Source: a virus (taxonomy: Duplodnaviria; Caudoviricetes). Taken from it: a DNA stretch of 64,000 nucleotides. Position numbers and translations under genes: made by a program. Within the stretch, counting starts at the first letter, position 1. Each line of letters opens with the position of its first letter. The stretch lies in the IMG/VR virus record IMGVR_UViG_3300021376_000006; one strand, given 5' to 3'. The notes under the pieces are model-generated. The model was not told the DNA's origin. It did not search any database and saw only the letters and a program-made list of their open reading frames with translations. This document shows, in pieces, positions 1-64,000 of this stretch.

Positions 1-81
1 CTCTACCAAGGTGTATGTGGCTAGCCACATACCAAAAACGATTGATACAAATTTTGCTACGTTGGGCAAATATTGTCTCAT
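1..81 (-). CDS. 5' part of a gene running off the window edge; N-terminal hydrophobic anchor (MRQYLPNVAKFVSIVFGMWLATYTLVE...)
   Basis: Manual translation; ATG at 81 preceded by strong SD AAGGAGG; upstream sigma70 promoter; not in ORF track because truncated. Confidence 0.6.
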   Translation of the reverse strand, partial: MRQYLPNVAKFVSIVFGMWLATYTLVE

Positions 82-167
82 CTTTTTTCCTCCTTCTTAA
101 GGTTGTAGTTTTATATAACTTCATATTTTTTGAGAAAACAACTGCTTTAACCCCATAATACGGGTAC

Positions 168-196
168 ATTATAGCATTTTTTCTGATTTTTTACAA
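168..196 (-). promoter_or_regulatory. sigma70-type promoter TTGTAA-17-TATAAT
   Basis: Read directly on minus strand in the intergenic gap upstream of the gene starting at 81. Confidence 0.7.
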
Positions 197-232
197 GTAA
201 TATGGGCAGTTAATGTGTATTTTTATTTTACA

Positions 233-493
233 TTAATTAATAAAAACATCAGGACTGCCAGATGTTGTGTGACCGCAAGTGGCTGGATCACCTAGTCTAC
301 AGGCCGGAATCCCATTAACAATTACATCAGATGAACCTTGAGCCATCACTGGTCCAGCATGTACTCCGGGTCCATGCCCTTGGACCGCGTCGCCAATTCT
401 AGCCTGGGGAGTGCCATTTACTATCACATCAGGACTACCTGCAATGATTAGACCGCCTGCTACATCTTGACCTTTACGAGCTGCACCACGCAT
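233..493 (-). CDS. PAAR-repeat spike-tip protein (gp5.4-like)
   Basis: GSPDVIVNG / PQARIGD / PACRLGDPATCGH repeats typical of PAAR; His/Cys zinc ligands. Confidence 0.9.
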   Translation of the reverse strand: MRGAARKGQDVAGGLIIAGSPDVIVNGTPQARIGDAVQGHGPGVHAGPVMAQGSSDVIVNGIPACRLGDPATCGHTTSGSPDVFIN

Positions 494-502
494 GATATTT
501 TC

Positions 503-814
503 CTAGGTAATAATACTTCCTATGGTAACAGGTTCAATACCTGTGGTTGTTTTGATATAATGTTTTTTCATTTGGTCAATACTGGGTGCATGCATAACTA
601 TATGTTGTTTTTGCAGTCGAACATTCACATCAGCATCGGCTGTGAACAGGCTTTGAATAAGTCCCATGCCTTGAGGGCTGGGCATCACAGTGCATGGTTT
701 AGAGATTTCTAAGTAATCGTCCGATATCAATTCAACTCGAGCAACAATTTCGTCCCCGGTTACCAATTTGAAACTCACAATATCCCCTGTGGAATAAATC
801 TTTGAAACTAACAT
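503..814 (-). CDS. Conserved phage protein, Sm-like fold probable
   Basis: GDIVSFKLVTGDEIVARV N-terminus resembles Sm-like proteins of T4-like phages; coupled to upstream gene. Confidence 0.5.
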   Translation of the reverse strand: MLVSKIYSTGDIVSFKLVTGDEIVARVELISDDYLEISKPCTVMPSPQGMGLIQSLFTADADVNVRLQKQHIVMHAPSIDQMKKHYIKTTTGIEPVTIGSIIT

Positions 815-1056
815 TAATTTTTTACCTTTTCAAAAAATTCATTTGGTTGTTTTTGAAGTCCATCGAAGCCGCCTGGAATAAGTTCATATCCATGAAATAT
901 CTGTGGCACACTTCGTAGACCTTTATCTACTAGCATCTGCCGCGATTCTGGGTCATACTCTATGTTAATTTCATTGTATTTGACGCCTTTGCTTTCTAAC
1001 AATTGTTTTGCTCTATCACAAAATGGGCAATTATTTTTTGAATAGATAGTAATCAT
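814..1056 (-). CDS. grx: Glutaredoxin (RNR reductant)
   Basis: CPFC active site, RSVPQIF motif, GGFD; downstream of nrdB. Confidence 0.92.
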   Translation of the reverse strand: MITIYSKNNCPFCDRAKQLLESKGVKYNEINIEYDPESRQMLVDKGLRSVPQIFHGYELIPGGFDGLQKQPNEFFEKVKN

Positions 1057-1154
1057 GTCTTTTCCTAAATTATTTTATCTTCTTTACATCTTGCTAGTAA
1101 TGGCCCTAATTCCAAACAAAAACTGCATCCTGCTACTAGTATATTCATAATATT

Positions 1155-1853
1155 TTACGAGTTAAATTTTATTATTTTATCTTTAATTAATCTTGGATAA
1201 ACATAACTCCTCATCCAATTATCATATCCAACAGTCGAAGGATGAAAGTCATCTGATTCTAAACCATTGCAATTTAGCGATGTTTCATATATACAATCAT
1301 TATTTTCTGCAAAAATAAAGTTTTCAAAATCAATTTCCTTGCATATATTTTTTAATTCTTGATATTTATAAACTCCAAAATTTCTATTTTTTACATAATC
1401 TTTGTGGTTCCAATAATTTACGTAAGTCATGAAATAATATTTTATGCCTTTACTTTTTAAAAAATTTTGCAATTTAATCATTTCAAATAAACTTCTAATG
1501 CCTCTAGTTAACTCGTTTCCTTTTTTAATAAGTTCTTGGTAAATTGAATTTTGGCTTAGTACATCACCACTGAACTCAAAAAATATGTTATCTAAAGCTT
1601 GTCTTTTGTTGTCAACAACTAGTTCATCAACTATTAAATCTATTCTTTGTAGTCCGGACCACATAACTATTACACAATCATAATCAAAATTTGAATAAAT
1701 TAGTTCTAAAATTATACTGTCACTTATATATTGGTTACCTGCGCCAGGCATACCAAGATTACGAACAGCACCAAAGTCTTTTAACCACACAGGCCATCCG
1801 TTTTTTAGATTTTGTTGTCCGGTGAAACTACAACCTGAAGTTAAAAAAATCAT
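1155..1853 (-). CDS. SGNH/GDSL hydrolase-like (possible O-acyl esterase/transferase)
   Basis: GCSF block I, NLGMPGAGN block II, DDFHP block V. Confidence 0.6.
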   Translation of the reverse strand: MIFLTSGCSFTGQQNLKNGWPVWLKDFGAVRNLGMPGAGNQYISDSIILELIYSNFDYDCVIVMWSGLQRIDLIVDELVVDNKRQALDNIFFEFSGDVLSQNSIYQELIKKGNELTRGIRSLFEMIKLQNFLKSKGIKYYFMTYVNYWNHKDYVKNRNFGVYKYQELKNICKEIDFENFIFAENNDCIYETSLNCNGLESDDFHPSTVGYDNWMRSYVYPRLIKDKIIKFNS

Positions 1854-1879
1854 TGTATTACTTGTGCAATTTCCGACAT

Positions 1880-3007
1880 TTATAAACTAAATCCTCGAAA
1901 TGTATTATTATCAACATCTTGTTTCGTGCCACCAATTACATAACTTGAAATTTCTGTTTCTTGTGGAGCAACTTGCACTTCGGCGCCGGCAATCCATTTG
2001 GCTGTCCATGGTAAGGGATTTGATCCTGGTTTCATTCCACAGTCTAGTCCTACTGCTGTCATGCGCTTGCAGGTCAACCAATCTACATAGTGACACAATA
2101 ATTGTTGATTAAGCCCAATCATGGATCCGTTTTGAAACAAATAATGTGCCCAGGCTTTTTCTTGTGCTGCGGCGGCTAAAAACATTTGATTGCATTCTGC
2201 ACGAGTTTCTTCTTTTATAGAAGCATAAGAAGGATCATCCTGTGGCAACAATTTGAGAAGGGTCTGCGTTGACCCTAAATGAACATTTTCGTCTCGCGCA
2301 ATTAATTTGATAATCTTGGCATTGCCTTCCATTTTCTTCAGTTCAGCAAAGGCCCATGAGCAAGCAAAGCTGACATAAAATCTAATACCTTCAAGTGCAT
2401 TGACACTATTCAAACACAACCACAATTTCTTTTTGAGTTCATACATATCAACCGTGACGGCTTCTCCGTTAACGGTATGTTCTCCTACCCCTAATAGATT
2501 GTAGTATTGCACCGATTTGATTAAATCATCATAATATTTGCTAATGTCTCGGGCACAGTCTACAATTTCTTTTATGTCCGTGAGCTCATCAAATATAATG
2601 CTAGGGTCACTATAAACGTTCCTGATAATATGAGTATAGCTACGGCTATGAATCGTTTCATTAAAGGCCCAAGTTTGTATCCAAGTTTCCAGCTCAGGAA
2701 TAGTAGCGACGGGAAGAAAAGCAAGGTTAGGACTACGACCTTGAACACTATCCAATAGGATCTGTCGCTTAAGATTGCTTGTAAAAATATGTTGTTCATG
2801 TTCTGTTAGTTCTTTGAAATCCTTGCTGTCTCGAAGTACATCAACTTCTTCTGGTCGCCAAAAGAAACCTAATTGTTTATCTGTTAATTTGTCAAATTGT
2901 CTATATTTTAGTGTGTCGTATCTTTGAATAGGTTGTGCGCCTGACTCATCTAAAAAGGCCAATGCTTCGGTGTGTTTGTTCTTATTATTAATATTAAATA
3001 CGCTCAT
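1880..3007 (-). CDS. nrdB: Ribonucleotide reductase class Ia beta subunit
   Basis: [44 protein letters not shown]; E. coli-like C-terminal [12 protein letters not shown]. Confidence 0.97.
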
Positions 3008-4212
3008 TAAAATTGATCCTTCTCTGTGCTGTGTGCCATGGCCGCTGTGCTCTTTGCACCTACAGCTTCGCTAATTAAATCAAAATAACCAACGCCAACT
3101 TCTCGTTGATGTTTTACCGTTGTAAATCCACGATCCTGTGCTGCAAACTCGCGCTCCTGCATTTCTGAATATCCAGCCATACCACGTTGCCGGTATGCCT
3201 CTGCCAGCTCAAAGGTTGCAAGATTAACACTGTGGAATCCAGCTAGTGTAATAAACTGAAACCGGTATCCTAATGCACCAAGTTCACGTTGAAAGGTCTC
3301 GCATTCTTCTTCGCTCAGGAACTTTCTCCAATTAAAACTAGGAGAGCAGTTATAAGCAAGCATTTGATCAGGATAAACACTGTGAATAGCATCGGCAAAT
3401 TTTTTCGCCTGCTTAATATCCGGCATGCTCGTTTCAAACCAGAGTAGGTCCGCATACGGCGCATAGGCCAATCCTCTGGCGATACAGGCCTCAATTCCAT
3501 TTTGAAATTTGAAGAAGCCTTCTTCTGTTCGTTCATGTACAATAAAATCCTTATCTAATGGATCATGATCTGATGTAATCAGCGTGGCCGCTTCTGCATC
3601 TGTACGAGCCATAATCACGGTATCCACACCGGCTACATCTGCGGCCAGTCTTGCAGCATTTAGATTGCGTATGGCCTGGCTGGTTGGAATCAATACCTTG
3701 CCTCCAAGATGCCCGCACTTCTTTTCGCTGCTCAGTTGATCTTCAAAGTGTACACCTGCGGCACCTGCTTCAATCATGGCCATCATGAGTTCATATGCAT
3801 TGAGTGCGCCACCAAATCCTGCTTCAGCGTCTGCCACAATAGGTAAGAAATAATCCACATCTGTTCGACCTTCACTAAAGTCAATTTGATCTGCACGACG
3901 GAAAGCATTGTTTATACCCTGTACAACTCGAGGCACACTATCTACCGGATACAAACTTTGATCCGGATAGGTAGTATTTGCGGTATTGTTAGCTGCTGCA
4001 ACTTGCCAGCCGCTTAGATAAATTGCTTTTAGGCCTGCCTTGGCATGTTGTACAGCCTGTTGACCATTATAGGCACCTAGTGTATTGATGTAAGGTTCGT
4101 TTTGTAACAGGGTGCGTAACTTATCTGCGCCTAGTCTGGCCAAGGTATGGTCTACTCTAATAGATCCCTGCAATTTTCTTACAGTATCAAAACTGTAATT
4201 TCTTTTTTTCAT
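3007..4212 (-). CDS. aceA: Isocitrate lyase
   Basis: [29 protein letters not shown] catalytic motif, [18 protein letters not shown]; start moved to MKKRNY (4212) behind AGGA SD. Confidence 0.97.
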
Positions 4213-4220
4213 ATTTTTTC

Positions 4221-6524
4221 CTAGATTACGCAACTATCACAGTCTTCTTGACTTGTATATTCTTGTTCTTCAACTTGTCGAAATTCAACTAGTTTGTCTA
4301 TGTTTACTTCACCTTGTCCATCAAATGTATTAAAATAATATAGTTGTTTTAATCCATATTTGTAACACATTAATAAATGCTGTAGCATTTCGCTCATAGG
4401 AATCTTCTCGTCGTCGTAGTGTTGTGGATTATAACTGGTGTTTACGCTTATTCCTTGATCAATATACTTTTGCAATACCGCACAAATTTTGAGATAACCT
4501 TCGGGACTGATCTGATCCCAAAGTAACTCATACTTGTTTTTTAATCTACGATATTCAGGAACCACTTGCCTTAACGCACCGTGTTTACTTTGCTTCACGG
4601 ATACACATGATCGTGGTGGCTCTATACCATTAGTGGCATTTGAAATTTGTGCAGATGTTTCTGCAGGCATTAGTGCCATTAGTGTAGCGTTACGCTGACC
4701 TGTACGCTGAATCTGTTCGCGTAGCGATTGCCATGGCATCCGTTCTGTATATGGAACTAATTCATCTACCTCGCGCTTACGTGTATCAATTGGTAATACC
4801 CCTTTTGCACTCTTTAGATCTTGCCAACGAGTACAAGCACCTTGCTCTTCAGCGAGATCTGCAGAAGTCTTGATCAAATAATAAGACCAAGCTTCTGCAT
4901 ACTCGTCAACCAAGGCCAATGCCTTAGGATCACTATAACTGACATCATTTTTGGCCAAGAAGTAGGCAAAATTGATAATACCAATGCCCAAGGGTCTAAA
5001 TTCTTCCGTAGCCAATTGTGCTGCACGAATTGGATAGTTTTGATAACTTAATAAAGCATCCAATCCTCTTACCGCCAACCTACACATCTTCTCGAAGTCA
5101 TGTGGGCTTTTTACATTGCCCCAATTGATCGCTGATAGAGTACACAGGGCGATCCTACCATCCTCGTCGTTGACGTCTCGTAACGGTACAGTTGGTAAAT
5201 CTATTTCCGCGCAAAGATTACTCATCTTGATGGGTGCCACAGCTTCGTCAAACGGCGAGTGGGTATTGGCATGATCAACATTCTGCAAATATATTCTTCC
5301 CGTATCCTTGCGTTCCTGCATGAATCTACTAAACAAATCACTAGCCTTGAAAGTTTTCTTTCTCAGCTTGGTATTACGCTCTGCTCGCTCATAAAGCTCT
5401 TTGAATCGATCCTGATCGTTGAAAAAAGCAGAGTACAGCTCAGGTACATCATTGGGACTAAAACAGGTAATGTCGCCGCCTGTAATTAGTCTTTCATACA
5501 TCAACTTGTTAAATTGCACGCCGTAATCCATATGGCGCACACGGTTATCTTCTGTGCCTTTGTTGTTCTTTAATACAATCAGGTCCTCGATCTCAAGGTG
5601 CCAGATTGGGTAGTACAGTGTAGCGGCGCCATTGCGTACACCCCCTTGGCTACAACTCCGCGTTGCGCTTTGGAACAACTTGTAAAAAGGTATAACCCCG
5701 GTGTGGTAAGCATCTCCGTTTCGTATTGGGCTGCCAAGTGCTCGTATTCGACCTGCTCCAATTCCAATTCCGGCTTTTTGGCTGACGTACTTGACAATAC
5801 TGCTAGTAGTGGCATTGATACTGTCAAGACTGTCATCTGTTTCAATAAGCACACAGCTAGAGAATTGCTTTTGCGGTGTGCGAACACCGGCCATGACAGG
5901 AGTAGGCAAACTGATATCATGTAAACTGATAGCATCGTAGTAGTCCTTGATCCATTGTAATCGTGTTTCTTGGGGATACGTTTGAAACAGTGTAGCTGCT
6001 ATCAGTATATATGCCACTTGTGGAGTTTCGTATATTTCGTTGGTAACTCTATTTTGTACTAGATACTTGCCGCGCCATTGCTCCATGGCCACATAAGTAA
6101 AATGTTTATCTCTTTCATGGTGAACAAAACTGTTCAGACGATCCCATTCGCTAGCAGTATATGCGTCTATTAGACCTTGATCATAAAAATCCGATTCCAC
6201 ATTTTGCTGTACCAATTTAATCAACGGCCACGGACTGTAATCACCATATACCTGTTTGCGTAAATGATAATTAATTAGTCTTCCTGCTACATATTGATAA
6301 TTTGGAGTTTCTTCGCTTATAAGATCAGCAGCAGATTTAATAAGTGTTTCTTGGATATCTGCTGTTTTTATTCCGTTATAAAACTGTATGTGGCTTTTTA
6401 TCTCTACTTCGCTTGCGCTTACACCAGTGATTCCTTCGGTTGCCCAAAATACAACTCGGTGTAGTTTTTCTAAATCTAGTAATTCTTTACGTCCGTCTCT
6501 TTTAGTAACTTGAATTTGTGTCAT
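4221..6524 (-). CDS. nrdA: Ribonucleotide reductase class Ia alpha subunit with ATP cone
   Basis: N-terminal VTKRDG ATP cone, [27 protein letters not shown]-terminal CDSC; normal length, no intein. Confidence 0.97.
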
Positions 6525-6532
6525 TAACGCCT

Positions 6533-6985
6533 CTAGTATTGTTCTAATTTTAAGTCAACCGCTGTGTAGCGATATTTTAATTTTAATTCTTGATTAATGT
6601 GTTCTTTATTTACAATCTCGTCCTCAATCAAATTAAGAACATATTTTCCGCCACACAAGTATGCTATATGGTAATTGTACCTGGTCTTTCGATCGTAATA
6701 TATCCTAATTTCCGGTTCTAAGAATGATTTATGACCTGAAAGATGTAAAGTATACACGATTCCTAACACTTTAGCAAGGTCACAATAGGTATTTTCTTGT
6801 AACAACTGCCATGGATCTGGCCAATTGGATGGCGAGTCATAATCCAAGTAAAAAGGACTGAAAGGACAAGTATGCCATAATTCCAAAGTCGTATGTATGG
6901 CTTCAACTAAAGATAGATTGTCGAAATTTTGCCTAACAGACTTCCACCGCCGCAATCGCTCGCTGGTTGATAATTTGAACATCAA
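6533..6985 (-). CDS. Conserved hypothetical, transglutaminase-like Cys motif
   Basis: WPDPWQLL..NTYCDLAK resembles papain-like/transglutaminase catalytic Cys region; ATGA coupling. Confidence 0.4.
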   Translation of the reverse strand: MMFKLSTSERLRRWKSVRQNFDNLSLVEAIHTTLELWHTCPFSPFYLDYDSPSNWPDPWQLLQENTYCDLAKVLGIVYTLHLSGHKSFLEPEIRIYYDRKTRYNYHIAYLCGGKYVLNLIEDEIVNKEHINQELKLKYRYTAVDLKLEQY

Positions 6986-8352
6986 ATGAACTGTCTATAT
7001 GTGAATTGATATGTTGCGATTCCACTGCTTACAGAAACAAGAATGCAGTCGTTATTAGCTGATATATTAGCACCCACTCCGGTGGGCGTTTCAACGTAGC
7101 TGTCAGTATAAGTCAGTGTAGAGCCTTGTGTGGCCAGTGTCAATGATCCTATTCTAACATTACTATTACTTTTCAGTTGATAATCAACAATGCCTGCTGC
7201 GTTGCCAGCCGTGACAAAAACAGATGGTGTTGTTGTGATAGTAAATCGTTGGCTAGGATTTATTACACAGTTGCCTAAATATAAACCTGAATTCACTCTG
7301 TTGTCACTGTCGTAAAAGTTGCCAAGTTCAAAATTAAAATTACTTCCATTTGAAACAAAGCTTGTTGCTCCACCTATGTAATTGCCTATGCTTACGAACC
7401 CGGTACTAGTACCAAGATGAGCTGCTGTATTGCTCATATCAGTAAAACTACTGTTCATAACTCTTACTGATGTAATTGATGCACCGGTTAAAGCAATACT
7501 GTTGCCGCCACCAACAAACACACAGGTATCAAATGTAAGTTTACTAGATCCAATTACTGAACTTGCAACCGAAACAATGTTAGGAAAAAAACCTGCGCTT
7601 GCATTTGAAACAAACTTGCTGTTTGTTATTTTTACATTACTAGCACTGTCAATCACAACCAGCGGAGTTACAATGCTTGCATTACTGTTAAAGAAATTTA
7701 TGCCGTTAACTTCTATATCTATAGGATAAACAGCTGAACCACTTCCAATACTTGCTGCTGTCTGAAAAGAACTGTCGCATGTTGTAGCTACAGACTGATT
7801 GCCCATTGATTGTTTTATTACGGTACTAGATAATCCATCACCCACCAGTTTGGTGTATGGAGGAATTAAAAGGGTGCTGTTAATAGCGTATGTTCCGCCA
7901 GGAAAATAAATTGTTCGTCTGGCTCGAGGTTCAGTCGGACTGACTGTTGATTGGTAAATCTGTTGTATTGCACGATTAATTGCTACTGTATCATCTGTAG
8001 TACCATCACCAACTGCTCCAAAATCTTTTACATTTACAATGTCATCTAATTTTTGTTGGTAGGTCCTTACAGTAGGCGACATTATACTTGCACCGGTTTG
8101 TGCTGTATAACCTGCAGTATTGCCTACAAAAGTGTACGAAGAAAATGCAACGTTTGAAGTTAAATCATAAATGTCATGTTCTGTTAAAATCCGCGTGATG
8201 CCCACAATTGGGGCGCCTTCTGCCAGAGTGCCATTACCAATATATAATTGTCTTGTATCTACGCTCCAGCCAAGCTCAGCTGAGGCAAGTTGCGGAAGAT
8301 CTTGCTCCAATCCCCTGCGATGTTGAATTCTGCTTATCTGCGTAACGGCCAT
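6982..8352 (-). CDS. Tailspike/baseplate protein with Mtd-N-like head and pectate-lyase-like beta helix
   Basis: QISRIQHRRG...ELGWSVDTRQLYIGNG N-terminus; VNVKDFGAVGDGTTDDTVAINRAI and IYFPGGTY motifs; TAAATA box upstream. Confidence 0.8.
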   Translation of the reverse strand: MAVTQISRIQHRRGLEQDLPQLASAELGWSVDTRQLYIGNGTLAEGAPIVGITRILTEHDIYDLTSNVAFSSYTFVGNTAGYTAQTGASIMSPTVRTYQQKLDDIVNVKDFGAVGDGTTDDTVAINRAIQQIYQSTVSPTEPRARRTIYFPGGTYAINSTLLIPPYTKLVGDGLSSTVIKQSMGNQSVATTCDSSFQTAASIGSGSAVYPIDIEVNGINFFNSNASIVTPLVVIDSASNVKITNSKFVSNASAGFFPNIVSVASSVIGSSKLTFDTCVFVGGGNSIALTGASITSVRVMNSSFTDMSNTAAHLGTSTGFVSIGNYIGGATSFVSNGSNFNFELGNFYDSDNRVNSGLYLGNCVINPSQRFTITTTPSVFVTAGNAAGIVDYQLKSNSNVRIGSLTLATQGSTLTYTDSYVETPTGVGANISANNDCILVSVSSGIATYQFTYRQFI

Positions 8353-8376
8353 GCTAAATCCTCAATTATTGTGTAT

Positions 8377-9075
8377 TTAGCTTGTTAGGTAGTACAGTTC
8401 GACTCTACGCATCCATTGATCGCTCCAATACTGGAAATCCTTGGGTTCTAGCACAAATTCTTGATACTGGGGGGTTGAATTTTCATCAGCCGGTAGAGCA
8501 CACATAAGAATGACACCTGTAGTAATGCTTGTTCCGTGTGTGCCGTTGTGAGCCGCCGCATATGCCGCGAGCTGTAAAAAATAATCGTCGATCCATTCGC
8601 GTTTCTTAGGCTTGTTCGTTTGTTTAAAATCCATGATCGCAGGCTGTCCTCGCCAAACGCCCACACAGTCAGTAGTACCAGCATAAAGCCCAGAATAGTA
8701 TAAAGGCACCTCGCAACCCCAATATTCATCAACATTTCCTAATCCTTCCAATATAACTTGTGCTGCCATAAACCACGAGGGTTGAGCATAGGGATTAGCA
8801 GGAAAATCGCCTAAGTCATCGTGCTTGATATACCGTTCTAGATAGGTATGCATTCTGGTACCACGATTGGCAGCTTCGGTTGTGATCTGTTGCGCTCGTT
8901 CATGACCTACACGATCTTTCCACTCGCGCAATGCTTGTCGGGCTTCTTCGGGCTTAGTACGATCCAGTATGGTTGTTACACTGGGTACCTTGCTACCATC
9001 AGGAAGACAATAGTGTCGCTTGCCCTCAACAGTGGTCCTGTTAAGGGGCTTGTAGTCAAATTTTTGAATAATCAT
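8377..9075 (-). CDS. PD-(D/E)XK exonuclease (RecB/Cas4-like phage exonuclease)
   Basis: PSVTTIL, RGTRMH, EVPL, AGTTDC, MDFKQ, QLAAY motifs. Confidence 0.85.
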   Translation of the reverse strand: MIIQKFDYKPLNRTTVEGKRHYCLPDGSKVPSVTTILDRTKPEEARQALREWKDRVGHERAQQITTEAANRGTRMHTYLERYIKHDDLGDFPANPYAQPSWFMAAQVILEGLGNVDEYWGCEVPLYYSGLYAGTTDCVGVWRGQPAIMDFKQTNKPKKREWIDDYFLQLAAYAAAHNGTHGTSITTGVILMCALPADENSTPQYQEFVLEPKDFQYWSDQWMRRVELYYLTS

Positions 9076-10075
9076 CTAAAATTTTATTAATTTGAGCAGC
9101 TAACAATTTATCATAATTGGTACTTGTTAATAAATTAAAATTGTGCTCAACAATTGATTGTATTTGATTTAGTATTTTATCTTGATCTTGATTACATAAA
9201 AAAACAACTTGTTTCATTACTGCTGTAAATCTTTGCTTTTCGTTGACTATAGAATCATAGGTCTCGTCTATTATAATATTAAAAGTTTGAAAACCTAATT
9301 CTTTTAAAAAATTGAGATAACCAGGACTTGAAAAAACTACAAACAATCGTTTGGCCAAAATTGGTCTTGCAATCTTTTCGCTTACAAGAATAAGATCGTT
9401 TTGACTGACAGTTTCTGAAACCATTGTGTAAGCAGTTTGTGTGTAAAGTTGTACAGGAACATACTTATAGTTAACTATTTCTACATCATTGTACAAAGCT
9501 GTAGCATCAAATCTATTTTGGATATCATCATACCAATAAGTAGGATTTTTATTATGTCCTGCGTAAGTAAATATTATTTTATCTTCAAGTAATTCCCTTG
9601 GTATCAACTCGTATATAAGATCTCTAGGAGGTCTATTAGATCCCAACAAACAATCAAAATATTTAGACTTTGGTTGATTGGGTGAAATATCATTTAAAAG
9701 GTTGTTTATTCCTAAATTATTATAAGTAGCAGCTATCTCCCGCATCCAAGCGTTCCAAAACAAATTTTTTGTTTCATATGTTTTACAGTATTTTCCTGGT
9801 AAGACCCATATAACATTGCGAAACAATTCAAGGTTGATATGATTTGTCCAATTTGGATGATCTGCAAAATAAAAAACTAAGGTAGAATGTGTATTTAAAT
9901 TGTATAATATAGATGGAAATTCACTTCCGCACTGAAAAATACATGATACTTTAAATTTCTTGTTTGAAGATATGAATTCGTCTAAATCATGCGTTATTTC
10001 GAATTTTTTTATATCTACGTAGTCATCCTTAAACCATCGTTCAAAGAAGAATTTTTGAGAATAATATAACAACAT
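9056..10075 (-). CDS. Glycosyltransferase-like protein (GT10-like C-terminus)
   Basis: VSETVS..LVSEKIARPI..GFQTF..IIDETYD motif; paralog of 39079..40149. Confidence 0.45.
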   Translation of the reverse strand: MLLYYSQKFFFERWFKDDYVDIKKFEITHDLDEFISSNKKFKVSCIFQCGSEFPSILYNLNTHSTLVFYFADHPNWTNHINLELFRNVIWVLPGKYCKTYETKNLFWNAWMREIAATYNNLGINNLLNDISPNQPKSKYFDCLLGSNRPPRDLIYELIPRELLEDKIIFTYAGHNKNPTYWYDDIQNRFDATALYNDVEIVNYKYVPVQLYTQTAYTMVSETVSQNDLILVSEKIARPILAKRLFVVFSSPGYLNFLKELGFQTFNIIIDETYDSIVNEKQRFTAVMKQVVFLCNQDQDKILNQIQSIVEHNFNLLTSTNYDKLLAAQINKILDDYSKI

Positions 10076-10395
10076 TATATACGGAAGCTTTCGCCGCAGC
10101 CGCAGCGATCACGTTCCTTGCTGTTTATAAAATCAAAGCCTTCGTTAAGACCTTGACGTTTGTAATCCATGGTCATGCCATCAATGTAAGGAAGATCCTT
10201 GGGATTGACAAATACACTAACACCATTTGATTCATACTTGACCTGTTCATCTGTGGGTTTGTCAATGTATTCTAATTTGTATGCCAATCCAGAACAGCCT
10301 GTGGTTCTTACTCCAATGAGAATACCAGCACCATGACCTCTACGGTCAAGCTGTTGTCTTACTTTTTTTGCTGCCAGTTCAGTTAGCTGTATCAT
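10075..10395 (-). CDS. iscA: Fe-S cluster carrier IscA
   Basis: TTGCSGLAY, DGMTMDY, RCGCGESF; start moved to MIQLTE. Confidence 0.93.
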   Translation of the reverse strand: MIQLTELAAKKVRQQLDRRGHGAGILIGVRTTGCSGLAYKLEYIDKPTDEQVKYESNGVSVFVNPKDLPYIDGMTMDYKRQGLNEGFDFINSKERDRCGCGESFRI

Positions 10396-10765
10396 TTTTT
10401 GATCGATAGTCTGCCAGTGCTGCTTTGATAGCATCTTCGGCTAAAATACTACAGTGGATTTTAACCGGAGGTAACGCGAGTTCTTCCGCAATGTCCGAAT
10501 TCTTAATTGAATCCGCTTCATCAAGACTTTTTCCTTTAAGCCACGTAGTGACCAACGACGAGCTTGCTATAGCCGAACCGCAACCGTATGTTTTAAATTT
10601 GGCATCGGTGATAACATTGTCTTCTACTCGAATTTGAAGTTGCAAAACATCGCCGCATGCTGGCGCACCAACTAAACCAGTGCCTACGCTTGGGTCTGTT
10701 TTATCTAGTTTTCCAACATTTCTTGGATTTTCATAATGATCCAAAACCTGACCTGAATAAGCCAT
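10379..10765 (-). CDS. iscU: Fe-S cluster scaffold IscU
   Basis: YS.QVLDHYENPRNVG, GAPACGD, KTYGCGSAIASSS, LPPVKIHCS; all ligands intact. Confidence 0.96.
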   Translation of the reverse strand: MAYSGQVLDHYENPRNVGKLDKTDPSVGTGLVGAPACGDVLQLQIRVEDNVITDAKFKTYGCGSAIASSSLVTTWLKGKSLDEADSIKNSDIAEELALPPVKIHCSILAEDAIKAALADYRSKNDTAN

Positions 10766-10782
10766 ACATTCTCCTTGGAGAT

Positions 10783-10811
10783 ATTATAAACTTTTTAAGA
10801 TCTTTTTGCAA
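10783..10811 (-). promoter_or_regulatory. sigma70-type promoter TTGCAA-17-TATAAT for iscU-iscA
   Basis: Read on minus strand; followed by AAGGAG SD and iscU ATG. Confidence 0.6.
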
Positions 10812-11220
10812 GTGCCGACTTTGCCATCGAGTCAACTGTACGCTCAGGAGCTGTTTTTACACCTTTTGAATCAGTAACCCCGGGTTCTTCATCTGCATCA
10901 TCTGCAAAAGGTTCAAGATATACATACTTGACTCCAGAAAGATCGTCTTTGATATCTTTGATTAGATTTTTAACGTTTTGATTGTTCTTGTAAGCGTCCA
11001 ACAAATTTTCCAAATTAAACTGTTGTTCACCTGTGCCTTGAACCAAGTTGATCAGACTGTCTACTCGTATGCGAGGTTGAATGTGGGTATCGTGAGCTCT
11101 ATGACGTAAGAATTCAAGTGTGGTGAGCAAATTTGCATCACCACGACCGTCTGCCTCATCTTCGAGCACTTCATCCAAGTATTGATCTAAGTTCTCTGAA
11201 ATAACTTCACGAATACGCAT
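10795..11220 (-). CDS. Acidic hypothetical protein, putative head-associated
   Basis: N-terminus MRIREVISE; coupled to neighbours. Confidence 0.6.
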   Translation of the reverse strand: MRIREVISENLDQYLDEVLEDEADGRGDANLLTTLEFLRHRAHDTHIQPRIRVDSLINLVQGTGEQQFNLENLLDAYKNNQNVKNLIKDIKDDLSGVKYVYLEPFADDADEEPGVTDSKGVKTAPERTVDSMAKSALAKRS

Positions 11221-11903
11221 CAGCGTTTTTCTCTGCCCACTACATTAGGGCCTGCTGCTGCATCTGTTGCAGCAAAATTATCAGTCTCCATGTTGCCAGT
11301 CATGTCTGTTGCAGGCATTTGGTCTGGCATAGGGCCACCAGGTGCAGGCATGTCCATTCCCATCGGAGCGGCCACTTGTTCACCGGCTAAAGCTCTTGCC
11401 GCATCATCGGCTGTGCTTCTTGCTGATCCTAATTGTTGTACCATATTAGCTAATAGCGGCTCAACTGCACCTTTAAATGCCTCAGCCTGTTCCATGCCAA
11501 TTTGATCACGGATAGTGTCTAGCAGTGCAGGCATTTGCTCGTTTTGCATTTTGCTTACATCTTCCAGCATGTCTTGGATACTATCAACCATGTCCTTGGC
11601 AGCCAAAATAGCTTGACTCTTGCCCATTTCGCTTTCCATGATCAGCTGTTGCTTGTTTTCGATCATCCAACGGTGTAGACCTTCACGGATCATCAGTAAT
11701 TCCATGTACTTTGGATTTTGTTCTGCTACGTGGACTCCGTGACTGTGCTTGATTTTTTCAAGATTTTCGGTTAAGCCTTGAGCTAGCACATAAGCTTTTG
11801 GAAAGTTTAAATTGTCATAATCAATTTTGACGCCAAAGCGGCTTTCCATAACTTTGTTGATTTTTTTAGCGGAAGGCTTGACGCCCATTTCTGTTAATCT
11901 CAT
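11220..11903 (-). CDS. Helical hypothetical protein, putative prohead core/scaffold-like
   Basis: MRLTE N-terminus, coiled-coil middle, Met/Pro-rich low-complexity tail. Confidence 0.55.
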   Translation of the reverse strand: MRLTEMGVKPSAKKINKVMESRFGVKIDYDNLNFPKAYVLAQGLTENLEKIKHSHGVHVAEQNPKYMELLMIREGLHRWMIENKQQLIMESEMGKSQAILAAKDMVDSIQDMLEDVSKMQNEQMPALLDTIRDQIGMEQAEAFKGAVEPLLANMVQQLGSARSTADDAARALAGEQVAAPMGMDMPAPGGPMPDQMPATDMTGNMETDNFAATDAAAGPNVVGREKR

Positions 11904-12415
11904 AGTGGTGTGTTCCCAAATTTTAAGTATTTAGCCGAAATCAAAGTTTTTTTCAAAATGTTCAAAACGGTACGACGTTGTAATGTAGCGTCAATATATC
12001 TATTTAATGCAATATTGCTTTGAAATTGGTTTTTTGTAGTATTAATTGTGTGTTTATAAAATGCTATATCGTTATCAAGTTTACCCAGCTGCCGGTCCAA
12101 TTCCAGCACTTCATTGTAATCTGATTTGTTTTTTATAGATTTCAAACAATATAAAATTGCATGAGATTTGGCAACAAAATCGTGTAAATGTCTACCATCT
12201 CGTTGTATGACTCGCCAGCAGTTTTTTGTATGCCCGGTGATAATATAGGGGCCAACAAAAAACCCGCGATTTCCATTGGGGATAACCACGGGTTCGTTAA
12301 TAAATTTTTTAAGTTCTTGTTGGGTCCAACTTTTTATATATTTGATACCAAAATCTGCAAATGCGTTTTGAGCCTGTTCAAAATCAGTTTTTTTTCCTGT
12401 AATAGATTTTTCCAT
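11900..12415 (-). CDS. Hypothetical phage protein
   Basis: ORF overlapping both neighbours in same-strand operon. Confidence 0.6.
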   Translation of the reverse strand: MEKSITGKKTDFEQAQNAFADFGIKYIKSWTQQELKKFINEPVVIPNGNRGFFVGPYIITGHTKNCWRVIQRDGRHLHDFVAKSHAILYCLKSIKNKSDYNEVLELDRQLGKLDNDIAFYKHTINTTKNQFQSNIALNRYIDATLQRRTVLNILKKTLISAKYLKFGNTPL

Positions 12416-12590
12416 CTTGATTTTTTCTAAATAAAATATCTTTGTTAACCAACTGATTAGCTATTAGATGTTGTCTTGCAGACATGTCTTCTTTAGCTAT
12501 CTGTTTGACATCTTCAATTTGACCTAAAACATCTGCTTCTTCATTGGTAATTGGTATCCTTATTTTATTTACAAGTTCTACTATCTTCAT
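12384..12590 (-). CDS. Small hypothetical protein (winged-helix-like)
   Basis: MKIVE N-terminus; LIANQLVNKDILFR motif; operon context. Confidence 0.55.
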   Translation of the reverse strand: MKIVELVNKIRIPITNEEADVLGQIEDVKQIAKEDMSARQHLIANQLVNKDILFRKNQDGKIYYRKKN

Positions 12591-12593
12591 TTT

Positions 12594-12860
12594 TTATTTT
12601 AGAATAAGTTGTACAATGACCATAATTAAGCCTGTGAGCATTGCTACGCCAAAGGCTGTGCCAACAGTGATCAACTGCCCGCTACTTTTACTGGTAGCTT
12701 CTGCAGCCGACTCTGATATTTTCGTGCGTATAATTACAATATGTTCTTCCATTGTATGCATACGCTGTTCTAACTTATCTAGTTTTTCTTCCAATGCCCG
12801 GTATCTTTCAGCACATAAATCCACGTGCGCCTCCAGGTTTGCTCTTTCGCTTGCTGCCAT
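12594..12860 (-). CDS. Coiled-coil protein with C-terminal transmembrane helix (holin/XhlA-like architecture)
   Basis: LEEKLDKLEQRM coiled coil then LITVGTAFGVAMLTGLIMVIVQLIL hydrophobic helix. Confidence 0.5.
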   Translation of the reverse strand: MAASERANLEAHVDLCAERYRALEEKLDKLEQRMHTMEEHIVIIRTKISESAAEATSKSSGQLITVGTAFGVAMLTGLIMVIVQLILK

Positions 12861-12943
12861 ATCGCTCTTTCATAAAAGTTAGAGGGTTCTGAGTTAGTGC
12901 CTAGATAATGTGCCATAAAAAGATGCCTAATAGGTGCCTGTCT

Positions 12944-13378
12944 TTAAATAGTATTTAAGTTAATTCTGCCTTTTATAAAATATATGTTTTTTATTGCGCC
13001 GTATGGATAAAAAATAGGCAATATAAATCTTGCAGTTTCTTCAAGACCGCAGATAATAGGCACCCTAGCAAATGCTTGATCGAGCGTACCAACTGGGTCG
13101 GATCCTTTCAAAAATACGTCTTCATGTTCTACACCAAAACTGAAAATCCAACAGCGTTGATTTCCAAAATATATTTCGGGAAAATATGAGGTTTCGTCAA
13201 TCACTAAGTCACGCACATATGGACCATCAATTAATTGAGGTTGCGCTCGTAACCCAATACACTGCAAGACTGTTTCCCAATTACGTTGTTGATTGCGCTC
13301 AAGTTCTACATCATCGCGATGTCTTATTATTCCAGTAGCAGTTATATCAACTAAGGTTACACCAGTATAAAATTCCAT
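12944..13378 (-). CDS. Hypothetical phage protein
   Basis: ORF; start moved to MEFYTG, 5 nt after a TAAATA box. Confidence 0.6.
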   Translation of the reverse strand: MEFYTGVTLVDITATGIIRHRDDVELERNQQRNWETVLQCIGLRAQPQLIDGPYVRDLVIDETSYFPEIYFGNQRCWIFSFGVEHEDVFLKGSDPVGTLDQAFARVPIICGLEETARFILPIFYPYGAIKNIYFIKGRINLNTI

Positions 13379-13397
13379 ATAAATATTTATAATCAAT

Positions 13398-13424
13398 AAA
13401 AAAGCAGACTGAAGTCTGCTTTTT
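13398..13424 (-). terminator. Rho-independent terminator (AAAAAGCAGAC-loop-GTCTGCTTTTT), likely bidirectional
   Basis: Perfect inverted repeat with T tracts on both sides, just after the stop at 13445. Confidence 0.85.
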
Positions 13425-13444
13425 ATTTTTAAATAAATTTAAAA

Positions 13445-13840
13445 TTAAGCTACTGTAAATGATGCACCATCAGCTACAGTTGTACCACTTAGATCAACAC
13501 TGTTAGTGCCAACTGCTGTTCCTAAGGCACGAAGTGTAGTTTGCAGCACGCTTGCTGCTGGTGCATTAACACCGTCGCAAATTACGCTAATAACACCAGT
13601 AGCTGCGTTTGCAGCAAAGTATACTAACACACCTTGTGGTAGTGAGCGTATAATTGCTTCAAAAGCTTCATTAACTGCATCATCTTCTGTACGAAGATCA
13701 ACTGCACTTGCACTTGCATCTTTAGCAGTGATTAGATATAATTTAACGCTATGACCAACTTGTGCACCTGATGTGCCATTTAATGTGCCTACTACACCAG
13801 CGAATGCATAACCTGAACTACGAGTAACTCCTATTGGCAT
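13445..13840 (-). CDS. Small Ala/Gly/Val/Thr-rich putative virion structural protein, paralog 2
   Basis: MPIG start shared with 13945..14379; own late box, SD TAAGGAG and terminator. Confidence 0.65.
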   Translation of the reverse strand: MPIGVTRSSGYAFAGVVGTLNGTSGAQVGHSVKLYLITAKDASASAVDLRTEDDAVNEAFEAIIRSLPQGVLVYFAANAATGVISVICDGVNAPAASVLQTTLRALGTAVGTNSVDLSGTTVADGASFTVA

Positions 13841-13899
13841 TTTATTTCTCCTTAAATGTTTGCGTATTACCGCATAATAATATTTATGGCAGTAATAAA

Positions 13900-13925
13900 A
13901 AAAAGCAGACCAAAGTCTGCTTTTT
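13900..13925 (-). terminator. Rho-independent terminator with the same stem as 13398..13424
   Basis: AAAAAGCAGAC CAAA GTCTGCTTTTT. Confidence 0.85.
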
Positions 13926-13944
13926 CAAGGTACAAAAATACCGA

Positions 13945-14379
13945 TTAACTTGCTGCTAGTTTAATACCAACATTACGAACATCCATGGTAGTTGTTGTAA
14001 CTGGGCCATTAGCACCAATGTTACTTGATAGGGTAGCACGTAATGCAACTTGCATTGCTGCTGCACTTGCCCATGAACTACGCTCAGTGATAACACTTAA
14101 CTGCGTGTTAGCAGCAGTTGCACCAATATCAACTTGATATGCTAGAACTGTTGCGTTTGACGAAATAGCATTTAACAGTGTTTCAACTGCACCTGCTGTG
14201 CCATTTGTGCCACGACTTAGTTCAGCTGCAAGATTACCTGCAACAACTTGAATGTTGTATGCATTGACTGGACCAACAACACCAGTACTAATAATTGCTG
14301 CATTTGTTAGAATACGTCCACCATCAACGTTGTTTACGCCACCTGTGTCGCCATTTACTTTTGTTGCTCCTATTGGCAT
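13945..14379 (-). CDS. Small Ala/Gly/Val/Thr-rich putative virion structural protein, paralog 1
   Basis: MPIG start; similar composition and similar E(A/T)(I/L)...LAY region to neighbour. Confidence 0.65.
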   Translation of the reverse strand: MPIGATKVNGDTGGVNNVDGGRILTNAAIISTGVVGPVNAYNIQVVAGNLAAELSRGTNGTAGAVETLLNAISSNATVLAYQVDIGATAANTQLSVITERSSWASAAAMQVALRATLSSNIGANGPVTTTTMDVRNVGIKLAAS

Positions 14380-14439
14380 TTATTTCTCCTTAATTATTTG
14401 CGTTACCGCATGCTAATATTTATATCAAAGTATTCAAAA

Positions 14440-15537
14440 TTACAATCTTCCTTGCACATTTGAAGTGGAAAATACTCCACGATTTACCAGTTTTATAAAA
14501 CCACTAGGTGTGTTTATAACAAAACCTTCGCCTTTGGGTACATCGTTTACATATTGCTCTACGCCTTGTACTTGCGGTTCTAATTGATCTAATATGGCTA
14601 ATTTTAGGTTGTAAATTGCGCCATACGCAGTATCCATTGCTTCCATAATAGGACGATTTTCTTCTGCTGCTACAATCGCCAATTGCGGTTTGGTAATGTT
14701 ATTTTGTAACCAAGCAGCATCTACTGCTTGTCCTGTATACTTTCTGTTATAATATTGCTGTAGTCTAGCGATAGTGGATTGCGTTAAACTGCCTAAAAAC
14801 GCATCCCCATTCAAAGCTTGGAAATTTCGCACCGCTGCTTGTGCTGCTTTGACTTGTTTCACTGGTTCTCTGAGTGCAAATTTCGTGCCCATGTCACCAG
14901 TTAAAACAGTAATATATTGATTGGTACCGCTCAAGCCGCCTAGACCTTTTAAAGAAGTTTTGTTGGTTAATTCAGTGCCTTTGGTTGTTTTTTCTACATC
15001 ATTACCGTAAGTGTGTACCGCCAACCCAAAAGGTCTGCCTTTGATTTGCGTTTTCCCTAACTCGCTGTCAGTTTTTACCTTGTATTTGACTCCATATGGA
15101 TTGGCATGAAAAACATAGTAACCTTGCTCTTGGTTAACCGGCTCAGTCCACATCACATCCCCTTGGACTAATCCGCTAAATCCTGCAGGTACTATGCTAG
15201 CCACAGCATCAAACATATCTGCTAGTTTTTGTCCCACATCCATGTTTTTTCCATGCTGAGCAAAGAAGTTTAATAACTCTTGTCCAGATGTAACTTGGCC
15301 GCCCGGCATGCCGATGTACTCTTTGTAGTTCATAGTAAACAGACCATCGGCTGGTCTACGACCAAATATAATAGCCGGGCTACCGTCCCATTTGATACTA
15401 ACAATGGTTGGGTTAGAAACCGCGGCGAGCATGCCTGTGACAGCATCTTGTGCTGCGGCGCTTCCGTTAAGAATAAAATCTTCAGGATGCGGAGTTCTTA
15501 TGCCTTCGGTAAGTGTTGTAATAAATTCTAGTAGCAT
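14440..15537 (-). CDS. DUF6267-like protein with covalent nucleotidyltransferase (ligase) motifs
   Basis: SIKWDGSPAIIFG (motif I KxDG), VQGDVMW (III), EGFVI (IV), IKLV (V). Confidence 0.55.
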   Translation of the reverse strand: MLLEFITTLTEGIRTPHPEDFILNGSAAAQDAVTGMLAAVSNPTIVSIKWDGSPAIIFGRRPADGLFTMNYKEYIGMPGGQVTSGQELLNFFAQHGKNMDVGQKLADMFDAVASIVPAGFSGLVQGDVMWTEPVNQEQGYYVFHANPYGVKYKVKTDSELGKTQIKGRPFGLAVHTYGNDVEKTTKGTELTNKTSLKGLGGLSGTNQYITVLTGDMGTKFALREPVKQVKAAQAAVRNFQALNGDAFLGSLTQSTIARLQQYYNRKYTGQAVDAAWLQNNITKPQLAIVAAEENRPIMEAMDTAYGAIYNLKLAILDQLEPQVQGVEQYVNDVPKGEGFVINTPSGFIKLVNRGVFSTSNVQGRL

Positions 15538-16373
15538 TATACAAACTTGTTAGAAGTTTCTCTAAACCATGCTGCGGTTCCGGGCATAGGTGCTGCTTCT
15601 GGCAATTGAATGTCGCTTCTGGCTAGAGTTTCTCTAGCCGCTGCTACTAGCTGATCGTAATTGGGTCTTTTACTAACTGCATCTAGTATATCATCGGCTG
15701 TGTTTAACTTCGCTACAGGTATTCCGGTTAACTTGCTGATAGTGGCAGGATTTTTTCCATTTTCAACCGTGGTATTAGTTGCACGATCCACCAATCCATG
15801 TTTGTAACTGTATTTTAATCCCGGGTGTAATGTACTAACGATACTTGCTAACAGTATAGCACGACTTTCACCGGTAAATTGACTTCCTTCGCGGCCTCCA
15901 CGCATGGCAAATTGCTGCCATATTGGATCTCCGCTAAACATAAAATCTGTTTGTGCATACCCATTATCTGGATTACCATTAACGGGAGTCTTAAAATGCA
16001 CATTGTCTCCGGATTTTTCTATCCAATTTGTTTTATCTTTTGCAGTATTAGAAATTTGTTCATCGGGTATGCCTTGCTGTCTACACCATGCTGCTAATTT
16101 TGATATTAATTCTTCTTTGCTAACTTGTGTTTCATCTACAGATAAATCTAAGTCACCCGACGATCCTGGTTGCTCTTCTGTACCTTTTTTACGACCAGTT
16201 GTCCCCAGCCATTTTATAGGCACATTTTCTTCATCTCGATCTAAGGTAAAATCTAATCCAGTGATTTGTTCTAGCCAAGAGATTGTACTGGCAATTTCGC
16301 TAGTTAATATGCGTCTTGTCAACGGAGTTTTGTCGGCCTGTTTAAAAACATTACCGCCTTCGTTTATTTTCAT
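15537..16373 (-). CDS. Pol-beta superfamily nucleotidyltransferase
   Basis: WLGTTG...SSGDLDLSVD and later QTDFMF third Asp. Confidence 0.6.
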   Translation of the reverse strand: MKINEGGNVFKQADKTPLTRRILTSEIASTISWLEQITGLDFTLDRDEENVPIKWLGTTGRKKGTEEQPGSSGDLDLSVDETQVSKEELISKLAAWCRQQGIPDEQISNTAKDKTNWIEKSGDNVHFKTPVNGNPDNGYAQTDFMFSGDPIWQQFAMRGGREGSQFTGESRAILLASIVSTLHPGLKYSYKHGLVDRATNTTVENGKNPATISKLTGIPVAKLNTADDILDAVSKRPNYDQLVAAARETLARSDIQLPEAAPMPGTAAWFRETSNKFV

Positions 16374-17125
16374 CTACGACCTCTCCTTGGTTTAGGAGGC
16401 GGTGGTATATTTTCCACACTGCCTTCTTTGTTAGCGTAATCATCTAGTACAGCGTAGTCGTCGAATCTAGCTCTAACAGGTACTCCTGTGGTAGGAATTT
16501 GATACCAATTTCCGTCTGGGTATTTGTAAAACGTACCAGCTGGTGTTTCGACTGCAATGCGCTCGTTGTCGGCCATTGGCTGGTCAACCAAGTTAATAGG
16601 TTCTTCTGGTTCATCAGGTATCGTCCTGCCAGGCGGAGTTCTTGATGGAAGCTGTGCTGGTTCGACAGTCTGGTCTGGCTGAGTTTCTGGCCCTCTAGCT
16701 TGTTGGGCTAAATCTTCAAATCTACCATTTTGTTTTGCTAGTTTTTCAAGTGCTTGTAACGATGTGCCTGATGCTATTTGTCTGTTACCGGCATCAGTCC
16801 AACGTCCCGATTTATCAGCATCTTGCGGTAAAGCAGGATACTTGTAGTAGAGTCTTTGATCTCTAGTGGTCACAACCAGACGTTTGCCCTGCGGCACCGT
16901 TGTACGAGACAATGGTTTGTCTTGAGGTCGATACTCATCAGTGGGCATGAAACTGGGCACGCCACTTGAGTGTTTTTGTAACATTCTTGAAAACATTCCT
17001 GGGCCACTGTCTGAGGTAGTTCTACCAGTGTATTCACCAGTTTCTGGATCCTTTTCAAAATCCCATCTGTCGTAAGGGTCTCTCACTCGAACTTCATCTT
17101 CAACTATTATGTCCTTAATCTTCAC
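16370..17125 (-). CDS. Hypothetical protein with duplicated YKYP module and Pro-rich linker
   Basis: GTG start behind AGGAG SD (VKIKDIIVED); two similar V.T...(Y/F)YKYP..G.W segments. Confidence 0.6.
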   Translation of the reverse strand: MKIKDIIVEDEVRVRDPYDRWDFEKDPETGEYTGRTTSDSGPGMFSRMLQKHSSGVPSFMPTDEYRPQDKPLSRTTVPQGKRLVVTTRDQRLYYKYPALPQDADKSGRWTDAGNRQIASGTSLQALEKLAKQNGRFEDLAQQARGPETQPDQTVEPAQLPSRTPPGRTIPDEPEEPINLVDQPMADNERIAVETPAGTFYKYPDGNWYQIPTTGVPVRARFDDYAVLDDYANKEGSVENIPPPPKPRRGRR

Positions 17126-17363
17126 GTCGAAATCTCCTGACTCCGCGAGCAAACTTGGCAGGATCTTGTGCTCTAATGCTGTTAAGTAACCTACGTTCTA
17201 ATTCAGCTGCTTGTTCTGCATCGTAGTTTTCTTTGATATAATTTATCAAATTGATAGCACCCTGTATCACATGTCCAGCACGACTTTCCACTAAATTTTC
17301 CCTGTCTTTACCAACGGGCATATGGGCTAGTTCGTCAAGTATACTGCGGGTGCGTTTTTGCAA
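17115..17363 (-). CDS. Conserved small helical phage protein
   Basis: TTG start with GGAG SD and TAAATA box upstream. Confidence 0.65.
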   Translation of the reverse strand: MQKRTRSILDELAHMPVGKDRENLVESRAGHVIQGAINLINYIKENYDAEQAAELERRLLNSIRAQDPAKFARGVRRFRRED

Positions 17364-17393
17364 AATCTACTCCAATACTTGTTATTTACCGTA

Positions 17394-18032
17394 TTATAAC
17401 AAGTTACGGTAATTGAGTTTGTTGACTAGCATATCAAAATACATGCTATGCCCGGCCGGGCCATCATGTCCGTTCCATCCACATAAATCAAAATCTACTG
17501 GCTTTATACCGGTAATATTTTCCTGAAACCATATTCTACTATCATCAAACCAATTTAAAATTCTGGGTTCGTTTTTAACGTAATTAACAAAAGCATCTCG
17601 CATAGGTAGTTGATTATCGCTAAAATTTTTTCCGTTATTGATTATAAGAAATTGCTTGTTTCTTGCTTTAAAAAATTCTATCAGGCCTATTATATGTGCA
17701 TATAAAGTACACTCGATTGTTTCAAAATCTAATTTTTCAATCGCTTCTTTCGTTAATATATTGTGTAACGTATGACTATGTGGTGTAGTCAAGTCAAATC
17801 TAAATATTGTAGTAATATTTAAAATATACAACACTGGTAATTTAGGGTTTTCTAAGCAGTGCTGCATTGCTAATTTAAGCATCATGTCATTGCTACGCCC
17901 GGGTAAACTTTCGTTTACTATTTCTGTACACCCATAAAGTTTAGAAATTTTGTACCAATAATGATCTTGTATACTTGGGCACCATATTCCGTTGTTATAT
18001 GTGTGGCTGTCACCAAGATTGTATAAAATCAT
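17394..18032 (-). CDS. SGNH hydrolase-like protein
   Basis: LGDSHT block I, NESLPGRSN block II, GHDG C-terminal His. Confidence 0.55.
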   Translation of the reverse strand: MILYNLGDSHTYNNGIWCPSIQDHYWYKISKLYGCTEIVNESLPGRSNDMMLKLAMQHCLENPKLPVLYILNITTIFRFDLTTPHSHTLHNILTKEAIEKLDFETIECTLYAHIIGLIEFFKARNKQFLIINNGKNFSDNQLPMRDAFVNYVKNEPRILNWFDDSRIWFQENITGIKPVDFDLCGWNGHDGPAGHSMYFDMLVNKLNYRNLL

Positions 18033-19456
18033 TCGGTTTTTGTTTTAAGGCTTGCCAGCATACTTTTTAGTCGCGAGCTGTCAACTGTAGCCTGAGCTGA
18101 TTTATCTAAGTCAAGTCCAGGTTTGGGTCGGGCTGCGACCATGGGGCTGGTTGTTGTGGTAGATGTTTTGATTTGATCAAGTATCTGATTACTTGTACGG
18201 AAACCTTGTCCGCCATTCTCACTTTGTGCATCCGGTCCAGGATCGGTAATACGCATGGTTTCGATATTGTATTCTAAATCCACTTTCATACCTACGCCAG
18301 TACTGCTACGACTTTTCATACATTGTATCTGATATCGACCACGCTCACGCATGGCTCGACTTGTAAAAATACCAAACACATTATCTGCTGTATTAATTTT
18401 ACTGATACCACCTGATATATGACTGTGATCAAATTCTACTTCTTCGACTGCCGATCGATTTAATTGACTTGCTGTTACCATTAACATGCCTAGTTCTTTG
18501 GCTAAATTGCGTAGTTCTTCACTGACATACTTGTCCTTTACAAACAAGTCATTGGGACTAACCTTGGCGCTTACTGGCATTAACAAGTCCAAGTAGTCAA
18601 TCATAATAAAGTCTACCTGTCGACCTGTTTGAATTTGATATTCTTTAAGATAAGAACGTATATCATTGATATTGCTTTGGGCAGGTAGGCCTTTAACTTG
18701 ATAAGTTCCTGCTTTTTTTCCTACCATTTTTACTTTTAGTGTGGTGGTATCAATATCCTTACGAATATCTTTAGTACTCATGTTAGACAACATGGCATCA
18801 GTACGCAAGCTGGTCAGTTCTTCACTCAGTTCCAGTGTAATATAAACGCCGTTCAATCCTGCTTGTAGCCAGTTTAGCGCAATGTTCATCATAACAAGCG
18901 ACTTACCTGATCCTGATCCACCGGCAAAGATGTTCAGTTCTCCTCTACTGAATCCACCATATAGCAACTTGTCAAGACTAGGCCATCCTGTGCTCACTTG
19001 CCCGCCTGAATTGAAATATCGGTTGATACGAGTAGCCGGATCAGCAAAATAGTCTGTACCCATGTCTTTGGTCAAACTGATCTGTACAGCATCTTTTATC
19101 AGTTTTTCTACAGGATCGAAGTCACCTCGTTCAATCATGTCCGCTGCTTTGAGAATAGCTCGCTCTAGTTCTTGCTTGCGACTAAATCCTTCAAACTCCT
19201 CTAGAAACCAATCATAGTGTCCGTCTCTGAGATCAGGAACAGATCGTAATTCTATACCAGTTGCAGCCTGTATCTGTTCTCTAGTAGGCAGGGTTTTATG
19301 ATCATCACTGTGTTTTTTTATAAACTTTGCAGCTTCCCGTAAACTTCTATCAAAATTTTCTGCATTGTAAATGTTCTGAACACGCACATAAGTTTCTGCG
19401 TCTTCCAACATCATTTCTAAAAATAATTTCTGTACTTCTGGATTATAATCTTTCAT
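18029..19456 (-). CDS. Replicative DNA helicase, gp41/DnaB-like
   Basis: AGGSGSGKS Walker A, IMIDYLD Walker B, VSEELRNLA, TASQLNR, KINTAD. Confidence 0.93.
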   Translation of the reverse strand: MKDYNPEVQKLFLEMMLEDAETYVRVQNIYNAENFDRSLREAAKFIKKHSDDHKTLPTREQIQAATGIELRSVPDLRDGHYDWFLEEFEGFSRKQELERAILKAADMIERGDFDPVEKLIKDAVQISLTKDMGTDYFADPATRINRYFNSGGQVSTGWPSLDKLLYGGFSRGELNIFAGGSGSGKSLVMMNIALNWLQAGLNGVYITLELSEELTSLRTDAMLSNMSTKDIRKDIDTTTLKVKMVGKKAGTYQVKGLPAQSNINDIRSYLKEYQIQTGRQVDFIMIDYLDLLMPVSAKVSPNDLFVKDKYVSEELRNLAKELGMLMVTASQLNRSAVEEVEFDHSHISGGISKINTADNVFGIFTSRAMRERGRYQIQCMKSRSSTGVGMKVDLEYNIETMRITDPGPDAQSENGGQGFRTSNQILDQIKTSTTTTSPMVAARPKPGLDLDKSAQATVDSSRLKSMLASLKTKTE

Positions 19457-20481
19457 GTTGTATATAGTTTTTTCTTTTTAAGTTGAATTTTTAACTTGCT
19501 TGTTTCTCTTGACGCTAATATGCTTTTTAACACAAACAATTTGCCGTATTGAACTACAGCGTCATTGATATCTTTACAGGTTTCCTGCCATACAGGAAAA
19601 CTTACTGTCCATCCTGCCTCAATCGCACGATCTACTAACTTTCTTCCTGCACGATCTGTATCTGGCACAACTATAACTTCACGCTGTAGCCTATCTATCT
19701 GTTCAACTTGCGTATCTGAAAATTCGGAACCATTAAGTGCCACACCATCCACGCTCATAGCGTCAAATGGACCTTCACATACTATGACAAATCGACTATC
19801 TGGCAGTTGATTATCTAAATTGAACACAAAATCTGCTGGATGACTTGACCAATATTTTGGTTTAATACCGTCAACGATAGCTCTTGCTGTATATCCTACT
19901 ATACTTTGCTTGTAATAAAACGGGATAATTATTCGTCGATGCAAATTGTATGCTTCTTCGGGTGTCCAGTAGAATTTATATTTGTCTATATCAATATTTC
20001 TACGATGTACATATTCAATTGCAGCAAGTAATTCTGCGGGCACATTATTGTAATCACCTATGCTGTAAAAATTAGCTAATTCAACTACATTCCTTGCTTG
20101 CTCAGGTAATGTTCTTGCCTCATAATGAATTTCTTCTTCTGGTACCTGCTCAAGCTCTTCAGGGGCTACAAGTTCTTTAAGTCTTACCGCCTCAATTACC
20201 AAGCGTCTTATTGTTAAATCATCAGCACCCAACCAGGCGAGTAATTTTCTAAACTTAAATGTAAGATGCCTTCCTGGCACATAACTGGCCTTGTAGCCAC
20301 AGTTGAAGCAATGATACGACACCGCACCTGCATTAGTTTTTATGCCACCTCTACCTCGAGCATCAGACGATTCACCATTGTGCGGGCAGCATACAGCATT
20401 GAATGATATCCAGCCATTCTGACCCGTTTTACGACGGGCAGGCAGTAGTTGCAAAACTGATTGCTGGATAGAGTCTAACAT
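19453..20481 (-). CDS. DNA primase, gp61-like
   Basis: CCPH...HCFNCG zinc ribbon; TOPRIM EGPFD and PDTDRAG. Confidence 0.9.
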   Translation of the reverse strand: MLDSIQQSVLQLLPARRKTGQNGWISFNAVCCPHNGESSDARGRGGIKTNAGAVSYHCFNCGYKASYVPGRHLTFKFRKLLAWLGADDLTIRRLVIEAVRLKELVAPEELEQVPEEEIHYEARTLPEQARNVVELANFYSIGDYNNVPAELLAAIEYVHRRNIDIDKYKFYWTPEEAYNLHRRIIIPFYYKQSIVGYTARAIVDGIKPKYWSSHPADFVFNLDNQLPDSRFVIVCEGPFDAMSVDGVALNGSEFSDTQVEQIDRLQREVIVVPDTDRAGRKLVDRAIEAGWTVSFPVWQETCKDINDAVVQYGKLFVLKSILASRETSKLKIQLKKKKLYTT

Positions 20482-20487
20482 ACTGCT

Positions 20488-20516
20488 ATTGTATATTAAT
20501 TTTTAACAGCGGCCAA
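20488..20516 (-). promoter_or_regulatory. sigma70-type promoter TTGGCC-17-TACAAT, 6 nt before primase ATG
   Basis: Read on minus strand; no SD before the ATG. Confidence 0.5.
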
Positions 20517-21197
20517 TCTTAATGATTGTAATACTCGAATATAAAACCAACCAATATCAAATTCAAACCACCGACGGCTTAAACGAGGACTAGCTGGATC
20601 CAAATGATGATTATTGTGTAATTCCTCGCCGCCAATTAATATACCAATGGGCACGATATTACGACTTTGGTCTCTGGTCTCACCGTTGCGATATCCCCAA
20701 AAATGTCCAATACCGTTAATTACTCCTGCTGCCCAGAAGGGTATCCAGATCATTTGTATACCCCATATTATGGCGCCCACCCAACCGAATAGTAAGATGT
20801 TGAACACAAGGAGAATAGTAATGCCAAGTCTGGAGTGAGGCGTGTATAACTTATGCTCAATCCAATCATTAGGAGTGCCAACACCGTATGTATTAACCAT
20901 GTCTTTATCTTTGCTTGCCTCATGATACAACAATGCTCCTTTAAGTAAAACATGCCAGATACCATAGTGTACTGGACTATGTGGATCTTCTGCTTGTTCG
21001 CAAAATCTATGATGCTTTCTATGAACCGCCACCCACTGTCGAGTGACCATTCCTGTAGTTAACCATAACCAAAAACGCATGGCATGACTGACCATGGGAT
21101 GAAATTCCACTGCTCTATGTGCCTGACTGCGATGTAGGTATAGCGTCACACAGTCTATGGTGATGTGTGTGACTAAAAAAGTGTATAGTATGATCAT
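20496..21197 (-). CDS. Membrane fatty-acid desaturase (DesA-like, short form)
   Basis: Three His boxes HRSQAH, HRKHH, HNNHH; hydrophobic segments. Confidence 0.9.
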   Translation of the reverse strand: MIILYTFLVTHITIDCVTLYLHRSQAHRAVEFHPMVSHAMRFWLWLTTGMVTRQWVAVHRKHHRFCEQAEDPHSPVHYGIWHVLLKGALLYHEASKDKDMVNTYGVGTPNDWIEHKLYTPHSRLGITILLVFNILLFGWVGAIIWGIQMIWIPFWAAGVINGIGHFWGYRNGETRDQSRNIVPIGILIGGEELHNNHHLDPASPRLSRRWFEFDIGWFYIRVLQSLRLAAVKN

Positions 21198-21230
21198 GTA
21201 ATACTTATTAATTTACGCTTATCACACAAG

Positions 21231-23615
21231 TTATCCTATATACCAATAAACCCCATCGGACCATACAGGGGCAACATTTGAGCCACCGCCACTGATTGTA
21301 GCACCAAAGTTGCCCGCGGCCGTAATGTTGCCATCTGACACAAAGGCCCTGGCTCCGGACACTGCTGTGAGGCTATCAAATGCCGCAGGAGATGTAATAG
21401 TTGTTTTTGCAAAAACATTGCTGACAGCTCTTATATTTCCTGTGACCATAAGATTACCTGCCTGCACATTGCCAGTGTAAGTGGTCAAATAGGCAGCGGT
21501 ATTTGCATTTGCTTGAGATACTATGTTATTGATATCATTTTGAAGGCTGGCAGCATTGGCATTGGCATATGTTTGATAGGCACTAAGATTAGCAGAAACA
21601 AAAGTAGCGGGTGGTAAAATTACGATGCTTCCAACCATACCGCCGTGTACGGAACATTGATACACGTAGGTGGAACCAACTAAATCAAAAGGAACTTTCC
21701 AATATAGTGTTCCACTGACTTTTCCTTGGGCACTAGAATCTGTGCTAACAGTTCCATCTGTTGCAACATGAGTCAGACCTGTGTCGTAATTTGAACCACC
21801 AGATGATACACGAATCATAAACGGGTGACCACTGACACTTAAAGCAAATGATATTGTTTCACCGCCGGTTACATAAATGGTTGGATTACTGCCAGAATAT
21901 TGGTCAAACAGATAACCCGAGGCACCGCTGTTTGTCACACTTAAACGTGAGACAGAAGGCAAGTACATTTGACTAGCTTGAGTGTTTGCATATGACTGAT
22001 AGGCACCAAGATTTGCCTGTATAGCAACTACGTTGGCATTTGCAAAAGTTTGATATGCATTGATTGTGTTAATTGATGTTGCTTGTGATGCTGCATTGGC
22101 ATTACTGAAAGTCTGGAAGGCACCAAGATTTGCCTGTATAGCAACTACATTGGCATTTGCAAAAGTTTGATATAAACCAATGTTTGCATTGATCAAATTG
22201 ATACTTGTGGCCTGTGTGGCTGCATTTGCTGTGAGACTATCTAATGATTGTGCTTGCGTAGCAGCATTTGCAATTAAAGTAGTTAACGAAGTAGCTTGTA
22301 CTGCGGCATTGGCATTTGCAAAAGTTTGATAAGCACCTATATTGGCATTTATACTGTCAATTGCAGCACCTTGTGTGCCTGCGTTGGCCTGCAAGGCAGT
22401 TATGTTTGTTGACGCCGTTCCTAAATTTGCATCTATATTGATAATAGATGCTCCTTGTGCGGCAGCATTGGTGGTCAAACTGTCTAAAAACTGTGCCTGG
22501 ACAGCGGCGTTACTCAATAAAGTTGTGATTGAGGTAGCCTGCGCTGCTGCATTGGCATTTGCAAAAGTTTGAAAAGCACCTATGTTTGCATTGATGCTGT
22601 CAATTGCGGTGCTTTGAGCAGCAGCGTTACTAACCAAAACTGTTAAACTAGATTCTTGACTGACTGCATTTGCAAGTAGAACGGTTAAGTTAGCAGCTTG
22701 CACTGCGGCGTTGCTTGTTAACTGTTGTAATTCTAAAGTTTGTGTTACGGCATTTCCCGACAATACATCTAACACACCTTGTTGTACGGCGGCGTTGCTC
22801 TGTAAACTAGCGATGGCCGTATTGGCCGCAGTTACATTGGCATTAACAGAAGTAATTAGACCAGCCTGTGTAGCAGCATTGGCAGTCAGTGCAGTAATTG
22901 CACCATTGGCAGCAGTTACATTTGCATTTACAAGATTTATACTTGTGGCTTGCACTCCAGCATTAGAAAATAAATTATTGATTTCGTTTGTTTGTGCAGC
23001 AGCATTGGCATTGGCATAAGTCTGATATGCACCCAAATTGGCTTGTATGGATACTACATTTGCATTTGCATAAGTTTGATAGGCACCTAAATTGGCCTGT
23101 ATGACCAAAACATTGGCGTTGGCAAAAGTTTGATATGCACCAATATTAGCATTCAAATTATTAATACTGGTTGCCTGCGTGCCTGCGTTGGCATTGCTGT
23201 ACACCTGGAATGCACCAACATTTGCACTAATTGTGTTGATGTTGGCAATCAATTGATCCAGTGTGGCAAATCCGGTATTGGCTGCAAAATTGTTTATTTG
23301 AATTTGTTGCGCTGCTGCGTTGGCTTTTAGACTGGTTATTTCAACATTGGCCGCAGTGATGTTGGCTCTTAGGCTGTCAGTTTGTACATTAGCTGCTGCA
23401 ACATTGGCATTCACTGGGCTTAGATTACCCGAGTCATTAATTTGTGTAACATTGGCCAATACATGACCGCCTGCAGTAACACCATCGTGTACCCTGACAG
23501 TATCTAAATCTGTATCAATGGTAATTTCGCCCACTAACCCAGTATAGGTAGAACTCACACTGGTATTGGCTCTTTTTAATAGTAAGTAGTTTGTTAAAGT
23601 TACATTGGCAGTCAT
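21231..23615 (-). CDS. Long tail fibre: Mtd-N-like anchor, long coiled-coil stalk, cupredoxin-like domain, C-terminal tip
   Basis: LLLKR...GEITIDTDLDTVRVHDGVTAGG; NAxxQ 14-residue periodicity; GHPF...YQCSVHGGMVG. Confidence 0.8.
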   Translation of the reverse strand: MTANVTLTNYLLLKRANTSVSSTYTGLVGEITIDTDLDTVRVHDGVTAGGHVLANVTQINDSGNLSPVNANVAAANVQTDSLRANITAANVEITSLKANAAAQQIQINNFAANTGFATLDQLIANINTISANVGAFQVYSNANAGTQATSINNLNANIGAYQTFANANVLVIQANLGAYQTYANANVVSIQANLGAYQTYANANAAAQTNEINNLFSNAGVQATSINLVNANVTAANGAITALTANAATQAGLITSVNANVTAANTAIASLQSNAAVQQGVLDVLSGNAVTQTLELQQLTSNAAVQAANLTVLLANAVSQESSLTVLVSNAAAQSTAIDSINANIGAFQTFANANAAAQATSITTLLSNAAVQAQFLDSLTTNAAAQGASIINIDANLGTASTNITALQANAGTQGAAIDSINANIGAYQTFANANAAVQATSLTTLIANAATQAQSLDSLTANAATQATSINLINANIGLYQTFANANVVAIQANLGAFQTFSNANAASQATSINTINAYQTFANANVVAIQANLGAYQSYANTQASQMYLPSVSRLSVTNSGASGYLFDQYSGSNPTIYVTGGETISFALSVSGHPFMIRVSSGGSNYDTGLTHVATDGTVSTDSSAQGKVSGTLYWKVPFDLVGSTYVYQCSVHGGMVGSIVILPPATFVSANLSAYQTYANANAASLQNDINNIVSQANANTAAYLTTYTGNVQAGNLMVTGNIRAVSNVFAKTTITSPAAFDSLTAVSGARAFVSDGNITAAGNFGATISGGGSNVAPVWSDGVYWYIG
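22001..22173. repeat. Direct repeat of about 56 bp, two copies 117 bp apart with one mismatch, inside the tail fibre
   Basis: aggcaccaagatttgcctgtatagcaactac(g/a)ttggcatttgcaaaagtttgatat at 22001 and 22118. Confidence 0.85.
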
Positions 23616-24103
23616 TATATTGTTCCTACATCAATTACAGCATTTGCACTGAAGTTCAACGGATCAGATTCATAGTATGCTGGTAGCACTTCTAAATCCA
23701 ATGGAACTCCATAATTTGCATCTGTATAAAGTGGACGTTCAGTATTGGTCGCCACAGTGATTAACTTTAGTGTTAATTTATAAAATCTTTGATCTAATGC
23801 AACTGTTACAGCTCGAGGAATAGTTACTGTGCCTTGACCTTTGCTGATATCAGTCATTGATACCGTAAAAGCATCAACGGCGCCTTGAATTAAAGGATCC
23901 TGTATTTGCATTTGTACTTGATATCCGGTCAAATTGACCGGTTTTTGATCTTGATTCAAAATTGAAATTTGTAAGGGATTGTCTATTCCCTGATAGATTT
24001 TAATTGGGCGACTGTACACGACTCTGTTCCTTGGTGAAAATACAGCAGGATCCCATAATTGGACCGTGACTGTATTCGGATATAAATAAGCTAGAATTTG
24101 CAT
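23615..24103 (-). CDS. Baseplate/fibre-associated protein (BppU-N-like Ig fold)
   Basis: IKIYQGIDNPLQISILNQDQKPVNLTG motif; TAATG-coupled to tail fibre. Confidence 0.5.
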   Translation of the reverse strand: MQILAYLYPNTVTVQLWDPAVFSPRNRVVYSRPIKIYQGIDNPLQISILNQDQKPVNLTGYQVQMQIQDPLIQGAVDAFTVSMTDISKGQGTVTIPRAVTVALDQRFYKLTLKLITVATNTERPLYTDANYGVPLDLEVLPAYYESDPLNFSANAVIDVGTI

Positions 24104-24116
24104 TATCTTGTATTTA
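24081..24116. promoter_or_regulatory. Overlapping divergent T4-like late promoter boxes (TATAAATA on +, TAAATA on -)
   Basis: TATAAATA at 24081-24088 upstream of 24124; TAAATA (minus) at 24111-24116 upstream of 24103. Confidence 0.55.
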
Positions 24117-24123
24117 TTGAAAA

Positions 24124-24501
24124 ATGGACGAACCCAACTACCAGCAGTTATTAAAAAAATATCCCTTTTTGACTTACCTTGTATATGGTGGCAATGAATA
24201 CATAGGCGTTATTCAAAACCTAGATGAAGTAATTACTACAATTTATGACTACGGTGCGCTTAGAACGCTAGAACAAAAACAACAATTTCTAGAGCTGGCA
24301 GAGACTTGGTGGTGGGAAAGCAACAGGCTGATACCTATCAATGTGTTCTTGAAAACAGAATGGACTCCGTTTAGAACTGTGGTTAAAACAATGAATTCAA
24401 AAGATGTGGAAATCAAGTTCGGCCCGCAAGTGAGCCTAAAAGAAATTGCCGCCAAACGTAGCAAGCGAAGAAGTATTACTCTAGTTAGAAAATTAGGTTA
24501 G
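24124..24501 (+). CDS. Conserved hypothetical phage protein
   Basis: Lone plus-strand ORF filling the gap; basic C-terminus KRSKRRS. Confidence 0.65.
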   Translation: MDEPNYQQLLKKYPFLTYLVYGGNEYIGVIQNLDEVITTIYDYGALRTLEQKQQFLELAETWWWESNRLIPINVFLKTEWTPFRTVVKTMNSKDVEIKFGPQVSLKEIAAKRSKRRSITLVRKLG

Positions 24502-25091
24502 CTATAACTGTAACTGATTTGCTCGCATATTAAGTTCATATTAACCGCAACCAGATGTGCATATCCAACTGAATGCGACTTCTTGAAGTAGTAGCTGTCA
24601 TCTGCAGGACGCTTCCAGACTGACTCTGCAACTTCCTGCCATGTTCTACCAATCAAATGACGCTTGGCTGGACGTATCACTGCAAGAAACATAGCCAATC
24701 TAGGAATACTATCAACGGGCTCGGGCATTTTTGCTAGTGTATCGTAATGTGAACCAATGTGTATTAGTTGACTACAAAAATCTCTGGCCTGTAATAAATC
24801 CCACAAGGGCTCTTGATTCATTAACTCCTGTAAATGCTGATCATTTTTAATTTGTTGATATAACCCAACATTAAGAATATCTAATTTGATGTACCCTCGT
24901 TGTTCGGCAGCTTCATAGTCTAAACTTGCGCGACCAGTGTAAGGATCTACAGGAATATCTGTGAAGTAAACACCTGTATTGTGTTTTGTGATTTTTTCGT
25001 CGCGTACAATACTTGCGGCTATGTGTTTCAAGCAAGACAATGCTTGATCTCTATCAGCTACATCAATGTCGATATCACTGGAAAATTTCAT
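24498..25091 (-). CDS. Minimal DNA polymerase III alpha (DnaE)-like protein, 197 aa
   Basis: SDIDID, KHNTGVY, RGYIKLDIL, LAVIRP, YYFKKSHSVGY correspond to DnaE palm/finger motifs. Confidence 0.75.
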   Translation of the reverse strand: MKFSSDIDIDVADRDQALSCLKHIAASIVRDEKITKHNTGVYFTDIPVDPYTGRASLDYEAAEQRGYIKLDILNVGLYQQIKNDQHLQELMNQEPLWDLLQARDFCSQLIHIGSHYDTLAKMPEPVDSIPRLAMFLAVIRPAKRHLIGRTWQEVAESVWKRPADDSYYFKKSHSVGYAHLVAVNMNLICEQISYSYS

Positions 25092-25786
25092 AGTCCAGCT
25101 TCCTTTAGCACATGTCTGCACCATTCTACATCGGCCACGTAATCCTTGAACTTACGATTCCAGTAATCAGGATCAATCCAAGGAAGAACAATGGCCAAAT
25201 GCTCTGTAGAAATAGACTCAAGAAACTCAATGCCACTATTGCAGTTATATACAAGCCAAGGGCTAACGCGACCAGTGGTAATATGATGACAAATCCTATT
25301 ATGATTGCCGTACTTAAAATAATGGCTGTAACTAGCAAGCCCACTATCTCCATTGGAGTATTCCTCCATTTGTTTGAGGCCGCGTTCGAGTGCGTCCTGC
25401 ACTGCTTCTCGTCTAACATATTCATGTAACCATTCTTCGTAAAATTTGTCTTTACACCAATGGTCTAATTTTTTGTTGTTCTTCAGTAACCAAGCTGTAT
25501 AGCTGTTGCTGTTAACACAGCGAATAGCAACCAAGTGTCTGCCGAACCTAACAAAAGCATTGTAATACGGACTTGTAACAAAGTCTGTATAACTCTTAAG
25601 CTGTGCGCTACCTTGTGTGGTTTCATAAAATTGTAGATACGCTCTAAGTCCAAACTGAACTCCTGTTTCGGTTTCCTGTTGCCAACGACGTTTTTCTGTA
25701 CAAAGATGTGCAGCAAGAGTACTTTCTTTGCTGTAACTTTTATTACAGTATTTACACTTATAGCTCGGCTTTGATTCTTCTGTCAT
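25088..25786 (-). CDS. C2H2 zinc-finger-containing conserved phage protein
   Basis: YKCKYCNK...LAAHLC; start moved to MTEES. Confidence 0.6.
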   Translation of the reverse strand: MTEESKPSYKCKYCNKSYSKESTLAAHLCTEKRRWQQETETGVQFGLRAYLQFYETTQGSAQLKSYTDFVTSPYYNAFVRFGRHLVAIRCVNSNSYTAWLLKNNKKLDHWCKDKFYEEWLHEYVRREAVQDALERGLKQMEEYSNGDSGLASYSHYFKYGNHNRICHHITTGRVSPWLVYNCNSGIEFLESISTEHLAIVLPWIDPDYWNRKFKDYVADVEWCRHVLKEAGL

Positions 25787-26222
25787 CCCACCCGTGTTCC
25801 TTGGCAAGTTGTTTAAGATCTGCTGTGTCGTTGATTTTGGCAAGTAATTCTAATTCATCTTCTTTGCGCTCAGGGAATATTTGTCGCAGAAACTTTACCG
25901 CTTTATTATTCGAACCTTCACGCTTTTTTTGTTTGATCCAATCGTGCCTAAATGTACCCATGCCAGGACTGACTGTGGTAGCCAACAACCATTGTAATTC
26001 AGGATGTCGACTCAATTCAAAGAAGTGTTTGTTAAAATTTTCGTTGCAGGCAAGTAAATAATACTGTTGTAGTTCTGTACTGCCCTGTACACTGCTGCCC
26101 CATCTAATCATTAGGTAATTGCTAAATTTCTTTCGTTCTTCATCAGTGAGATCACGATAAAAGTTTCGATCTTTAGTATCAAAGGCTCGCATTTCGTTGG
26201 CAATGTTTAATTTGTCTGTCAT
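25758..26222 (-). CDS. Clamp-loader small subunit-like (gp62-like)
   Basis: FS.YLMIRWGS, NENFNKHF, HPELQW; resembles gp62-type proteins. Confidence 0.5.
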   Translation of the reverse strand: MTDKLNIANEMRAFDTKDRNFYRDLTDEERKKFSNYLMIRWGSSVQGSTELQQYYLLACNENFNKHFFELSRHPELQWLLATTVSPGMGTFRHDWIKQKKREGSNNKAVKFLRQIFPERKEDELELLAKINDTADLKQLAKEHGWDDRRIKAEL

Positions 26223-26494
26223 ACTGGATGGTGTGGTACTGTGTCTTCCTGATTGCTTAACGTATATATAAGTTTAACACGATCTAAGGCATCTTGTAAA
26301 GCGGCATTTGTTTTTGCAGCACGATGAATGTTTTCCCAAAGCCTTTCTTCATGCAATTCTGAAAACATTTTTTCTGTATCATAATCCCTGCCAATCTCAA
26401 ATCTTTGATAAGGTGGGTCTCCTAGTTTACGTGCATAAACTATACCGTCTGCACGTTCGTATATGTAAGTAGCTCCAGGTTCTAATTGGCTCAT
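26219..26494 (-). CDS. Hypothetical phage protein
   Basis: YIYERADGIVYAR; start moved to MSQLEP just after upstream stop. Confidence 0.6.
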   Translation of the reverse strand: MSQLEPGATYIYERADGIVYARKLGDPPYQRFEIGRDYDTEKMFSELHEERLWENIHRAAKTNAALQDALDRVKLIYTLSNQEDTVPHHPV

Positions 26495-26495
26495 A

Positions 26496-26999
26496 TCACC
26501 AACATTTTGAATAATCAACTACTTCGCTTTGTCTTGAAATGTCTTTAACAAAGTAGGCACACAAAGGTTTTTCAACACCGGTTTCCAATGGCACTGCTAA
26601 CAGTTGACCTGGTTTAAGTTTTGGAAAATACCATTTAACATCTTGATAAATGTCAACTATTTCTATTTTAGCAAATTCTGGTCTAAAGCTAGTTATAGGG
26701 TTAAAACAAAACACACTGAAGCCTCTATCATTAATACTGGTTAAAGGAACCACTTCTAGATCGCCTAGATCTGGTTCGCCGATCAACACATGCCAATCCA
26801 CTGGCATTTTAACTGTGTGATCGCCTATACGTAATACCAAAGCCGGGCTATTAAAACTTTCTAAAAAGATAAGAGGAATATAAAAGTAGTCAGGTGTTCT
26901 AGAATCTGAATTATCTAGCACAGCAAATCGTAAATCCTCTATTTCGTCCGGAACTTCATTTAGCTCATAAGCTGTATTGTCAAGTGTTAGTATTCTCAT
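26496..26999 (-). CDS. Conserved hypothetical phage protein
   Basis: MRILTLDN start; operon coupling. Confidence 0.65.
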   Translation of the reverse strand: MRILTLDNTAYELNEVPDEIEDLRFAVLDNSDSRTPDYFYIPLIFLESFNSPALVLRIGDHTVKMPVDWHVLIGEPDLGDLEVVPLTSINDRGFSVFCFNPITSFRPEFAKIEIVDIYQDVKWYFPKLKPGQLLAVPLETGVEKPLCAYFVKDISRQSEVVDYSKCW

Positions 27000-27118
27000 T
27001 GTTGTAAAAGTAAAATTGCTGCTTTTTCTTGCCACCAACGAGCAATATCACGCATGTCAGTGCGATCTATCTGCACCCATTTTATGCCATTGCCTCGATC
27101 TTCAATTTGAAATATCAT
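26996..27118 (-). CDS. 40-aa microprotein MIFQIEDRGNGIKWVQIDRTDMRDIARWWQEKAAILLLQQ
   Basis: Manual translation; ATGA overlap with uvsW stop and with next gene start. Confidence 0.6.
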   Translation of the reverse strand: MIFQIEDRGNGIKWVQIDRTDMRDIARWWQEKAAILLLQQ

Positions 27119-28569
27119 TGCCATTCTGCCTTTTCTACAGTGAAAGGATAATTAGCCTCTTTATAAAAAGTTTTGCGTTTTGTTAAATGTCGTTTTGCGA
27201 ACTTACAGGTGGAGGTGATGTCCCAGATTTGAACAAAGTCCTTATCTTCTGCTCGACGTATGCCCCGCCCAATGCTTTGTATAACTCTAATAAAAGACTT
27301 CCCAGGCTCAATAAGAACAAGATTAAAAATACGGGGAATATTAATACCAACTGCTGCGACGCCGTAAGTAGCGATGATGATTTTGTTTGTTGCCTCTGCC
27401 ACTTCGTCATAGTGCTCTTTGCGCTCCCCGGCTTTAGTCGCCCCAGAAACAAACACACTGCCTGGTAGTCGTTTGGCTAATGCCCGTCCGGCGCTGATAC
27501 GATCTACCAATATAAGTGTGTTGCCCGAATCAACTATAGTACTTATCAAACGACCAATATAGTCAAGTCTTTCAGCAGTTTCTATTAGATATTTTAGTTC
27601 GCTTTGATAGTTGTTATATTCTTTGTGGTCCACTAACTGTACCACATTGACATGACACTGAGCCAAGTGTCCGGCTTCTTGTAGTTCGCTGGCGCTTAGT
27701 TGTCCTACTACAGGACCCAGCATGCAGTTGATGCTTTGTCTTGCGTAATCTTCTTTGGGTATGGTACCAGTCAAGCCCCAACGTATAGGAACCTGTGCAA
27801 ACGGTCCGCTCAGTAGTGCTTTTAATGCATCGGCTTTGGCCTGATGTACCTCGTCTACTATAACTGCTACTACACCCTCCAAGAACTCGCCTATAGTGAT
27901 ATCAGCCTCGGCGTTATTGGTCGTCTTTAATAAATTGTTTAAGCTTTGCCAAGTACATATAGTATGTGTTCTATTGTATTCTTTTCTATCTCCAAAATAC
28001 ACACCGGTATCTAATTCAAGATTAACAAAATCATCTTCTGTCTGTGTCACTAAACTTTTGTTAGGCACAATAACTATTGTACGCCCATACTGGCTCACAG
28101 AATCTGCCAGTGCTGCTGTGATGATAGTTTTACCGGCACCGGTGGCTACTTCCTGCACACACTGTGGATTGGCCAAAAATCTATTGATAATTTCTGGTTG
28201 ATAGTCTCGTAGTACTATAGGTTGGCCAGCCTTTGGATGATTTTGGGGCCACTGTTTGTGTTGATAAGTGTTTTCATCTACCGGAACAAATTCAAACGTG
28301 GTGCGATACTGTCTTGTATCCTCTACCTCAACATCGTAGCCTTGTTCATCAAGATAGGGCAGGATCTCTGGCAACAAGTTGATGTAAGTGGTGCCGCCAA
28401 GATTGAAGAAAGGAACCTTGCCATCCCAGCGTCCAAGTTTTACACTGGGTTGATAACGAGCGCCCGGTATTTCATATTTGTATCGTTTTACTAAGGCTGT
28501 CCTTGTGTTAAGTTCAAGGCCTTCAATTTTTACATTGACTTCGTCTTTGATTAATAATCGAGCCTGCAT
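27115..28569 (-). CDS. uvsW: SF2 DNA helicase UvsW-like
   Basis: LRDYQ, ATGAGKT, VDEVH, GLTGT, GINIP, QSIGRGIR. Confidence 0.9.
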   Translation of the reverse strand: MQARLLIKDEVNVKIEGLELNTRTALVKRYKYEIPGARYQPSVKLGRWDGKVPFFNLGGTTYINLLPEILPYLDEQGYDVEVEDTRQYRTTFEFVPVDENTYQHKQWPQNHPKAGQPIVLRDYQPEIINRFLANPQCVQEVATGAGKTIITAALADSVSQYGRTIVIVPNKSLVTQTEDDFVNLELDTGVYFGDRKEYNRTHTICTWQSLNNLLKTTNNAEADITIGEFLEGVVAVIVDEVHQAKADALKALLSGPFAQVPIRWGLTGTIPKEDYARQSINCMLGPVVGQLSASELQEAGHLAQCHVNVVQLVDHKEYNNYQSELKYLIETAERLDYIGRLISTIVDSGNTLILVDRISAGRALAKRLPGSVFVSGATKAGERKEHYDEVAEATNKIIIATYGVAAVGINIPRIFNLVLIEPGKSFIRVIQSIGRGIRRAEDKDFVQIWDITSTCKFAKRHLTKRKTFYKEANYPFTVEKAEWQ

Positions 28570-29720
28570 TAGTTTTTACGCTTCATAGTTGCAACATTAT
28601 ACACTTCTGTAGCAAAGTATACAACCTTTTCTGCTCGTTGTAACAAAATAGTTTTGTCACCGCCATGCATCATGCCTTGGCCACTAATCAATAACGGTAT
28701 AGGTTCATCCCAAAGTGCAGTAAACTTGTTGAAGTAAACAACTTTTTTGTCAGTGATAAGATCTTTTTGTTTTAAACTTTGTGTCCGATAAATATCATCT
28801 TTATCAAAGCATTTAGCTACAAAATTGTTATACAGTCTTTCGCTCATGTCGGGTTCATAAACATAGATAGGATATCTGCCAACTGTGTCTGCGTACCGGA
28901 CAAGATCTTGAAACACAGTCTCATCACTGGTGGGTGCAAACTTGGTTTCTTGAGTAGTCATAAGATTGGCCACACGTGGTCCGTACTTGGAAACAATGTC
29001 TAAAACAAGCGGCTCATCCACTGTGTAACCGTATACAGCACTACGATCAATCAAATGCTCTAAATTAGTCCAGTCGTTGACAGCTTCAATCAAGGTACGA
29101 GCGGCGTTTGTGATAGTGTAACTTTCTTTAGTGTCCGCGATCAATTTGATTTCATATTGTTGTGATTCACAGTCTTCAACTGCCCGTATGTAACGTTCGA
29201 ATTCTGGTGCAAGTTCAAACTTGTGATTTTGTGCAAAGCCGTTGGCCGCTACCACATTCATTTCAGTCAAAGCCAATGCCCAGCTGCGATTTTGGCTATC
29301 AAATTTCCAACTGCCTTGGCTGACCATGGCCAAGTCTCTCAAGTCATTTATTAGTGTAGTATCGTACGGAAACTTTAACATAATGCTGTTGTTATCGATG
29401 TACAAAAGTCTACGTCGATCAATTTGTCTTATGCCCAATCTAAACGTAGGAGTTTCAACAGGACTAACATCAACCAAATGAGCAGCCAACTGTTTGCGAT
29501 ATTTGAGCACAATCTTGACTGCCAACTCTGCCTGTTTGTCTGTTAAAGCTCGCCCGCTTTGTGTAGCCTGACTCATGCTGTCTAAGATTTTAACATCGTA
29601 TCTGGCAAGGCTAATTATGGGCGGACGGCTATCAAACAAGCCGTACAACTTGCCAGTCACAATATCACGATCACCATTGATAACTTCGATATAATCTTCA
29701 ACTGACGGAAATTTTTTCAT
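28569..29720 (-). CDS. Hypothetical protein (possible HARP-like central domain)
   Basis: Start moved to MKKFPSVED because the longer ORF crosses a terminator and promoter; LKFPYD...WKFD...W motif. Confidence 0.6.
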   Translation of the reverse strand: MKKFPSVEDYIEVINGDRDIVTGKLYGLFDSRPPIISLARYDVKILDSMSQATQSGRALTDKQAELAVKIVLKYRKQLAAHLVDVSPVETPTFRLGIRQIDRRRLLYIDNNSIMLKFPYDTTLINDLRDLAMVSQGSWKFDSQNRSWALALTEMNVVAANGFAQNHKFELAPEFERYIRAVEDCESQQYEIKLIADTKESYTITNAARTLIEAVNDWTNLEHLIDRSAVYGYTVDEPLVLDIVSKYGPRVANLMTTQETKFAPTSDETVFQDLVRYADTVGRYPIYVYEPDMSERLYNNFVAKCFDKDDIYRTQSLKQKDLITDKKVVYFNKFTALWDEPIPLLISGQGMMHGGDKTILLQRAEKVVYFATEVYNVATMKRKN

Positions 29721-29726
29721 AGTGTA

Positions 29727-29755
29727 AGTGTAATACTTATAAATGTAAAAGTCAA
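29727..29755 (-). promoter_or_regulatory. sigma70-type promoter TTGACT-17-TACACT, 6 nt before ATG
   Basis: Read on minus strand. Confidence 0.7.
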
Positions 29756-29777
29756 AAAAACCCCCGCCTAAGCGGGG
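29754..29777 (-). terminator. Rho-independent terminator CCCCGC-TTAG-GCGGGG followed by G and T7
   Basis: GC stem plus U tract downstream of the AAA ATPase. Confidence 0.8.
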
Positions 29778-29824
29778 CAAAGAACCGGAGTAAAAGGAGC
29801 TATCAAAAACCCCGGGCGATCTGC

Positions 29825-30862
29825 TTACGCAGATTTCATACAGGTTGATTGTGCAAGTGCCACCCACTTGGTAGGAAAACTCTTGTACAGCTGACCAATT
29901 TTTATAGCCATACGCAAGCTCATTTCACGTAGACTGTTCTTGTTAACGTTCATAAATTCAATGATCTCGTCCTGTGCAATATCACCAAGTTCAAGATCCG
30001 CAAACAGTTCACCAGAGCGAGCGATTTGGCGGATACGCAAGATCTTGTCGCGCATGGTGTCTAGTGTAAGGTCCAAGTAATGGCAGCGTGATTGCAGTGC
30101 ATCCAAGTGATCACGCAGTTTCTGGCTCTTCATTTTGTCGAACTTGAGGTTAGTAATAAAGATAACCGAACCTTTAAATTCAAAACTGTTAGGAATACCT
30201 TCGTCACGCAAGATACGCGATTCTGCGATCCATGATATCTTACGTTTCTTACCCGAGTCTAGAGCACCTTTAAGCAAGTTAAGGCACACATCATCAAGTA
30301 AAATACTGTCGCAGTCGTCGAACACAACCACGCAGTTTGGATCCGAATACTTGTATAAGGCTTGATACAAGCCGATAGCAGTGGCCGAACCTTTTACTAC
30401 TTCGGCTCTAAGACGACGGCCCGCGATTTGGTCGAACAAGCACGCCTTTTCAATCTCGGCTTCTACGCCATAACTCTTGCCCACACCCGGAGGACCGCTT
30501 ACGATCATAGCACGGATGTCACCGGTAGTAGCAGCCTTAGTCATCTCTGTCAGAATCTCAAAACGCCCGGCAATCTCAGCCATACGCTCTTCATCCGACT
30601 TCGAATCATTCACTACGGCAGCAACATCTGTATCCATTGCCACCACTTGGCCATCAAACTCATCGGAACTCACGAACTCGTAATCACTCATGCTATTAAC
30701 TTTGACACGGATATCTTCTGGGAAGCCAGGGAATTGGCCACCGTTCTTGACTGTGACATAGCCACCTTTGGCACCGGCCTTGTATTGTTCTACAAGTTGG
30801 AACACACGGTTGGATACATCGGTGGTGCGATATGCACCGGATCGAATTCTTACGAAACTCAT
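29825..30862 (-). CDS. AAA+ ATPase with N-terminal beta domain
   Basis: GPPGVGKS Walker A, VVFDDCD Walker B, IFITN sensor, ALQSR arginine finger; start MSFVRI behind AGGAG. Confidence 0.85.
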   Translation of the reverse strand: MSFVRIRSGAYRTTDVSNRVFQLVEQYKAGAKGGYVTVKNGGQFPGFPEDIRVKVNSMSDYEFVSSDEFDGQVVAMDTDVAAVVNDSKSDEERMAEIAGRFEILTEMTKAATTGDIRAMIVSGPPGVGKSYGVEAEIEKACLFDQIAGRRLRAEVVKGSATAIGLYQALYKYSDPNCVVVFDDCDSILLDDVCLNLLKGALDSGKKRKISWIAESRILRDEGIPNSFEFKGSVIFITNLKFDKMKSQKLRDHLDALQSRCHYLDLTLDTMRDKILRIRQIARSGELFADLELGDIAQDEIIEFMNVNKNSLREMSLRMAIKIGQLYKSFPTKWVALAQSTCMKSA

Positions 30863-30903
30863 AACAGCTCCTGTAGTTGATGTTGTATTGTTATTATTCA
30901 AGT

Positions 30904-30932
30904 ATTATACGAAAAAACGGAATTAGTGTCAA
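30904..30932 (-). promoter_or_regulatory. Perfect sigma70 consensus promoter TTGACA-17-TATAAT
   Basis: Read on minus strand. Confidence 0.88.
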
Positions 30933-30948
30933 GCACTAACTTTGCTCC

Positions 30949-31140
30949 TTATTTAAAAATTGCAGCGTTTACACTCTCACGAACACCGGTATTGCCGGCT
31001 TCATGTAAGCCACGCGCAGTTGAAATCATATCCATGATTTCGGTGACTTCGGTTAGAGTCCAGTGTAGTTGTTTTGCAGCAATTACAACACCATCCACTA
31101 CACGATTACCGTTATCGGTACTCATTCCGTAATGTATCAT
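30949..31140 (-). CDS. Small early hypothetical protein
   Basis: AAGGAG SD and own promoter. Confidence 0.65.
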   Translation of the reverse strand: MIHYGMSTDNGNRVVDGVVIAAKQLHWTLTEVTEIMDMISTARGLHEAGNTGVRESVNAAIFK

Positions 31141-31172
31141 TTGGTACGCTCCTTATTAGTTACTATACCAAT

Positions 31173-31201
31173 ATTATAGCAAAATGGTAAATTATGGTCA
31201 A
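31173..31201 (-). promoter_or_regulatory. sigma70-type promoter TTGACC-17-TATAAT with extended -10 TG
   Basis: Read on minus strand. Confidence 0.82.
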
Positions 31202-31263
31202 CGGTTGTTATTTTTGCAACAAAAGTTGGTATCTTTGCAACAGTTGCTATCTTTGTAATGTTG

Positions 31264-31527
31264 CTAATCTTTTAACGCATGCCAAATTTCCGGATTCGCA
31301 CCCAGGTAAATGCGATATAGCAATTTGTTGCGCCATACGCTAAACTCGTTGATCCTGTTCTCAAACCATATCAACAAATCATCCCTAAACCAAAGTGGAT
31401 TTAGTAGAAACATACATAGGATTACAAAAATAGGCGGAAACAGGACGGCTAGTATAGTCCAATGTACCACACGCATACGCCACCAGCGACCGCCTTCGGG
31501 AGTCATTGTCACGGTTTGTTTTTTCAT
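31264..31527 (-). CDS. Small membrane protein
   Basis: WTILAVLFPPIFVILCMFLLNP hydrophobic helix; TATAAT 6 nt upstream of ATG. Confidence 0.6.
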   Translation of the reverse strand: MKKQTVTMTPEGGRWWRMRVVHWTILAVLFPPIFVILCMFLLNPLWFRDDLLIWFENRINEFSVWRNKLLYRIYLGANPEIWHALKD

Positions 31528-31553
31528 ACTGTTATTATACACTAACAAATCAA

Positions 31554-32729
31554 TTAGAACAATGCTTGATAACGCCAGAAATCGCTGGCTGCTGCAACAC
31601 CACTGCCTGGTTCAACTTTTATGCCTGTATCCAACATGGCCATTTCGGCTCCGGCAATTGCTGCCATAAGATGCACTTCATTCATATCACCCAGGTGACC
31701 AATACGGAATAACTTGCCTGCCATTCGGCTTAAGCCAGCACCCAAGCTCAAGTTATATCTCTTGTATGCTCGTGCAATTACATCAGCACCATTGATGCCA
31801 TTGGGCACCATGATGGCACTTACTGTATCCGAATACCATTTTGGCTCTTGAGCACATAGTTCTAGGCCCCAACCTTCTTGTACTGCTGCTCTTACACCTG
31901 CGGCCAGATAGTGATGTCGGCGTATGATGTTGTCGAGGCCTTCTTCGTTAATCATTTTTAACGATTCAATTAAGCCATATAACAAACTTAGTGCTGGTGT
32001 GTATGGATAGTAGCCTGTGCTAGTACTTTTAAGCATGTCATCTAAATCAAAGTATGCTCGTTTTAGTTTGGCTGTATGACGCTGCTCCAGTGCCTTTGGA
32101 CTAGCACATAGTATACCCAGACCAGCTGGTAGCATCAGACCTTTCTGTGAACCTGATACAGCCATGTCTACTCCCCAGTCGTCAAATCTCAAATCAATTG
32201 AGGCAAGACTAGATACACAATCTACAAATAGTAATGCCGGATGATTAGCGTTGTCCAATACTCTACGAACTCCTTCAATATCAGAAGTCACTCCGGTCGC
32301 TGTTTCATTATGGCAAGCCAATACCGCTTTGATTGAATGATTGGTGTCTGTTTCTAATCTATCAAGATATAGATCCAATGGAACGCCGGTGCCCCACTCA
32401 CAATCTATAACTTCTACATCTAAACCTAATTTGACGCACATTTCAATCCATAAGTGACTGAACTGTCCAAACCTTGCAGCAAGAACATGGTCTCCGGGTG
32501 ATAGTGTATTGGTGAGTGCTGCTTCCCAACAGCCGGTGCCCGAACTGGGAAACACAAAAGGTGTTCCTGCGTCAGTGCGGAACACCCGTTTTAGTCCTTG
32601 GGTAATTTGATCGGTAATCGCGGGGAAGTCTGGTGATCTATGGTCTTCCATACTTGCAACCATAGCTCTCAATACACGATCTGGTATATTGGTAGGTCCA
32701 GGCACAAATAAAAAATTCCGTCCAGCCAT
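31554..32729 (-). CDS. sgaA: Serine/alanine-glyoxylate aminotransferase (class V PLP)
   Basis: FLFVPGPTN, SSGTGCWEAA, HNETATGV, DCVSSL, GSQKGLMLP PLP lysine, FRIGHLG. Confidence 0.92.
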   Translation of the reverse strand: MAGRNFLFVPGPTNIPDRVLRAMVASMEDHRSPDFPAITDQITQGLKRVFRTDAGTPFVFPSSGTGCWEAALTNTLSPGDHVLAARFGQFSHLWIEMCVKLGLDVEVIDCEWGTGVPLDLYLDRLETDTNHSIKAVLACHNETATGVTSDIEGVRRVLDNANHPALLFVDCVSSLASIDLRFDDWGVDMAVSGSQKGLMLPAGLGILCASPKALEQRHTAKLKRAYFDLDDMLKSTSTGYYPYTPALSLLYGLIESLKMINEEGLDNIIRRHHYLAAGVRAAVQEGWGLELCAQEPKWYSDTVSAIMVPNGINGADVIARAYKRYNLSLGAGLSRMAGKLFRIGHLGDMNEVHLMAAIAGAEMAMLDTGIKVEPGSGVAAASDFWRYQALF

Positions 32730-32770
32730 GTTGCCTCCTGTAATGGTCTGGACCGAATCCAGATCATGAT

Positions 32771-32799
32771 AGTATATATTGTATAGTCAAGCTTGTCAA
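32771..32799 (-). promoter_or_regulatory. sigma70-type promoter TTGACA-17-TATACT; 5' leader hairpin TCTGGA-TTCGG-TCCAGA at 32747-32763
   Basis: Read on minus strand upstream of sgaA with AGGAGG SD. Confidence 0.82.
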
Positions 32800-32803
32800 T
32801 TTT

Positions 32804-33022
32804 TTATTTTAAAACTTTTCGAGTAAACCGCCAAATTGGACCAATTTCAGGATGATTACGATCACCGCCTACAGCTAGTTGTGCATCTAACGGAGCACCA
32901 TAACTGTAATAATTTACATAATCGGCAATTTTTCTGTTACGAGTTCTAATCAAACAAAGTCCCGCATCGTTGGTAACCATGAAGTGGGATATTCCGTCGT
33001 CATCTCGGTCAATGAAGAGCAT
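32804..33022 (-). CDS. Small hypothetical protein
   Basis: ORF overlapping the GGCT 3' end; exact start uncertain. Confidence 0.45.
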   Translation of the reverse strand: MLFIDRDDDGISHFMVTNDAGLCLIRTRNRKIADYVNYYSYGAPLDAQLAVGGDRNHPEIGPIWRFTRKVLK

Positions 33023-33426
33023 ACCATATTTATTGCCTGGTCAATTTGATCAACAGGCACACCATTTTGTTCGTAACCTTCGCGTACCATTTCTAAATAG
33101 CCCACACCAGGTTGTTGTAAGTAGGTTTGATCCGTCATTTGATAAGTTATTGCAAAGACAAAACTTTTGCCGGTGTTGACTTTTACAAGAAATCTAGTGT
33201 AATAATATGGATACCCTTCGAGGGTATCAAGAGCTTGTAAATCTTGCATGGATATATCCCAAAGCACCCCATGGCAGATATTGCCCGGTGATCGGGCAAT
33301 ATCTGCATGAGTACGAAATACCAATTCATGATCGTCAATCCAAGCAGGTCCAACACATTCGGCCGTTGGACAGCGTCGATTCATTTCATCCTTATTGGTA
33401 TTCATCCCATAAGCAAAGTATTTCAT
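32950..33426 (-). CDS. Gamma-glutamylcyclotransferase (AIG2-like) family protein
   Basis: YFAYGMN, ADI, GVLWDI, LDTLEG..YY, AITY; start MKYFAYG with ATGA overlap. Confidence 0.85.
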   Translation of the reverse strand: MKYFAYGMNTNKDEMNRRCPTAECVGPAWIDDHELVFRTHADIARSPGNICHGVLWDISMQDLQALDTLEGYPYYYTRFLVKVNTGKSFVFAITYQMTDQTYLQQPGVGYLEMVREGYEQNGVPVDQIDQAINMVCSSLTEMTTEYPTSWLPTMRDFV

Positions 33427-33989
33427 ACTGGTATTCCAAAATGTTGATAATGTTTTTCCAGAGTCCACGCATGTAAATCATTTATTGATTGTCCATTATA
33501 GGTTTCAATTTCTGTAGTAAACACTTGAGTGTATCTATCAAAAAAATGATACACACTGGGTGTTTTACTAGCCCAGCCTGCTTTTTTTAAAGCCACATGA
33601 TTTACTTTTTTAATCAGACAGGTCGGCGGATTCATTGCTTGAATAACAGTGAGCACGCCTTGAATCAGCATATCGCGAATTACTTTTTGTGGTATCACGT
33701 GCTCAAAGTCGTAGTCCTTTTTTTGTAAACCTTTTTCTCGATAGTGAGCTTTTATGTTACCGGCAATATTATAATCATGCGATCGCCTCAACGCATCATC
33801 AATTCGATCTCGAACCAGTCTGGCTGTTTGATTCATTTCTGTCAACCCGCTATACTCTTTGAGTAAACGAGTCAGTTCACGACTTATTGACTCCGTGGTT
33901 TGATCATAAGCACCTTGATCTCTTTTGACCTTGCGATATTCTACGGGTTGGTAAGATTCAACCAGTGACTGAAATTTGGATTTAGCCAT
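33423..33989 (-). CDS. His-Me finger (HNH-like) nuclease candidate
   Basis: FEHVIPQ followed by PTCLIKKVNH, like EHIxP of DUF1524/GmrSD C-terminal domains. Confidence 0.5.
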   Translation of the reverse strand: MAKSKFQSLVESYQPVEYRKVKRDQGAYDQTTESISRELTRLLKEYSGLTEMNQTARLVRDRIDDALRRSHDYNIAGNIKAHYREKGLQKKDYDFEHVIPQKVIRDMLIQGVLTVIQAMNPPTCLIKKVNHVALKKAGWASKTPSVYHFFDRYTQVFTTEIETYNGQSINDLHAWTLEKHYQHFGIPV

Positions 33990-33990
33990 A

Positions 33991-35154
33991 TTATGCCTTC
34001 ATCTCCATAAACTTTTTGCCTTCGATTGTTGTGCCGTTTTGTATTGCAAAAAAAGTCTTGTCGGCGCCCGTTAATTTAAAACAGTCTATGGACACTTGTG
34101 GGATAAGATTTGGTTCGCACCAGGTCTTACCCAGTACACCGATGTCTAAGTTTTCACTAGGTATTGCTAATTTACCACCGTTAATAAGGTACACTTCTCG
34201 CATAAACTTAAACATTCCTTGCGGGGCAGACCAAGCACTGCCAACAAAAAAGTCCCATTGACGCTTGGCAGCGGTATGGCAGTCGTGACTAGACGAAAAA
34301 CTTACTGCACAAGTTTCAGTGATATCCTGCATCCAATTCTTTGGCATCTTTTTGTTTAAACTTTTAACAATACTGTTCATATAATAGAGTCCAATAAACA
34401 CGCCCTGATCAATTTCTTGATCAGCTGGCCAAGCAATTGTGATTGCGTCAAGAATTTGTCGAGTAGTAGCAGCCGTTTTATCAACGCTGGCAGATTTGTA
34501 GGCATAGTCAAAATGACTAAACCAATAATCGTTGATGTTTCTGGCTTTGGTTGATTCAATTAATTGTACACGGGCATTATCAAATGCATCTTGTAGATTT
34601 CGAGCCAGTTCAGTTTCCTGCGTGCTCAAACCCAGCTTGTGTTGATACAACCAGTTTTGGTGCAGGTCTGGTTTTCCAACTTTCTTGATACCACTGTGGT
34701 TGTTGATGATAAACGCAACTGAAGGAAACGCAAGATCTTCGGTATCGTTAATAATAACCGGAACTTTAGTGTAGCCTAGTAGGCTTAACAAAACGCAACG
34801 GTGCTGACCATTATATGCAAACAACTTGTCTTGACGCCAAGGTTCTTTTGTTAGGGCCTTGCCTATAAAGTTGGCGGTAGCAGCAGGTTCAATAATTCTA
34901 ATATCAAATTTTTTAATGATGTCAATCAAGTGCTTGATAATAACGTTGCGTTGAACTTCATAGTCCAACCAAACGTTATTAACATCTTCATAATGCATGC
35001 CTCGTGCAAAATTCAAATTTAGAGCAGTCATTCTTGCTCTAATTTGCTGCATCATTGAATTAAATTGCTTGTCTGAAAGTTTGAGGGCCGCTTTGATGTC
35101 ACGACGAGCGTCGTTAACAACATCAATCAGTGGCCGCGATACCCGGGCTGACAT
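33991..35154 (-). CDS. ParB/Srx-fold (DGQHR/DUF6551-like) protein
   Basis: DYEVQR, YNGQHR, AFIINN motifs in DUF262/DndB-like order. Confidence 0.7.
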   Translation of the reverse strand: MSARVSRPLIDVVNDARRDIKAALKLSDKQFNSMMQQIRARMTALNLNFARGMHYEDVNNVWLDYEVQRNVIIKHLIDIIKKFDIRIIEPAATANFIGKALTKEPWRQDKLFAYNGQHRCVLLSLLGYTKVPVIINDTEDLAFPSVAFIINNHSGIKKVGKPDLHQNWLYQHKLGLSTQETELARNLQDAFDNARVQLIESTKARNINDYWFSHFDYAYKSASVDKTAATTRQILDAITIAWPADQEIDQGVFIGLYYMNSIVKSLNKKMPKNWMQDITETCAVSFSSSHDCHTAAKRQWDFFVGSAWSAPQGMFKFMREVYLINGGKLAIPSENLDIGVLGKTWCEPNLIPQVSIDCFKLTGADKTFFAIQNGTTIEGKKFMEMKA

Positions 35155-35205
35155 GATGGTAATTCTCCAATTGTAAATAGTAACTGGAATTAGTTACTGA
35201 ATCTT

Positions 35206-35234
35206 AGTATATGCAAAATATAGTTATGTGTCAA
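35206..35234 (-). promoter_or_regulatory. sigma70-type promoter TTGACA-17-TATACT with extended TG
   Basis: Read on minus strand upstream of the ParB-like gene. Confidence 0.82.
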
Positions 35235-36025
35235 CCCGTGTATTTGCCAAAAGTTTGTTGCAATTTTGTTAAGTCTGCACAGGTATACTTTTGATAGCTA
35301 TGCGCTAGATGTTCAGGAAAAGGTATTATCTGAATCAGTGCTCCATATTGATTGGCTTTGTCTCGCGCAATGTCGGCGAATGATTGTGCTTGTCCTGTAC
35401 CAATGTTCCATACACCGTTTTCATCAATTTTGCGCCGGACAAATTCGTATTGAACATCTAACAAACGCTCAACAGGAACAAAGTCTCTTTGAAAATGGTC
35501 GCTGCCTTCGAATATTTTTATAATACCAGTGGATTGAGCTTGTACAGCAAACTGATAGTGCGGGCTGGCTTGATTACCTTTATGGGTTTCGTTCGCACCA
35601 TATACATTAAAGTATCTAAATCCCTGGCACCGAACATGCGTCGGATGGTGTTCGATGTAGTGTTCGAATAGATATTTACTCCATGCGTATGGACTTCTAG
35701 GATCAACTGGTGCGGTCTCTGTAAAGTCTCGGCCCATGCCATACACGCTAGCCGAGCTGCTCCATTGAAGATTGACATCATGTCGTCTGCACTCCTCATA
35801 TAGCCAAACGCTAAAGTCATAATTCTGACGCATCACTTTGTCAACATCACGCTCAGTGGTACTGCTTATGGCTCCAAAATGAAAAACCCAATCCAGGCCT
35901 TCGATACGCGGTAATAGATTTTCGTCCCATTCGTATGTGACAATTTCATGGCCGCCAATTTTATGCCAACGACTTACAGCGTGGCTACCAATAAAGCCTC
36001 TACTTCCGGTTATTAATATTTTCAA
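35231..36025 (-). CDS. hldD: ADP-L-glycero-D-manno-heptose 6-epimerase-like
   Basis: TGSRGFIG, GAISSTTERD, SSASVYG, YAWSK, FRYFNVYG.NE.HKG, RDFV. Confidence 0.85.
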   Translation of the reverse strand: MKILITGSRGFIGSHAVSRWHKIGGHEIVTYEWDENLLPRIEGLDWVFHFGAISSTTERDVDKVMRQNYDFSVWLYEECRRHDVNLQWSSSASVYGMGRDFTETAPVDPRSPYAWSKYLFEHYIEHHPTHVRCQGFRYFNVYGANETHKGNQASPHYQFAVQAQSTGIIKIFEGSDHFQRDFVPVERLLDVQYEFVRRKIDENGVWNIGTGQAQSFADIARDKANQYGALIQIIPFPEHLAHSYQKYTCADLTKLQQTFGKYTG

Positions 36026-36419
36026 TTATTTTACTCGTTGAATAATTGGGTACTAGATCGTAATATTTAATACTGTCGCAGTATTCAGCACCGGTAATTT
36101 TTTTACCACGATAGTCTGAACCTTTGACCATTAAACTAGGTTTATACAATTTACAAATATGTGCCAGTTCTTCCTGTGTATCAAAAATCCACACAGCATC
36201 TACACATTTAAGATTGTCCAATGCAAACTTGCGGTCTTCCTGTTTATTAACAGGACGCTGTTCACCTTTTAACTCTCTCACCTCACGATCTGAATCTATT
36301 GCAACCAACAAATAGGTTCCTTGACTTTTTGCAAAGTTGAGCATTTCAATGTGCCCACGATGCAGGATGTCAAAGGTCCCGTTAACTATTACTCTTCTGG
36401 CTATCCCCGGGCTGTACAC
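36000..36419 (-). CDS. rfaE2: Heptose-1-phosphate adenylyltransferase (RfaE/HldE domain II)
   Basis: NGTFDILHRGH, AIDSD.EVRELKG..RP, VKGSDY, YSTSKII. Confidence 0.85.
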   Translation of the reverse strand: MYSPGIARRVIVNGTFDILHRGHIEMLNFAKSQGTYLLVAIDSDREVRELKGEQRPVNKQEDRKFALDNLKCVDAVWIFDTQEELAHICKLYKPSLMVKGSDYRGKKITGAEYCDSIKYYDLVPNYSTSKIIENINNRK

Positions 36420-36750
36420 GATAATTGTCCTCTACGGAATCTGGTGTGGAAACTTCTACTACTGTGCCTTGTTCTAGGCAAATTAATTGATGTGGCATAC
36501 AAGGTGGATTGTGCCAAGTATCGCCCACATTCAATTCTTGTTCAATCTGTGCAGCAGTATTTGTATCAATATATTTTACAATGAATTTTCCAGATTGTAT
36601 GTACCAAGTTTCTTCTTTTTCTCTATGGAAGTGCATACTAAATCTGGCACCGATATTGAAGTGCATCATCTTACCACAGTATCTATCGTTGGTGGCCCAG
36701 ATTTCTTCAAACCCCCAACCTTTTTCAACTCTTCCTGATAATCTTGTCAT
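36382..36750 (-). CDS. Cupin sugar isomerase-like protein
   Basis: VEKGWG.E, SMHFH.EK.ETWY, HQL, EVSTPD. Confidence 0.75.
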   Translation of the reverse strand: MTRLSGRVEKGWGFEEIWATNDRYCGKMMHFNIGARFSMHFHREKEETWYIQSGKFIVKYIDTNTAAQIEQELNVGDTWHNPPCMPHQLICLEQGTVVEVSTPDSVEDNYRVQPGDSQKSNS

Positions 36751-37520
36751 GCTTGCTCAATCTCCGCTAAGGTGGGACTGTATACTCCGATGTGCTGAAC
36801 AGTGACACTGGCTGCACGAGCTGCAAATTTGATTGCCACGGCGATGTCATTTGATAAAACGTAGTTGTATGCGAGAGCAGACAAAAATGTATCGCCTGCC
36901 CCGCATACATCAAACGCCTCTACTTGTGGAGTAGAAAACCGATGTTCTTTATACTTTACGCCATCTCTACCAAGGGTAACAATAAGATCGGCAGGATATG
37001 TTCGAGCCGCTTCATATTCCACTTGATTAATTTTAACGAAACAACCTTGGAAGCGGGCCAGGTCGCTTTTCTTCGTATCAACAAATATTGGACCCAAATA
37101 ACGCCGGCGAAGCTCTTCGACGGTTTCATACTCTACTGATCCTTTGTTATAATCACTTACTATAATACAATTATACTGGTCTAAGTTGTTGTAGTCAATT
37201 TTTACGGCACGACTAGGTGAATCTTGATCTATTCTAACTAGATGTTGCTTGGTCCTTGAATCAATTACTCGAGTCTTTATACATGTTTTTATGCCGTGTA
37301 CAAAAGTTACTTCGCATCCTAGTCGTTGTAAATTCTCTTTTACATTAGCGGCCATGCCAGGTCTAATTTCTGTATGTGTGTAGTTGACTACCGGCACAGG
37401 AGCCTCAGGACTAATTCTTGTAACTGTACCATATTGATATTGATCAATACCGTTGTCACCTACAAGTAATATTCGTACCTTAGAAGTATTGGCAGTTTGA
37501 TCTTGGAAAATAACACTCAT
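36747..37520 (-). CDS. rfaE1: Heptose-7-phosphate kinase (RfaE/HldE domain I, PfkB family)
   Basis: GTVTRISPEAPVPV, GMAANV, SDYNKG, KINQ.E, DVCGAGDTF. Confidence 0.88.
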   Translation of the reverse strand: MSVIFQDQTANTSKVRILLVGDNGIDQYQYGTVTRISPEAPVPVVNYTHTEIRPGMAANVKENLQRLGCEVTFVHGIKTCIKTRVIDSRTKQHLVRIDQDSPSRAVKIDYNNLDQYNCIIVSDYNKGSVEYETVEELRRRYLGPIFVDTKKSDLARFQGCFVKINQVEYEAARTYPADLIVTLGRDGVKYKEHRFSTPQVEAFDVCGAGDTFLSALAYNYVLSNDIAVAIKFAARAASVTVQHIGVYSPTLAEIEQA

Positions 37521-38229
37521 TGTTTGCTAGTGGTTTAATCTTAATTGTTTCTAATACCGAGCTTTTGCCTAGACCCATTGCTAAACTGTATGCAGCACTC
37601 TGGTTGCCCATGAACAAATCTGCACCAGCGATCACATCCGCCAGCTCTTTGAAATCTTGAACACAGTAATATTGTACACGAAAGCCAGTGCTTTTTTCAA
37701 AATCTTCATGCTCGTCTTGAGTGCCAACAAACACACCTGTCTGAGATATGTTTGCTTGCTCTAGCAGGCCTTGCCAGGTACCTGTACCTTCAGGACATCT
37801 GTATCTAAATGTTCTGTTTATGACCACAGGTGCGACTTGCTTTGCATCAGCCTCTAGCCATGTTTCATTATACACTTCTGGTTCAAATGGTAGGTTAAAT
37901 GTACGATGATACGCTTCAACATAGTTACCTTCAAAACCTCTAAATAATACGCCACGAAATCGATCTAGATCAACATCGTGGTCGCCTAACCAAACTGTCA
38001 CTTGGTCAATATAGCTCTGCCTGGACAGCAAAGGTCGTAACAAATCAAAATCAGCAATCTTGAATCTGCCCTGATGTGCGGAATCTACTTCGTTGGGTTT
38101 ATATCCGTATCGTGCTACACACTTTTCAATGTTTTCAAGATGAATAGCAAATGTGCCACCACCCATTTTTTTAACTACAGATAGACTGTAAATTAAATCG
38201 CCAAATGTTCCTGAGTGTCTATATATCAT
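37480..38229 (-). CDS. Glycosyltransferase family 9-like (divergent)
   Basis: SGTFGDLIYSL; DFKELADVIAGADLFMGNQS. Confidence 0.6.
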   Translation of the reverse strand: MIYRHSGTFGDLIYSLSVVKKMGGGTFAIHLENIEKCVARYGYKPNEVDSAHQGRFKIADFDLLRPLLSRQSYIDQVTVWLGDHDVDLDRFRGVLFRGFEGNYVEAYHRTFNLPFEPEVYNETWLEADAKQVAPVVINRTFRYRCPEGTGTWQGLLEQANISQTGVFVGTQDEHEDFEKSTGFRVQYYCVQDFKELADVIAGADLFMGNQSAAYSLAMGLGKSSVLETIKIKPLANNECYFPRSNCQYF

Positions 38230-39113
38230 AGTATTTCTGAAATATTGTTTGCGATACGTTCGGCATCAAAACTGTCTTTGCAACGATAATCACCGTGTTT
38301 GCAAATTACTTGCCTTACTGGTCGAGCCTGATGGTCATTACATCCCACACAATCAACTGCACTCATAATTGCGGTTGTGTTATGTCCAAACATTTCTCTT
38401 CTATACGGCAGTATTCTTTCTGGCAGCAGGTGTGTCTGTAGTGCAATTATATGCGTCTTGCTGGCACCTGCTACATGAAATGGCCCGCTGTCTATGCCAA
38501 CAAAACATCTAGCTCGATCCATCACGAGTTTTTGTTGTTGTATGTTCAATTGTTCTCTTGCATCCACAAACAATGGATGATCAACATACCCATCACTTGC
38601 GCTGCCAACACAAACTATTTTGAAATCCGTACGTTCAGTAAACAGGTGTTCAAAAACAGCAAACCAAGTTTCCCAAGCCATGTTTTTTAATGGCCAATGC
38701 CATTGTCGAATATGCACCACAATGAAACTGTCAAGCTCATTGTCCTGGCAAAATAAGCTTACCGCATCTTTATCAAACTCATTAGCAAACAGTTCTACCG
38801 ATTTGTTATCCACATCTGATGTGCCAAAAGCGCGATAGAAATAACTGTCCACATAATGATTAAGAGGACTATGTTCGTAGGCATCATCCAGGTTAATATA
38901 TAAATCATAATTTTTAGCCTCGGGCATAGCGTCAGTATGATATATCGCCCTGACGTGTGGATTGTTGGCATAAACATTGGGAAATTCTGTCGCTACATCA
39001 ATGTAGCAGTTGTACTTGTTTTTTAATTCTCTCACAACACCGGTGCTCATAATCACATCACCGAGTGCTGCTCTGCGTCTAACTAATATTTGTACAGGTC
39101 GTTCTATTTTCAT
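38226..39113 (-). CDS. Glycosyltransferase family 9 (heptosyltransferase-like)
   Basis: RAALGDVIMST, FVGIDSGPFHVA, C..C...C..C C-terminal motif. Confidence 0.85.
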   Translation of the reverse strand: MKIERPVQILVRRRAALGDVIMSTGVVRELKNKYNCYIDVATEFPNVYANNPHVRAIYHTDAMPEAKNYDLYINLDDAYEHSPLNHYVDSYFYRAFGTSDVDNKSVELFANEFDKDAVSLFCQDNELDSFIVVHIRQWHWPLKNMAWETWFAVFEHLFTERTDFKIVCVGSASDGYVDHPLFVDAREQLNIQQQKLVMDRARCFVGIDSGPFHVAGASKTHIIALQTHLLPERILPYRREMFGHNTTAIMSAVDCVGCNDHQARPVRQVICKHGDYRCKDSFDAERIANNISEIL

Positions 39114-40149
39114 TTAAAAAGTCTCGAATGTATTCAGTAAATTGCAAATCTGGTCTTTGTTGTTGTAATAACTGTTTATTGTGTTTTATAGACGGAACAC
39201 TTTTTTCGTATGCTAGTTTAATTGTTTTTGCGGACTGCGTCAAGAATTCAAGCAAACTACGTCTAGCACACACAAGTCTTGACCCTGGTTCTTCAATCTT
39301 GTCATAGCTGGTGTCAATAATGTCGTCAAAGGTGCTGTACCCTTGCGATCTTAAATATGCCAAACTGTTATGATATCCAATGTAAAAAAACAGTTGTTGA
39401 TAATTGATGGCATTAAAAATTTTTTCACTGAAGAATATTCCATTATCAAAAAAAGTATCTGTAACAATTCCCAAACAACTATCAAGATAAAAATTTACGT
39501 TGGTCTGTGTAAACTCCACTGTGTTGTCTATAGCTGGTAGAGGAATTTGATTGGCAACGGAATGACATTCTTGATCTATATGAGCTGCCCAAATTGATTC
39601 AATGCGATGTTGAATCCAGAGTCCAGGTATGTCCGAGTGTACACATTTGTAATTTACTAAATTATTTGATAGTAAATTATTGTGTATTAACCCAGCAAGA
39701 ACGTATCTTCGAGTGTACCAATCTTTGCTGCTAGCCCAATAAAATTTGTACGGTCTTGCTCGATAGCAATCGTTGTCCCATACCCTTTGTTGATTTTCTT
39801 TTCGTTGATACCAATGCTGATTGCTTACTAAGTCAAATAACCCAATTGATTTATAACCAAATTTTGTGTTGGGTTTTTGATAGTCTGCATCTTGTGTAAG
39901 TTTCCCTGTAAAAACAATTACTGGATTATCAATCGATCGACAATATTCATCTAGCGGCAGTATCCAAAAATCTCTTTCCTGTATGCATTGAAATGCTCCC
40001 AACAGTATTATTAACGTATTTTTGTCTTTGACTGCAATTTGTTTAACACAATCAACTATTGTTTCTAAATGTGAAGGAAACAAATTACAAACTACGTAAT
40101 TGTCTAAGGGTATGTCTAGATGGATATCGTATTCGCCAGTATCATACAT
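39079..40149 (-). CDS. Glycosyltransferase-like protein (GT10-like C-terminus)
   Basis: IVTDT..FSEKIFNAI..GYSTFDDIIDTSYD; paralog of 9056..10075. Confidence 0.45.
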   Translation of the reverse strand: MYDTGEYDIHLDIPLDNYVVCNLFPSHLETIVDCVKQIAVKDKNTLIILLGAFQCIQERDFWILPLDEYCRSIDNPVIVFTGKLTQDADYQKPNTKFGYKSIGLFDLVSNQHWYQRKENQQRVWDNDCYRARPYKFYWASSKDWYTRRYVLAGLIHNNLLSNNLVNYKCVHSDIPGLWIQHRIESIWAAHIDQECHSVANQIPLPAIDNTVEFTQTNVNFYLDSCLGIVTDTFFDNGIFFSEKIFNAINYQQLFFYIGYHNSLAYLRSQGYSTFDDIIDTSYDKIEEPGSRLVCARRSLLEFLTQSAKTIKLAYEKSVPSIKHNKQLLQQQRPDLQFTEYIRDFLNENRTTCTNIS

Positions 40150-40501
40150 TTGTTTTTACTTCTCTTACTGGGTCATTTAATTTTTCTGCCACTGTATTTT
40201 TTAATTGTACTCGAAAGTTATTGTAATCTCTAATTTCCAAAGCACGACGTCCAACTTCGGTTAAATCTGTACCATCAATTCGACATTTTTTGAAATCATC
40301 TTCTAGGCTCCAAATTTTATCATGTAAAATTTTAAATGCCTGTAGTTCATGCCAAATCAAGGATTTATCTATTCCCAACATTTGTTGTTCATAAAAGTCC
40401 AATTCAGCCTGATTGGCTCCACCAGTGCGACTGTGTTTGACTTGTGCAATAGTGTATCTATCAACCAATTCCATTACAGGAAACTTAAACTCCAACTTCA
40501 A
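40142..40501 (-). CDS. DUF6165-like small helical protein
   Basis: ELVDRYTIAQVK...IWSLEDDF...N..R..LK pattern. Confidence 0.5.
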   Translation of the reverse strand: MKLEFKFPVMELVDRYTIAQVKHSRTGGANQAELDFYEQQMLGIDKSLIWHELQAFKILHDKIWSLEDDFKKCRIDGTDLTEVGRRALEIRDYNNFRVQLKNTVAEKLNDPVREVKTNV

Positions 40502-41696
40502 CCTCCGGAAAATATCGCATGAAACGATCGTTGCTGTTAGTCCTGTGTTTTAATATTCGACCTTTGATTTCTTTAAAAAAGTTCCAGGCCAACGGAACAA
40601 ATAAAATTTTATCATCGTCTTTGTAGAGAGACAAATGACCAATAGACACCACAGGAATATCTTGCCCTGGACTGTATGTGTCTTGCTTGGTTGGATTGTC
40701 ATCGATGATGTAATCTAGACGTACATCAGCAAAATTAAGCAAGGTCATTCCTTTGGCTGCGGCGCCATATCCCACAATGTGATATCCTTGTTCTCTAAAC
40801 AAATTGATTCTTGAACTAAATTCACTAGAAATTTTTCTCGCTCGAGCAGCCCATGCACGATATGTGTCATTGTTTAACAAGTCTGCTTCCATGTTAATTA
40901 AATTAGCTACATGTTCTCTGCGAACACGGTTAGGTGTAAGTACAAACACATAACTGGTTCCATGAATAGGCGTTTTAACCACATCTATCAATTCCCAACC
41001 AGCTCGTCGACACAATTGATTCATTGAATTAATGTTGTAAAAATTCACATGTTCGTGATAGATAGTGTCAAATTCACCGTTTCTCACCATGTTGGCCTGA
41101 CTAGTTTGAACAAAAAACATCCCATTGGGTTTCATTAACGGTTGCAATAATTTAAGATAGGCAAGTGGATCTGGGTTGTGTGCAAAACTATTTTGCGCCA
41201 CTACTATATCAAATTGCCTGTCATCCAGATTCCTTATAGATTGTTCATCCCAAAATCCACATACTACCCGATGACCTTTTGCTGTGCTGGTTGCGTGAAT
41301 ATTTTTTGCTGGGTCTACTCCATAAGTGCGAAATCCCAACTTTTCAAAATAATCTAACTGACTGCCATCATTGCAGCCAATATCCAACACACTACCAAAT
41401 TGTATATCACTGTATTCTCTTACCCATTTGGCGAACCACCACATGTAATCTAAATAAGTCTGACTGGTTCCACTTACATATGCATAGTCTTGATAGATTA
41501 CTGCTGGATCAACCACATGAGTTAATTGCAAATGAAAACAGTCAACACATTGATTTACTGCCAATGGATACCGTTGATTTTTACCAGGTTCATGTAAAAA
41601 ATTGTTTGCTAGAGGTTGATGGCCTAAATTAATAGCAGGTAATAAGTTGTTTCCACCGCAGGCCAAACATGCTTTTAATTCTGTACAATTTTCCAT
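40485..41696 (-). CDS. NDP-hexose C-methyltransferase (zinc ribbon plus SAM domain)
   Basis: CLACG..LGHQPLAN..YPL..C..C.H.QL, DIGCNDG, TIYHEH, GYGAAAKG.TLLN. Confidence 0.88.
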   Translation of the reverse strand: MENCTELKACLACGGNNLLPAINLGHQPLANNFLHEPGKNQRYPLAVNQCVDCFHLQLTHVVDPAVIYQDYAYVSGTSQTYLDYMWWFAKWVREYSDIQFGSVLDIGCNDGSQLDYFEKLGFRTYGVDPAKNIHATSTAKGHRVVCGFWDEQSIRNLDDRQFDIVVAQNSFAHNPDPLAYLKLLQPLMKPNGMFFVQTSQANMVRNGEFDTIYHEHVNFYNINSMNQLCRRAGWELIDVVKTPIHGTSYVFVLTPNRVRREHVANLINMEADLLNNDTYRAWAARARKISSEFSSRINLFREQGYHIVGYGAAAKGMTLLNFADVRLDYIIDDNPTKQDTYSPGQDIPVVSIGHLSLYKDDDKILFVPLAWNFFKEIKGRILKHRTNSNDRFMRYFPEVEVGV

Positions 41697-41697
41697 G

Positions 41698-42408
41698 TTA
41701 ATTTTTAATAGGTACTCCGTTTGGTGCAATAAATCCTTCGACTCCTAGCACTGGTAATTCTTGTACAAGTTCTTGTGGAAGAAATTTATACAGCACATGC
41801 TCAATATCTGCGTAACCACCTTGACTGACTCGCTGACCTATATAAGCCAAACTGTCATTGTACACTTGAATCACTCGTTCAGTTTGTTCAACTGGCCACG
41901 ACCAAAGTCTGGCCATGTATTGTAATTCAATGCCGGTTACATCAAACGGGAATTGACTTCGATGTTTGGACCCAATAACAATTTTATCGGCGAATTGTTC
42001 ATAAACATCTAAATTAAATTCGTCATTCAAGATGTAACGGCCTGACATTTTGTGGATTCGATCGTAACCTACGAAATCACCGTCTTTGCTACACATAGCA
42101 AGTGTACGGCCAAAGCACATGATTTCTGTAGAATTCTTAACCACATCCCAATTGTCGCTTTGGTAAATTGCTTGTACGTCTGCGTCTTGACTGAAATCCA
42201 ACAAAAGATCTGAATTGACTTCTAAAGTTTCGCTTTGTCCCGGCGTAAGTGCTGTACCGGCACACTCCATGACTACTATTTTGGCACCAGGAACACGCAT
42301 GCGAATACTTTGTAAAGTGATTACAGTTTGAGTCAGTCGCTCTACAGCATTATAAATGCCAAACTTGCTATTAATGGCCGATGTTACTACAAATAAATGT
42401 CTAATCAT
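41698..42408 (-). CDS. Hypothetical glycan-pathway protein (GT-A-like)
   Basis: VTSAIN, RIHKMSGRY, EH.LY; embedded in sugar cluster. Confidence 0.4.
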   Translation of the reverse strand: MIRHLFVVTSAINSKFGIYNAVERLTQTVITLQSIRMRVPGAKIVVMECAGTALTPGQSETLEVNSDLLLDFSQDADVQAIYQSDNWDVVKNSTEIMCFGRTLAMCSKDGDFVGYDRIHKMSGRYILNDEFNLDVYEQFADKIVIGSKHRSQFPFDVTGIELQYMARLWSWPVEQTERVIQVYNDSLAYIGQRVSQGGYADIEHVLYKFLPQELVQELPVLGVEGFIAPNGVPIKN

Positions 42409-43439
42409 TTACGTAACCATCTTTCATTGGCCAATGTCCAATCTACAACTTTTTTAATACGTTCGCTTAATTTGATTTTTGGTTCCCAACCTAGTGACTT
42501 TAGTAAGCCGCCATCTAATGCATAACGCATGTCATGTCCAGGTCGACTGGTATGGAAGTCGGTCATTTCGTATTTCAGTTCTTTACCTACTGCAACAGCG
42601 ATCATTTGTGCTAGGGTAAGGTTATCAATTTCTTCAGTACCAACGAGATTAAACTTGGGGCAGTGTGCATGGCCGTAGTCCCCTGTATGAACATAATCCT
42701 TGAGTGAGAGTATGAACATAAGACCCTCAGCAACATCTTGGGCATGTATGTACATTCGACTACCTGCTGTTGTTCTTGTTGGATCAGCATGAATGATGAC
42801 TGTCTCCCCATCTCTCACCTTTTGAATAGTTGCTGGAATAAATTTTTCTGGATGCTGTCGTTCGCCAAACACATTCATGGTGTGTGTAACAACGATAGGC
42901 AACTTGTAGGTGTTTTCGTAGGCAACACAAAACTCCTCCGCAGCCGCCTTACTCGCGGAGTAGGGATTTGTGCTGTTGTAACGATCATATTCCTTATAGG
43001 CGACACCAGGTGGCGCAATCCCAAATATCTCGTCGGTGGAAAAATAAACAAATCGTTCCAGATTTGGTAAGTTCTTCCTTGCATAATCTAACATGTTAAC
43101 TGTGCCGACTACATTGTCTTGCACAAACTCCATTGGATAGGCAATACTACGATCCACATGACTGCCTGCTGCAAGATGTAAAACAATATCAATTGGTCCA
43201 ATATCCTGAACTATTTGACTATTGATTTCGGCTTTAAGATCATGGAATACGATACGCAGTCTCTGACTTACTTTTTTTGGGTCATGATTCTGTAGCACAT
43301 CATGAAGTCTATTTAGATTACCAGAAATATCTAATCTGTCTAGACAAACAACTTTCCAATTTGTGATTTGTAAAATTAAATCAATTACATGGTGTGCAAT
43401 GAATCCAGCACCGCCGGTGATCAATACTGTTTTTGACAT
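42405..43439 (-). CDS. NDP-glucose 4,6-dehydratase-like extended SDR
   Basis: TGGAGFIA, HLAAGSHVDRS, FSTDE, PYSASK, RPGHD.RY. Confidence 0.88.
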   Translation of the reverse strand: MSKTVLITGGAGFIAHHVIDLILQITNWKVVCLDRLDISGNLNRLHDVLQNHDPKKVSQRLRIVFHDLKAEINSQIVQDIGPIDIVLHLAAGSHVDRSIAYPMEFVQDNVVGTVNMLDYARKNLPNLERFVYFSTDEIFGIAPPGVAYKEYDRYNSTNPYSASKAAAEEFCVAYENTYKLPIVVTHTMNVFGERQHPEKFIPATIQKVRDGETVIIHADPTRTTAGSRMYIHAQDVAEGLMFILSLKDYVHTGDYGHAHCPKFNLVGTEEIDNLTLAQMIAVAVGKELKYEMTDFHTSRPGHDMRYALDGGLLKSLGWEPKIKLSERIKKVVDWTLANERWLRK

Positions 43440-43470
43440 GAATCCTCATTTTTTATTGAATATAAACTAT

Positions 43471-43620
43471 TTATTCGCCTGATTTTGGGGCGATAAATTG
43501 CTTGATATGACTCATTGCTTTACGAGCAGTATCAAAAACATATTCTCTAGTTTCATCTTCAAGATTAACAGTTACAATAAAACCATTTGCTACTTTACGA
43601 ATTTCAATTGATTCAAACAT
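43471..43620 (-). CDS. 49-aa protein MFESIEIRKVANGFIVTVNLEDETREYVFDTARKAMSHIKQFIAPKSGE
   Basis: Manual translation; GGAG SD and own sigma70 promoter; below ORF-track cutoff. Confidence 0.7.
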   Translation of the reverse strand: MFESIEIRKVANGFIVTVNLEDETREYVFDTARKAMSHIKQFIAPKSGE

Positions 43621-43646
43621 AAACACTCCAGAGTGGTTGAAATATT

Positions 43647-43675
43647 ATTATATCACAGTTTTTTTGTAAAGTCAA
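43647..43675 (-). promoter_or_regulatory. sigma70-type promoter TTGACT-17-TATAAT
   Basis: Read on minus strand. Confidence 0.8.
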
Positions 43676-43677
43676 AC

Positions 43678-44559
43678 TTATGCAGCTTCTAAAATATATC
43701 TTTTGTCTGGGATGGCATCAACACAACTTTTGCATAAAGTTTCATTGGTGTAGTAATGAAGTTTGTTTAACTCTAAAAGTTTTTGCATTGCTGTACCGTT
43801 TAATATTTCATCATAGGATTCTGTTAGTAAATTGCCCATAACATGTTTTTTATCATAATCCATACAACATAATAAAACTTCACCGTTTGGTAATAATACA
43901 CCTTGATTATACAAAGTGGTTTTACTACAAACTACCGGTCCGGCATGATGTGGAGTTATTTTAATGACTTGTCCTTTGATTTGTTCTTTATTTAATAAAC
44001 CAGCACGATCATGTGCGGCGATATCCCATCTATGACTAGGTACGGCGCCTGGTAAGTGTCTAATAGTAGGGTGTATACCATCGTCACTCATTGTCATTGC
44101 TTCGTAGTGAACACCAGCTGCTTGAAGAATTGTACGCATACCTATGTAAGCGTATTCCCATTCCTCACTGTGTTTCCATCCTTTCATATTTCCTGCCGCG
44201 TCAGGAAAGTGTATTTTAAAAATATCAAACTTATCTGCATATTTTAAAATTATTTCACCTACCCTATGAACTGTGTCATTGTCCCAATTATACAACGTAC
44301 TAAAAACTGCTACTCTATGTCCTTTATCTAATACATATTCTAACATATCTGTACAACTTGGATTAATCCAAGGTTCAGCTTGCCCACTAAAATCTATTCT
44401 TACATAGTCAGGAACTTTGTCTATCATGATTTTAAAATCATTAAGACTCATGTATTTTACATCATCGCCATAGGCATCACGCAAATTATCTTGCGGGCAA
44501 TATGTACACATTAAAGGGCAACCTATCATGGTTGTAATTTCAAGTTGATAAAAATTCAT
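43678..44559 (-). CDS. Radical SAM enzyme with C-terminal SPASM/twitch domain
   Basis: CPLMCTYC; GQAEP; C..NGEVLLCC.D..MGNL..C..C. Confidence 0.88.
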   Translation of the reverse strand: MNFYQLEITTMIGCPLMCTYCPQDNLRDAYGDDVKYMSLNDFKIMIDKVPDYVRIDFSGQAEPWINPSCTDMLEYVLDKGHRVAVFSTLYNWDNDTVHRVGEIILKYADKFDIFKIHFPDAAGNMKGWKHSEEWEYAYIGMRTILQAAGVHYEAMTMSDDGIHPTIRHLPGAVPSHRWDIAAHDRAGLLNKEQIKGQVIKITPHHAGPVVCSKTTLYNQGVLLPNGEVLLCCMDYDKKHVMGNLLTESYDEILNGTAMQKLLELNKLHYYTNETLCKSCVDAIPDKRYILEAA

Positions 44560-44560
44560 A

Positions 44561-45415
44561 TCAGTTAAATGGTAAAAAATCTCTTACAGTATGTGTTTGG
44601 TTAGTTGCTATGTATTTGCTATATTTATTAACATCATTTACAACAGTTTTTGGCATGTACTCATCTAATTTTATATTAACAAAAACTTCGGTATTATTAG
44701 GTCCTAGTCCATATCCTTTTTCAACGCTAGTCTCTACATCAATTTGATCTAAGACATCAGGGCGATTAGTCTCTTGATGAGCAAAACTGCGAATCTTAGT
44801 TTTAGCAAATTCAGTATCGCCAAGATAACTAAATTGCCAGCCTGCATGTTCCATTACTCTTACACCATTATTGGAATATCCATAAGGTAAATTAGCTAAT
44901 TGAAACCGTTGAAATCTAAATTCATCTGCCGGAACCATAAGTTTTTTCCTAGTTGCCATACCCCAAACCATATACTGACTAAGAGTTGTTGTTAACATAT
45001 GATTAAACTTGAAATAAAACAGCGGCATTCTCAAACCCCAAACTTGAGTTTCGTCGTCTAAACGCATAATATCTACAGTTTCTGGTCTAGGAATTTCATC
45101 TAAATCCGATATAATTATTATATCATCGTCGTCAGCATCTACAATACCACGATTGATACTATTTCTTTGCCATATATCATTATCCCATGCTTCTGTACTA
45201 TGAGGCATATCATCTACTTTTACATGTATAATTTTATCTACCCATTTAGAGTATCTTGTTTTATTTTCTTCAAAATAATAAGGTTTTGGAATATCTGTAA
45301 ATGTTGTCGATGCTTCTACTAAAACAAAATGATCCACATAATCATAAAGTTCTTGAAATCTTACCTCTAGTAAATCTAGTTCATTGAAAAATGGAAAGCA
45401 ATCGTATATTTTCAT
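44561..45415 (-). CDS. Glycosyltransferase family 17 (beta-1,4-GlcNAc transferase-like)
   Basis: YDCFPFFNELDLL, VDHFVLVEA, SDLDEIP, GWQFSY. Confidence 0.85.
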   Translation of the reverse strand: MKIYDCFPFFNELDLLEVRFQELYDYVDHFVLVEASTTFTDIPKPYYFEENKTRYSKWVDKIIHVKVDDMPHSTEAWDNDIWQRNSINRGIVDADDDDIIIISDLDEIPRPETVDIMRLDDETQVWGLRMPLFYFKFNHMLTTTLSQYMVWGMATRKKLMVPADEFRFQRFQLANLPYGYSNNGVRVMEHAGWQFSYLGDTEFAKTKIRSFAHQETNRPDVLDQIDVETSVEKGYGLGPNNTEVFVNIKLDEYMPKTVVNDVNKYSKYIATNQTHTVRDFLPFN

Positions 45416-45438
45416 AATGATACTTATTTTAAAAATTG

Positions 45439-45468
45439 TTGACTTAGAGATTTCTTAAATAGTATAAT
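45439..45468 (+). promoter_or_regulatory. Plus-strand promoter TTGACT-18-TATAAT with embedded TAAATA box, driving the sugar island
   Basis: Read directly; divergent from the GT17 gene. Confidence 0.6.
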
Positions 45469-45492
45469 AACATTCAACGATAAGGTATTCAA

Positions 45493-46149
45493 TTGAAATT
45501 TGCACTAGTCACTGCTTTTGATGAAAATTACCAACCGCTAGCAGATCTTACCTGGGATAAAAATAAAAAGTTGTACGCCAAACGATGGGGATACGATACC
45601 TATGAAGTCACTGACGGATTTGCCAATCTTGGAGACATTGCCTGGGCTAGAACCAGAAAGGTAGTAGAACTATTAGAATCTGGCTACGATTGGGTACATG
45701 CAGTTGGTTGCGATACCATGATTACCAATTTTAATATCAGGTTAGAAGATATTGTAGACAACACAGCAGATTTTATCATTGCCACAGACTGCTTTAATAT
45801 CAACAATGACAGCTATCTAGCGCACAATACTGAGAACTGTATTGCATGGTTAAAGTATTTGGACACACAACAGGATCAATACTGCATGAAGCATCCATGG
45901 AATGATCAGCAATGCATGATCGACAACATTGAACGTCTGGGTGATGGATTACGAATTGTTCCACAACGCATGATCAATTCATACGATTACGATCAGTATC
46001 CAGGATCTGTTCCGCATGTGTATAAACGAGATATTTTTGGCAATGACGGGCAATGGCAACCAGGAGATTTCCTGATTCAGTGGCCTGGTATTCCCAACGA
46101 TCGCAGAATTCCACTAGCTCAACAAATGTTAACTCAAATAATACAATGA
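45493..46149 (+). CDS. Glycosyltransferase family 34 (GMA12/MNN10-like)
   Basis: YAKRWGY, W.R, YDWV...D.MITNF, DQQ, WQPGDFLIQWPG; TTG start. Confidence 0.7.
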   Translation: MKFALVTAFDENYQPLADLTWDKNKKLYAKRWGYDTYEVTDGFANLGDIAWARTRKVVELLESGYDWVHAVGCDTMITNFNIRLEDIVDNTADFIIATDCFNINNDSYLAHNTENCIAWLKYLDTQQDQYCMKHPWNDQQCMIDNIERLGDGLRIVPQRMINSYDYDQYPGSVPHVYKRDIFGNDGQWQPGDFLIQWPGIPNDRRIPLAQQMLTQIIQ

Positions 46150-47465
46150 AAGAAATCTTAGATTTAGTCAAGAAACACATAGAAGAAAAGCAGTCTGCAA
46201 AAACATGGACTGCTGGCCGAGACTTTGTCAACTATGCAGGTGCCTACTATGATTCAGACGAGTATGTGGCCGGTGTTGAAAGCCTACTCAAAGGTTGGCT
46301 TGCCATGGGCAACGAAAGTCTACGCTTTGAACGTGAGTTCCCAAAACAATTTGGAAAAACCCGTGGCATTGTAACTAATTCAGGAAGCTCTAGTAACCTG
46401 CTGATGATGTCGGCTCTTACCAGTAAACGTGGTTATAACTTGCCTAAAAGCACCAAGGTACTGATGCCTATTGCAGGATTTCCAACAACGCTTAATCCAA
46501 CACTGCAAGTTGGCTTTACTCCTGTGTTTGTAGATATCGAACTTAACACACTCAACTTGGATGTAAGGCAATGTGAACGTGTTTTGGAAGCCGACCCAGA
46601 TATTCGTGTTATTACTTTTGCACATGTACTAGGCAATCCTCCCAACATGGATCAGGTAATGGCCCTAGTCGACAGGTATAAACTTATTCTGCTTGAAGAT
46701 TGCTGTGATGCATTGGGTAGCACATACAACGGCCGACCATTGGGTAGTTTTGGATTAATGGCCAGTTGCTCGTTCTATCCAGCACACCATATGACCATGG
46801 GTGAAGGTGGGTATGTTGCAACCAACGATGCCAATCATGATGTCATACTACGCAGCTTCCGTGAATGGGGTCGAGGTTGTTACTGTGTAGGACCAGATGC
46901 CAACAAACTCAAATGCGGTACATGCGGTAAACGTTTTAATAACTGGATTCCTGAATTACCAGATGAAATCTTTGATCACAAATACGTTTATGATGAAATT
47001 GGGTATAATTTAAAACCAATTGAACTACAGTGTGCCATGGGCATGCAGCAGTTAAAAAAGCTTCCTGAAATTCATGCCCTGCGTAGACGAAACTATCAAT
47101 TGTTATTTGCCATATACGAACGGTACGAAGAATTTTTCCACTTGCCTAGAGCACAAGAAAACAGTGATCCATCGTGGTTTGCTTTTCCTCTCACTGTGCG
47201 TCAAGGTGCACCATTCACAAGAGCAGACATTGTGGACTACTTGGAAGAAAATTTAATTCAAACTCGTCCTTACTTTGCTGGTAATATCATGCTGCAACCA
47301 GCATACAGCCATTTAATGGATCCACGGAATGCAAGAGACAATTATCCAAATGCAACACACGCCATGACGCATACTTATTTCCATGGCACCAGTCCGGTTA
47401 TTACGCCAGAACAAATTGCCTACATTGGCGAAAAGGTTGATGGCTTTATGAGTTTATTCATTTAA
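46146..47465 (+). CDS. rfbH: CDP-4-keto-6-deoxyglucose 3-dehydratase (RfbH/DdhC)
   Basis: NSGSSSNL, FPTTLNP, EDCCDALGS, SFYPAHH (His in place of PLP Lys), RSFREWGRGCYC, HKYVY; start moved to MKEIL. Confidence 0.88.
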   Translation: MKEILDLVKKHIEEKQSAKTWTAGRDFVNYAGAYYDSDEYVAGVESLLKGWLAMGNESLRFEREFPKQFGKTRGIVTNSGSSSNLLMMSALTSKRGYNLPKSTKVLMPIAGFPTTLNPTLQVGFTPVFVDIELNTLNLDVRQCERVLEADPDIRVITFAHVLGNPPNMDQVMALVDRYKLILLEDCCDALGSTYNGRPLGSFGLMASCSFYPAHHMTMGEGGYVATNDANHDVILRSFREWGRGCYCVGPDANKLKCGTCGKRFNNWIPELPDEIFDHKYVYDEIGYNLKPIELQCAMGMQQLKKLPEIHALRRRNYQLLFAIYERYEEFFHLPRAQENSDPSWFAFPLTVRQGAPFTRADIVDYLEENLIQTRPYFAGNIMLQPAYSHLMDPRNARDNYPNATHAMTHTYFHGTSPVITPEQIAYIGEKVDGFMSLFI

Positions 47466-47473
47466 GGAAAAAT

Positions 47474-48580
47474 ATGTCATATCGTAAAAAAGGCAACGAG
47501 ATTTTTGAAAATCTATTTGTACTAGAACTAGCAAACAATCATTGGGGCAGTGTGGAACGCGGCCTTAAGATCATTTATGAACACGGTAGCATTGCTAGAA
47601 TTAACAATGTCAAGGCTGCAATTAAACTACAGTTTAGAGATGTTGATGAGTTTGTGCATCCTGAGTTCAAAGGCGATCAGGATAACAGATATATCAAGAA
47701 AACCGAACAAACCAAATTAAGCAGGGATGATTTTGCTGTTATGGTTAACAAGATTCGGGACATGAGCTGTATTCCAATGAGTACTCCATTTGACGAAAAG
47801 TCGGTGGACCTTTGTCTTGAATTTGATATGCCAATTATCAAAATTGCTTCTAGCGATGTCAACGATTGGCCGCTGATTAGCAAGATTGCTAGTACACGCC
47901 GTCCAACAATTATAAGTAGCGGCGGTGCCAGTGAAAAAGATCTGGATGATATTGTTGCTTACTTTGCCAAACGCGATATTCCGCTAGCAATCAATCATTG
48001 CGTTAGTTTATATCCTAGCGAGGACAATGAGCTAGAACTAGATCAAATTGATTACCTACGCAATCGTTATCAGGATAATGTAATAGGTCTAAGCACACAC
48101 GAATATCACGATTGGTCATCCAGTATGTTAATTTCATATGCCAAAGGTGCTAGAACTTGGGAACGTCATATTGATATCGACTACAATGCAGTTCCTGTCA
48201 GTTCGTATTGTTCATTACCGGAACAGTGCGACACATGGTTTAAAGCATATCACAGGGCAATAGAAATGTGTGGAGGACGCACAACCACACGCCGCGTTAT
48301 TTCTCGAAAAGAGACAGAATATCTGGATCAATTGGTTCGAGGTGCTTATGCTCGTAGAAATTTAGAGCCTGGTTACCGGATTCACAAAGATAGTTTTGAA
48401 AAAGACTTTTACCTTGCCATTCCTCTACGCAAAGGTCAGCTCAGTTGCAGAGAAATCATGAACGGCGAAACACTTACGCAGGCAATACAGGCAGACGAGC
48501 CGTTAACAATTGATCATATCGACGGACCATATGCAACCAATTCAACTCTTAAAAATTTAATTAAAAATCGCGGATTATGA
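47474..48580 (+). CDS. NeuB/SpsE-family PEP-dependent synthase with C-terminal SAF domain
   Basis: ELANNH, STPFD, IKIAS, HCVSLYP, GLSTHE, ERH. Confidence 0.82.
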   Translation: MSYRKKGNEIFENLFVLELANNHWGSVERGLKIIYEHGSIARINNVKAAIKLQFRDVDEFVHPEFKGDQDNRYIKKTEQTKLSRDDFAVMVNKIRDMSCIPMSTPFDEKSVDLCLEFDMPIIKIASSDVNDWPLISKIASTRRPTIISSGGASEKDLDDIVAYFAKRDIPLAINHCVSLYPSEDNELELDQIDYLRNRYQDNVIGLSTHEYHDWSSSMLISYAKGARTWERHIDIDYNAVPVSSYCSLPEQCDTWFKAYHRAIEMCGGRTTTRRVISRKETEYLDQLVRGAYARRNLEPGYRIHKDSFEKDFYLAIPLRKGQLSCREIMNGETLTQAIQADEPLTIDHIDGPYATNSTLKNLIKNRGL

Positions 48581-50427
48581 GACTAGCTGATTATGTGGCA
48601 CAAAGGTGTGTGGATGCAGGCGCTAGGCATACCTTTTTAGTTACCGGAGGTGGTGCCATGCATCTTAACGATGCTTTTGGGCGCCATCCCGATATGACCG
48701 CAGTATGCTTTCATCACGAGCAAGCGGCAGCTATTGCCGCAGAAAGTTATTATCGTATTAATAATCAACTCTGTGTGCTAAATGTAACCACAGGACCCGG
48801 CGGTATCAATGCACTTAACGGTGTGTTTGGTGCTTATGTAGATAGCTGCGGCATGTTAATAGTTAGTGGACAAGTTAAAAATGAAACTTATCTACGCAAT
48901 TACGATGTTCCTGTGCGGCAACTGGGTGATCAAGAAGTAGACATTGTTTCAATGGTTCGCCCAATTACAAAATATGCCACTACGTTAAAAGATCCTAAAC
49001 AAATACGTGAAGTTATGGATAAGGCTATATTTCTAGCTACAAATGGTAGACCAGGTCCTGTTTGGGTAGATATTCCAATTGATATGCAAGGTACAAAGAT
49101 AGCTCCCGAACTGTTACGAGGCTGGGATGGTAGCGAGATTGAATTGGGTCTTGACAATGATGTAACTCCGAACACTCGTTTAGAACTAACTGGCACGAGA
49201 GATGATCCTGAGTTCAGTGCCGACGATCTAGTTGAGAGATTGAAATCTGCCAAACGACCAGTTATATATGCAGGCACTGGAGTAAGAATATCAAATAGCC
49301 ATAAAGAATTTTTACAGTTGGTAGAAACATTGGGTATTCCTGTTGTGACCAGTTTCAATGCCTACGACACATTGACCAATGACCATCCGCAGTATGCAGG
49401 CCATCCGGGCATGGTTGGTGATCGTGCCGGTAACTTTGCTGTACAAAATGCCGACTTTGTTTTGATACTTGGTAGTAGGCTTAACATAAGAATGATCAGC
49501 TATAACTTTAAAAATTTTGCAAGCCGTGCCTACAAAGTCATGGTTGATATTGACCGTGCCGAATTAGATAAACCTACACTAGCAATTGATGAAAAAATAA
49601 ACATGGATCTCCGGCATTTTATTCTCGAAATGTTAGGTAGCACACACAATTATTCAATTCCACAGGCGCACACCAAATATCTTGATTGGTGTCGTGAGCG
49701 TGTGACAAAATACGATCCTGTATTGTCAGAATATCAACACACATCAGACAGTTTGAATCCTTATTTGTTTTTTAGAGAATTTTTTGATCAATTGGATAAC
49801 ACAGCAATTGTGGTGTGTGGTAATGGTAGTGCCAGCGTAATTAGTGGGCAAGCCGGTCGACTAAAACAAGGACAAAGGTTTTATTCCAACAGCGGTAATG
49901 CCAGTATGGGATATGATTTGCCTGCGGCCATTGGCGCCTGTATTGCCAGCAGGCAGCCAGTTTATTGCATAGCCGGTGACGGTAGCATTATGATGAATTT
50001 ACAAGAACTATCAACTGTGGTAGGGTATCGTCTACCGATAAAAATTATCGTGGTCAACAACCAAGGGTATCATTCCATAAAACAAACGCAGCGAGCTTAC
50101 TTTAGCGATAATGTGTTTGGTACTAGTCCCCAAGACGGAGTATGCTTGCCTGATTTTGTAGCACTAGGCATTGCATTAGGCATCATGTCACATAGGGTAT
50201 CTCACATGGATGCCTGGAATAGCGACATGGTGCAAATGTTGTTAAAAAGTGATTTGCCTGCATTGATTGAAGTCATAGTAGATCCGGATCAAATGTTTGC
50301 ACCCAAGCTTGCCGCAAGAAAATTAGAAGACGGTACATTACTGGCACCCAGTTTAGAATACATGAGCCCATTCTTGCCTGATTCAGAAATGGAACAAAAT
50401 ATTATTAAGGATCAACATGAACTTTGA
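48577..50427 (+). CDS. ThDP-dependent acetolactate-synthase-like enzyme (YerE-like)
   Basis: GGGAMHLNDA, HHEQAA, TTGPGG.N, GQVK, GDGSIMMNLQEL...NN ThDP motif. Confidence 0.85.
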   Translation: MRLADYVAQRCVDAGARHTFLVTGGGAMHLNDAFGRHPDMTAVCFHHEQAAAIAAESYYRINNQLCVLNVTTGPGGINALNGVFGAYVDSCGMLIVSGQVKNETYLRNYDVPVRQLGDQEVDIVSMVRPITKYATTLKDPKQIREVMDKAIFLATNGRPGPVWVDIPIDMQGTKIAPELLRGWDGSEIELGLDNDVTPNTRLELTGTRDDPEFSADDLVERLKSAKRPVIYAGTGVRISNSHKEFLQLVETLGIPVVTSFNAYDTLTNDHPQYAGHPGMVGDRAGNFAVQNADFVLILGSRLNIRMISYNFKNFASRAYKVMVDIDRAELDKPTLAIDEKINMDLRHFILEMLGSTHNYSIPQAHTKYLDWCRERVTKYDPVLSEYQHTSDSLNPYLFFREFFDQLDNTAIVVCGNGSASVISGQAGRLKQGQRFYSNSGNASMGYDLPAAIGACIASRQPVYCIAGDGSIMMNLQELSTVVGYRLPIKIIVVNNQGYHSIKQTQRAYFSDNVFGTSPQDGVCLPDFVALGIALGIMSHRVSHMDAWNSDMVQMLLKSDLPALIEVIVDPDQMFAPKLAARKLEDGTLLAPSLEYMSPFLPDSEMEQNIIKDQHEL

Positions 50428-51499
50428 ACAATTTGCACGAACCATTTCATATAATAATTTTGAAACACTGGATCATAGTAAACCTGTTTGGATATTTGGA
50501 GCAGGAGGATTTGCTCGAGCACTAGGTCAAGTTCTATTAGATGAAGGTTTTCAAGTTTATGGTTTTATTACATCTAGTCCAACCAATACAAAATTACTAG
50601 ATTTACCCGTGGTGGATTGGTCAGAGGTGACATGGGAAAACGTTCAATTGGCTATGGGTGTTTTTAGTCACATGACTTCATACACTAAAATTTTAAACGA
50701 AGCTGCTGATGCTGGATTCAGTAAAGTTTTTATGCCTTGGGAACTATACGCACAATTTGGCGCTCAACTGGGATGGCGTTATTGGTTGACTCCATTAAAT
50801 TACATTACAGATAATCTTGCAAAAATACAATCGGCCACACACCTACTAGCCGATCAAGAAAGCGTAGATTGTTTGTTGAATGTATTACTATTTAGAACTG
50901 GGCAACTACCAGAGTACGCGGATTACCGAAGTCAGGACCAACATTACTTTAATGAATTAAGCACTGCAAAATTCAAAAAGAAAAAAATACGAATCATTGA
51001 TGGTGGTGCCTATACTGGAGATAGCTATCAAGAAGCCAAAGAAAATTTAAACATTGATATGGCATATCTGTTTGAGCCTGATCCAAAAAACTTTGGTCAA
51101 TTGACCCAATCCGTGGGCGACGATGCTATCTGTTATCCGTATGCACTTTCTGATTCAGAAAAAACAATTGTATTCGCCAGTGGAGTGGGCCCAAGTAGTG
51201 CAGCTATTGATCACGGTAATATCAAAATTGAAGCGTCTAGTATTGATAAACTATTTTCAAACACACACATAGATTTTGTTAAATTAGACATAGAAGGAAG
51301 CGAAGCAGATGCATTGCGTGGAGCAAAAAAACTACTAGAAAAATGCAGACCAGTGATAACCATGGCCTTGTATCATAGACCCGGAGACATGTGGGAATTA
51401 CCTTTGCTAGTCAATCAGTTGGTTAATGATTACAAATTTTACATAAGACAACACGACAACAATAGCTTTGATGTTGTGTTCTACGCAGTACCCAATTAA
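50417..51499 (+). CDS. FkbM-family methyltransferase
   Basis: IDGGAYTGD, FEPD, FVKLDIEGSE, YH. Confidence 0.85.
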   Translation: MNFEQFARTISYNNFETLDHSKPVWIFGAGGFARALGQVLLDEGFQVYGFITSSPTNTKLLDLPVVDWSEVTWENVQLAMGVFSHMTSYTKILNEAADAGFSKVFMPWELYAQFGAQLGWRYWLTPLNYITDNLAKIQSATHLLADQESVDCLLNVLLFRTGQLPEYADYRSQDQHYFNELSTAKFKKKKIRIIDGGAYTGDSYQEAKENLNIDMAYLFEPDPKNFGQLTQSVGDDAICYPYALSDSEKTIVFASGVGPSSAAIDHGNIKIEASSIDKLFSNTHIDFVKLDIEGSEADALRGAKKLLEKCRPVITMALYHRPGDMWELPLLVNQLVNDYKFYIRQHDNNSFDVVFYAVPN

Positions 51500-51501
51500 T
51501 T

Positions 51502-52311
51502 ATGAAAATAGCCGTCCTTGGCGCTAGAGGTTTTGTTGGATCTAGCATAGCAAAGTATTTTGCAGGAGATAATTTAGTTATTCCTGTGACTAGAGAAACA
51601 TTAAGTTTATTGGAACCTGTAGTAGTTGCTAAATGGTTACAAGCCAATCGTTTTGACGTCGTTATCAATGCTGCTACCACTATGAACGATCCTGACTTGC
51701 TTGGTGATACTAGAAATAATCTAGGACTGTTCATGAATTTTTATAACCATAGAGACACTTTTGGTAAATTCGTAAACTTCAGTTCAGGTGCAGAATTTGA
51801 TCGTAGAAATGATATCGATCAGTACAGCGAAAAAAATATTTTTACGGTATTGCCTACGGACAGCTATGGATTTGGCCAAAACATGAAAAGCAGAATTTCG
51901 TGGGATACTCCAAACTTTTATACTATCAGAATTTTCAACTGCTTTGGTAAAGGCGAAATCGTTACAAGAATATTTCCAAAACTACTACAGGCCGTATCAG
52001 GACAACCGATAAAGATAACCAATGATCGAGAGTTTGATTATTTTGGCATTAGAGATCTTTGTAGATTGACTGATTATGTAGTTCACCATTCACCGGCAGC
52101 TAAAGATATTAATGCTGTATACAATACCAAATACAAAATAAGTGAAGTATTAGATCAATTTTGTACACTTAATGATTTAGATAAAAATTATATAATTGAA
52201 TCGACGGGTGGTCCTAGATACACAGGTAGTGGTAGAATTTTAAGTGAACTTCCTGTACAATTGTTAGGATTACAACATGAACTTAGATATTACAATGAAC
52301 CCTTATATTAA
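51502..52311 (+). CDS. NAD-dependent epimerase/reductase
   Basis: LGARGFVG, FSSGAEF, YGFGQ.MK-like region, RIFNCFG. Confidence 0.8.
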   Translation: MKIAVLGARGFVGSSIAKYFAGDNLVIPVTRETLSLLEPVVVAKWLQANRFDVVINAATTMNDPDLLGDTRNNLGLFMNFYNHRDTFGKFVNFSSGAEFDRRNDIDQYSEKNIFTVLPTDSYGFGQNMKSRISWDTPNFYTIRIFNCFGKGEIVTRIFPKLLQAVSGQPIKITNDREFDYFGIRDLCRLTDYVVHHSPAAKDINAVYNTKYKISEVLDQFCTLNDLDKNYIIESTGGPRYTGSGRILSELPVQLLGLQHELRYYNEPLY

Positions 52312-52450
52312 CCAATTATTTGATTTAACAAACAAACACGTTGTTGTAACTGGTGCCGGTGGACATTTGTGTGGTGCTATGGCTAGCGACGCTGCAAGTG
52401 CAATTACTAGTCAAAATATAAATGTTGATTGCGGAGTTTTACCACAATAA
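52295..52450 (+). pseudogene. Internally deleted short-chain dehydrogenase (51 aa, N- and C-termini fused)
   Basis: MNPYINQLFDLTNKHVVVTGAGGHLCGAMA joined directly to SDAASAITSQNINVDCGVLPQ; both halves are classical SDR termini. Confidence 0.75.
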
Positions 52451-53190
52451 TGTACGTTCAATTGACTTGTCCGTGCTGCGATGCTCAAACAACTTCTCAA
52501 CCTGCATACTTTTCGCAGTTTGTGGTATGGCGTGCTACTGGAACTAAACCTGAATGCAATCAACCTACTCAGTTAGGTCATTGCGAAAATTGTGATTTTT
52601 ATTTTTCAACTACACGATTTGATGATGTAGAATTAGATAGATTATATGCGGGCTACCGAGATGAGACATATAATCGCCAAAGACAAGAATGTGAACCTAA
52701 TTACAAACTTGATGTTTACTCCACTGAATATATTCAACAAAGAAAAGATTTTATTACTGCTGTAATCAACCAACATGTGAACAATCTAACTTCTGTATTA
52801 GATTATGGCGGAGATGACGGAACATATATTCCAGATGTGCCTATTAAATTTGTATATGATATTAGTGGTGTAAATCCAATTCCAGGTGTGCATCAGTATC
52901 ATTTAAGAAATTTTGACAATTTTGATTTGGTTATGAGTTGTCAAGTGTTAGAGCATGTTTCTAATATTGATGAATTAATAGATCAATTAAAATCAAGAAC
53001 AAAAAAATATTTGTACATTGAAGTACCAGCATATTGTGTACCACCACCAGAAAATATAATTATAGGTGAGCATATTAACTTCTTTAGAGAACAGTCACTT
53101 CACGCACTGTTAAATAAACACAATATCAATATAGTAGATACCGCAGTTGATTATGATTTACGGGTATTAGCAGTTCTAGGAAAAATATGA
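52450..53190 (+). CDS. Class I SAM methyltransferase with N-terminal zinc ribbon
   Basis: CPCC...CENC; LDYGGDDG; CQVLEH; EVP; EHINFF; TAATG start at 52450. Confidence 0.8.
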   Translation: MYVQLTCPCCDAQTTSQPAYFSQFVVWRATGTKPECNQPTQLGHCENCDFYFSTTRFDDVELDRLYAGYRDETYNRQRQECEPNYKLDVYSTEYIQQRKDFITAVINQHVNNLTSVLDYGGDDGTYIPDVPIKFVYDISGVNPIPGVHQYHLRNFDNFDLVMSCQVLEHVSNIDELIDQLKSRTKKYLYIEVPAYCVPPPENIIIGEHINFFREQSLHALLNKHNINIVDTAVDYDLRVLAVLGKI

Positions 53191-54128
53191 GCAAAATTGT
53201 ATATGTAACTGGTTGTTTAGGTTTAATTGGCGCAGAAGTAACTAGAAAATTATTAGCCGAAGGTAACTATGTGCTAGGTGTAGATAACGAGACCTATGCA
53301 AGTAATCGCAATTTCTTAGATGAATTTCAACAAAATTTACGTTTTAAATATATCAAATCCGACATCAATAACCTCGAAAGACTAGTTGATTGCGACTATG
53401 TAGTTAATACAGCAGCAGAAACACATGTAGATAACAGCATTGTTGGCTCAGATGTATTTCTAAAGAGTAATGTAAACGGCGTACACAATTTACTTAATCT
53501 TATTCAACAGAAAAGCAGATTTAAAATGCCCACCTTGATTCATTTCAGCACAGACGAAGTGTATGGCGATATAGTAAATGGTGCTCATGTGGAAACTGAC
53601 CTGCTTAAACCTAGTAATCCCTATTCGGCAACAAAGGCCGCGGCAGACATGTTGGTCCAGGCATGGGCAAGAACTTTTAACATTCCTTACATTATTGTTC
53701 GTCCAACTAACAATTACGGCATAGGGCAATATGTTGAGAAACTGATTCCAAAGACTGTAAAATATCTACAACTGGATAGAACAATTGATTTACACGATCG
53801 AGGTGAACCACGTAGAACCTGGCTTCATGTCAACGACACTGCTAATGCTGTGAATGTGATTATTCAATCTGGTGTACAAAATGAGATATTTAATATTTCC
53901 GGAAACTACGAAGATTCAAACTTGAATGTAGTTAAAAAAATATTTAATAACTTTGAAATAACATTTGATTATCAAAAACATATTACCGATCTTGTACGCC
54001 CCGGGCAAGATGTAAGATATTCCATAAATGATATGAAATTAAAGCAGCTGGGATGGCAACCACAAGCCAATTTTGACCAAGAATTAATTAAGATTGTTAA
54101 GTACTATCGTCATACGTTTGTGTGGTAA
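53187..54128 (+). CDS. dTDP-glucose 4,6-dehydratase-like
   Basis: TGCLGLIG, AAETHVDNSI, FSTDEVYG, PYSATKAA, RPGQD.RY. Confidence 0.88.
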   Translation: MSKIVYVTGCLGLIGAEVTRKLLAEGNYVLGVDNETYASNRNFLDEFQQNLRFKYIKSDINNLERLVDCDYVVNTAAETHVDNSIVGSDVFLKSNVNGVHNLLNLIQQKSRFKMPTLIHFSTDEVYGDIVNGAHVETDLLKPSNPYSATKAAADMLVQAWARTFNIPYIIVRPTNNYGIGQYVEKLIPKTVKYLQLDRTIDLHDRGEPRRTWLHVNDTANAVNVIIQSGVQNEIFNISGNYEDSNLNVVKKIFNNFEITFDYQKHITDLVRPGQDVRYSINDMKLKQLGWQPQANFDQELIKIVKYYRHTFVW

Positions 54129-54591
54129 CTTCTTTCCAAGTATAATCACCTAACCATTTTACCTGAGCAATATAGCTGTAATGCTCGGGTGGTCCAGTGG
54201 TCCATTCTTTAGGCCCTTGATGGCATAATCTAGTACGATTTATTTTGCTATCAAAACACAACCAATATGTTTGTCCGTGATAGATTTGAAATTGATATTC
54301 AGCTGCATGTACTGCATCTGTGATATACAATCTACGTTTGATATCATCTGCTTGTTTTTGTAACACTCTCACCAGGTCCATGATACGATTGTATTCTTGC
54401 TCGGCATGCATACGAGCAACATTGACCATGATGTCTTTTTGTTTTTCTATGGGTATTAAATCAAAGGCAGGACCACCTACTTCGGTGGCGTAAGGAGTGA
54501 TGTTTTTATTAAAAAAGGCGACTAATTCGCCGCCTATTTCTGCATCGTAACTGTCTTTGCCTTTGGCAACGTTACTTTTTTTCTTGGCCAT
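54097..54591 (-). CDS. DUF2452-like protein
   Basis: TPYATEVGGPAF...GQTYWL pattern. Confidence 0.55.
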   Translation of the reverse strand: MAKKKSNVAKGKDSYDAEIGGELVAFFNKNITPYATEVGGPAFDLIPIEKQKDIMVNVARMHAEQEYNRIMDLVRVLQKQADDIKRRLYITDAVHAAEYQFQIYHGQTYWLCFDSKINRTRLCHQGPKEWTTGPPEHYSYIAQVKWLGDYTWKEVTTQTYDDST

Positions 54592-54925
54592 CTGAGGTCT
54601 TGATAATTACCGGGCTTTCAGATTCTGGGGCAGGATTTCTTGTATTTTTTAACAACCAAGCACCATAGTTGATAAATGCTGCAAATGGATAAAATGCTAT
54701 TGCTAATGAGGCAGCAACTATAATACCTGCAGTTAGAAAAATTACACTTAAAAGTGTAAACACTGTTTCTAACATTAGATTCCAAAATCCTGCTACTCCG
54801 ATATCTAATTCAAAGTGCTTGGCGCAACCAGAGTTATGTGATCTAATGTGCGTTCTAAATGATTCAATTTGTTCTATGCAACGCATTACTAAAATTTGCA
54901 ACAATCCTCGATACAAATCAGTCAT
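54572..54925 (-). CDS. Membrane protein
   Basis: Long hydrophobic stretch; ATGA-type coupling. Confidence 0.55.
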   Translation of the reverse strand: MTDLYRGLLQILVMRCIEQIESFRTHIRSHNSGCAKHFELDIGVAGFWNLMLETVFTLLSVIFLTAGIIVAASLAIAFYPFAAFINYGAWLLKNTRNPAPESESPVIIKTSDGQEKK

Positions 54926-55187
54926 ATATTTTGCTCCATTTTTTTAATTTGATTTCTTTGGCCTGTACAGATTGATTTATACCTTGTTGTGTTACAACGC
55001 CATATTCTGTTAATAAATTTATCATACAAATTAAATCGCCAATTTCCATTTCAAGTTTAAGTTGATGTGGCATTCCGTCTTTGTGCAACTGATTGATTCC
55101 AAATCTAAAGATTTTAGAAATTTCTTGTATGACCTCTGCACATTCTTCTTGCGTGATCACAAGAATTTCTCGTTGCTTATCATTCAT
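54918..55187 (-). CDS. MazG-like NTP pyrophosphohydrolase
   Basis: QEECAEVIQEISK and EIGD motifs. Confidence 0.7.
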   Translation of the reverse strand: MNDKQREILVITQEECAEVIQEISKIFRFGINQLHKDGMPHQLKLEMEIGDLICMINLLTEYGVVTQQGINQSVQAKEIKLKKWSKIYD

Positions 55188-55192
55188 AATGT

Positions 55193-55221
55193 ATTATAGT
55201 TGAAATTACAGAGAAACTCAA
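55193..55221 (-). promoter_or_regulatory. sigma70-type promoter TTGAGT-17-TATAAT, 5 nt before ATG
   Basis: Read on minus strand; no SD. Confidence 0.6.
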
Positions 55222-56396
55222 TCTCTTTTTTGTCTAGGAGTAGTATCTTTGTCTCGAGGTTCAGCCAGTCGTCCAGGATGTGTTATTTTAACTCTAGTTT
55301 TTTCTGGGTCAAACTGTTTTAATTCTTTACTACTTACTTCTTGATCTTGTTCACCATTTGGATCGTAATTTTTATCTACAAGATTACCATCTTTATCAAC
55401 TAATATAGGATTTTTTTTACCTGTTTTACCAATACCTCTGGACAATGTTACTGCCATAGTTCTAATGCCACGGATTCCGAGAGATTTATTATTCCTGCCT
55501 GGATCGTTGCGTATCAACCAAACCATGGCATGGCTTTCAGGAATATCTTGTCTTGTAGCTATAACAGCATGACATTCAACCCGAACTTGATTGCCGTTTT
55601 GCACAAAATGTTCTGGTTTGAATGTCTGAATAACTATACCACCCCGAGGATTCAAATCGCTACCAAAAATTGCCTCCAAGGCTTCTTGTTCAGTAGGCTC
55701 TACAACAATCTCTCTGCTTAGTCTAAACACCGGGTTATAGGATGGGCTATTTTCTAGTTGAATTAATTCGACTACACCTTTATCTCTTAGTCGATCTATA
55801 ATGTCTCGAGCCTTTTGACCAAAGGCAGTATCTGCACTTTCCCATGCTTCAGCATTCAACTTTTTAATACTAATAGGAAGATTACTGTCAGGACTTACCA
55901 GAACTACATCAGCCTTTTTCCTTGCTTTTGTATCTCTGCCAGATATATTAACTTTGTTACAGTTGTTTAATGTCAGGGTTTTTCCCCGCGGATCAACAAA
56001 AGTAGTGTGTACGGATCCGTATTTTTCAATTACGCTTTGTAATATACCAGCAAGTTCAATTTCATTGGCAACACCTGCACTTTTGTCCCCTTGCTTACCA
56101 ATATCTTTTACAAATAATTTTACCTTACTCTGCCAAAATTCTACATGACCAAGGCTGCTTCCCCCATAAGGACTGTATCTGGCGTCCAAATCAGGATTTG
56201 CTGCATTAATAGTTTGTGGCAGGTCTTGCAAAACTTTCATTCTAAAATCGTCTTTAATTTGTCCGTCAGGAATTTGTACAAGCACAGCTATCTTATTTCC
56301 ATCAATTTTTAAGTCTGTATAGCCGTTTTGAGCAAGTATATCCTGAATTTCTTGCTTGGTAGCTGCTTCTGTGAGAATGTTGATTAGTTCGCGCAT
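55218..56396 (-). CDS. PD-(D/E)XK restriction-endonuclease-like protein with putative capsid-targeting N-terminus
   Basis: ANEIEL, KKADVVL, ISIKK; N-terminus MRELINILTE; TAAATA box 7 nt upstream. Confidence 0.55.
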   Translation of the reverse strand: MRELINILTEAATKQEIQDILAQNGYTDLKIDGNKIAVLVQIPDGQIKDDFRMKVLQDLPQTINAANPDLDARYSPYGGSSLGHVEFWQSKVKLFVKDIGKQGDKSAGVANEIELAGILQSVIEKYGSVHTTFVDPRGKTLTLNNCNKVNISGRDTKARKKADVVLVSPDSNLPISIKKLNAEAWESADTAFGQKARDIIDRLRDKGVVELIQLENSPSYNPVFRLSREIVVEPTEQEALEAIFGSDLNPRGGIVIQTFKPEHFVQNGNQVRVECHAVIATRQDIPESHAMVWLIRNDPGRNNKSLGIRGIRTMAVTLSRGIGKTGKKNPILVDKDGNLVDKNYDPNGEQDQEVSSKELKQFDPEKTRVKITHPGRLAEPRDKDTTPRQKRD

Positions 56397-56471
56397 AATA
56401 ACATATTTACCGGTTTTTTATATTCTGTTTATTCATGTTGCAGCGCAATAAATACCGTACAAGGAGAAAAA

Positions 56472-56639
56472 ATGAATTTTCAAGGTTTGATAGAACATTT
56501 GCACAAACTATTACCAAAATTTAAAAGTGATTTAGAAATTTATATTGAATCAAAAGACCCAAAAAATGCTGCTGATATAGAGCATTGGTTACAACAGTAT
56601 AGCTATAAAAAACATCAAGACTGGTTTCCAAATGCGTAA
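56472..56639 (+). CDS. 55-aa protein (DUF3563-like, tentative)
   Basis: Manual translation; AAGGAG SD and TAAATA box at 56449-56454. Confidence 0.65.
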   Translation: MNFQGLIEHLHKLLPKFKSDLEIYIESKDPKNAADIEHWLQQYSYKKHQDWFPNA

Positions 56640-56715
56640 ATTAATTCAAGCTATCATTGACTATCGTCAGAAACAAGCAGACCTATATTTACGCTGTCTT
56701 ATCAACAGAAATTAA
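56632..56715 (+). CDS. 27-aa peptide MRKLIQAIIDYRQKQADLYLRCLINRN
   Basis: Manual translation; start overlaps previous stop. Confidence 0.35.
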   Translation: MRKLIQAIIDYRQKQADLYLRCLINRN

Positions 56716-57468
56716 TCGTTCAATATCTTCTTCTACGCACCGTTCACCATACTGTATTTCAACAATGGTACAGGGATGAGTGAATGGATTTGTCAACTGG
56801 TGCCAAGAATTTCGCGGAACACGCCATTCATCATATTTGCTTAATATTTTAGGTGGATTAGAAAGATCCCCGGGAAGCGCCATGTTAATCATACAAGTGC
56901 CTTCAGTAACCATCCAGAACTCGCTTCGATATTGATGTCTTTGCATACTTAAGGTTTGCCCGGGCATTACGGTAAGAGTTTTAACTTTAGCGCCAGGTAT
57001 TTCGTTCAAAACTGTGTATGAGCCCCAGGCTCTTTCGACTTCATATGATCGCCATTGTTTAAGAATATCACTGCTACTGTTTTTTTTATCTTCTCCGCCT
57101 ACACCAAACACAAATTCAATGTTTGTGTCATTGACTGGCATTTCTGGTGTATTTTCGGCTGTTCTATCTCCACCATTGGCAAAAACGATTTTGTCGCCAG
57201 GGAACATATCCTTAACTTTTCTTATAGCGTCACATGCAGTGCCGTCGCTGTCATCAAATTCAATTACACGATCTACCATGTGTAAGTTGTCTAGAATTGT
57301 CATGCGTTCGTACCATGTCATGAACGCCCGCCCTTTCTTTCGTGCAAGCCAGGCATCTGAATTTAAACCAACCACAAGCCAATCGCCTAAATGATCACAA
57401 TGATTTAGATAAGAGATATGCCCTGAATGTAGCGGATCAAATCCTCCGGTTGCTAATACAATTTTCAT
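56689..57468 (-). CDS. Cytidylyltransferase-like domain fused to mannose-6-phosphate-isomerase-type cupin
   Basis: TGGFDPLHSGH, FANGGDR, SSS; RAWGSY, SMQRHQYRSEFW, EIQYG..EEDIER. Confidence 0.85.
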   Translation of the reverse strand: MKIVLATGGFDPLHSGHISYLNHCDHLGDWLVVGLNSDAWLARKKGRAFMTWYERMTILDNLHMVDRVIEFDDSDGTACDAIRKVKDMFPGDKIVFANGGDRTAENTPEMPVNDTNIEFVFGVGGEDKKNSSSDILKQWRSYEVERAWGSYTVLNEIPGAKVKTLTVMPGQTLSMQRHQYRSEFWMVTEGTCMINMALPGDLSNPPKILSKYDEWRVPRNSWHQLTNPFTHPCTIVEIQYGERCVEEDIERLISVDKTA

Positions 57469-58226
57469 TCTTGAATTCTGTAATAATCTTTATTCAACCA
57501 GGTTGTTAGTAAGGTTTCTTGCCTCACATATCCATAGCGATCCAGGCATTGCCGTACACTTTCATTGACTAAATTAGCATTAACTAAGTCATGCCATGTT
57601 GTAGTTTGTGGATTCATGGGTGCAATGTCACTTTTATAAACAGCAATGTGCAACCACATATCGTTCATGTCTTTATAAAAATAGGCATCCCTACAATCAA
57701 ATCCGTTTACTGCTAACATGTACATCATGTTCACCACATTGTGATTAAAGTACCATCCGTTGTGACTGAGGTTGTTTAATCTATTGTGTTCATAATGAAC
57801 TGCCTGCGGAAGTGATAAAACCAACATACCATTTACGTTCATCATGTCGTTCCATTGTCGTAATGTGCCTAATGGATTAGTAATATATTGAAAAACATCG
57901 TGACACCAAACTAAATCAATTTGTCGGGAAATAAATCTATCTGCATCTTCTAAATTGGCTTCTACCAGTCGAACGTTTGGTAAATTTGCAACTTCTTTTT
58001 TAATTTGTTTAATATTTCTATCTACCGCGTAACACAAATAATTCCTAGGTTCGGGAGGCTCGTCTCTAGTTTCAAGTAGTGCCCACCATTCTAAATCCAA
58101 TCCTTCGCCACAACCAAAGTCTGCTACAACTTCTAAACTATCTAAAAAACTGTCATATTGATACAATAGATCTCGAATAAATTGTGTGTGTTGGAAACTA
58201 GCTTCAGAATTCTTAAAAAGTGCCAT
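57465..58226 (-). CDS. Class I SAM-dependent methyltransferase
   Basis: ADFGCGEG, AVDR, WCHDVFQY..NP. Confidence 0.8.
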   Translation of the reverse strand: MALFKNSEASFQHTQFIRDLLYQYDSFLDSLEVVADFGCGEGLDLEWWALLETRDEPPEPRNYLCYAVDRNIKQIKKEVANLPNVRLVEANLEDADRFISRQIDLVWCHDVFQYITNPLGTLRQWNDMMNVNGMLVLSLPQAVHYEHNRLNNLSHNGWYFNHNVVNMMYMLAVNGFDCRDAYFYKDMNDMWLHIAVYKSDIAPMNPQTTTWHDLVNANLVNESVRQCLDRYGYVRQETLLTTWLNKDYYRIQE

Positions 58227-58464
58227 TTGTTAACACCTCAATGATAATTTTTTCTTTTAATGTTTTTAATCTTGATTCAAATTGTATGCATGCTTCTGCT
58301 AATTCTATATTGGATCCCCAATTAAGATTATAAATGAGATTAGTGGCCCAACGACCACAAGCATCTTTTTCTATTTGTATATCAACTGCATTATTCTTAG
58401 GACGGGCATTCGAGCATAATGTCCATTCTCTTAAAATATTTTTAGCGTGTTCTTGATAATCCAT
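58213..58464 (-). CDS. Hypothetical protein
   Basis: TAATG-coupled ORF. Confidence 0.55.
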   Translation of the reverse strand: MDYQEHAKNILREWTLCSNARPKNNAVDIQIEKDACGRWATNLIYNLNWGSNIELAEACIQFESRLKTLKEKIIIEVLTNGTF

Positions 58465-58916
58465 TATACAACAATATCTTCCATACCTGCGGTACGTAAT
58501 CTAACCACATGTCCTAGCATAAAATTCTTGCTCTCAAGGCCTTTCATAACTCCAAGCCATTTGTTTCTAAGAAGAGCAACTTCGTTAATGATAGTTTCAA
58601 AGTCAATGACTTCGTCTTCACCATCTGTATATTTTTCTGCGTCGCGACTTGTAAGAGCTCGGGCATAAGATTCCAGGTATTTTTGAAAATGCTTTCGTCT
58701 AATCTTGCGGAGTTGTATATTAAGATAGTTAAGTATAGCCTCAATCTCTTGAAGCTGGTTAAATCTTTGCTCTGTAATACCCGGTAAATTCGCAGCGGAC
58801 TTTTCAACATTACCTCGTATAAATGTCTCTGTTTTTGCCTGTACAAGTTCACCTTCATAATAATTAATGAAGGCTGGAATTTCGCCAAGATCTGCAACAA
58901 CACGATTATACCACAT
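58464..58916 (-). CDS. uvsY: Recombination mediator UvsY-like
   Basis: Helical 150-aa protein, KYLE.Y.RAL..RDAEKY.DGE, GL..K...LG pattern; near uvsX and gp32. Confidence 0.7.
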   Translation of the reverse strand: MWYNRVVADLGEIPAFINYYEGELVQAKTETFIRGNVEKSAANLPGITEQRFNQLQEIEAILNYLNIQLRKIRRKHFQKYLESYARALTSRDAEKYTDGEDEVIDFETIINEVALLRNKWLGVMKGLESKNFMLGHVVRLRTAGMEDIVV

Positions 58917-60090
58917 TATCAAGCCAGTCAACAAAGTGTTTGGGATAGGTATCTAGTATACTAATGTTTCTTCTTTTTGTAAATTCTTTCACAAAGGTTT
59001 TTAGATTTTGCAGTTGTGACATAGTGGGATCAGGTTGTAAACTTTCAATTATGTGCTTTGACCAAGGCAAAGGATTGTTTTCAAATAATTTGATTATATC
59101 ACTTTTGCTTTTTGGATCCATTACATACGGCGACATAAAATCTGGCTTGTAAACAAAATCGTATTCTTTTTTAGACTCGGAAAAATATTCCAAAAATTCA
59201 TGATACCCAAATAAACTTAAATTACTCAAAGTTGAATGAAACATGTAATCAATTTGAAATTGATTTAGTATATCAAGTTTGGCTTTATACTGATCCCAAA
59301 TTATACCATATCTATTAAATTCTAAATATGATCCTATGTTCTCACAACTGAGTTTTATAATTACGTTTTTATATTTTTGTAGTTTTGATAAAAATTTTTC
59401 GAATCTACTGATACTTAGACCTAATCCACTAAACACCTTTACTTCAGATACACCACTAAGTGAATCTAGAATGTCAAACAAATTATTGTTTAATAAAGAT
59501 TCTCCACCTGTGATATATACGGTTTGTAGATGAGGCGTCATTAATTCTATTTCTTTAAGAATCAATTTATAATGTTTAGTATTGTTTTTTTTAGATTGAG
59601 ATAGTTTATGAATGATGAGATCTTTAGAGTCTATTTGATACCTATCATCATCGATCGTGACCGGATAGTTACCATTATTTAAAATGTCTTTTCTCCATGC
59701 ACTGCTGTATTCTTTTGTACAATAGCTGCATGACAAATTACAATCGCTTCCTAATGTTATATCTACAATTTTAGGATGTGTAATTGTATCAAAATGTGTT
59801 TTTTCATAACCTTTTCGAATAATTCTTGGACTAATAGCGCCAACATCTTCTGCCTTGAAGCAATTATTTTCGCAACTGTGATTTCGCGTGTTAGATAACA
59901 TCATTCCACGTTCGTTAACGTTTAATGGCGTATTAAATAGCTGTCCTGGATTAAGTTCTATCCAATTTAAATCAACATGTTGCGGGTAAGCAGCGTCACA
60001 ATTGTAAATAACTCTCTTTTCAATGTCAATTTTTATGCATTGAAATTTATAATTACAGTAATAGTCTCTGATGTGAGTATTATTCCTCAT
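58906..60090 (-). CDS. Radical SAM enzyme with N-terminal twitch-like Cys cluster
   Basis: YC...NC...C..C; CNLSCSYC..YSS.W; ITGGES. Confidence 0.85.
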   Translation of the reverse strand: MRNNTHIRDYYCNYKFQCIKIDIEKRVIYNCDAAYPQHVDLNWIELNPGQLFNTPLNVNERGMMLSNTRNHSCENNCFKAEDVGAISPRIIRKGYEKTHFDTITHPKIVDITLGSDCNLSCSYCTKEYSSAWRKDILNNGNYPVTIDDDRYQIDSKDLIIHKLSQSKKNNTKHYKLILKEIELMTPHLQTVYITGGESLLNNNLFDILDSLSGVSEVKVFSGLGLSISRFEKFLSKLQKYKNVIIKLSCENIGSYLEFNRYGIIWDQYKAKLDILNQFQIDYMFHSTLSNLSLFGYHEFLEYFSESKKEYDFVYKPDFMSPYVMDPKSKSDIIKLFENNPLPWSKHIIESLQPDPTMSQLQNLKTFVKEFTKRRNISILDTYPKHFVDWLDNVV

Positions 60091-60301
60091 AATCTACTTC
60101 GTCATCTTCGTCGTCTAAATACTCTTCCAGTGATCTTTTGGTATAATTGTCAGCACTACCAAACTCTCTGAGTTCTTTATCGCTTAAATTATCTACCAGC
60201 ATGCTTACTAAATTGTCAGTAGCAGCCTGTCTTTCTTTGGCAGGAATATATTCTTTTAATGTAATGTAAGTTTCTATTAGAACTTCAACATCAATGCTCA
60301 T
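60080..60301 (-). CDS. Small acidic conserved protein
   Basis: ATGA-coupled after recA; acidic tail. Confidence 0.65.
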   Translation of the reverse strand: MSIDVEVLIETYITLKEYIPAKERQAATDNLVSMLVDNLSDKELREFGSADNYTKRSLEEYLDDEDDEVDYEE

Positions 60302-61365
60302 TCAACTGTTTCCTCTTCTGGTTGATCAGCAGATTGTTTATGTGGATTGACAGAATAATCTGCCATTACACTATCAAGACTACCGCCTTCGTTACGCTCC
60401 CAGGCTTTACGAAACTGCTTAATTACAGTACCATCTGCTAGCGTGTATTTAAGACTGTTGCCTTCTTTCTGTAATAAACCTTTACCTTCAAACATGTCTA
60501 CCAATCCACTATAAGGATTCATCCCCTGCTCGTAAGGAATCTTAACCTGTACACTTTCAAATGGTTTGGCATAGCGTGTTTTCATAATCTTACAGGCTGC
60601 ACGAATACCTTTTACTTCCGAAATCTTGTTTCCATCCTCATCTTCTTTTAGCTTCAACTTACGCATGGCAACAACAATTGAACTGGCATAGATAAAACCT
60701 TGACCACCTGAGATCTTGTCATCTGGATCAAACATGTCTTGACTAGCGTATGTGTGGTTGGTTGCTACTAAGCCAATATTCAAACTACCGAACATATTAA
60801 CACAATTACGAACAAGTGCTGTTAGTGCCTTGGGCTTACGACCCATGTCACCTTTTAAGTCTCCGGCTTCGAACTGATTGACATCGGTAGGTGTTAGCAA
60901 CATTCCCAAACTGTCAATCACAAACAATACTTTTGGTCTTTGATCTTCTGGAAGTGTTCGATATTCTTTAACAAAGTCATGAATAACCTTAGCTACATCA
61001 TCAATCATAGCCATATTAATCTTGAGGAGTCTATTCTCACTGGTATCAACTTCAAGCGCATGTAACCACGCCTCATCAAGTGCGTTTTCACTATCGATAA
61101 GAATAACGTAAATGCCTTGTTCTTGTGCGTTTTTGACAAGATTTCCTGAGCAGATAAAGGATTTGCCTGCACCAGATTCGCCAGCAAATACTGTAACTTT
61201 ACCCAATGGAATGCCCTTATTAAAGTCCCCGCTGATAAGATAGTTGAGAGCGTAATTGTTGGTTGAGATCCAGTCTGTGGGGTCATTGAATCCCACGCTG
61301 ATACCGTCAATACTTTTTGTAATACTTTTGCGAAATTTTGATACATCAAAGGGTTTGGTTGCCAT
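60298..61365 (-). CDS. uvsX: RecA/UvsX recombinase
   Basis: GESGAGKS Walker A, IDSE, VIDSLG, NHTY, ISGG, KTRY. Confidence 0.92.
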   Translation of the reverse strand: MATKPFDVSKFRKSITKSIDGISVGFNDPTDWISTNNYALNYLISGDFNKGIPLGKVTVFAGESGAGKSFICSGNLVKNAQEQGIYVILIDSENALDEAWLHALEVDTSENRLLKINMAMIDDVAKVIHDFVKEYRTLPEDQRPKVLFVIDSLGMLLTPTDVNQFEAGDLKGDMGRKPKALTALVRNCVNMFGSLNIGLVATNHTYASQDMFDPDDKISGGQGFIYASSIVVAMRKLKLKEDEDGNKISEVKGIRAACKIMKTRYAKPFESVQVKIPYEQGMNPYSGLVDMFEGKGLLQKEGNSLKYTLADGTVIKQFRKAWERNEGGSLDSVMADYSVNPHKQSADQPEEETVE

Positions 61366-62368
61366 GATTATTTTCCTTTATTTTAATAAAATTATCTATG
61401 CTTATGTTTCTGATCTTGTCCTGCTCTTCAATAAATGTGTTTAAAAATAAACTATTATCGTCGCCTGTTGCAACCAAATTATCAAATTCTGGTAAAGAAT
61501 TTTTGGCAGCAATTGTAAATTGATTTCTATGTTGAACACTTAGCTCCGCTGGATAATGAAGTAATCCATATGACATTGGAATATTAACCTCGCGTGAGAA
61601 TTCTTTAATCCTTGAAAAATCATTTACATTTAACACACTCAAAGTAGTCCAAATGTTCAATTTTAAATTTTCAAATTTTGTTTGTAAATTTTTATACTTT
61701 TGTATAACTTCAAGTGTTGTTGCCCATTTTAAAGGCCATCTAGTATATTCAAATACCTTTTCTACACCGTCAATACTAAACGTTATAGTTATTTCAATGT
61801 TTTTTTCTAATAGATTCTCTATTTCTGGCATAAATTTGCTTGCGTTTGTGTTTATTCGTATAAACTTGGCATGCTTTAATGACATCAATTTTTCTTTATA
61901 CAACTTACTAAATGTTGGTTCTCCACCGGTTATTTCAAAAACTAAAATCTTGTCTGCTGATATTTGATTGAAAATGTTTGAATTATCTATTTTTATTACA
62001 GTCTTGGATAACTTTCCAATGTAAGTGCTATTTTTATTTGAACAACTTATGCATGCTGAATTACAAACATTATCGAGTATTCCCGAAACAAACAAATAAT
62101 CTGGATTTAATTGTATATATTTTGTATGCGCTTCAACCGAATGTTCTCTCACACTCTTTTGATGATTAGTATTTTCTACTTCTTTACAACGCTTACATTC
62201 GTCTGGCCACTCATTGTTAGTAAACTTATTAAGGGTGTTTTTTAACCAAGAACTATTTCGTAAATTTTCAATACTATTAAATGATGGCGCATTTATCATA
62301 TGACCACATACCTGAAACATTGAATTTTCAGCTAGTCTTATATTATGCGTTAATCTAGGACAAAACAT
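61346..62368 (-). CDS. Radical SAM enzyme with N-terminal twitch-like Cys cluster
   Basis: FCP..VCG..CKRC; CNSACISC; ITGGEP; INTN; SIDG. Confidence 0.85.
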   Translation of the reverse strand: MFCPRLTHNIRLAENSMFQVCGHMINAPSFNSIENLRNSSWLKNTLNKFTNNEWPDECKRCKEVENTNHQKSVREHSVEAHTKYIQLNPDYLFVSGILDNVCNSACISCSNKNSTYIGKLSKTVIKIDNSNIFNQISADKILVFEITGGEPTFSKLYKEKLMSLKHAKFIRINTNASKFMPEIENLLEKNIEITITFSIDGVEKVFEYTRWPLKWATTLEVIQKYKNLQTKFENLKLNIWTTLSVLNVNDFSRIKEFSREVNIPMSYGLLHYPAELSVQHRNQFTIAAKNSLPEFDNLVATGDDNSLFLNTFIEEQDKIRNISIDNFIKIKENNHGNQTL

Positions 62369-62997
62369 TATTGTATTAAATCAATTAGCGATAAAGGTAT
62401 ATTGATAATATCATAATAGCCACTATCTTTATCATTTTTTATGATAGTCATTATTTCTTGAAAAGTTAATTTATTTCCTATCTGATTATAAAGTATAGTA
62501 TCTAATTGCAAATAAAGATCTTGTGCGATTTGATAATCTACATTTATTCCGTTAGCTTTCCGTGGAGTTTCATTTAATGAAGTTATTTTTTTCAAATACT
62601 GCATTGATCGGAAATGAAATTTAACTTCAGGTTTTATGAAGCGTGACAAATTCAGTATCCAATGAAATTGCGGAATATAGTGAATATCCAGGTACAAGTA
62701 TTTTTTCAATAAAAACTCAATGGTGTTAGAATCTAACTCTGGATTTTGAGTTTTAAGATTAAAAATTACTGTTGCCAATCCTGACTGGAATCTTTCAATT
62801 GGATCTCTTAAAATCACAGTAATGTCATCAGAAATACTATGTAAATCAGAATGATAAAGTTGCATTCCACTCACATTTTGACAGTGACGAAGTAAACTGC
62901 TTGATCCATTTTTATATATAGGAAAAATATACTCTTTCCCTATTTTGACAACTGTAATGTTATCAGAATACAAAAATTTATCTATTGGTGTAAACAT
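62368..62997 (-). CDS. Sulfotransferase family 2-like protein
   Basis: IYKNGSSSL 5'-PSB and LRDPIERFQSG 3'-PB motifs, HYIPQ. Confidence 0.7.
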   Translation of the reverse strand: MFTPIDKFLYSDNITVVKIGKEYIFPIYKNGSSSLLRHCQNVSGMQLYHSDLHSISDDITVILRDPIERFQSGLATVIFNLKTQNPELDSNTIEFLLKKYLYLDIHYIPQFHWILNLSRFIKPEVKFHFRSMQYLKKITSLNETPRKANGINVDYQIAQDLYLQLDTILYNQIGNKLTFQEIMTIIKNDKDSGYYDIINIPLSLIDLIQ

Positions 62998-63003
62998 AAT
63001 CCG

Positions 63004-63034
63004 AAAGGGTACGCAAGAATTACGTACCCTTTTT
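63004..63034. terminator. Hairpin AAAGGGTACG-9-CGTACCCTTT, probable terminator after SSB
   Basis: 10-bp perfect stem in the short gap after the gp32 stop. Confidence 0.75.
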
Positions 63035-63041
63035 ATCTAAC

Positions 63042-64000
63042 TTACTGTTTGCTGCGATTACGAATCATGGCCAAGATGTCCTCGGCTCGTTGACTGGAAG
63101 GTTTAGTAGCAGCGGCTTGCACAGGTGCAGTGGCTACAGGAGGAGCATCATCTTCTTCATCATCGCCAACAAAGGAACTAGAAGATTGTACTGGTGCAGG
63201 TGCTGCTTTGACTACTGGTGCAGACGCTGTTGTTTCTGTATCGTCGTTACCGCCTTTACCCTGGAATCCGCTAGGCTTAAAGTATTGGCTCCAACGATCA
63301 GGATCGTATGCTTGACCATCCACCGACGCTTCAAACATTTCTTTGATAACCTTGAGTTCTACCTCACCAGGACGCCTGGGTAGGAAGTCACTTAGATTGT
63401 AAAGACCAAAGCTATCAATCGCACTTTGTTCTTGTGCTGTCAGTGCAGTCTCTTTTCGGCTCCACTTACTGGTGCTGTAGTCTGCATAGCCACCTTTGCT
63501 AGTTTTTGTAACAGTAAAATCTAAACCGGCGGTGTAATCGGTTGGCATGCTTTCTAGTTCTGGGTCCATTAGTGCAGCCTTGATCAAATTAAAAATCTGG
63601 GGACTAATAACGAATCTACGAATAGGATTCTCAGGTGTTTTGTCGTCCGCTAGTGGATTTTCTCTTACAAAACCTTGGAACAGGTATGATTTCTTTTTCC
63701 AGTACTTACGACCCATTTCTTCCAGGCCTGGATCTTTGAACCATGTTCTTACTTCGGCCAAGACAGGACATGCGTCACCATACATTTCTACGCAAGGAAC
63801 TTGTACCACAACAGGTTTTGAGTCTGCTTGTCCTTTGATTCCTGCGAACGGAAGTTTGATCATCAATCGTTCGACCCAGAAGAATGAGTTCTGTGTATTA
63901 GCGTCTGGTAGAAAACGGATTTTTGCACTTGAGCCTTCTGGAATGTTCCAGTGTGCATAGATGGCGTTGTCGCCTTGTGATTGACCGCCCGATTGACGGT
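63042..64000 (-). CDS. Single-stranded DNA-binding protein gp32-like (5' truncated by window)
   Basis: Frame stays open to the edge (..AIYAHWNIPEGSSAKIRFLPD..); CPV, YWKK, GYADY.TSKW, acidic tail. Confidence 0.9.
   Translation of the reverse strand, partial: RQSGGQSQGDNAIYAHWNIPEGSSAKIRFLPDANTQNSFFWVERLMIKLPFAGIKGQADSKPVVVQVPCVEMYGDACPVLAEVRTWFKDPGLEEMGRKYWKKKSYLFQGFVRENPLADDKTPENPIRRFVISPQIFNLIKAALMDPELESMPTDYTAGLDFTVTKTSKGGYADYSTSKWSRKETALTAQEQSAIDSFGLYNLSDFLPRRPGEVELKVIKEMFEASVDGQAYDPDRWSQYFKPSGFQGKGGNDDTETTASAPVVKAAPAPVQSSSSFVGDDEEDDAPPVATAPVQAAATKPSSQRAEDILAMIRNRSKQ

Follow-up and report, generated by a model that had tools for sequence, protein, structure and literature searches.

Gene content and junctions of the locus

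The stretch of DNA analysed here (the window, 64,000 nt in all) comes from a giant lake-water phage and carries phage helicase, exonuclease, baseplate and tail-spike-like genes, and thus provides a bona fide phage context. On its minus strand, a tightly packed string of genes forms a putative operon in the order orf150, nrdA, isocitrate lyase (ICL), nrdB, orf232 and glutaredoxin. The nrdA gene (4221..6524) encodes a 767-aa class Ia ribonucleotide reductase (RNR) alpha subunit with ATP-cone, Ribonuc_red_lgN and lgC Pfam domains (NCBIfam NF006578, 1180 bits; cut-off 813), and nrdB (1880..3007) encodes the 375-aa beta subunit (NF006576, 533 bits; cut-off 346). Between them lies an N-terminally short phage form of ICL (P0001, 401 aa, 3007..4212), recognized through NCBIfam, Pfam and structure matches. 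All three genes are on the minus strand, in the order nrdA-ICL-nrdB given in the original prediction. Both RNR subunits match their equivalog models above cut-off and a glutaredoxin gene is located nearby (814..1056, minus strand; Pfam Glutaredoxin, 69 bits), as is expected of a class Ia RNR operon. This glutaredoxin is the likely reductant of the RNR. Its homologues come after nrdB in relatives, and in 52 of 80 loci the next gene after the module belongs to an 80-aa cluster at the corresponding position.

Two further minus-strand genes of the string have no assigned function. Immediately upstream of nrdA, orf150 (6533..6985) ends 8 nt ahead of the nrdA ATG, and its position is occupied by a cluster of approximately 144 aa in 32 loci. 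Downstream of nrdB, orf232 (1155..1853) gave no match in Pfam and PHROG searches; a homologue detected by tblastn occupies the gap between nrdA and nrdB in six related loci. The position of orf232 shifts between genomes.

Direct reading of the sequence shows that the genes flanking ICL are joined to it closely on both sides. The nrdA stop codon TAG (4223-4221) overlaps an AGGA ribosome-binding site, and the 8-nt spacer featuring this site leads directly to the ICL ATG at 4212 (junction 4213..4223, minus strand). The same arrangement, with the stop codon inside the Shine-Dalgarno sequence and a spacer of 7-9 nt, is present in most relatives of both RNR lineages described below. At the other end, the ICL stop codon TAA (3009-3007) and the nrdB ATG (3007-3005) share one nucleotide at 3007, giving the overlap TAATG (3005..3009, minus strand) that had been predicted, and an AAGGA sequence lies 9 nt upstream of the nrdB ATG within the final ICL codons. 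A 1-nt overlap of ICL with whichever gene is next is found in 24 of 80 related loci. Within the window the TAATG junction is nothing special, as at least eight same-strand gene pairs likewise share a boundary base.

Identity and descent of the isocitrate lyase

The ICL protein scores above the cut-offs of NCBIfam NF011645 (684 bits; curated cut-off 562), TIGR01346 (553 bits; cut-off 276) and the Pfam ICL family PF00463 (351 bits; cut-off 26). Its closest solved structure is 6lrp (569 bits over residues 4-401), and it is 61-67% identical to bacterial AceA proteins over its full length. The KKCGH catalytic motif, said to be intact in the original prediction, was indeed located at residues 164-168, where it aligns with Salmonella AceA residues 193-197. 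All of the metal- and substrate-binding motifs are present and are identical or near-identical to those of nine bacterial ICLs; motifs are assigned to ligands as in structural work on the M. tuberculosis and E. coli enzymes. The gene at 3007-4212 is a genuine ICL and not a methylisocitrate lyase, with prpB models scoring far under their cut-offs. ICL is a homotetramer that cleaves isocitrate into succinate and glyoxylate, and the phage enzyme is predicted to be catalytically competent for this reaction.

With 401 aa, the phage ICL is shorter than the ten compared bacterial ICLs (424-441 aa). It lacks the approximately 21-35 N-terminal residues that precede the R.Y motif in the bacterial enzymes, with the alignment starting at Salmonella residue 22. 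The W..NPRW segment is also missing, while the C-terminal STE..QF tail is retained. The short N-terminus is considered real because the only possible upstream extension of the reading frame is at most seven codons (to a TTG at 4233). The missing N-terminal segment is typical of bacterial ICLs, and is not defining for the family.

The window ICL falls in a clade made up solely of phage sequences, at least 81 of them together with that of the GenBank entry Phage C48C1. A branch with 99% SH-aLRT support separates these 81 copies and Phage C48C1 from nine bacterial ICLs of five phyla. All clade members have the start MKKRNY or MKKRDY in common, which aligns with Salmonella AceA residue 22, and the catalytic motifs, including KKCGH and ITLAGFH, are invariant across the 81 phage copies, as are 247 of the 401 alignment columns. 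Saturation of synonymous sites (pS of at least 0.70) extends even to the comparison with the nearest relative at 92% amino acid identity, and the median dN/dS of 0.043 reveals purifying selection. At 34.8%, the GC3 of the gene is near the mean for the window (31.5 ± 6.1) and reflects phage-like codon usage. This host-type gene in a phage genome, with phage-like GC3 and dN/dS of about 0.04, therefore has the features of an auxiliary metabolic gene, and it is among the most strongly conserved genes of its neighbourhood. Taken together, the tree and the shared start describe an old, phage-specific clade without the bacterial N-terminal segment.

Phylogeny had been proposed as a means of naming the bacterial donor. 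It set the clade apart, but a donor could not be named because the clade branches deeply and lies at roughly the same distance from all five bacterial phyla, whose ICLs (from plasmid-collection records) are all 61-67% identical to the phage protein. A pattern scan of GTDB returned just one relative, at 61%; the scan is a weak negative because its patterns were exact 8-mers of this protein. Megablast against GenBank phages matched only short stretches of RNR genes in cyanophages and Vibrio phages, no PHROGs family matched the window ICL, and the LD12/SAR11 literature gave no link to the window phage that could serve as a host clue.

Recent ICL transfer among phages was considered in view of amino acid identities of 85-92% beside RNR identities of 40-49%, and was rejected: nucleotide identity is 70-78% and synonymous sites are saturated. 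In the free ICL tree, the ICLs of the other RNR lineage and the window's clade come out as sister groups. The AU test does not reject a topology congruent with that of the RNR genes (p = 0.48, delta lnL 0.6), nor, thus, co-divergence, and an ancient transfer of ICL between the two RNR lineages may have occurred.

Linkage to ribonucleotide reductase and expression

Either nrdA or nrdB adjoins ICL in 64 of the 81 clade members, and nrdA is the gene directly upstream in 48 of 80 loci. This linkage spans two RNR lineages, the other being 40-49% (about 45%) identical to the RNR of the window. The nrdA-ICL-nrdB order recurs in contigs from many different metagenomes, which answers the question of whether related phages share the arrangement and also rules out an assembly chimera at the join. 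Of the 81 ICL copies, 17 have loci devoid of RNR genes; four longer contigs from this group place the RNR roughly 20-165 kb from ICL.

The site between nrdA and nrdB was surveyed in 78 relatives whose nrdA is 75-94% identical to that of the window. The two RNR genes are directly adjacent in 59 of them, 13-77 nt apart (mostly 13-25), while the remaining 19 hold inserts: orf232 in six, PGDYG in three, ICL in three and other genes in seven. At least one of the alternative inserts is of a kind that could not be identified. On a 697-kb contig, the slot holds an aldolase, NifU and a NUMOD3 endonuclease-type gene, and ICL comes after nrdB. The placement had been described as unusual for an auxiliary metabolic gene. 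This is true of RNR operons, most of which have no insert, but not of the ICL clade, most of whose members are RNR-linked. From these gene orders, ICL is best described as an accessory gene, of the auxiliary metabolic type, that occupies a variable slot within a phage class Ia RNR operon.

Because of the tight packing of the string, ICL is most likely co-transcribed with nrdA and nrdB; it would then have a ribosome-binding site of its own for translation, and its stop codon is the one that the nrdB start overlaps. Promoter and terminator scans were uninformative and at chance level, with 35 promoter-like sites against 28 ± 5 expected and no terminator-like site on the coding strand, and no TATAAATA late box was found upstream of the ICL operon, the count of this box being at chance level. 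Several of the RNR-unlinked ICL copies have an ATAAATA late-type box of their own. The proposal that the phage co-expresses ICL with dNTP synthesis is thus plausible here, but coupling to RNR is not obligatory, since related phages keep ICL elsewhere and in some cases behind an ATAAATA box.

Fate of glyoxylate and comparison with known systems

Malate synthase, reported as absent in the original prediction, was not found by Pfam and PHROG scans in 20 window ORFs of 339-794 aa. These include all ORFs of at least 450 aa, each of which was assigned to a family other than malate synthase or the isocitrate dehydrogenase kinase/phosphatase AceK. PF01274 was likewise not found in two ICL phages that are 97-100% complete, while the same search was positive in six control genomes. 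With no malate synthase among the scanned ORFs of the window, glyoxylate would have to pass to other enzymes. One candidate consumer of this ICL product, as judged by homology, is a 391-aa class V glyoxylate aminotransferase (P0124, 31554..32729, minus strand) encoded 27 kb from ICL. It matches the NCBIfam model for BhcA, the aspartate-glyoxylate aminotransferase of the beta-hydroxyaspartate cycle, with 590 bits, under the cut-off of 650, and its closest solved structure is a serine-glyoxylate aminotransferase (6pk1, 473 bits).

Genes near ICL in relatives point in a similar direction. Serine hydroxymethyltransferase (SHMT) adjoins ICL in one locus (L068) and lies 2.7 kb off in another (L075); ICL is followed by a class IV aminotransferase in L044 and by a DadA-like dehydrogenase in L052. 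The aminotransferase and SHMT neighbours are hints of a glyoxylate-to-glycine route. Both the aminotransferase and SHMT are absent from the two near-complete ICL phages, and no ICL was found in the available 63% of the genome of a 223-kb relative that has the aminotransferase. An obligate ICL-aminotransferase pair was rejected with positive controls, and by this gene distribution the glycine route does not form a conserved module.

These observations can be arranged into the following explanation. During infection, host isocitrate would be split by the phage ICL into succinate and glyoxylate. The glyoxylate could then be aminated to glycine, either by the phage serine/aspartate-glyoxylate aminotransferase or by host enzymes, and the glycine would contribute to purine rings and provide one-carbon units for dTMP; alternatively, glyoxylate could be consumed by a host malate synthase. 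The explanation as a whole, in which a competent ICL of an old phage clade sits as an accessory gene in a variable RNR slot, is one we hold to be quite probable. Amination to glycine by phage or host enzymes is the fate of glyoxylate that we prefer, although only tentatively. That ICL is no shunt enzyme at all, and is instead the first step of a phage route from isocitrate through glyoxylate to glycine, purine atoms and one-carbon units for dTMP, is a more doubtful proposal. If true, it would explain why ICL has stayed in a dNTP-synthesis operon across deeply diverged phages, and why aminotransferases and SHMT, not malate synthase, are found beside it in relatives.

Several other readings must be weighed against this one. 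Phage ICL genes are commonly read as boosters of the glyoxylate shunt, whereby the phage ICL and a host malate synthase would bypass the CO2-releasing steps of the TCA cycle, conserve carbon and supply succinate and malate. This is the published interpretation of viral aceA/aceB, marine and soil huge phages do have malate synthase adjoining ICL, and the window enzyme is itself a canonical ICL. However, malate synthase was found neither among the large ORFs of the window nor in the two near-complete relatives, and the enzymes that accompany ICL in relatives work on amino acids and one-carbon units as opposed to acetyl-CoA. Furthermore, in the Huge Phage Genome Collection preprint, where isocitrate lyases of huge phages are read as auxiliary metabolic genes, the phages reported to have malate synthase with ICL are all marine, soil or plant-related, with none from freshwater (10.1101/2025.02.27.640493). 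A classical shunt role here is rather unlikely. It is nearly an even bet, if slightly short of one, that the placement of ICL between the two RNR genes is without functional meaning, the slot being hypervariable and tolerant of insertion and ICL being kept there by inheritance. Close relatives carry several alternative inserts or, mostly, none; orf232 differs in position between genomes, and an endonuclease-type gene occupies the slot on the 697-kb contig; in other phages ICL works from other positions and promoters; and the AU test is compatible with simple co-divergence. Nevertheless, the linkage is strong from the ICL side, persists in two RNR lineages that are about 55% diverged with saturated synonymous sites, and comes with tight stop/start junctions that are kept whichever gene is next.

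The remaining alternatives are less probable. In some bacteria, iron limitation and oxidative stress induce the glyoxylate shunt. Diversion of isocitrate might lower NADH production and the oxidative stress of respiration, or else the need for iron, at a time when the class Ia RNR, which depends on oxygen and iron, is active. The NifU-type gene in the RNR slot of a relative fits such a redox or iron-sparing role, yet ICL is also found away from RNR, and we regard this role as improbable. An enzyme specific for methylisocitrate or some other substrate is less probable still. In the phage clade, the LLWFET motif beside the active-site Trp has F in place of C/M/W/L, and some ICLs, such as M. tuberculosis ICL1, cleave methylisocitrate as well, so a side activity of this kind may exist. 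Against a methylisocitrate lyase, the signature is KKCGH and not KRCGH, the substrate-binding motifs are all as in bacterial ICLs, and the two prpB models give only 110 bits (TIGR02317; cut-off 354) and 92 bits (NF008455; cut-off 353). Finally, an assembly chimera or decaying pseudogene can practically be dismissed given the recurrence of the gene order, the intact frame, the codon usage and the strength of purifying selection.

If the route from glyoxylate to glycine is real, it would give large freshwater phages a distinct means of drawing TCA-cycle carbon into nucleotide synthesis, and viral aceA counts in metagenomes would have to be read differently. Whether or not it is, the nrdA-nrdB junction offers a well-sampled natural slot for accessory-gene gain and loss in T4-like giant phages.

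In its catalytic and substrate motifs, KKCGH and the C-terminal tail, the phage ICL resembles the bacterial short-form AceA (E. coli and Salmonella AceA, M. tuberculosis ICL1), but it lacks the N-terminal 21-35 residues and is embedded in an RNR operon. In Arthrobacter, Streptomyces and Salmonella, aceB adjoins aceA, whereas neither aceB nor aceK is found beside the phage ICL. Among viruses, an aceBA operon is described in a marine T4-like environmental viral genome by Nishimura 2017 (PMC5332604). Phage ICLs without malate synthase are already published, and the freshwater window phage matches the habitat pattern of the preprint (10.1101/2025.02.27.640493). Neither the passages located by term searches in these two sources nor a literature search on the same terms mentions that ICL lies in an RNR operon, that its N-terminal truncation is shared, or how strong the purifying selection is. 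The closest GenBank counterpart discussed here, a 'hypothetical protein' (WJE87928) of the 156-kb Phage C48C1 (OQ984149, Kyanoviridae), is 64% identical and begins with the same truncation (MKKRDYS), and the tree places it as sister to the metagenomic clade; unlike the window ICL, it is flanked by hypothetical genes and not by RNR.

SAR11 bacteria possess an ICL-to-glycine route. The window is comparable to this route, and to the serine/aspartate-glyoxylate aminotransferases SGAT and BhcA, in having ICL and a glyoxylate aminotransferase with no malate synthase found, although in the phage 27 kb separate the two genes, which do not form a conserved pair. In T4-like phages, mobile endonuclease genes, mobE among them, land in the nrdA-nrdB intergenic region. 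The region is likewise variable among the close relatives of the window, and one related contig carries the NUMOD3 gene there; in the window itself, however, the slot contains no endonuclease gene and its cargo is a metabolic enzyme.

Identity of the isocitrate lyase and its phage-only clade

By every sequence test available, the window gene at 3007-4212 (-) is a genuine isocitrate lyase (ICL). Its 401-aa product passes two NCBI ICL equivalog models (684 bits, cut-off 562; 553 bits, cut-off 276) and scores only 110 bits with the methylisocitrate lyase model, far under the cut-off of 354, which rejects that identity and bears out the original prediction of a true ICL. Solved bacterial ICLs align end to end with the phage protein (best match 6lrp, 569 bits). 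Its identity to aceA is 61-67% in Actinomycetota, Bacteroidota, Bacillota, and Alpha-, Beta- and Gammaproteobacteria, and it has all the ICL motifs of the bacterial enzymes, ITLAGFH among them. Unlike bacterial AceA, it begins at the R.Y motif, with residue 1 corresponding to residue 22 of Salmonella AceA, and it is shorter than the bacterial ICLs compared (424-441 aa). An upstream extension of the reading frame could add at most 7 codons.

Relatives of this ICL are encoded on 189 stretches in IMG/VR; the 80 of these that were compared show 85-92% identity, and almost every one has a length of 401 aa. In a large protein collection, relatives fill more than 120 clusters, 87-92% identical and 401-422 aa in length (401-402 in almost all). 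In a quick tree search, a branch with 99% SH-aLRT support parts the phage ICLs and that of Phage C48C1 from nine bacterial ICLs of five phyla. The C48C1 protein, annotated only as "hypothetical" in GenBank, is 64% identical and has the MKKRDY start of the clade; PHROGs held no family matching the window ICL. Recent spread as the cause of the high protein identity is ruled out by the DNA identity to the closest relative, only 78%, and by the saturation of synonymous sites. Constraint is strong: dN/dS has a median of 0.043, and an alignment of the 81 copies (the window ICL and 80 relatives) shows no variation in 247 of 401 columns or in any catalytic motif. GC3 is phage-like. Judged from its sequence, the window gene is a selected phage ICL. 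The naming of a bacterial donor, which the original prediction had proposed, was attempted by comparison with bacterial aceA, and none could be named.

The ribonucleotide reductase module and its variable slot

The window belongs to the genome of a large T4-like phage, and its phage-type genes code for helicases (DnaB-type and others), an exonuclease, a baseplate protein and a tail spike of the pectate-lyase type. The ribonucleotide reductase (RNR) genes form a tightly packed string on the minus strand: orf150 (6533-6985, product without assignment), nrdA (4221-6524, class Ia alpha subunit), ICL, nrdB (1880-3007, class Ia beta subunit), orf232 (1155-1853, product without assignment and no family match) and grx (814-1056, glutaredoxin). 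The window sequence confirms both the nrdA-ICL-nrdB order and the TAATG overlap of the ICL stop with the nrdB start that had been predicted, and an AGGA ribosome-binding site 8 nt 5' of the ICL ATG includes the nrdA stop TAG. Because 1-nt overlaps of this kind occur at no fewer than eight gene junctions in the window, TAATG is the normal style of this genome and not a special device. Promoter and terminator scans of the window were uninformative, and we therefore infer co-transcription of ICL with the RNR genes from packing alone. Upstream, a 456-aa tail-spike-type protein with Mtd_N and pectate-lyase-like domains (6982-8352, -) overlaps orf150 by 4 nt. Downstream of the module lies an 86-aa PAAR-motif protein (233-493, -), whose position is kept on the 697-kb contig L186.

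The gene order recurs in related phages, as the original prediction had proposed to check: nrdA-ICL-nrdB is found in 25 of the 81 copies, nrdA-ICL-x-nrdB in 27 and nrdA-nrdB-ICL in 8; four more are RNR-linked and cut by a contig end, and 17 have no RNR gene in the locus. The gene directly upstream of ICL is nrdA in 48 of 80 loci. Linkage is present in two RNR lineages, one with nrdA 75-94% identical to that of the window and the other with only 40-49%. In the lineage to which the window belongs, the identities of ICL, nrdA and nrdB move in step (92/93/94%, 81/84/83%, 75/76/74%). In an unconstrained ICL tree the second lineage nests beside the window's clade, and a topology that follows the RNR genes was not rejected (AU test, p = 0.48), so that old vertical inheritance with many losses and old transfer are indistinguishable.

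Seen from the RNR side, 59 of 78 relatives (nrdA 75-94% identical to that of the window) have no gene between nrdA and nrdB, only a gap of 13-77 nt (mostly 13-25). The remaining 19 have an insert there: orf232 (6), a PGDYG-domain gene (3), ICL (3) or something else (7). In three contigs whose nrdA shows 92-94% identity, PGDYG takes the place of the window's ICL. In the window orf232 lies 3' of nrdB, in six contigs between nrdA and nrdB (L113, L135, L142, L144, L146, L157) and in L021 between nrdA and ICL; these positions suggest a small gene that moves about the module. The JGI contig L186 (697,313 bp) carries nrdA, a class II aldolase, NifU_N, a NUMOD3 endonuclease-type gene, nrdB, ICL and glutaredoxin at 4697-11463. 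The varied contents of the slot mark ICL as an accessory gene, housed at a hypervariable position within a conserved module for nucleotide metabolism. On L186, PAAR lies further downstream of glutaredoxin and an HNH_3 gene upstream of the module; if this contig is from a phage, the phage is very large.

The proposed co-expression of ICL with dNTP synthesis agrees with the tight packing in the window. Coupling is not obligatory: in four longer contigs (two 97-100% complete) ICL lacks an RNR neighbour and RNR lies about 20-165 kb away. Several ICL copies without the RNR link (L064, L066, L070, L074, L080) have a conserved late-type CCATAAATACT box about 30-40 nt upstream of ICL, resembling the T4 late promoter, which suggests late expression there, in contrast to the window, where ICL would be expressed with the operon. 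In phages without the link, a truncated DesA-type desaturase of 233-242 aa often lies 3' of ICL and starts within 2 nt of it (L069:7209-7910, L045:7209-7937, L033:6442-7152, +). The L069 copy scores 380 bits (cut-off 400) with a model of 385 positions, and its cluster occurs in 14 loci.

Fate of glyoxylate

No malate synthase was found among the window ORFs scanned, in line with the original prediction, nor in two near-complete ICL phages, where controls worked. The classical route would pass through host malate synthase. A route from glyoxylate to glycine is suggested by genes 3' of ICL in some relatives, which point to amino-acid and one-carbon chemistry. We regard the two routes as about equally probable, each less likely than not. 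The window encodes an intact class V glyoxylate aminotransferase (31554-32729, -; 590 bits with the aspartate-glyoxylate aminotransferase BhcA model, below the cut-off of 650). Among solved structures its best match is a serine-glyoxylate aminotransferase (473 bits), and it has relatives on 16 IMG/VR contigs at 76-87% identity. Elsewhere, a bona fide serine hydroxymethyltransferase (SHMT) lies directly 3' of ICL (L068:2597-3742, +; 539 bits, cut-off 335) or 2.7 kb from it (L075), and other 3' genes are a class IV aminotransferase that passes no curated cut-off (L044:2101-2973, +) and a DadA-like FAD D-amino-acid dehydrogenase (L052:7206-8381, +; 465 bits, cut-off 494). Support for the glycine route is patchy across ICL phages: the two near-complete ICL phages lack both glyoxylate aminotransferase and SHMT, and a 223-kb relative with the aminotransferase has no ICL in the examined part of its genome.

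A GGACT/AIG2-like gene (32950-33468) adjoins the window aminotransferase. On L075, a 167-kb IMG/VR contig classed as viral, a full-length benzoyl-CoA 2,3-epoxidase BoxB lies directly 3' of ICL (7219-8634, +; 875 bits, cut-off 499), which is odd for a phage.

Comparison with known viral isocitrate lyases

Phage ICL as a kind of gene is already known. Earlier work describes viral aceA in ocean viromes (PMC4053976) and an aceBA operon in the environmental genome of a marine T4-like virus (PMC5332604). A preprint on huge phages reports 98 ICL genes, with malate synthase confined to phages from marine, soil and plant-related sources (10.1101/2025.02.27.640493). A literature search found no published description of ICL placed in an RNR operon. 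What is new here is the phage-only clade of truncated ICLs, the protein's very strong constraint, the repeated occurrence of ICL at a variable slot within the RNR operon, and the company of glycine-related enzymes, not malate synthase. The habitat pattern that the huge-phage preprint gives for malate synthase agrees with the absence of this enzyme from the window ORFs scanned and from the two near-complete relatives.

Follow-up and report, generated by a model that had tools for sequence, protein, structure and literature searches.

Two adjoining genes lie on the minus strand of a roughly 338-kb uncultured T4-like giant phage. They were found in a stretch of 64,000 nucleotides of its DNA, which is referred to here as the window. 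Gene B (15537..16373) encodes a protein of 278 aa that is predicted to be a minimal nucleotidyltransferase resembling family-X polymerases (PolX) of the Pol-beta superfamily. Gene A (14440..15537) encodes a protein of 365 aa that belongs to DUF6267 and appears to be a divergent covalent nucleotidyltransferase of the ligase superfamily. An earlier note on this DNA had described the genes as TAATG-coupled and A as DUF6267-like. Both open reading frames are present on the minus strand with a TAATG stop/start overlap, read from the sequence at 15535..15539. The junction is GTA TAA TG CTA, and hence the stop codon of B overlaps the start codon of A by one base. A is a significant member of Pfam DUF6267 (E 1e-29), and each motif that had been quoted for the two proteins was found and its coordinates verified. 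Megablast of the locus against cultured phages gave no match, and neither NCBIfam nor PHROGs gave a function to A or B. A prediction of the A-B complex returned a score of 0.00 ('no answer') and is counted neither for nor against a complex.

All features described here are on the minus strand. Upstream of the pair lies a block (18029..20481) with open reading frames for a DnaB/gp41-like helicase (18029-19456) and a primase (19453-20481). A replication-module neighbourhood is likewise annotated in Melnitz, P-HM1, PA5oct, and Phosso, and a DnaB_C match lies upstream of A in one further locus (L055). The gene at 17115..17363 encodes an 82 aa homologue of the PA5oct gp259 'virion structural protein' (phrog_11854, E 4e-18). 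It was found in 40 records by tblastn, and the 15 matches listed are genomes of 285-469 kb. PA5oct has the same gene order of primase, DnaB, and a protein of about 80 aa, and the gp259 homologue marks synteny with PA5oct/RaK2-like giant phages. The promoter-like site closest to the pair is sigma-70-like (18084-18057), and no T4-type late promoter was found upstream of B or A. A T4-type late promoter core, TATAAATA, lies just downstream of A (14417..14424) and serves the next gene (13945-14379), not B/A. The ATAAATA core is rarer than expected in the window (12 found vs 26.6 expected), and a strong terminator is present at 13926-13899. No kinase or phosphatase for the healing of RNA ends adjoins the pair, no tRNA genes were found in the window, and no partner of the HxGH, HAD, Acb1, or ART type lies beside the window's own pair.

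Folds and conserved residues

The model of A has a pLDDT of 93.9 and a pTM of 0.91. Its best 16 matches in VIA-align are all polynucleotide ligases, with RNA ligases first (Z 7.7-5.6, 164-195 aligned residues). NgrRnl (Rnl5; 5cot) leads with a Z of 7.7 over 185 residues and is followed by REL1 (6.8), T4 Rnl1 (6.5), Trl1 (6.4), Rnl2 (6.3), and then by DNA ligases at 6.2 and below; Rnl3 is also among the matches. A Z of 7.7 is in the range of fortuitous single matches, so the case rests on the 16 consecutive ligases together with the motifs. Foldseek against the PDB gave nothing at E <= 1e-3, which places the support at the level of fold class and not of a close match. When family members and their cytidyltransferase-like fusions are set aside, the named matches in the viral and AFDB libraries are most often RNA ligases. 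All of these are weak (E 4e-3 and above in the viral library) except for one AFDB row at E 2.5e-5. No capping enzyme is among the best 50 structural matches listed, and that class was rejected for A.

The motifs of A follow the canonical order I, III, IIIa, IV, and V. Motif I, IKWDG (15382..15396), carries the predicted nucleotide-accepting lysine K49 and is placed between model strands 46-48 and 55-60. The motif III-like strand VQGDVMW (15148..15168; model strand 122-130) contains D127, which is kept in at least 90% of members, and motif IIIa corresponds to F143/Y152. Motifs IV and V, KGEGFVI...FIKLVNR (KGEGFVINTPSGFIKLVNR, 14479..14535), supply E337-G338 and K349/R353. Across 65 members, down to about 25% identity, K49, D51, G52, E337, G338, and K349 are invariant, while V351 and R353 are present in at least 90%. 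A helical insert (residues 226-322, 14572..14862) splits the nucleotidyltransferase domain before motifs IV and V. It aligns to helical bundles and contains a further invariant residue, K312. The ligase core spans residues 10-365, of which only 170-195 are matched. The model stops about 15 residues past motif V, after a single helix, and contains no OB domain. The earlier note had read a KxDG motif set from the letters and had expected an ATP-grasp/ligase fold. The ligase-type fold and the conservation of the KWDG lysine in homologues were confirmed, in an OB-less form that is split by the insert, whereas ATP-grasp in the strict sense does not apply. Within the ligase superfamily of covalent nucleotidyltransferases, A is best read as a putative new branch that has no OB domain.

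The AlphaFold2 model of B has a pLDDT of 85.9 and a pTM of 0.76. Its best nine independent structural matches in VIA-align are family-X DNA polymerases only, over palm and thumb (Z 9.4 to 7.6). They include Pol beta (4rpx, Z 9.4 over 164 residues) and the PolX of African swine fever virus, ASFV (5hr9, Z 8.1, 152/176 residues). Alignments to PolX cover model residues 10-227 and pair 152-174 of them, compared with about 90 for palm-only families, although Z values of 8-9 are moderate. TUTases form the next class (Z about 6, palm only), and Foldseek ranked Pol mu and Pol lambda first. The palm matches that of Pol beta, lambda, and mu and has the hG[GS] motif and three catalytic carboxylates. The catalytic signature WLGTTGRK...SSGDLDLSV (16137..16211) comprises an hG[ST] helix start followed by D74 and D76, and the third-carboxylate strand QTDFMF (15936..15953) contains Q141 and D143. 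G57, S72, D74, D76, Q141, and D143 do not vary among 42 diverse members, whose identity falls to about 24%. The model, the structural matches, and these residues together place B in the Pol-beta superfamily, as its signature had suggested. Of the folds against which B was to be compared (pol-beta, CCA, and cGAS), a PolX-like one with a palm and a thumb-like subdomain was found, and a CCA-adding-like or cGAS-like one was not. CCA-adding, cGAS-like, and AbiEii-type identities were rejected on palm-only matches with Z of 5 or below or, for AbiEii, on a weak match of the window's B at E 0.025.

The model of B has about 20 residues before the palm helix and is missing the 8-kDa dRP-lyase and fingers domains. 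In cellular PolX enzymes, the dRP lyase activity resides in the 8-kDa domain. ASFV Pol X also lacks both domains, and therefore their absence from B excludes a full-length PolX architecture and not a minimal one. Near the C-terminus, a helix-hairpin-helix-like element, ISKLTGIPVAKLNTADDIL (15675..15749), is formed by model helices 209-216 and 226-233. In a profile search this segment matched a designed helix-turn repeat, and we infer that it may act as a nucleic-acid backbone-binding motif. Overall, B is confidently folded, has no sequence-level link to PolX, and is described here as a putative minimal PolX-like nucleotidyltransferase.

Two sets of observations on the sequences are counterpoints to the fill-and-seal mechanism that is discussed below. 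The first is that a sequence-level link to ligases or PolX was not found. Single-sequence and profile searches against PDB sequences returned no ligase for A and no PolX for B, only spurious helical matches. Pfam gave sub-threshold matches at most. The DNA ligase families (PF01068, PF01653) match 0/65 A members, and the RNA ligase families (PF09511, PF09414) match one, to RNA_lig_T4_1 at E 0.15. DNA_pol_B_palm (PF14792) is weak in 3/42 B members (best E 0.0019, all under the gathering score) and has no match in the window's own B, and DNA_pol_B_thumb has a weak match in one B member (E 0.15). PF10127 (RlaP) does not match the window's B at E <= 1 and is absent from the families listed for the 42 members. 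The second is that A departs from canonical ligases in two motifs: the Glu of their motif III is replaced by Asp, and motif V holds a single Lys instead of a pair.

Linkage, fusions, and distribution

B and A are fused in 37 of the 149 representatives of 50%-identity clusters, 31 in the order B-A and 6 in the order A-B. In 43/80 viral loci, 15 of them with a fusion, B immediately precedes A on the same strand. The two are therefore linked and co-conserved, as the earlier note had expected, and with such frequent fusion its reading of the pair as 'end addition plus end joining' is sound. A is found without B in 33/76 assessable loci, which indicates that A does not always depend on B. A hidden B homologue upstream of DUF6267 in Kyanoviridae or PA5oct was searched for by BLASTP and hhalign with negative results, and Pfam finds nothing there. 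One complete 352-kb phage encodes both a canonical ATP-dependent ligase and DUF6267, so that A is not simply a replacement ligase. The loci with A alone and this phage are further counterpoints to the fill-and-seal mechanism.

Other fusion partners of A are HxGH adenylyltransferase-like or cytidylyltransferase-like domains (at least 7 representatives), HAD phosphatase/NT5C, Acb1-like (2H), and ART domains. DUF6267 also occurs in multi-domain proteins with Acb1, ART-PolyVal, and ParB_N domains. The HxGH partners have sub-threshold matches to NMN/NaMN adenylyltransferases, and genes annotated as 'cytidyltransferase' adjoin the DUF6267 family in cyanophages. In the collection searched, 469 phage records contain DUF6267, and cyanophages account for 454 of these. 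The family has 612 matches at E <= 1e-3 among 50%-identity metagenomic cluster representatives. None of the ligase families PF01068, PF01653, and PF09414 is present in the three complete Kyanoviridae genomes tested, all of which have DUF6267.

Candidate functions of the pair

What the analysis shows for the pair is its two folds, the conservation of its catalytic residues, and its genetic linkage, with fusion in many relatives. From these we infer that A and B probably work as a unit of two enzymes on broken nucleic acid, first extending the ends and then joining them. B, with a palm that holds the D74/D76/D143 metal-binding triad, a thumb-like subdomain, and neither 8-kDa nor fingers domains, would extend a 3'-OH end by one or a few nucleotides or fill in a short gap. 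In A, the KWDG lysine K49 would accept a nucleotide monophosphate, which is most likely AMP. A would then pass this NMP to the 5'-phosphate end and seal the break, and its helical insert may stand in for the accessory domains of other ligases. The substrate could be DNA nicks or gaps linked to the replisome, for which we put the chances somewhat below even; a role in RNA or tRNA repair is less likely. DNA is favoured because the pair adjoins the primase and helicase genes, the family is present in most cyanophage records, and the three Kyanoviridae tested have no canonical ligase.

The alternative that survives best is a dedicated RNA repair system, analogous to RlaP with an Rnl-like ligase, in which B restores the lost 3' nucleotides of cleaved tRNA or other RNA, A reseals it, and neither acts on DNA. 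We regard it as a tentative, minority reading. Phages are already known to couple an enzyme of the Pol-beta type to an RNA ligase (PMC7824862), and damaged RNA receives 1-2 NMPs from RlaP (bioRxiv 10.64898/2025.12.29.696909). The structural and viral-library matches of A named above are headed by RNA ligases, and A is OB-less with a helical accessory module as RNA ligases are. The Z gap between RNA and DNA ligases is under 1.5, however, and B is closer to PolX DNA polymerases, thumb included, than to RNA-specific nucleotidyltransferases (Z 9.4 vs about 6) and has no PF10127 match. In phage Phosso, a B homologue (99.8% probability) has as its neighbour another kind of ligase-like gene, which contains a KLDGS motif and weakly matches PF09414 RNA_ligase. 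The HAD phosphatase-like and 2H (Acb1-like) phosphoesterase fusions of some relatives could heal RNA ends. Against these stand the position of the pair in a replication module, the spread of the family through most cyanophage records, and the three complete genomes without a DNA ligase. The earlier note had proposed anti-defence repair of tRNA. No end-healing enzyme adjoins the pair and no tRNA genes are present in the window; this role is unlikely, and the note's comparison with T4 Pnk/Rnl1 is one of analogy, not membership.

In a fuller form of the same note's proposal, short capsid-targeting leaders would direct both proteins into the phage head, where a T4-type prohead protease would cleave them behind [I/L]-x-E. 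Injected along with the DNA, they would act as an anti-defence kit that repairs host-cleaved tRNA/RNA or phage DNA early in infection. The leaders themselves are real. They are MLLEFITTLTE followed by G in A, and MKINE (16359..16373) followed by GG in B. A start of the form M-x(0-2)-[IL]-x-E is present in 6/79 window genes, all six within 10795-17152 (Fisher p = 3e-6), and three genes of this block match PHROG 'virion structural protein' families. The T4 capsid-targeting sequence is MKTYQEFIAE, as given for Mullaney and Black (1996) in PMC8442874, and many standalone DUF6267 N-termini (e.g., MRAYEFITES and MKVQEFLIES) resemble it. An h-x-E-G element precedes both unrelated domains, in fusions as well. 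In B, h-x-E stands directly before GGN[VI]FK (GGNVFK in the window) in 26/26 anchored domains, nine of them internal, and certain homologues begin directly at MGG, as a cut product would. The B 'leader' is only 5 residues long, though, compared with about 10 in the T4 sequence.

The N-terminal element of A (MLLEFITTLTE-GI-RTPHPED, 15478..15537) joins the leader-like segment, where residues 1-11 have a pLDDT below 50, to an H-P-E-D box. H17 is invariant, and E11, E19, and D20 are present in at least 90% of members. The element is part of the family signature h-x-E-[GA]-x-x-R-I-x-H-P-E-D, which is retained when the domain is internal to larger proteins (37/48 internal and 64/94 N-terminal positions). 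E11 thus lies inside a signature that is conserved across very diverse phages and may be structural. The syntenic block of PA5oct is rich in virion proteins detected by mass spectrometry, and this phage encodes a T4-type prohead protease (PMC7318152). PA5oct gp256, a distant A-like gene that aligns to A at the motif IV-V segment (14479..14535), is nevertheless not among the genes flagged as virion-detected by ESI-MS/MS, as several neighbours are. The flagged gp257, in the position of B, is not B-like, and most neighbours detected in virions have no leader. The Acb1, ART-PolyVal, and ParB_N co-domains are typical of predicted virion-packed polyvalent proteins (PMC5512222). On the other side are the missing late-type promoter directly upstream of B or A and the missing end-healing enzymes and tRNA genes. 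Virion delivery of the pair is accordingly judged unlikely, while the presence and clustering of the T4-like leaders stand.

It is improbable that A, B, and the recurrent HxGH partner work outside nucleic-acid repair, as counter-defence enzymes whose targets are nucleotides, cofactors, or proteins, for instance through synthesis or breakdown of a signalling nucleotide, NAD-related chemistry, or protein nucleotidylation. The frequent HxGH, nucleotidase or HAD phosphatase, Acb1 (an anti-CBASS phosphodiesterase), and ART fusions, the neighbouring 'cytidyltransferase' genes, the NMN/NaMN adenylyltransferase matches, and the weak AbiEii match leave room for such chemistry, but both folds best match polynucleotide-handling enzymes across most of their length, cGAS/CD-NTases and protein-modifying nucleotidyltransferases match B in the palm only (Z 5 or below), the window's pair has no such partner adjoining, and the domains of polyvalent fusions need not belong to one pathway (PMC5512222).

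Extension followed by sealing is thus our preferred reading of the pair. DUF6267 is found in most cyanophage records and hundreds of metagenomic clusters, and no paper in the literature searched mentions it. If A is an active ligase, it would represent a new architectural class of polynucleotide ligase and could explain how DNA or RNA strands are joined in T4-like cyanophages and pelagiphages that have no recognisable ligase. The mini-PolX B would rank among the smallest polymerase-X-type enzymes known and would be the first of them to be widespread in phages. As a compact unit for filling and sealing, the two would be relevant to phage replication and repair and to the biology of counter-defence, and they might find use as enzymes in molecular biology. 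A bolder and quite doubtful extension is that DUF6267 supplies the long-missing strand-joining activity in marine T4-like phages, namely Kyanoviridae and their giant relatives, as a new split-domain ligase class that works with a miniature PolX. It might draw adenylate from NAD+ that the often fused NMNAT-like HxGH domain regenerates and, in some lineages, might be loaded into the head by a T4-like leader and freed from polyproteins by the prohead protease.

Comparison with known systems

Like the T4 internal proteins and Alt, A and B have a short N-terminal element ending in [I/L]-x-E, and the N-termini of several DUF6267 proteins come close to the T4 sequence. Unlike in those proteins, the element persists where fusion has placed it inside a longer protein, and packaging and cleavage of DUF6267 and B proteins are putative.

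T4 Rnl1, T4 Rnl2, and NgrRnl (Rnl5) are the best matches to the core of A (Z 6.3-7.7, 171-185 residues) and likewise have a KxDG lysine motif and no OB domain. Rnl1 and Rnl2 have an all-helical accessory module. The helical module of A differs in that it is inserted before motifs IV and V and not appended, motifs III and V differ as described, and the Pfam RNA ligase models essentially miss A (1/65 members). RlaP (PF10127) is a Pol-beta-type nucleotidyltransferase that accompanies RNA ligases in the RNA repair systems of phages and bacteria (PMC7824862; bioRxiv 10.64898/2025.12.29.696909). B resembles it as a Pol-beta-superfamily enzyme that is genetically coupled to a ligase, with a nucleotidyltransferase domain at the N-terminus followed by a largely helical C-terminal domain, and RlaP too is proposed to restore lost 3' nucleotides before sealing. 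B differs in its nearness to PolX and in its partner, which is DUF6267 and not Rnl1, Rnl2, or RtcB.

ASFV Pol X (174 aa) is, as B is predicted to be, a minimal PolX with only palm and thumb-like subdomains. It is paired with the virus-encoded ASFV DNA ligase in viral base excision repair, so that gaps are filled and sealed, and this ligase is itself among the structural matches of A (6imk, Z 4.5). B differs from ASFV Pol X in having no significant sequence similarity to PolX and about 50 extra C-terminal residues. A differs from the ASFV ligase in having neither an OB nor a DNA-binding domain and in its helical insert. The host of the pair is a bacterium and not an animal cell, and the activities of the pair are predicted. 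PgVPolX of Phaeocystis globosa virus 16T consists of a PolX core fused to an NAD+-dependent DNA ligase domain and functions in base excision repair, and its polymerase and ligase activities cooperate on gapped DNA (PMC5537341). Its ligase part is LigA-like, whereas A falls in no known ligase family, and it has a dRP/AP lyase activity, whereas B has no 8-kDa domain. The B-A fusions counted above join a PolX-like and a ligase-like domain in the same way as PgVPolX.

A linked gene pair behind a primase and a helicase

The gene for protein B (15537-16373, minus strand, 278 aa) and the gene for protein A (14440-15537, minus strand, 365 aa) meet at the junction GTA TAA TG CTA, where one base is common to the B stop and the A start. 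An earlier note described this pair from the sequence; the pair is confirmed, and translation recovered all the motifs quoted for the two proteins at the coordinates checked. A matches Pfam DUF6267 significantly (E 1e-29) and also falls in phrog_455, a family without assigned function. No mention of DUF6267 was found in the literature searched. B has no significant family match, its best being a weak one to an AbiEii nucleotidyltransferase (E 0.025). Both proteins recur as identical copies on a metagenomic contig of 337,915 bp, which places the window in an uncultured giant phage. Genes nearby include those for a primase, a helicase of the DnaB/gp41 type and a baseplate or tail-fibre connector, and an 82-aa gene at 17115-17363 ties the window to T4-related giant phages of the PA5oct/RaK2-like group. 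Immediately upstream of B, the gene at 16370-17152 overlaps both of its neighbours. It encodes a proline- and charge-rich, disordered-looking protein of 260 aa that starts with MLAE and has no family match. Some 5 kb further downstream, the gene at 8377-9075, which shares the strand of A, encodes a 232-aa protein with a strong PHROG exonuclease match (phrog_298, E 8e-55) and weaker matches to Cas4/RecB-like and RecE-like families. It could be another end-processing enzyme.

A and B are strongly linked genetically. An HMM of B finds a full B domain in 37 of the 149 listed A-family representatives, fused in the order B-A in 31 and A-B in six. Of 80 loci on viral contigs with a gene for an A relative (28-81% identity), 43 have B directly upstream on the same strand, either as a separate gene (28 loci, usually 6-20 bases apart) or as a fusion (15 loci). 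No B was found upstream of A in 33 loci having sufficient upstream sequence, and in B-less loci the slot is taken by several unrelated unknown families or by a DnaB-type helicase. In cultured phages, B was found only in the 469-kb Sinorhizobium phage Phosso (99.8% probability). There it adjoins a different gene, of 411 aa, with a KLDGS motif and a sub-threshold RNA_ligase match (E 0.085). From the fusion, locus and Phosso results we infer that B-type enzymes recur with ligase-type partners and that A also occurs without B. An overlapping gene of 360-485 aa always comes before DUF6267 in Kyanoviridae (2923-4008 in the Melnitz locus L001, 2547-4004 in the P-HM1 locus L002 and 2703-4004 in the C48C1 locus L003). 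Neither B nor any Pfam family is detectably similar to it, and by BLASTP its three copies do not cluster with each other. This gene is an unexplained alternative partner of DUF6267.

Predicted folds and conserved residues

Across 40 aligned B homologues, two stretches are invariant: WLGTTGRK-x-SSGDLDL[SA]VD and, further along, the strand QTDFMF. With fusion-derived B domains added (to ~24% identity), the invariant set shrinks to G57, S72, D74, D76, Q141 and D143. These residues represent the hG[GS] signature and the carboxylate triad of Pol-beta-superfamily enzymes. The AlphaFold2 model of B (pLDDT 85.9, pTM 0.76) was searched against 48,161 PDB representatives with an aligner independent of Foldseek, and the top nine places all went to family-X DNA polymerases (PolX). 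These include Pol beta (4rpx, Z 9.4, 164 residues), ASFV Pol X (5hr9, Z 8.1, 152/176 residues), Leishmania Pol beta, Pol lambda, TdT, Thermus PolX and Pol mu. The nine alignments span model residues 10-230, that is, palm plus thumb, while the next class, terminal uridylyl and poly(A) transferases at ~Z 6, covers ~90 palm residues only. Foldseek ranked Pol mu and Pol lambda first, at a borderline E of ~1e-3 and a TM of ~0.4. In the 42-member B-domain set used for conservation and Pfam screening, the commonest weak match was DNA_pol_B_palm (3/42 members, best E 0.0019), and DNA_pol_B_thumb matched one member. Profile searches with B against PDB sequences did not find PolX. The invariant residues and the model, structural and Pfam results identify B as an enzyme of the Pol-beta superfamily, with minimal PolX enzymes such as that of ASFV nearest to it in architecture. 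It passes no family model and, at the level of sequence, is not a member of the PolX family.

In close homologues of A (57-87% identity), the invariant residues include KWDG (K49, D51, G52), R60-R61, D127 on a VQGDxMW strand, H175, E337-G338-F339 and K349-L-V-x-R353. A search of 1.84 billion cluster representatives gave 612 relatives. In a 65-sequence alignment reaching ~25% identity, H17, K49, D51, G52, G59, Y152, K312, E337, G338 and K349 are invariant, and E11, E19, D20, K72, D127, F143, H175 and R353 are at least 90% conserved. The model of A built with this alignment is very confident (pLDDT 93.9, pTM 0.91). In the independent structural search its 16 best matches are polynucleotide ligases without exception, with RNA ligases first. 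The best match is Naegleria NgrRnl (5cot, Z 7.7, 185 residues), followed by trypanosome REL1 (Z 6.8), T4 Rnl1 (6.5), fungal Trl1 (6.4 and 6.3), and T4 Rnl2 and archaeal Rnl3 (6.3 each). DNA ligases come after these, at Z 6.2 and below. Each ligase match aligns 165-195 residues scattered across model residues 10-365, and residues 226-322 form a helical bundle matched only by unrelated helical proteins; the ligase core of A is thus split by a helical insert ahead of motifs IV and V. In the model the chain stops 15 residues past motif V, so A has no OB domain.

Foldseek of A against the PDB returned nothing at E <= 1e-3. In the viral and AFDB libraries, the strong matches are family members, many of them fused to a 'cytidyltransferase-like' domain. 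Outside the family, RNA ligases are named most often, but these matches are weak (E 4e-3 and above) except for a single AFDB row at E 2.5e-5. Pfam ligase models detect none of the A family, and the profile search of PDB sequences likewise gave no ligase. One Z of 7.7, taken alone, would not convince. Given sixteen consecutive ligase matches, the invariant KxDG lysine and the canonical order of the other motifs, the clear best reading is that A belongs by fold and motif to the ligase superfamily. A deviates from canonical ligases in motif III (Asp for Glu) and motif V (a single Lys), and it falls in no known family of the superfamily. The enzymatic interpretation of the pair, as a ligase-like protein with a pol-beta nucleotidyltransferase, is supported, and it can be sharpened to a mini-PolX genetically coupled to a new ligase-type enzyme.

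Among longer fusions of the A family, at least seven representatives contain an HxGH domain of cytidylyltransferase-like type, and NT5C or HAD phosphatase-like domains also occur. The HxGH domains have sub-threshold matches only, best to NMN/NaMN adenylyltransferases and PPAT. In cyanophages, genes annotated 'cytidyltransferase' come after the DUF6267 gene, and the A fold is present within a 'cytidyltransferase-like' S-PM2 protein of 591 aa. Single fusions combine A with Acb1 and ParB_N, or with ART-PolyVal and sigma-70 region 4. Acb1, ART and ParB_N are typical of 'polyvalent proteins', which are predicted to be packed in the virion and injected (Iyer and colleagues; PMC5512222, PMC9503650). 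Four metagenomic relatives (P0277, P0285, P0298 and P0318) are very large multi-domain DUF6267 proteins whose partner domains include, among them, Acb1 (anti-CBASS), ParB_N, ART-PolyVal, sigma-70 region 4, NT5C, DUF5661 and HAD-like domains, which is the layout of the predicted polyvalent proteins.

N-terminal leaders, late promoters and head loading

The earlier note also proposed that A and B are delivered in the virion by capsid-targeting leaders. The leader pattern is real and clustered. Starts of the form M-x(0-2)-[IL]-x-E occur in 6 of the 79 window genes, all within 10795-17152 (Fisher p = 3e-6). Many standalone DUF6267 proteins start like MRAYEFITES or MKVQEFLIES, close to the T4 capsid-targeting sequence, which is quoted as MKTYQEFIAE (PMC8442874, citing Mullaney and Black 1996). 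The 'L-T-E-G' of A is part of a family-wide signature, h-x-E-[GA]-x-x-R-I-x-H-P-E-D, kept at 64/94 N-terminal and 37/48 internal positions. In B domains, h-x-E stands immediately before GGN[VI]FK in 26/26 anchored cases, nine of them internal, and some B homologues begin directly at MGG. These residues may be either parts of the domains or conserved protease sites that would free the domains from polyproteins. The protease-site reading is somewhat favoured because two unrelated folds both begin with h-x-E-G.

The only proteomic hint on head loading comes from PA5oct, a giant phage with mass-spectrometry virion data. Its gene order is the same as that of the window (primase, DnaB, a ~80-aa virion protein, and so on), it encodes a T4-type prohead scaffold/protease, and many genes of its block are marked 'structural protein, ESI-MS/MS' (PMC7318152). 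Its distant A-like gene product gp256, which starts with MNIAE, is linked to A by a motif IV-V match (hhalign 64.6%) and by a same-length (446 aa) PA5oct match in the viral structure library. gp256 is not flagged as detected by ESI-MS/MS; gp257, which is flagged and occupies the B position, is not B-like; and most flagged neighbours have no leader. The T4 late-promoter core ATAAATA is depleted in the window, with 12 copies on both strands vs 26.6 expected, and every one of 100 shuffles contained at least 12. Minus-strand copies at 14417, 13881 and 13384 lie ahead of small structural-protein genes downstream of A. Most minus-strand copies are just upstream of gene starts, which suggests that the motif is reserved for real late promoters. 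None occurs on the minus strand from 24111 to 14424, and going upstream from the pair, the first promoter-like site resembles a sigma-70 promoter (18084-18057). Loading of A and B into the head is therefore possible but, in our view, improbable.

The block at 10795-17363 comprises ~12 co-directional genes, six of them with an M-[KR]-[IL]-x-E or M-L-x-E start. Three of its genes (11220-11903, 12384-12590 and 17115-17363) match PHROG 'virion structural protein' families. The block shows synteny with the part of PA5oct that follows DnaB, where virion mass spectrometry flags many genes. Its products may be head-internal or scaffold-like. The genes at 13445-13840 and 13945-14379 encode paralogous small Ala/Gly/Thr-rich proteins of 131 and 144 aa, both with MPIG starts. 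Each gene has its own T4-type late-promoter core (13881-13887 and 14417-14424) and a strong terminator (13424-13399 and 13926-13899). By eye, their N-termini resemble those of Phosso gene 450 and of PA5oct gp250/gp251, the latter two flagged as virion proteins by mass spectrometry. Both products are likely to be abundant in the virion. Well away from the main block, the gene at 55218-56396 encodes a 392-aa protein (phrog_12709, function unassigned) that starts MRELINILTEAA, resembling the longer A-type leader (…ILTE|A).

Substrate and known systems

The evidence on whether the pair acts on DNA or RNA is split. DNA is favoured by the predicted PolX-like fold of B, thumb included, and by gene position. 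The pair lies directly behind the primase and helicase in the window, as do the DUF6267 or A-like gene in Melnitz and PA5oct and the Phosso B with its ligase-like partner; in P-HM1, DUF6267 is five genes after gp41. A DNA nick does not require end healing, and the window pair has neither a kinase nor a phosphatase linked to it. Of the 469 phage records with DUF6267, 454 are from cyanophages. Three complete Kyanoviridae genomes with DUF6267 (Melnitz-3, P-HM1 and C48C1) have no ATP-dependent, NAD-dependent or Rnl2-type ligase, which agrees with the status of gp30 as a 'quasicore' gene, absent from one or more marine T4 relatives (PMC2993671). RNA is favoured by the modelled architecture of A, with its RNA-ligase-like best structural matches, and by phosphatase-like or 2H-phosphoesterase-like domains on some relatives. 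A further point for RNA is the established paradigm of RlaP paired with an RNA ligase (PMC7824862); RlaP adds 1-2 NMPs to damaged RNA (bioRxiv 10.64898/2025.12.29.696909). The window contains no tRNA genes. A virion-delivered anti-defence role in tRNA repair is a hypothesis with mixed evidence. The simple idea of a replacement ligase is opposed by one complete 352-kb phage that has both a canonical ATP-dependent ligase and DUF6267.

We rate the pair as a putative viral fill-and-seal unit built from an unrecognised ligase family. In function, the pair may be likened to ASFV Pol X with the ASFV ligase, to phage pairs of RlaP and RNA ligase, and to PgVPolX, a polymerase-ligase fusion of a giant algal virus for which filling and sealing of base-excision-repair intermediates has been shown (PMC5537341).
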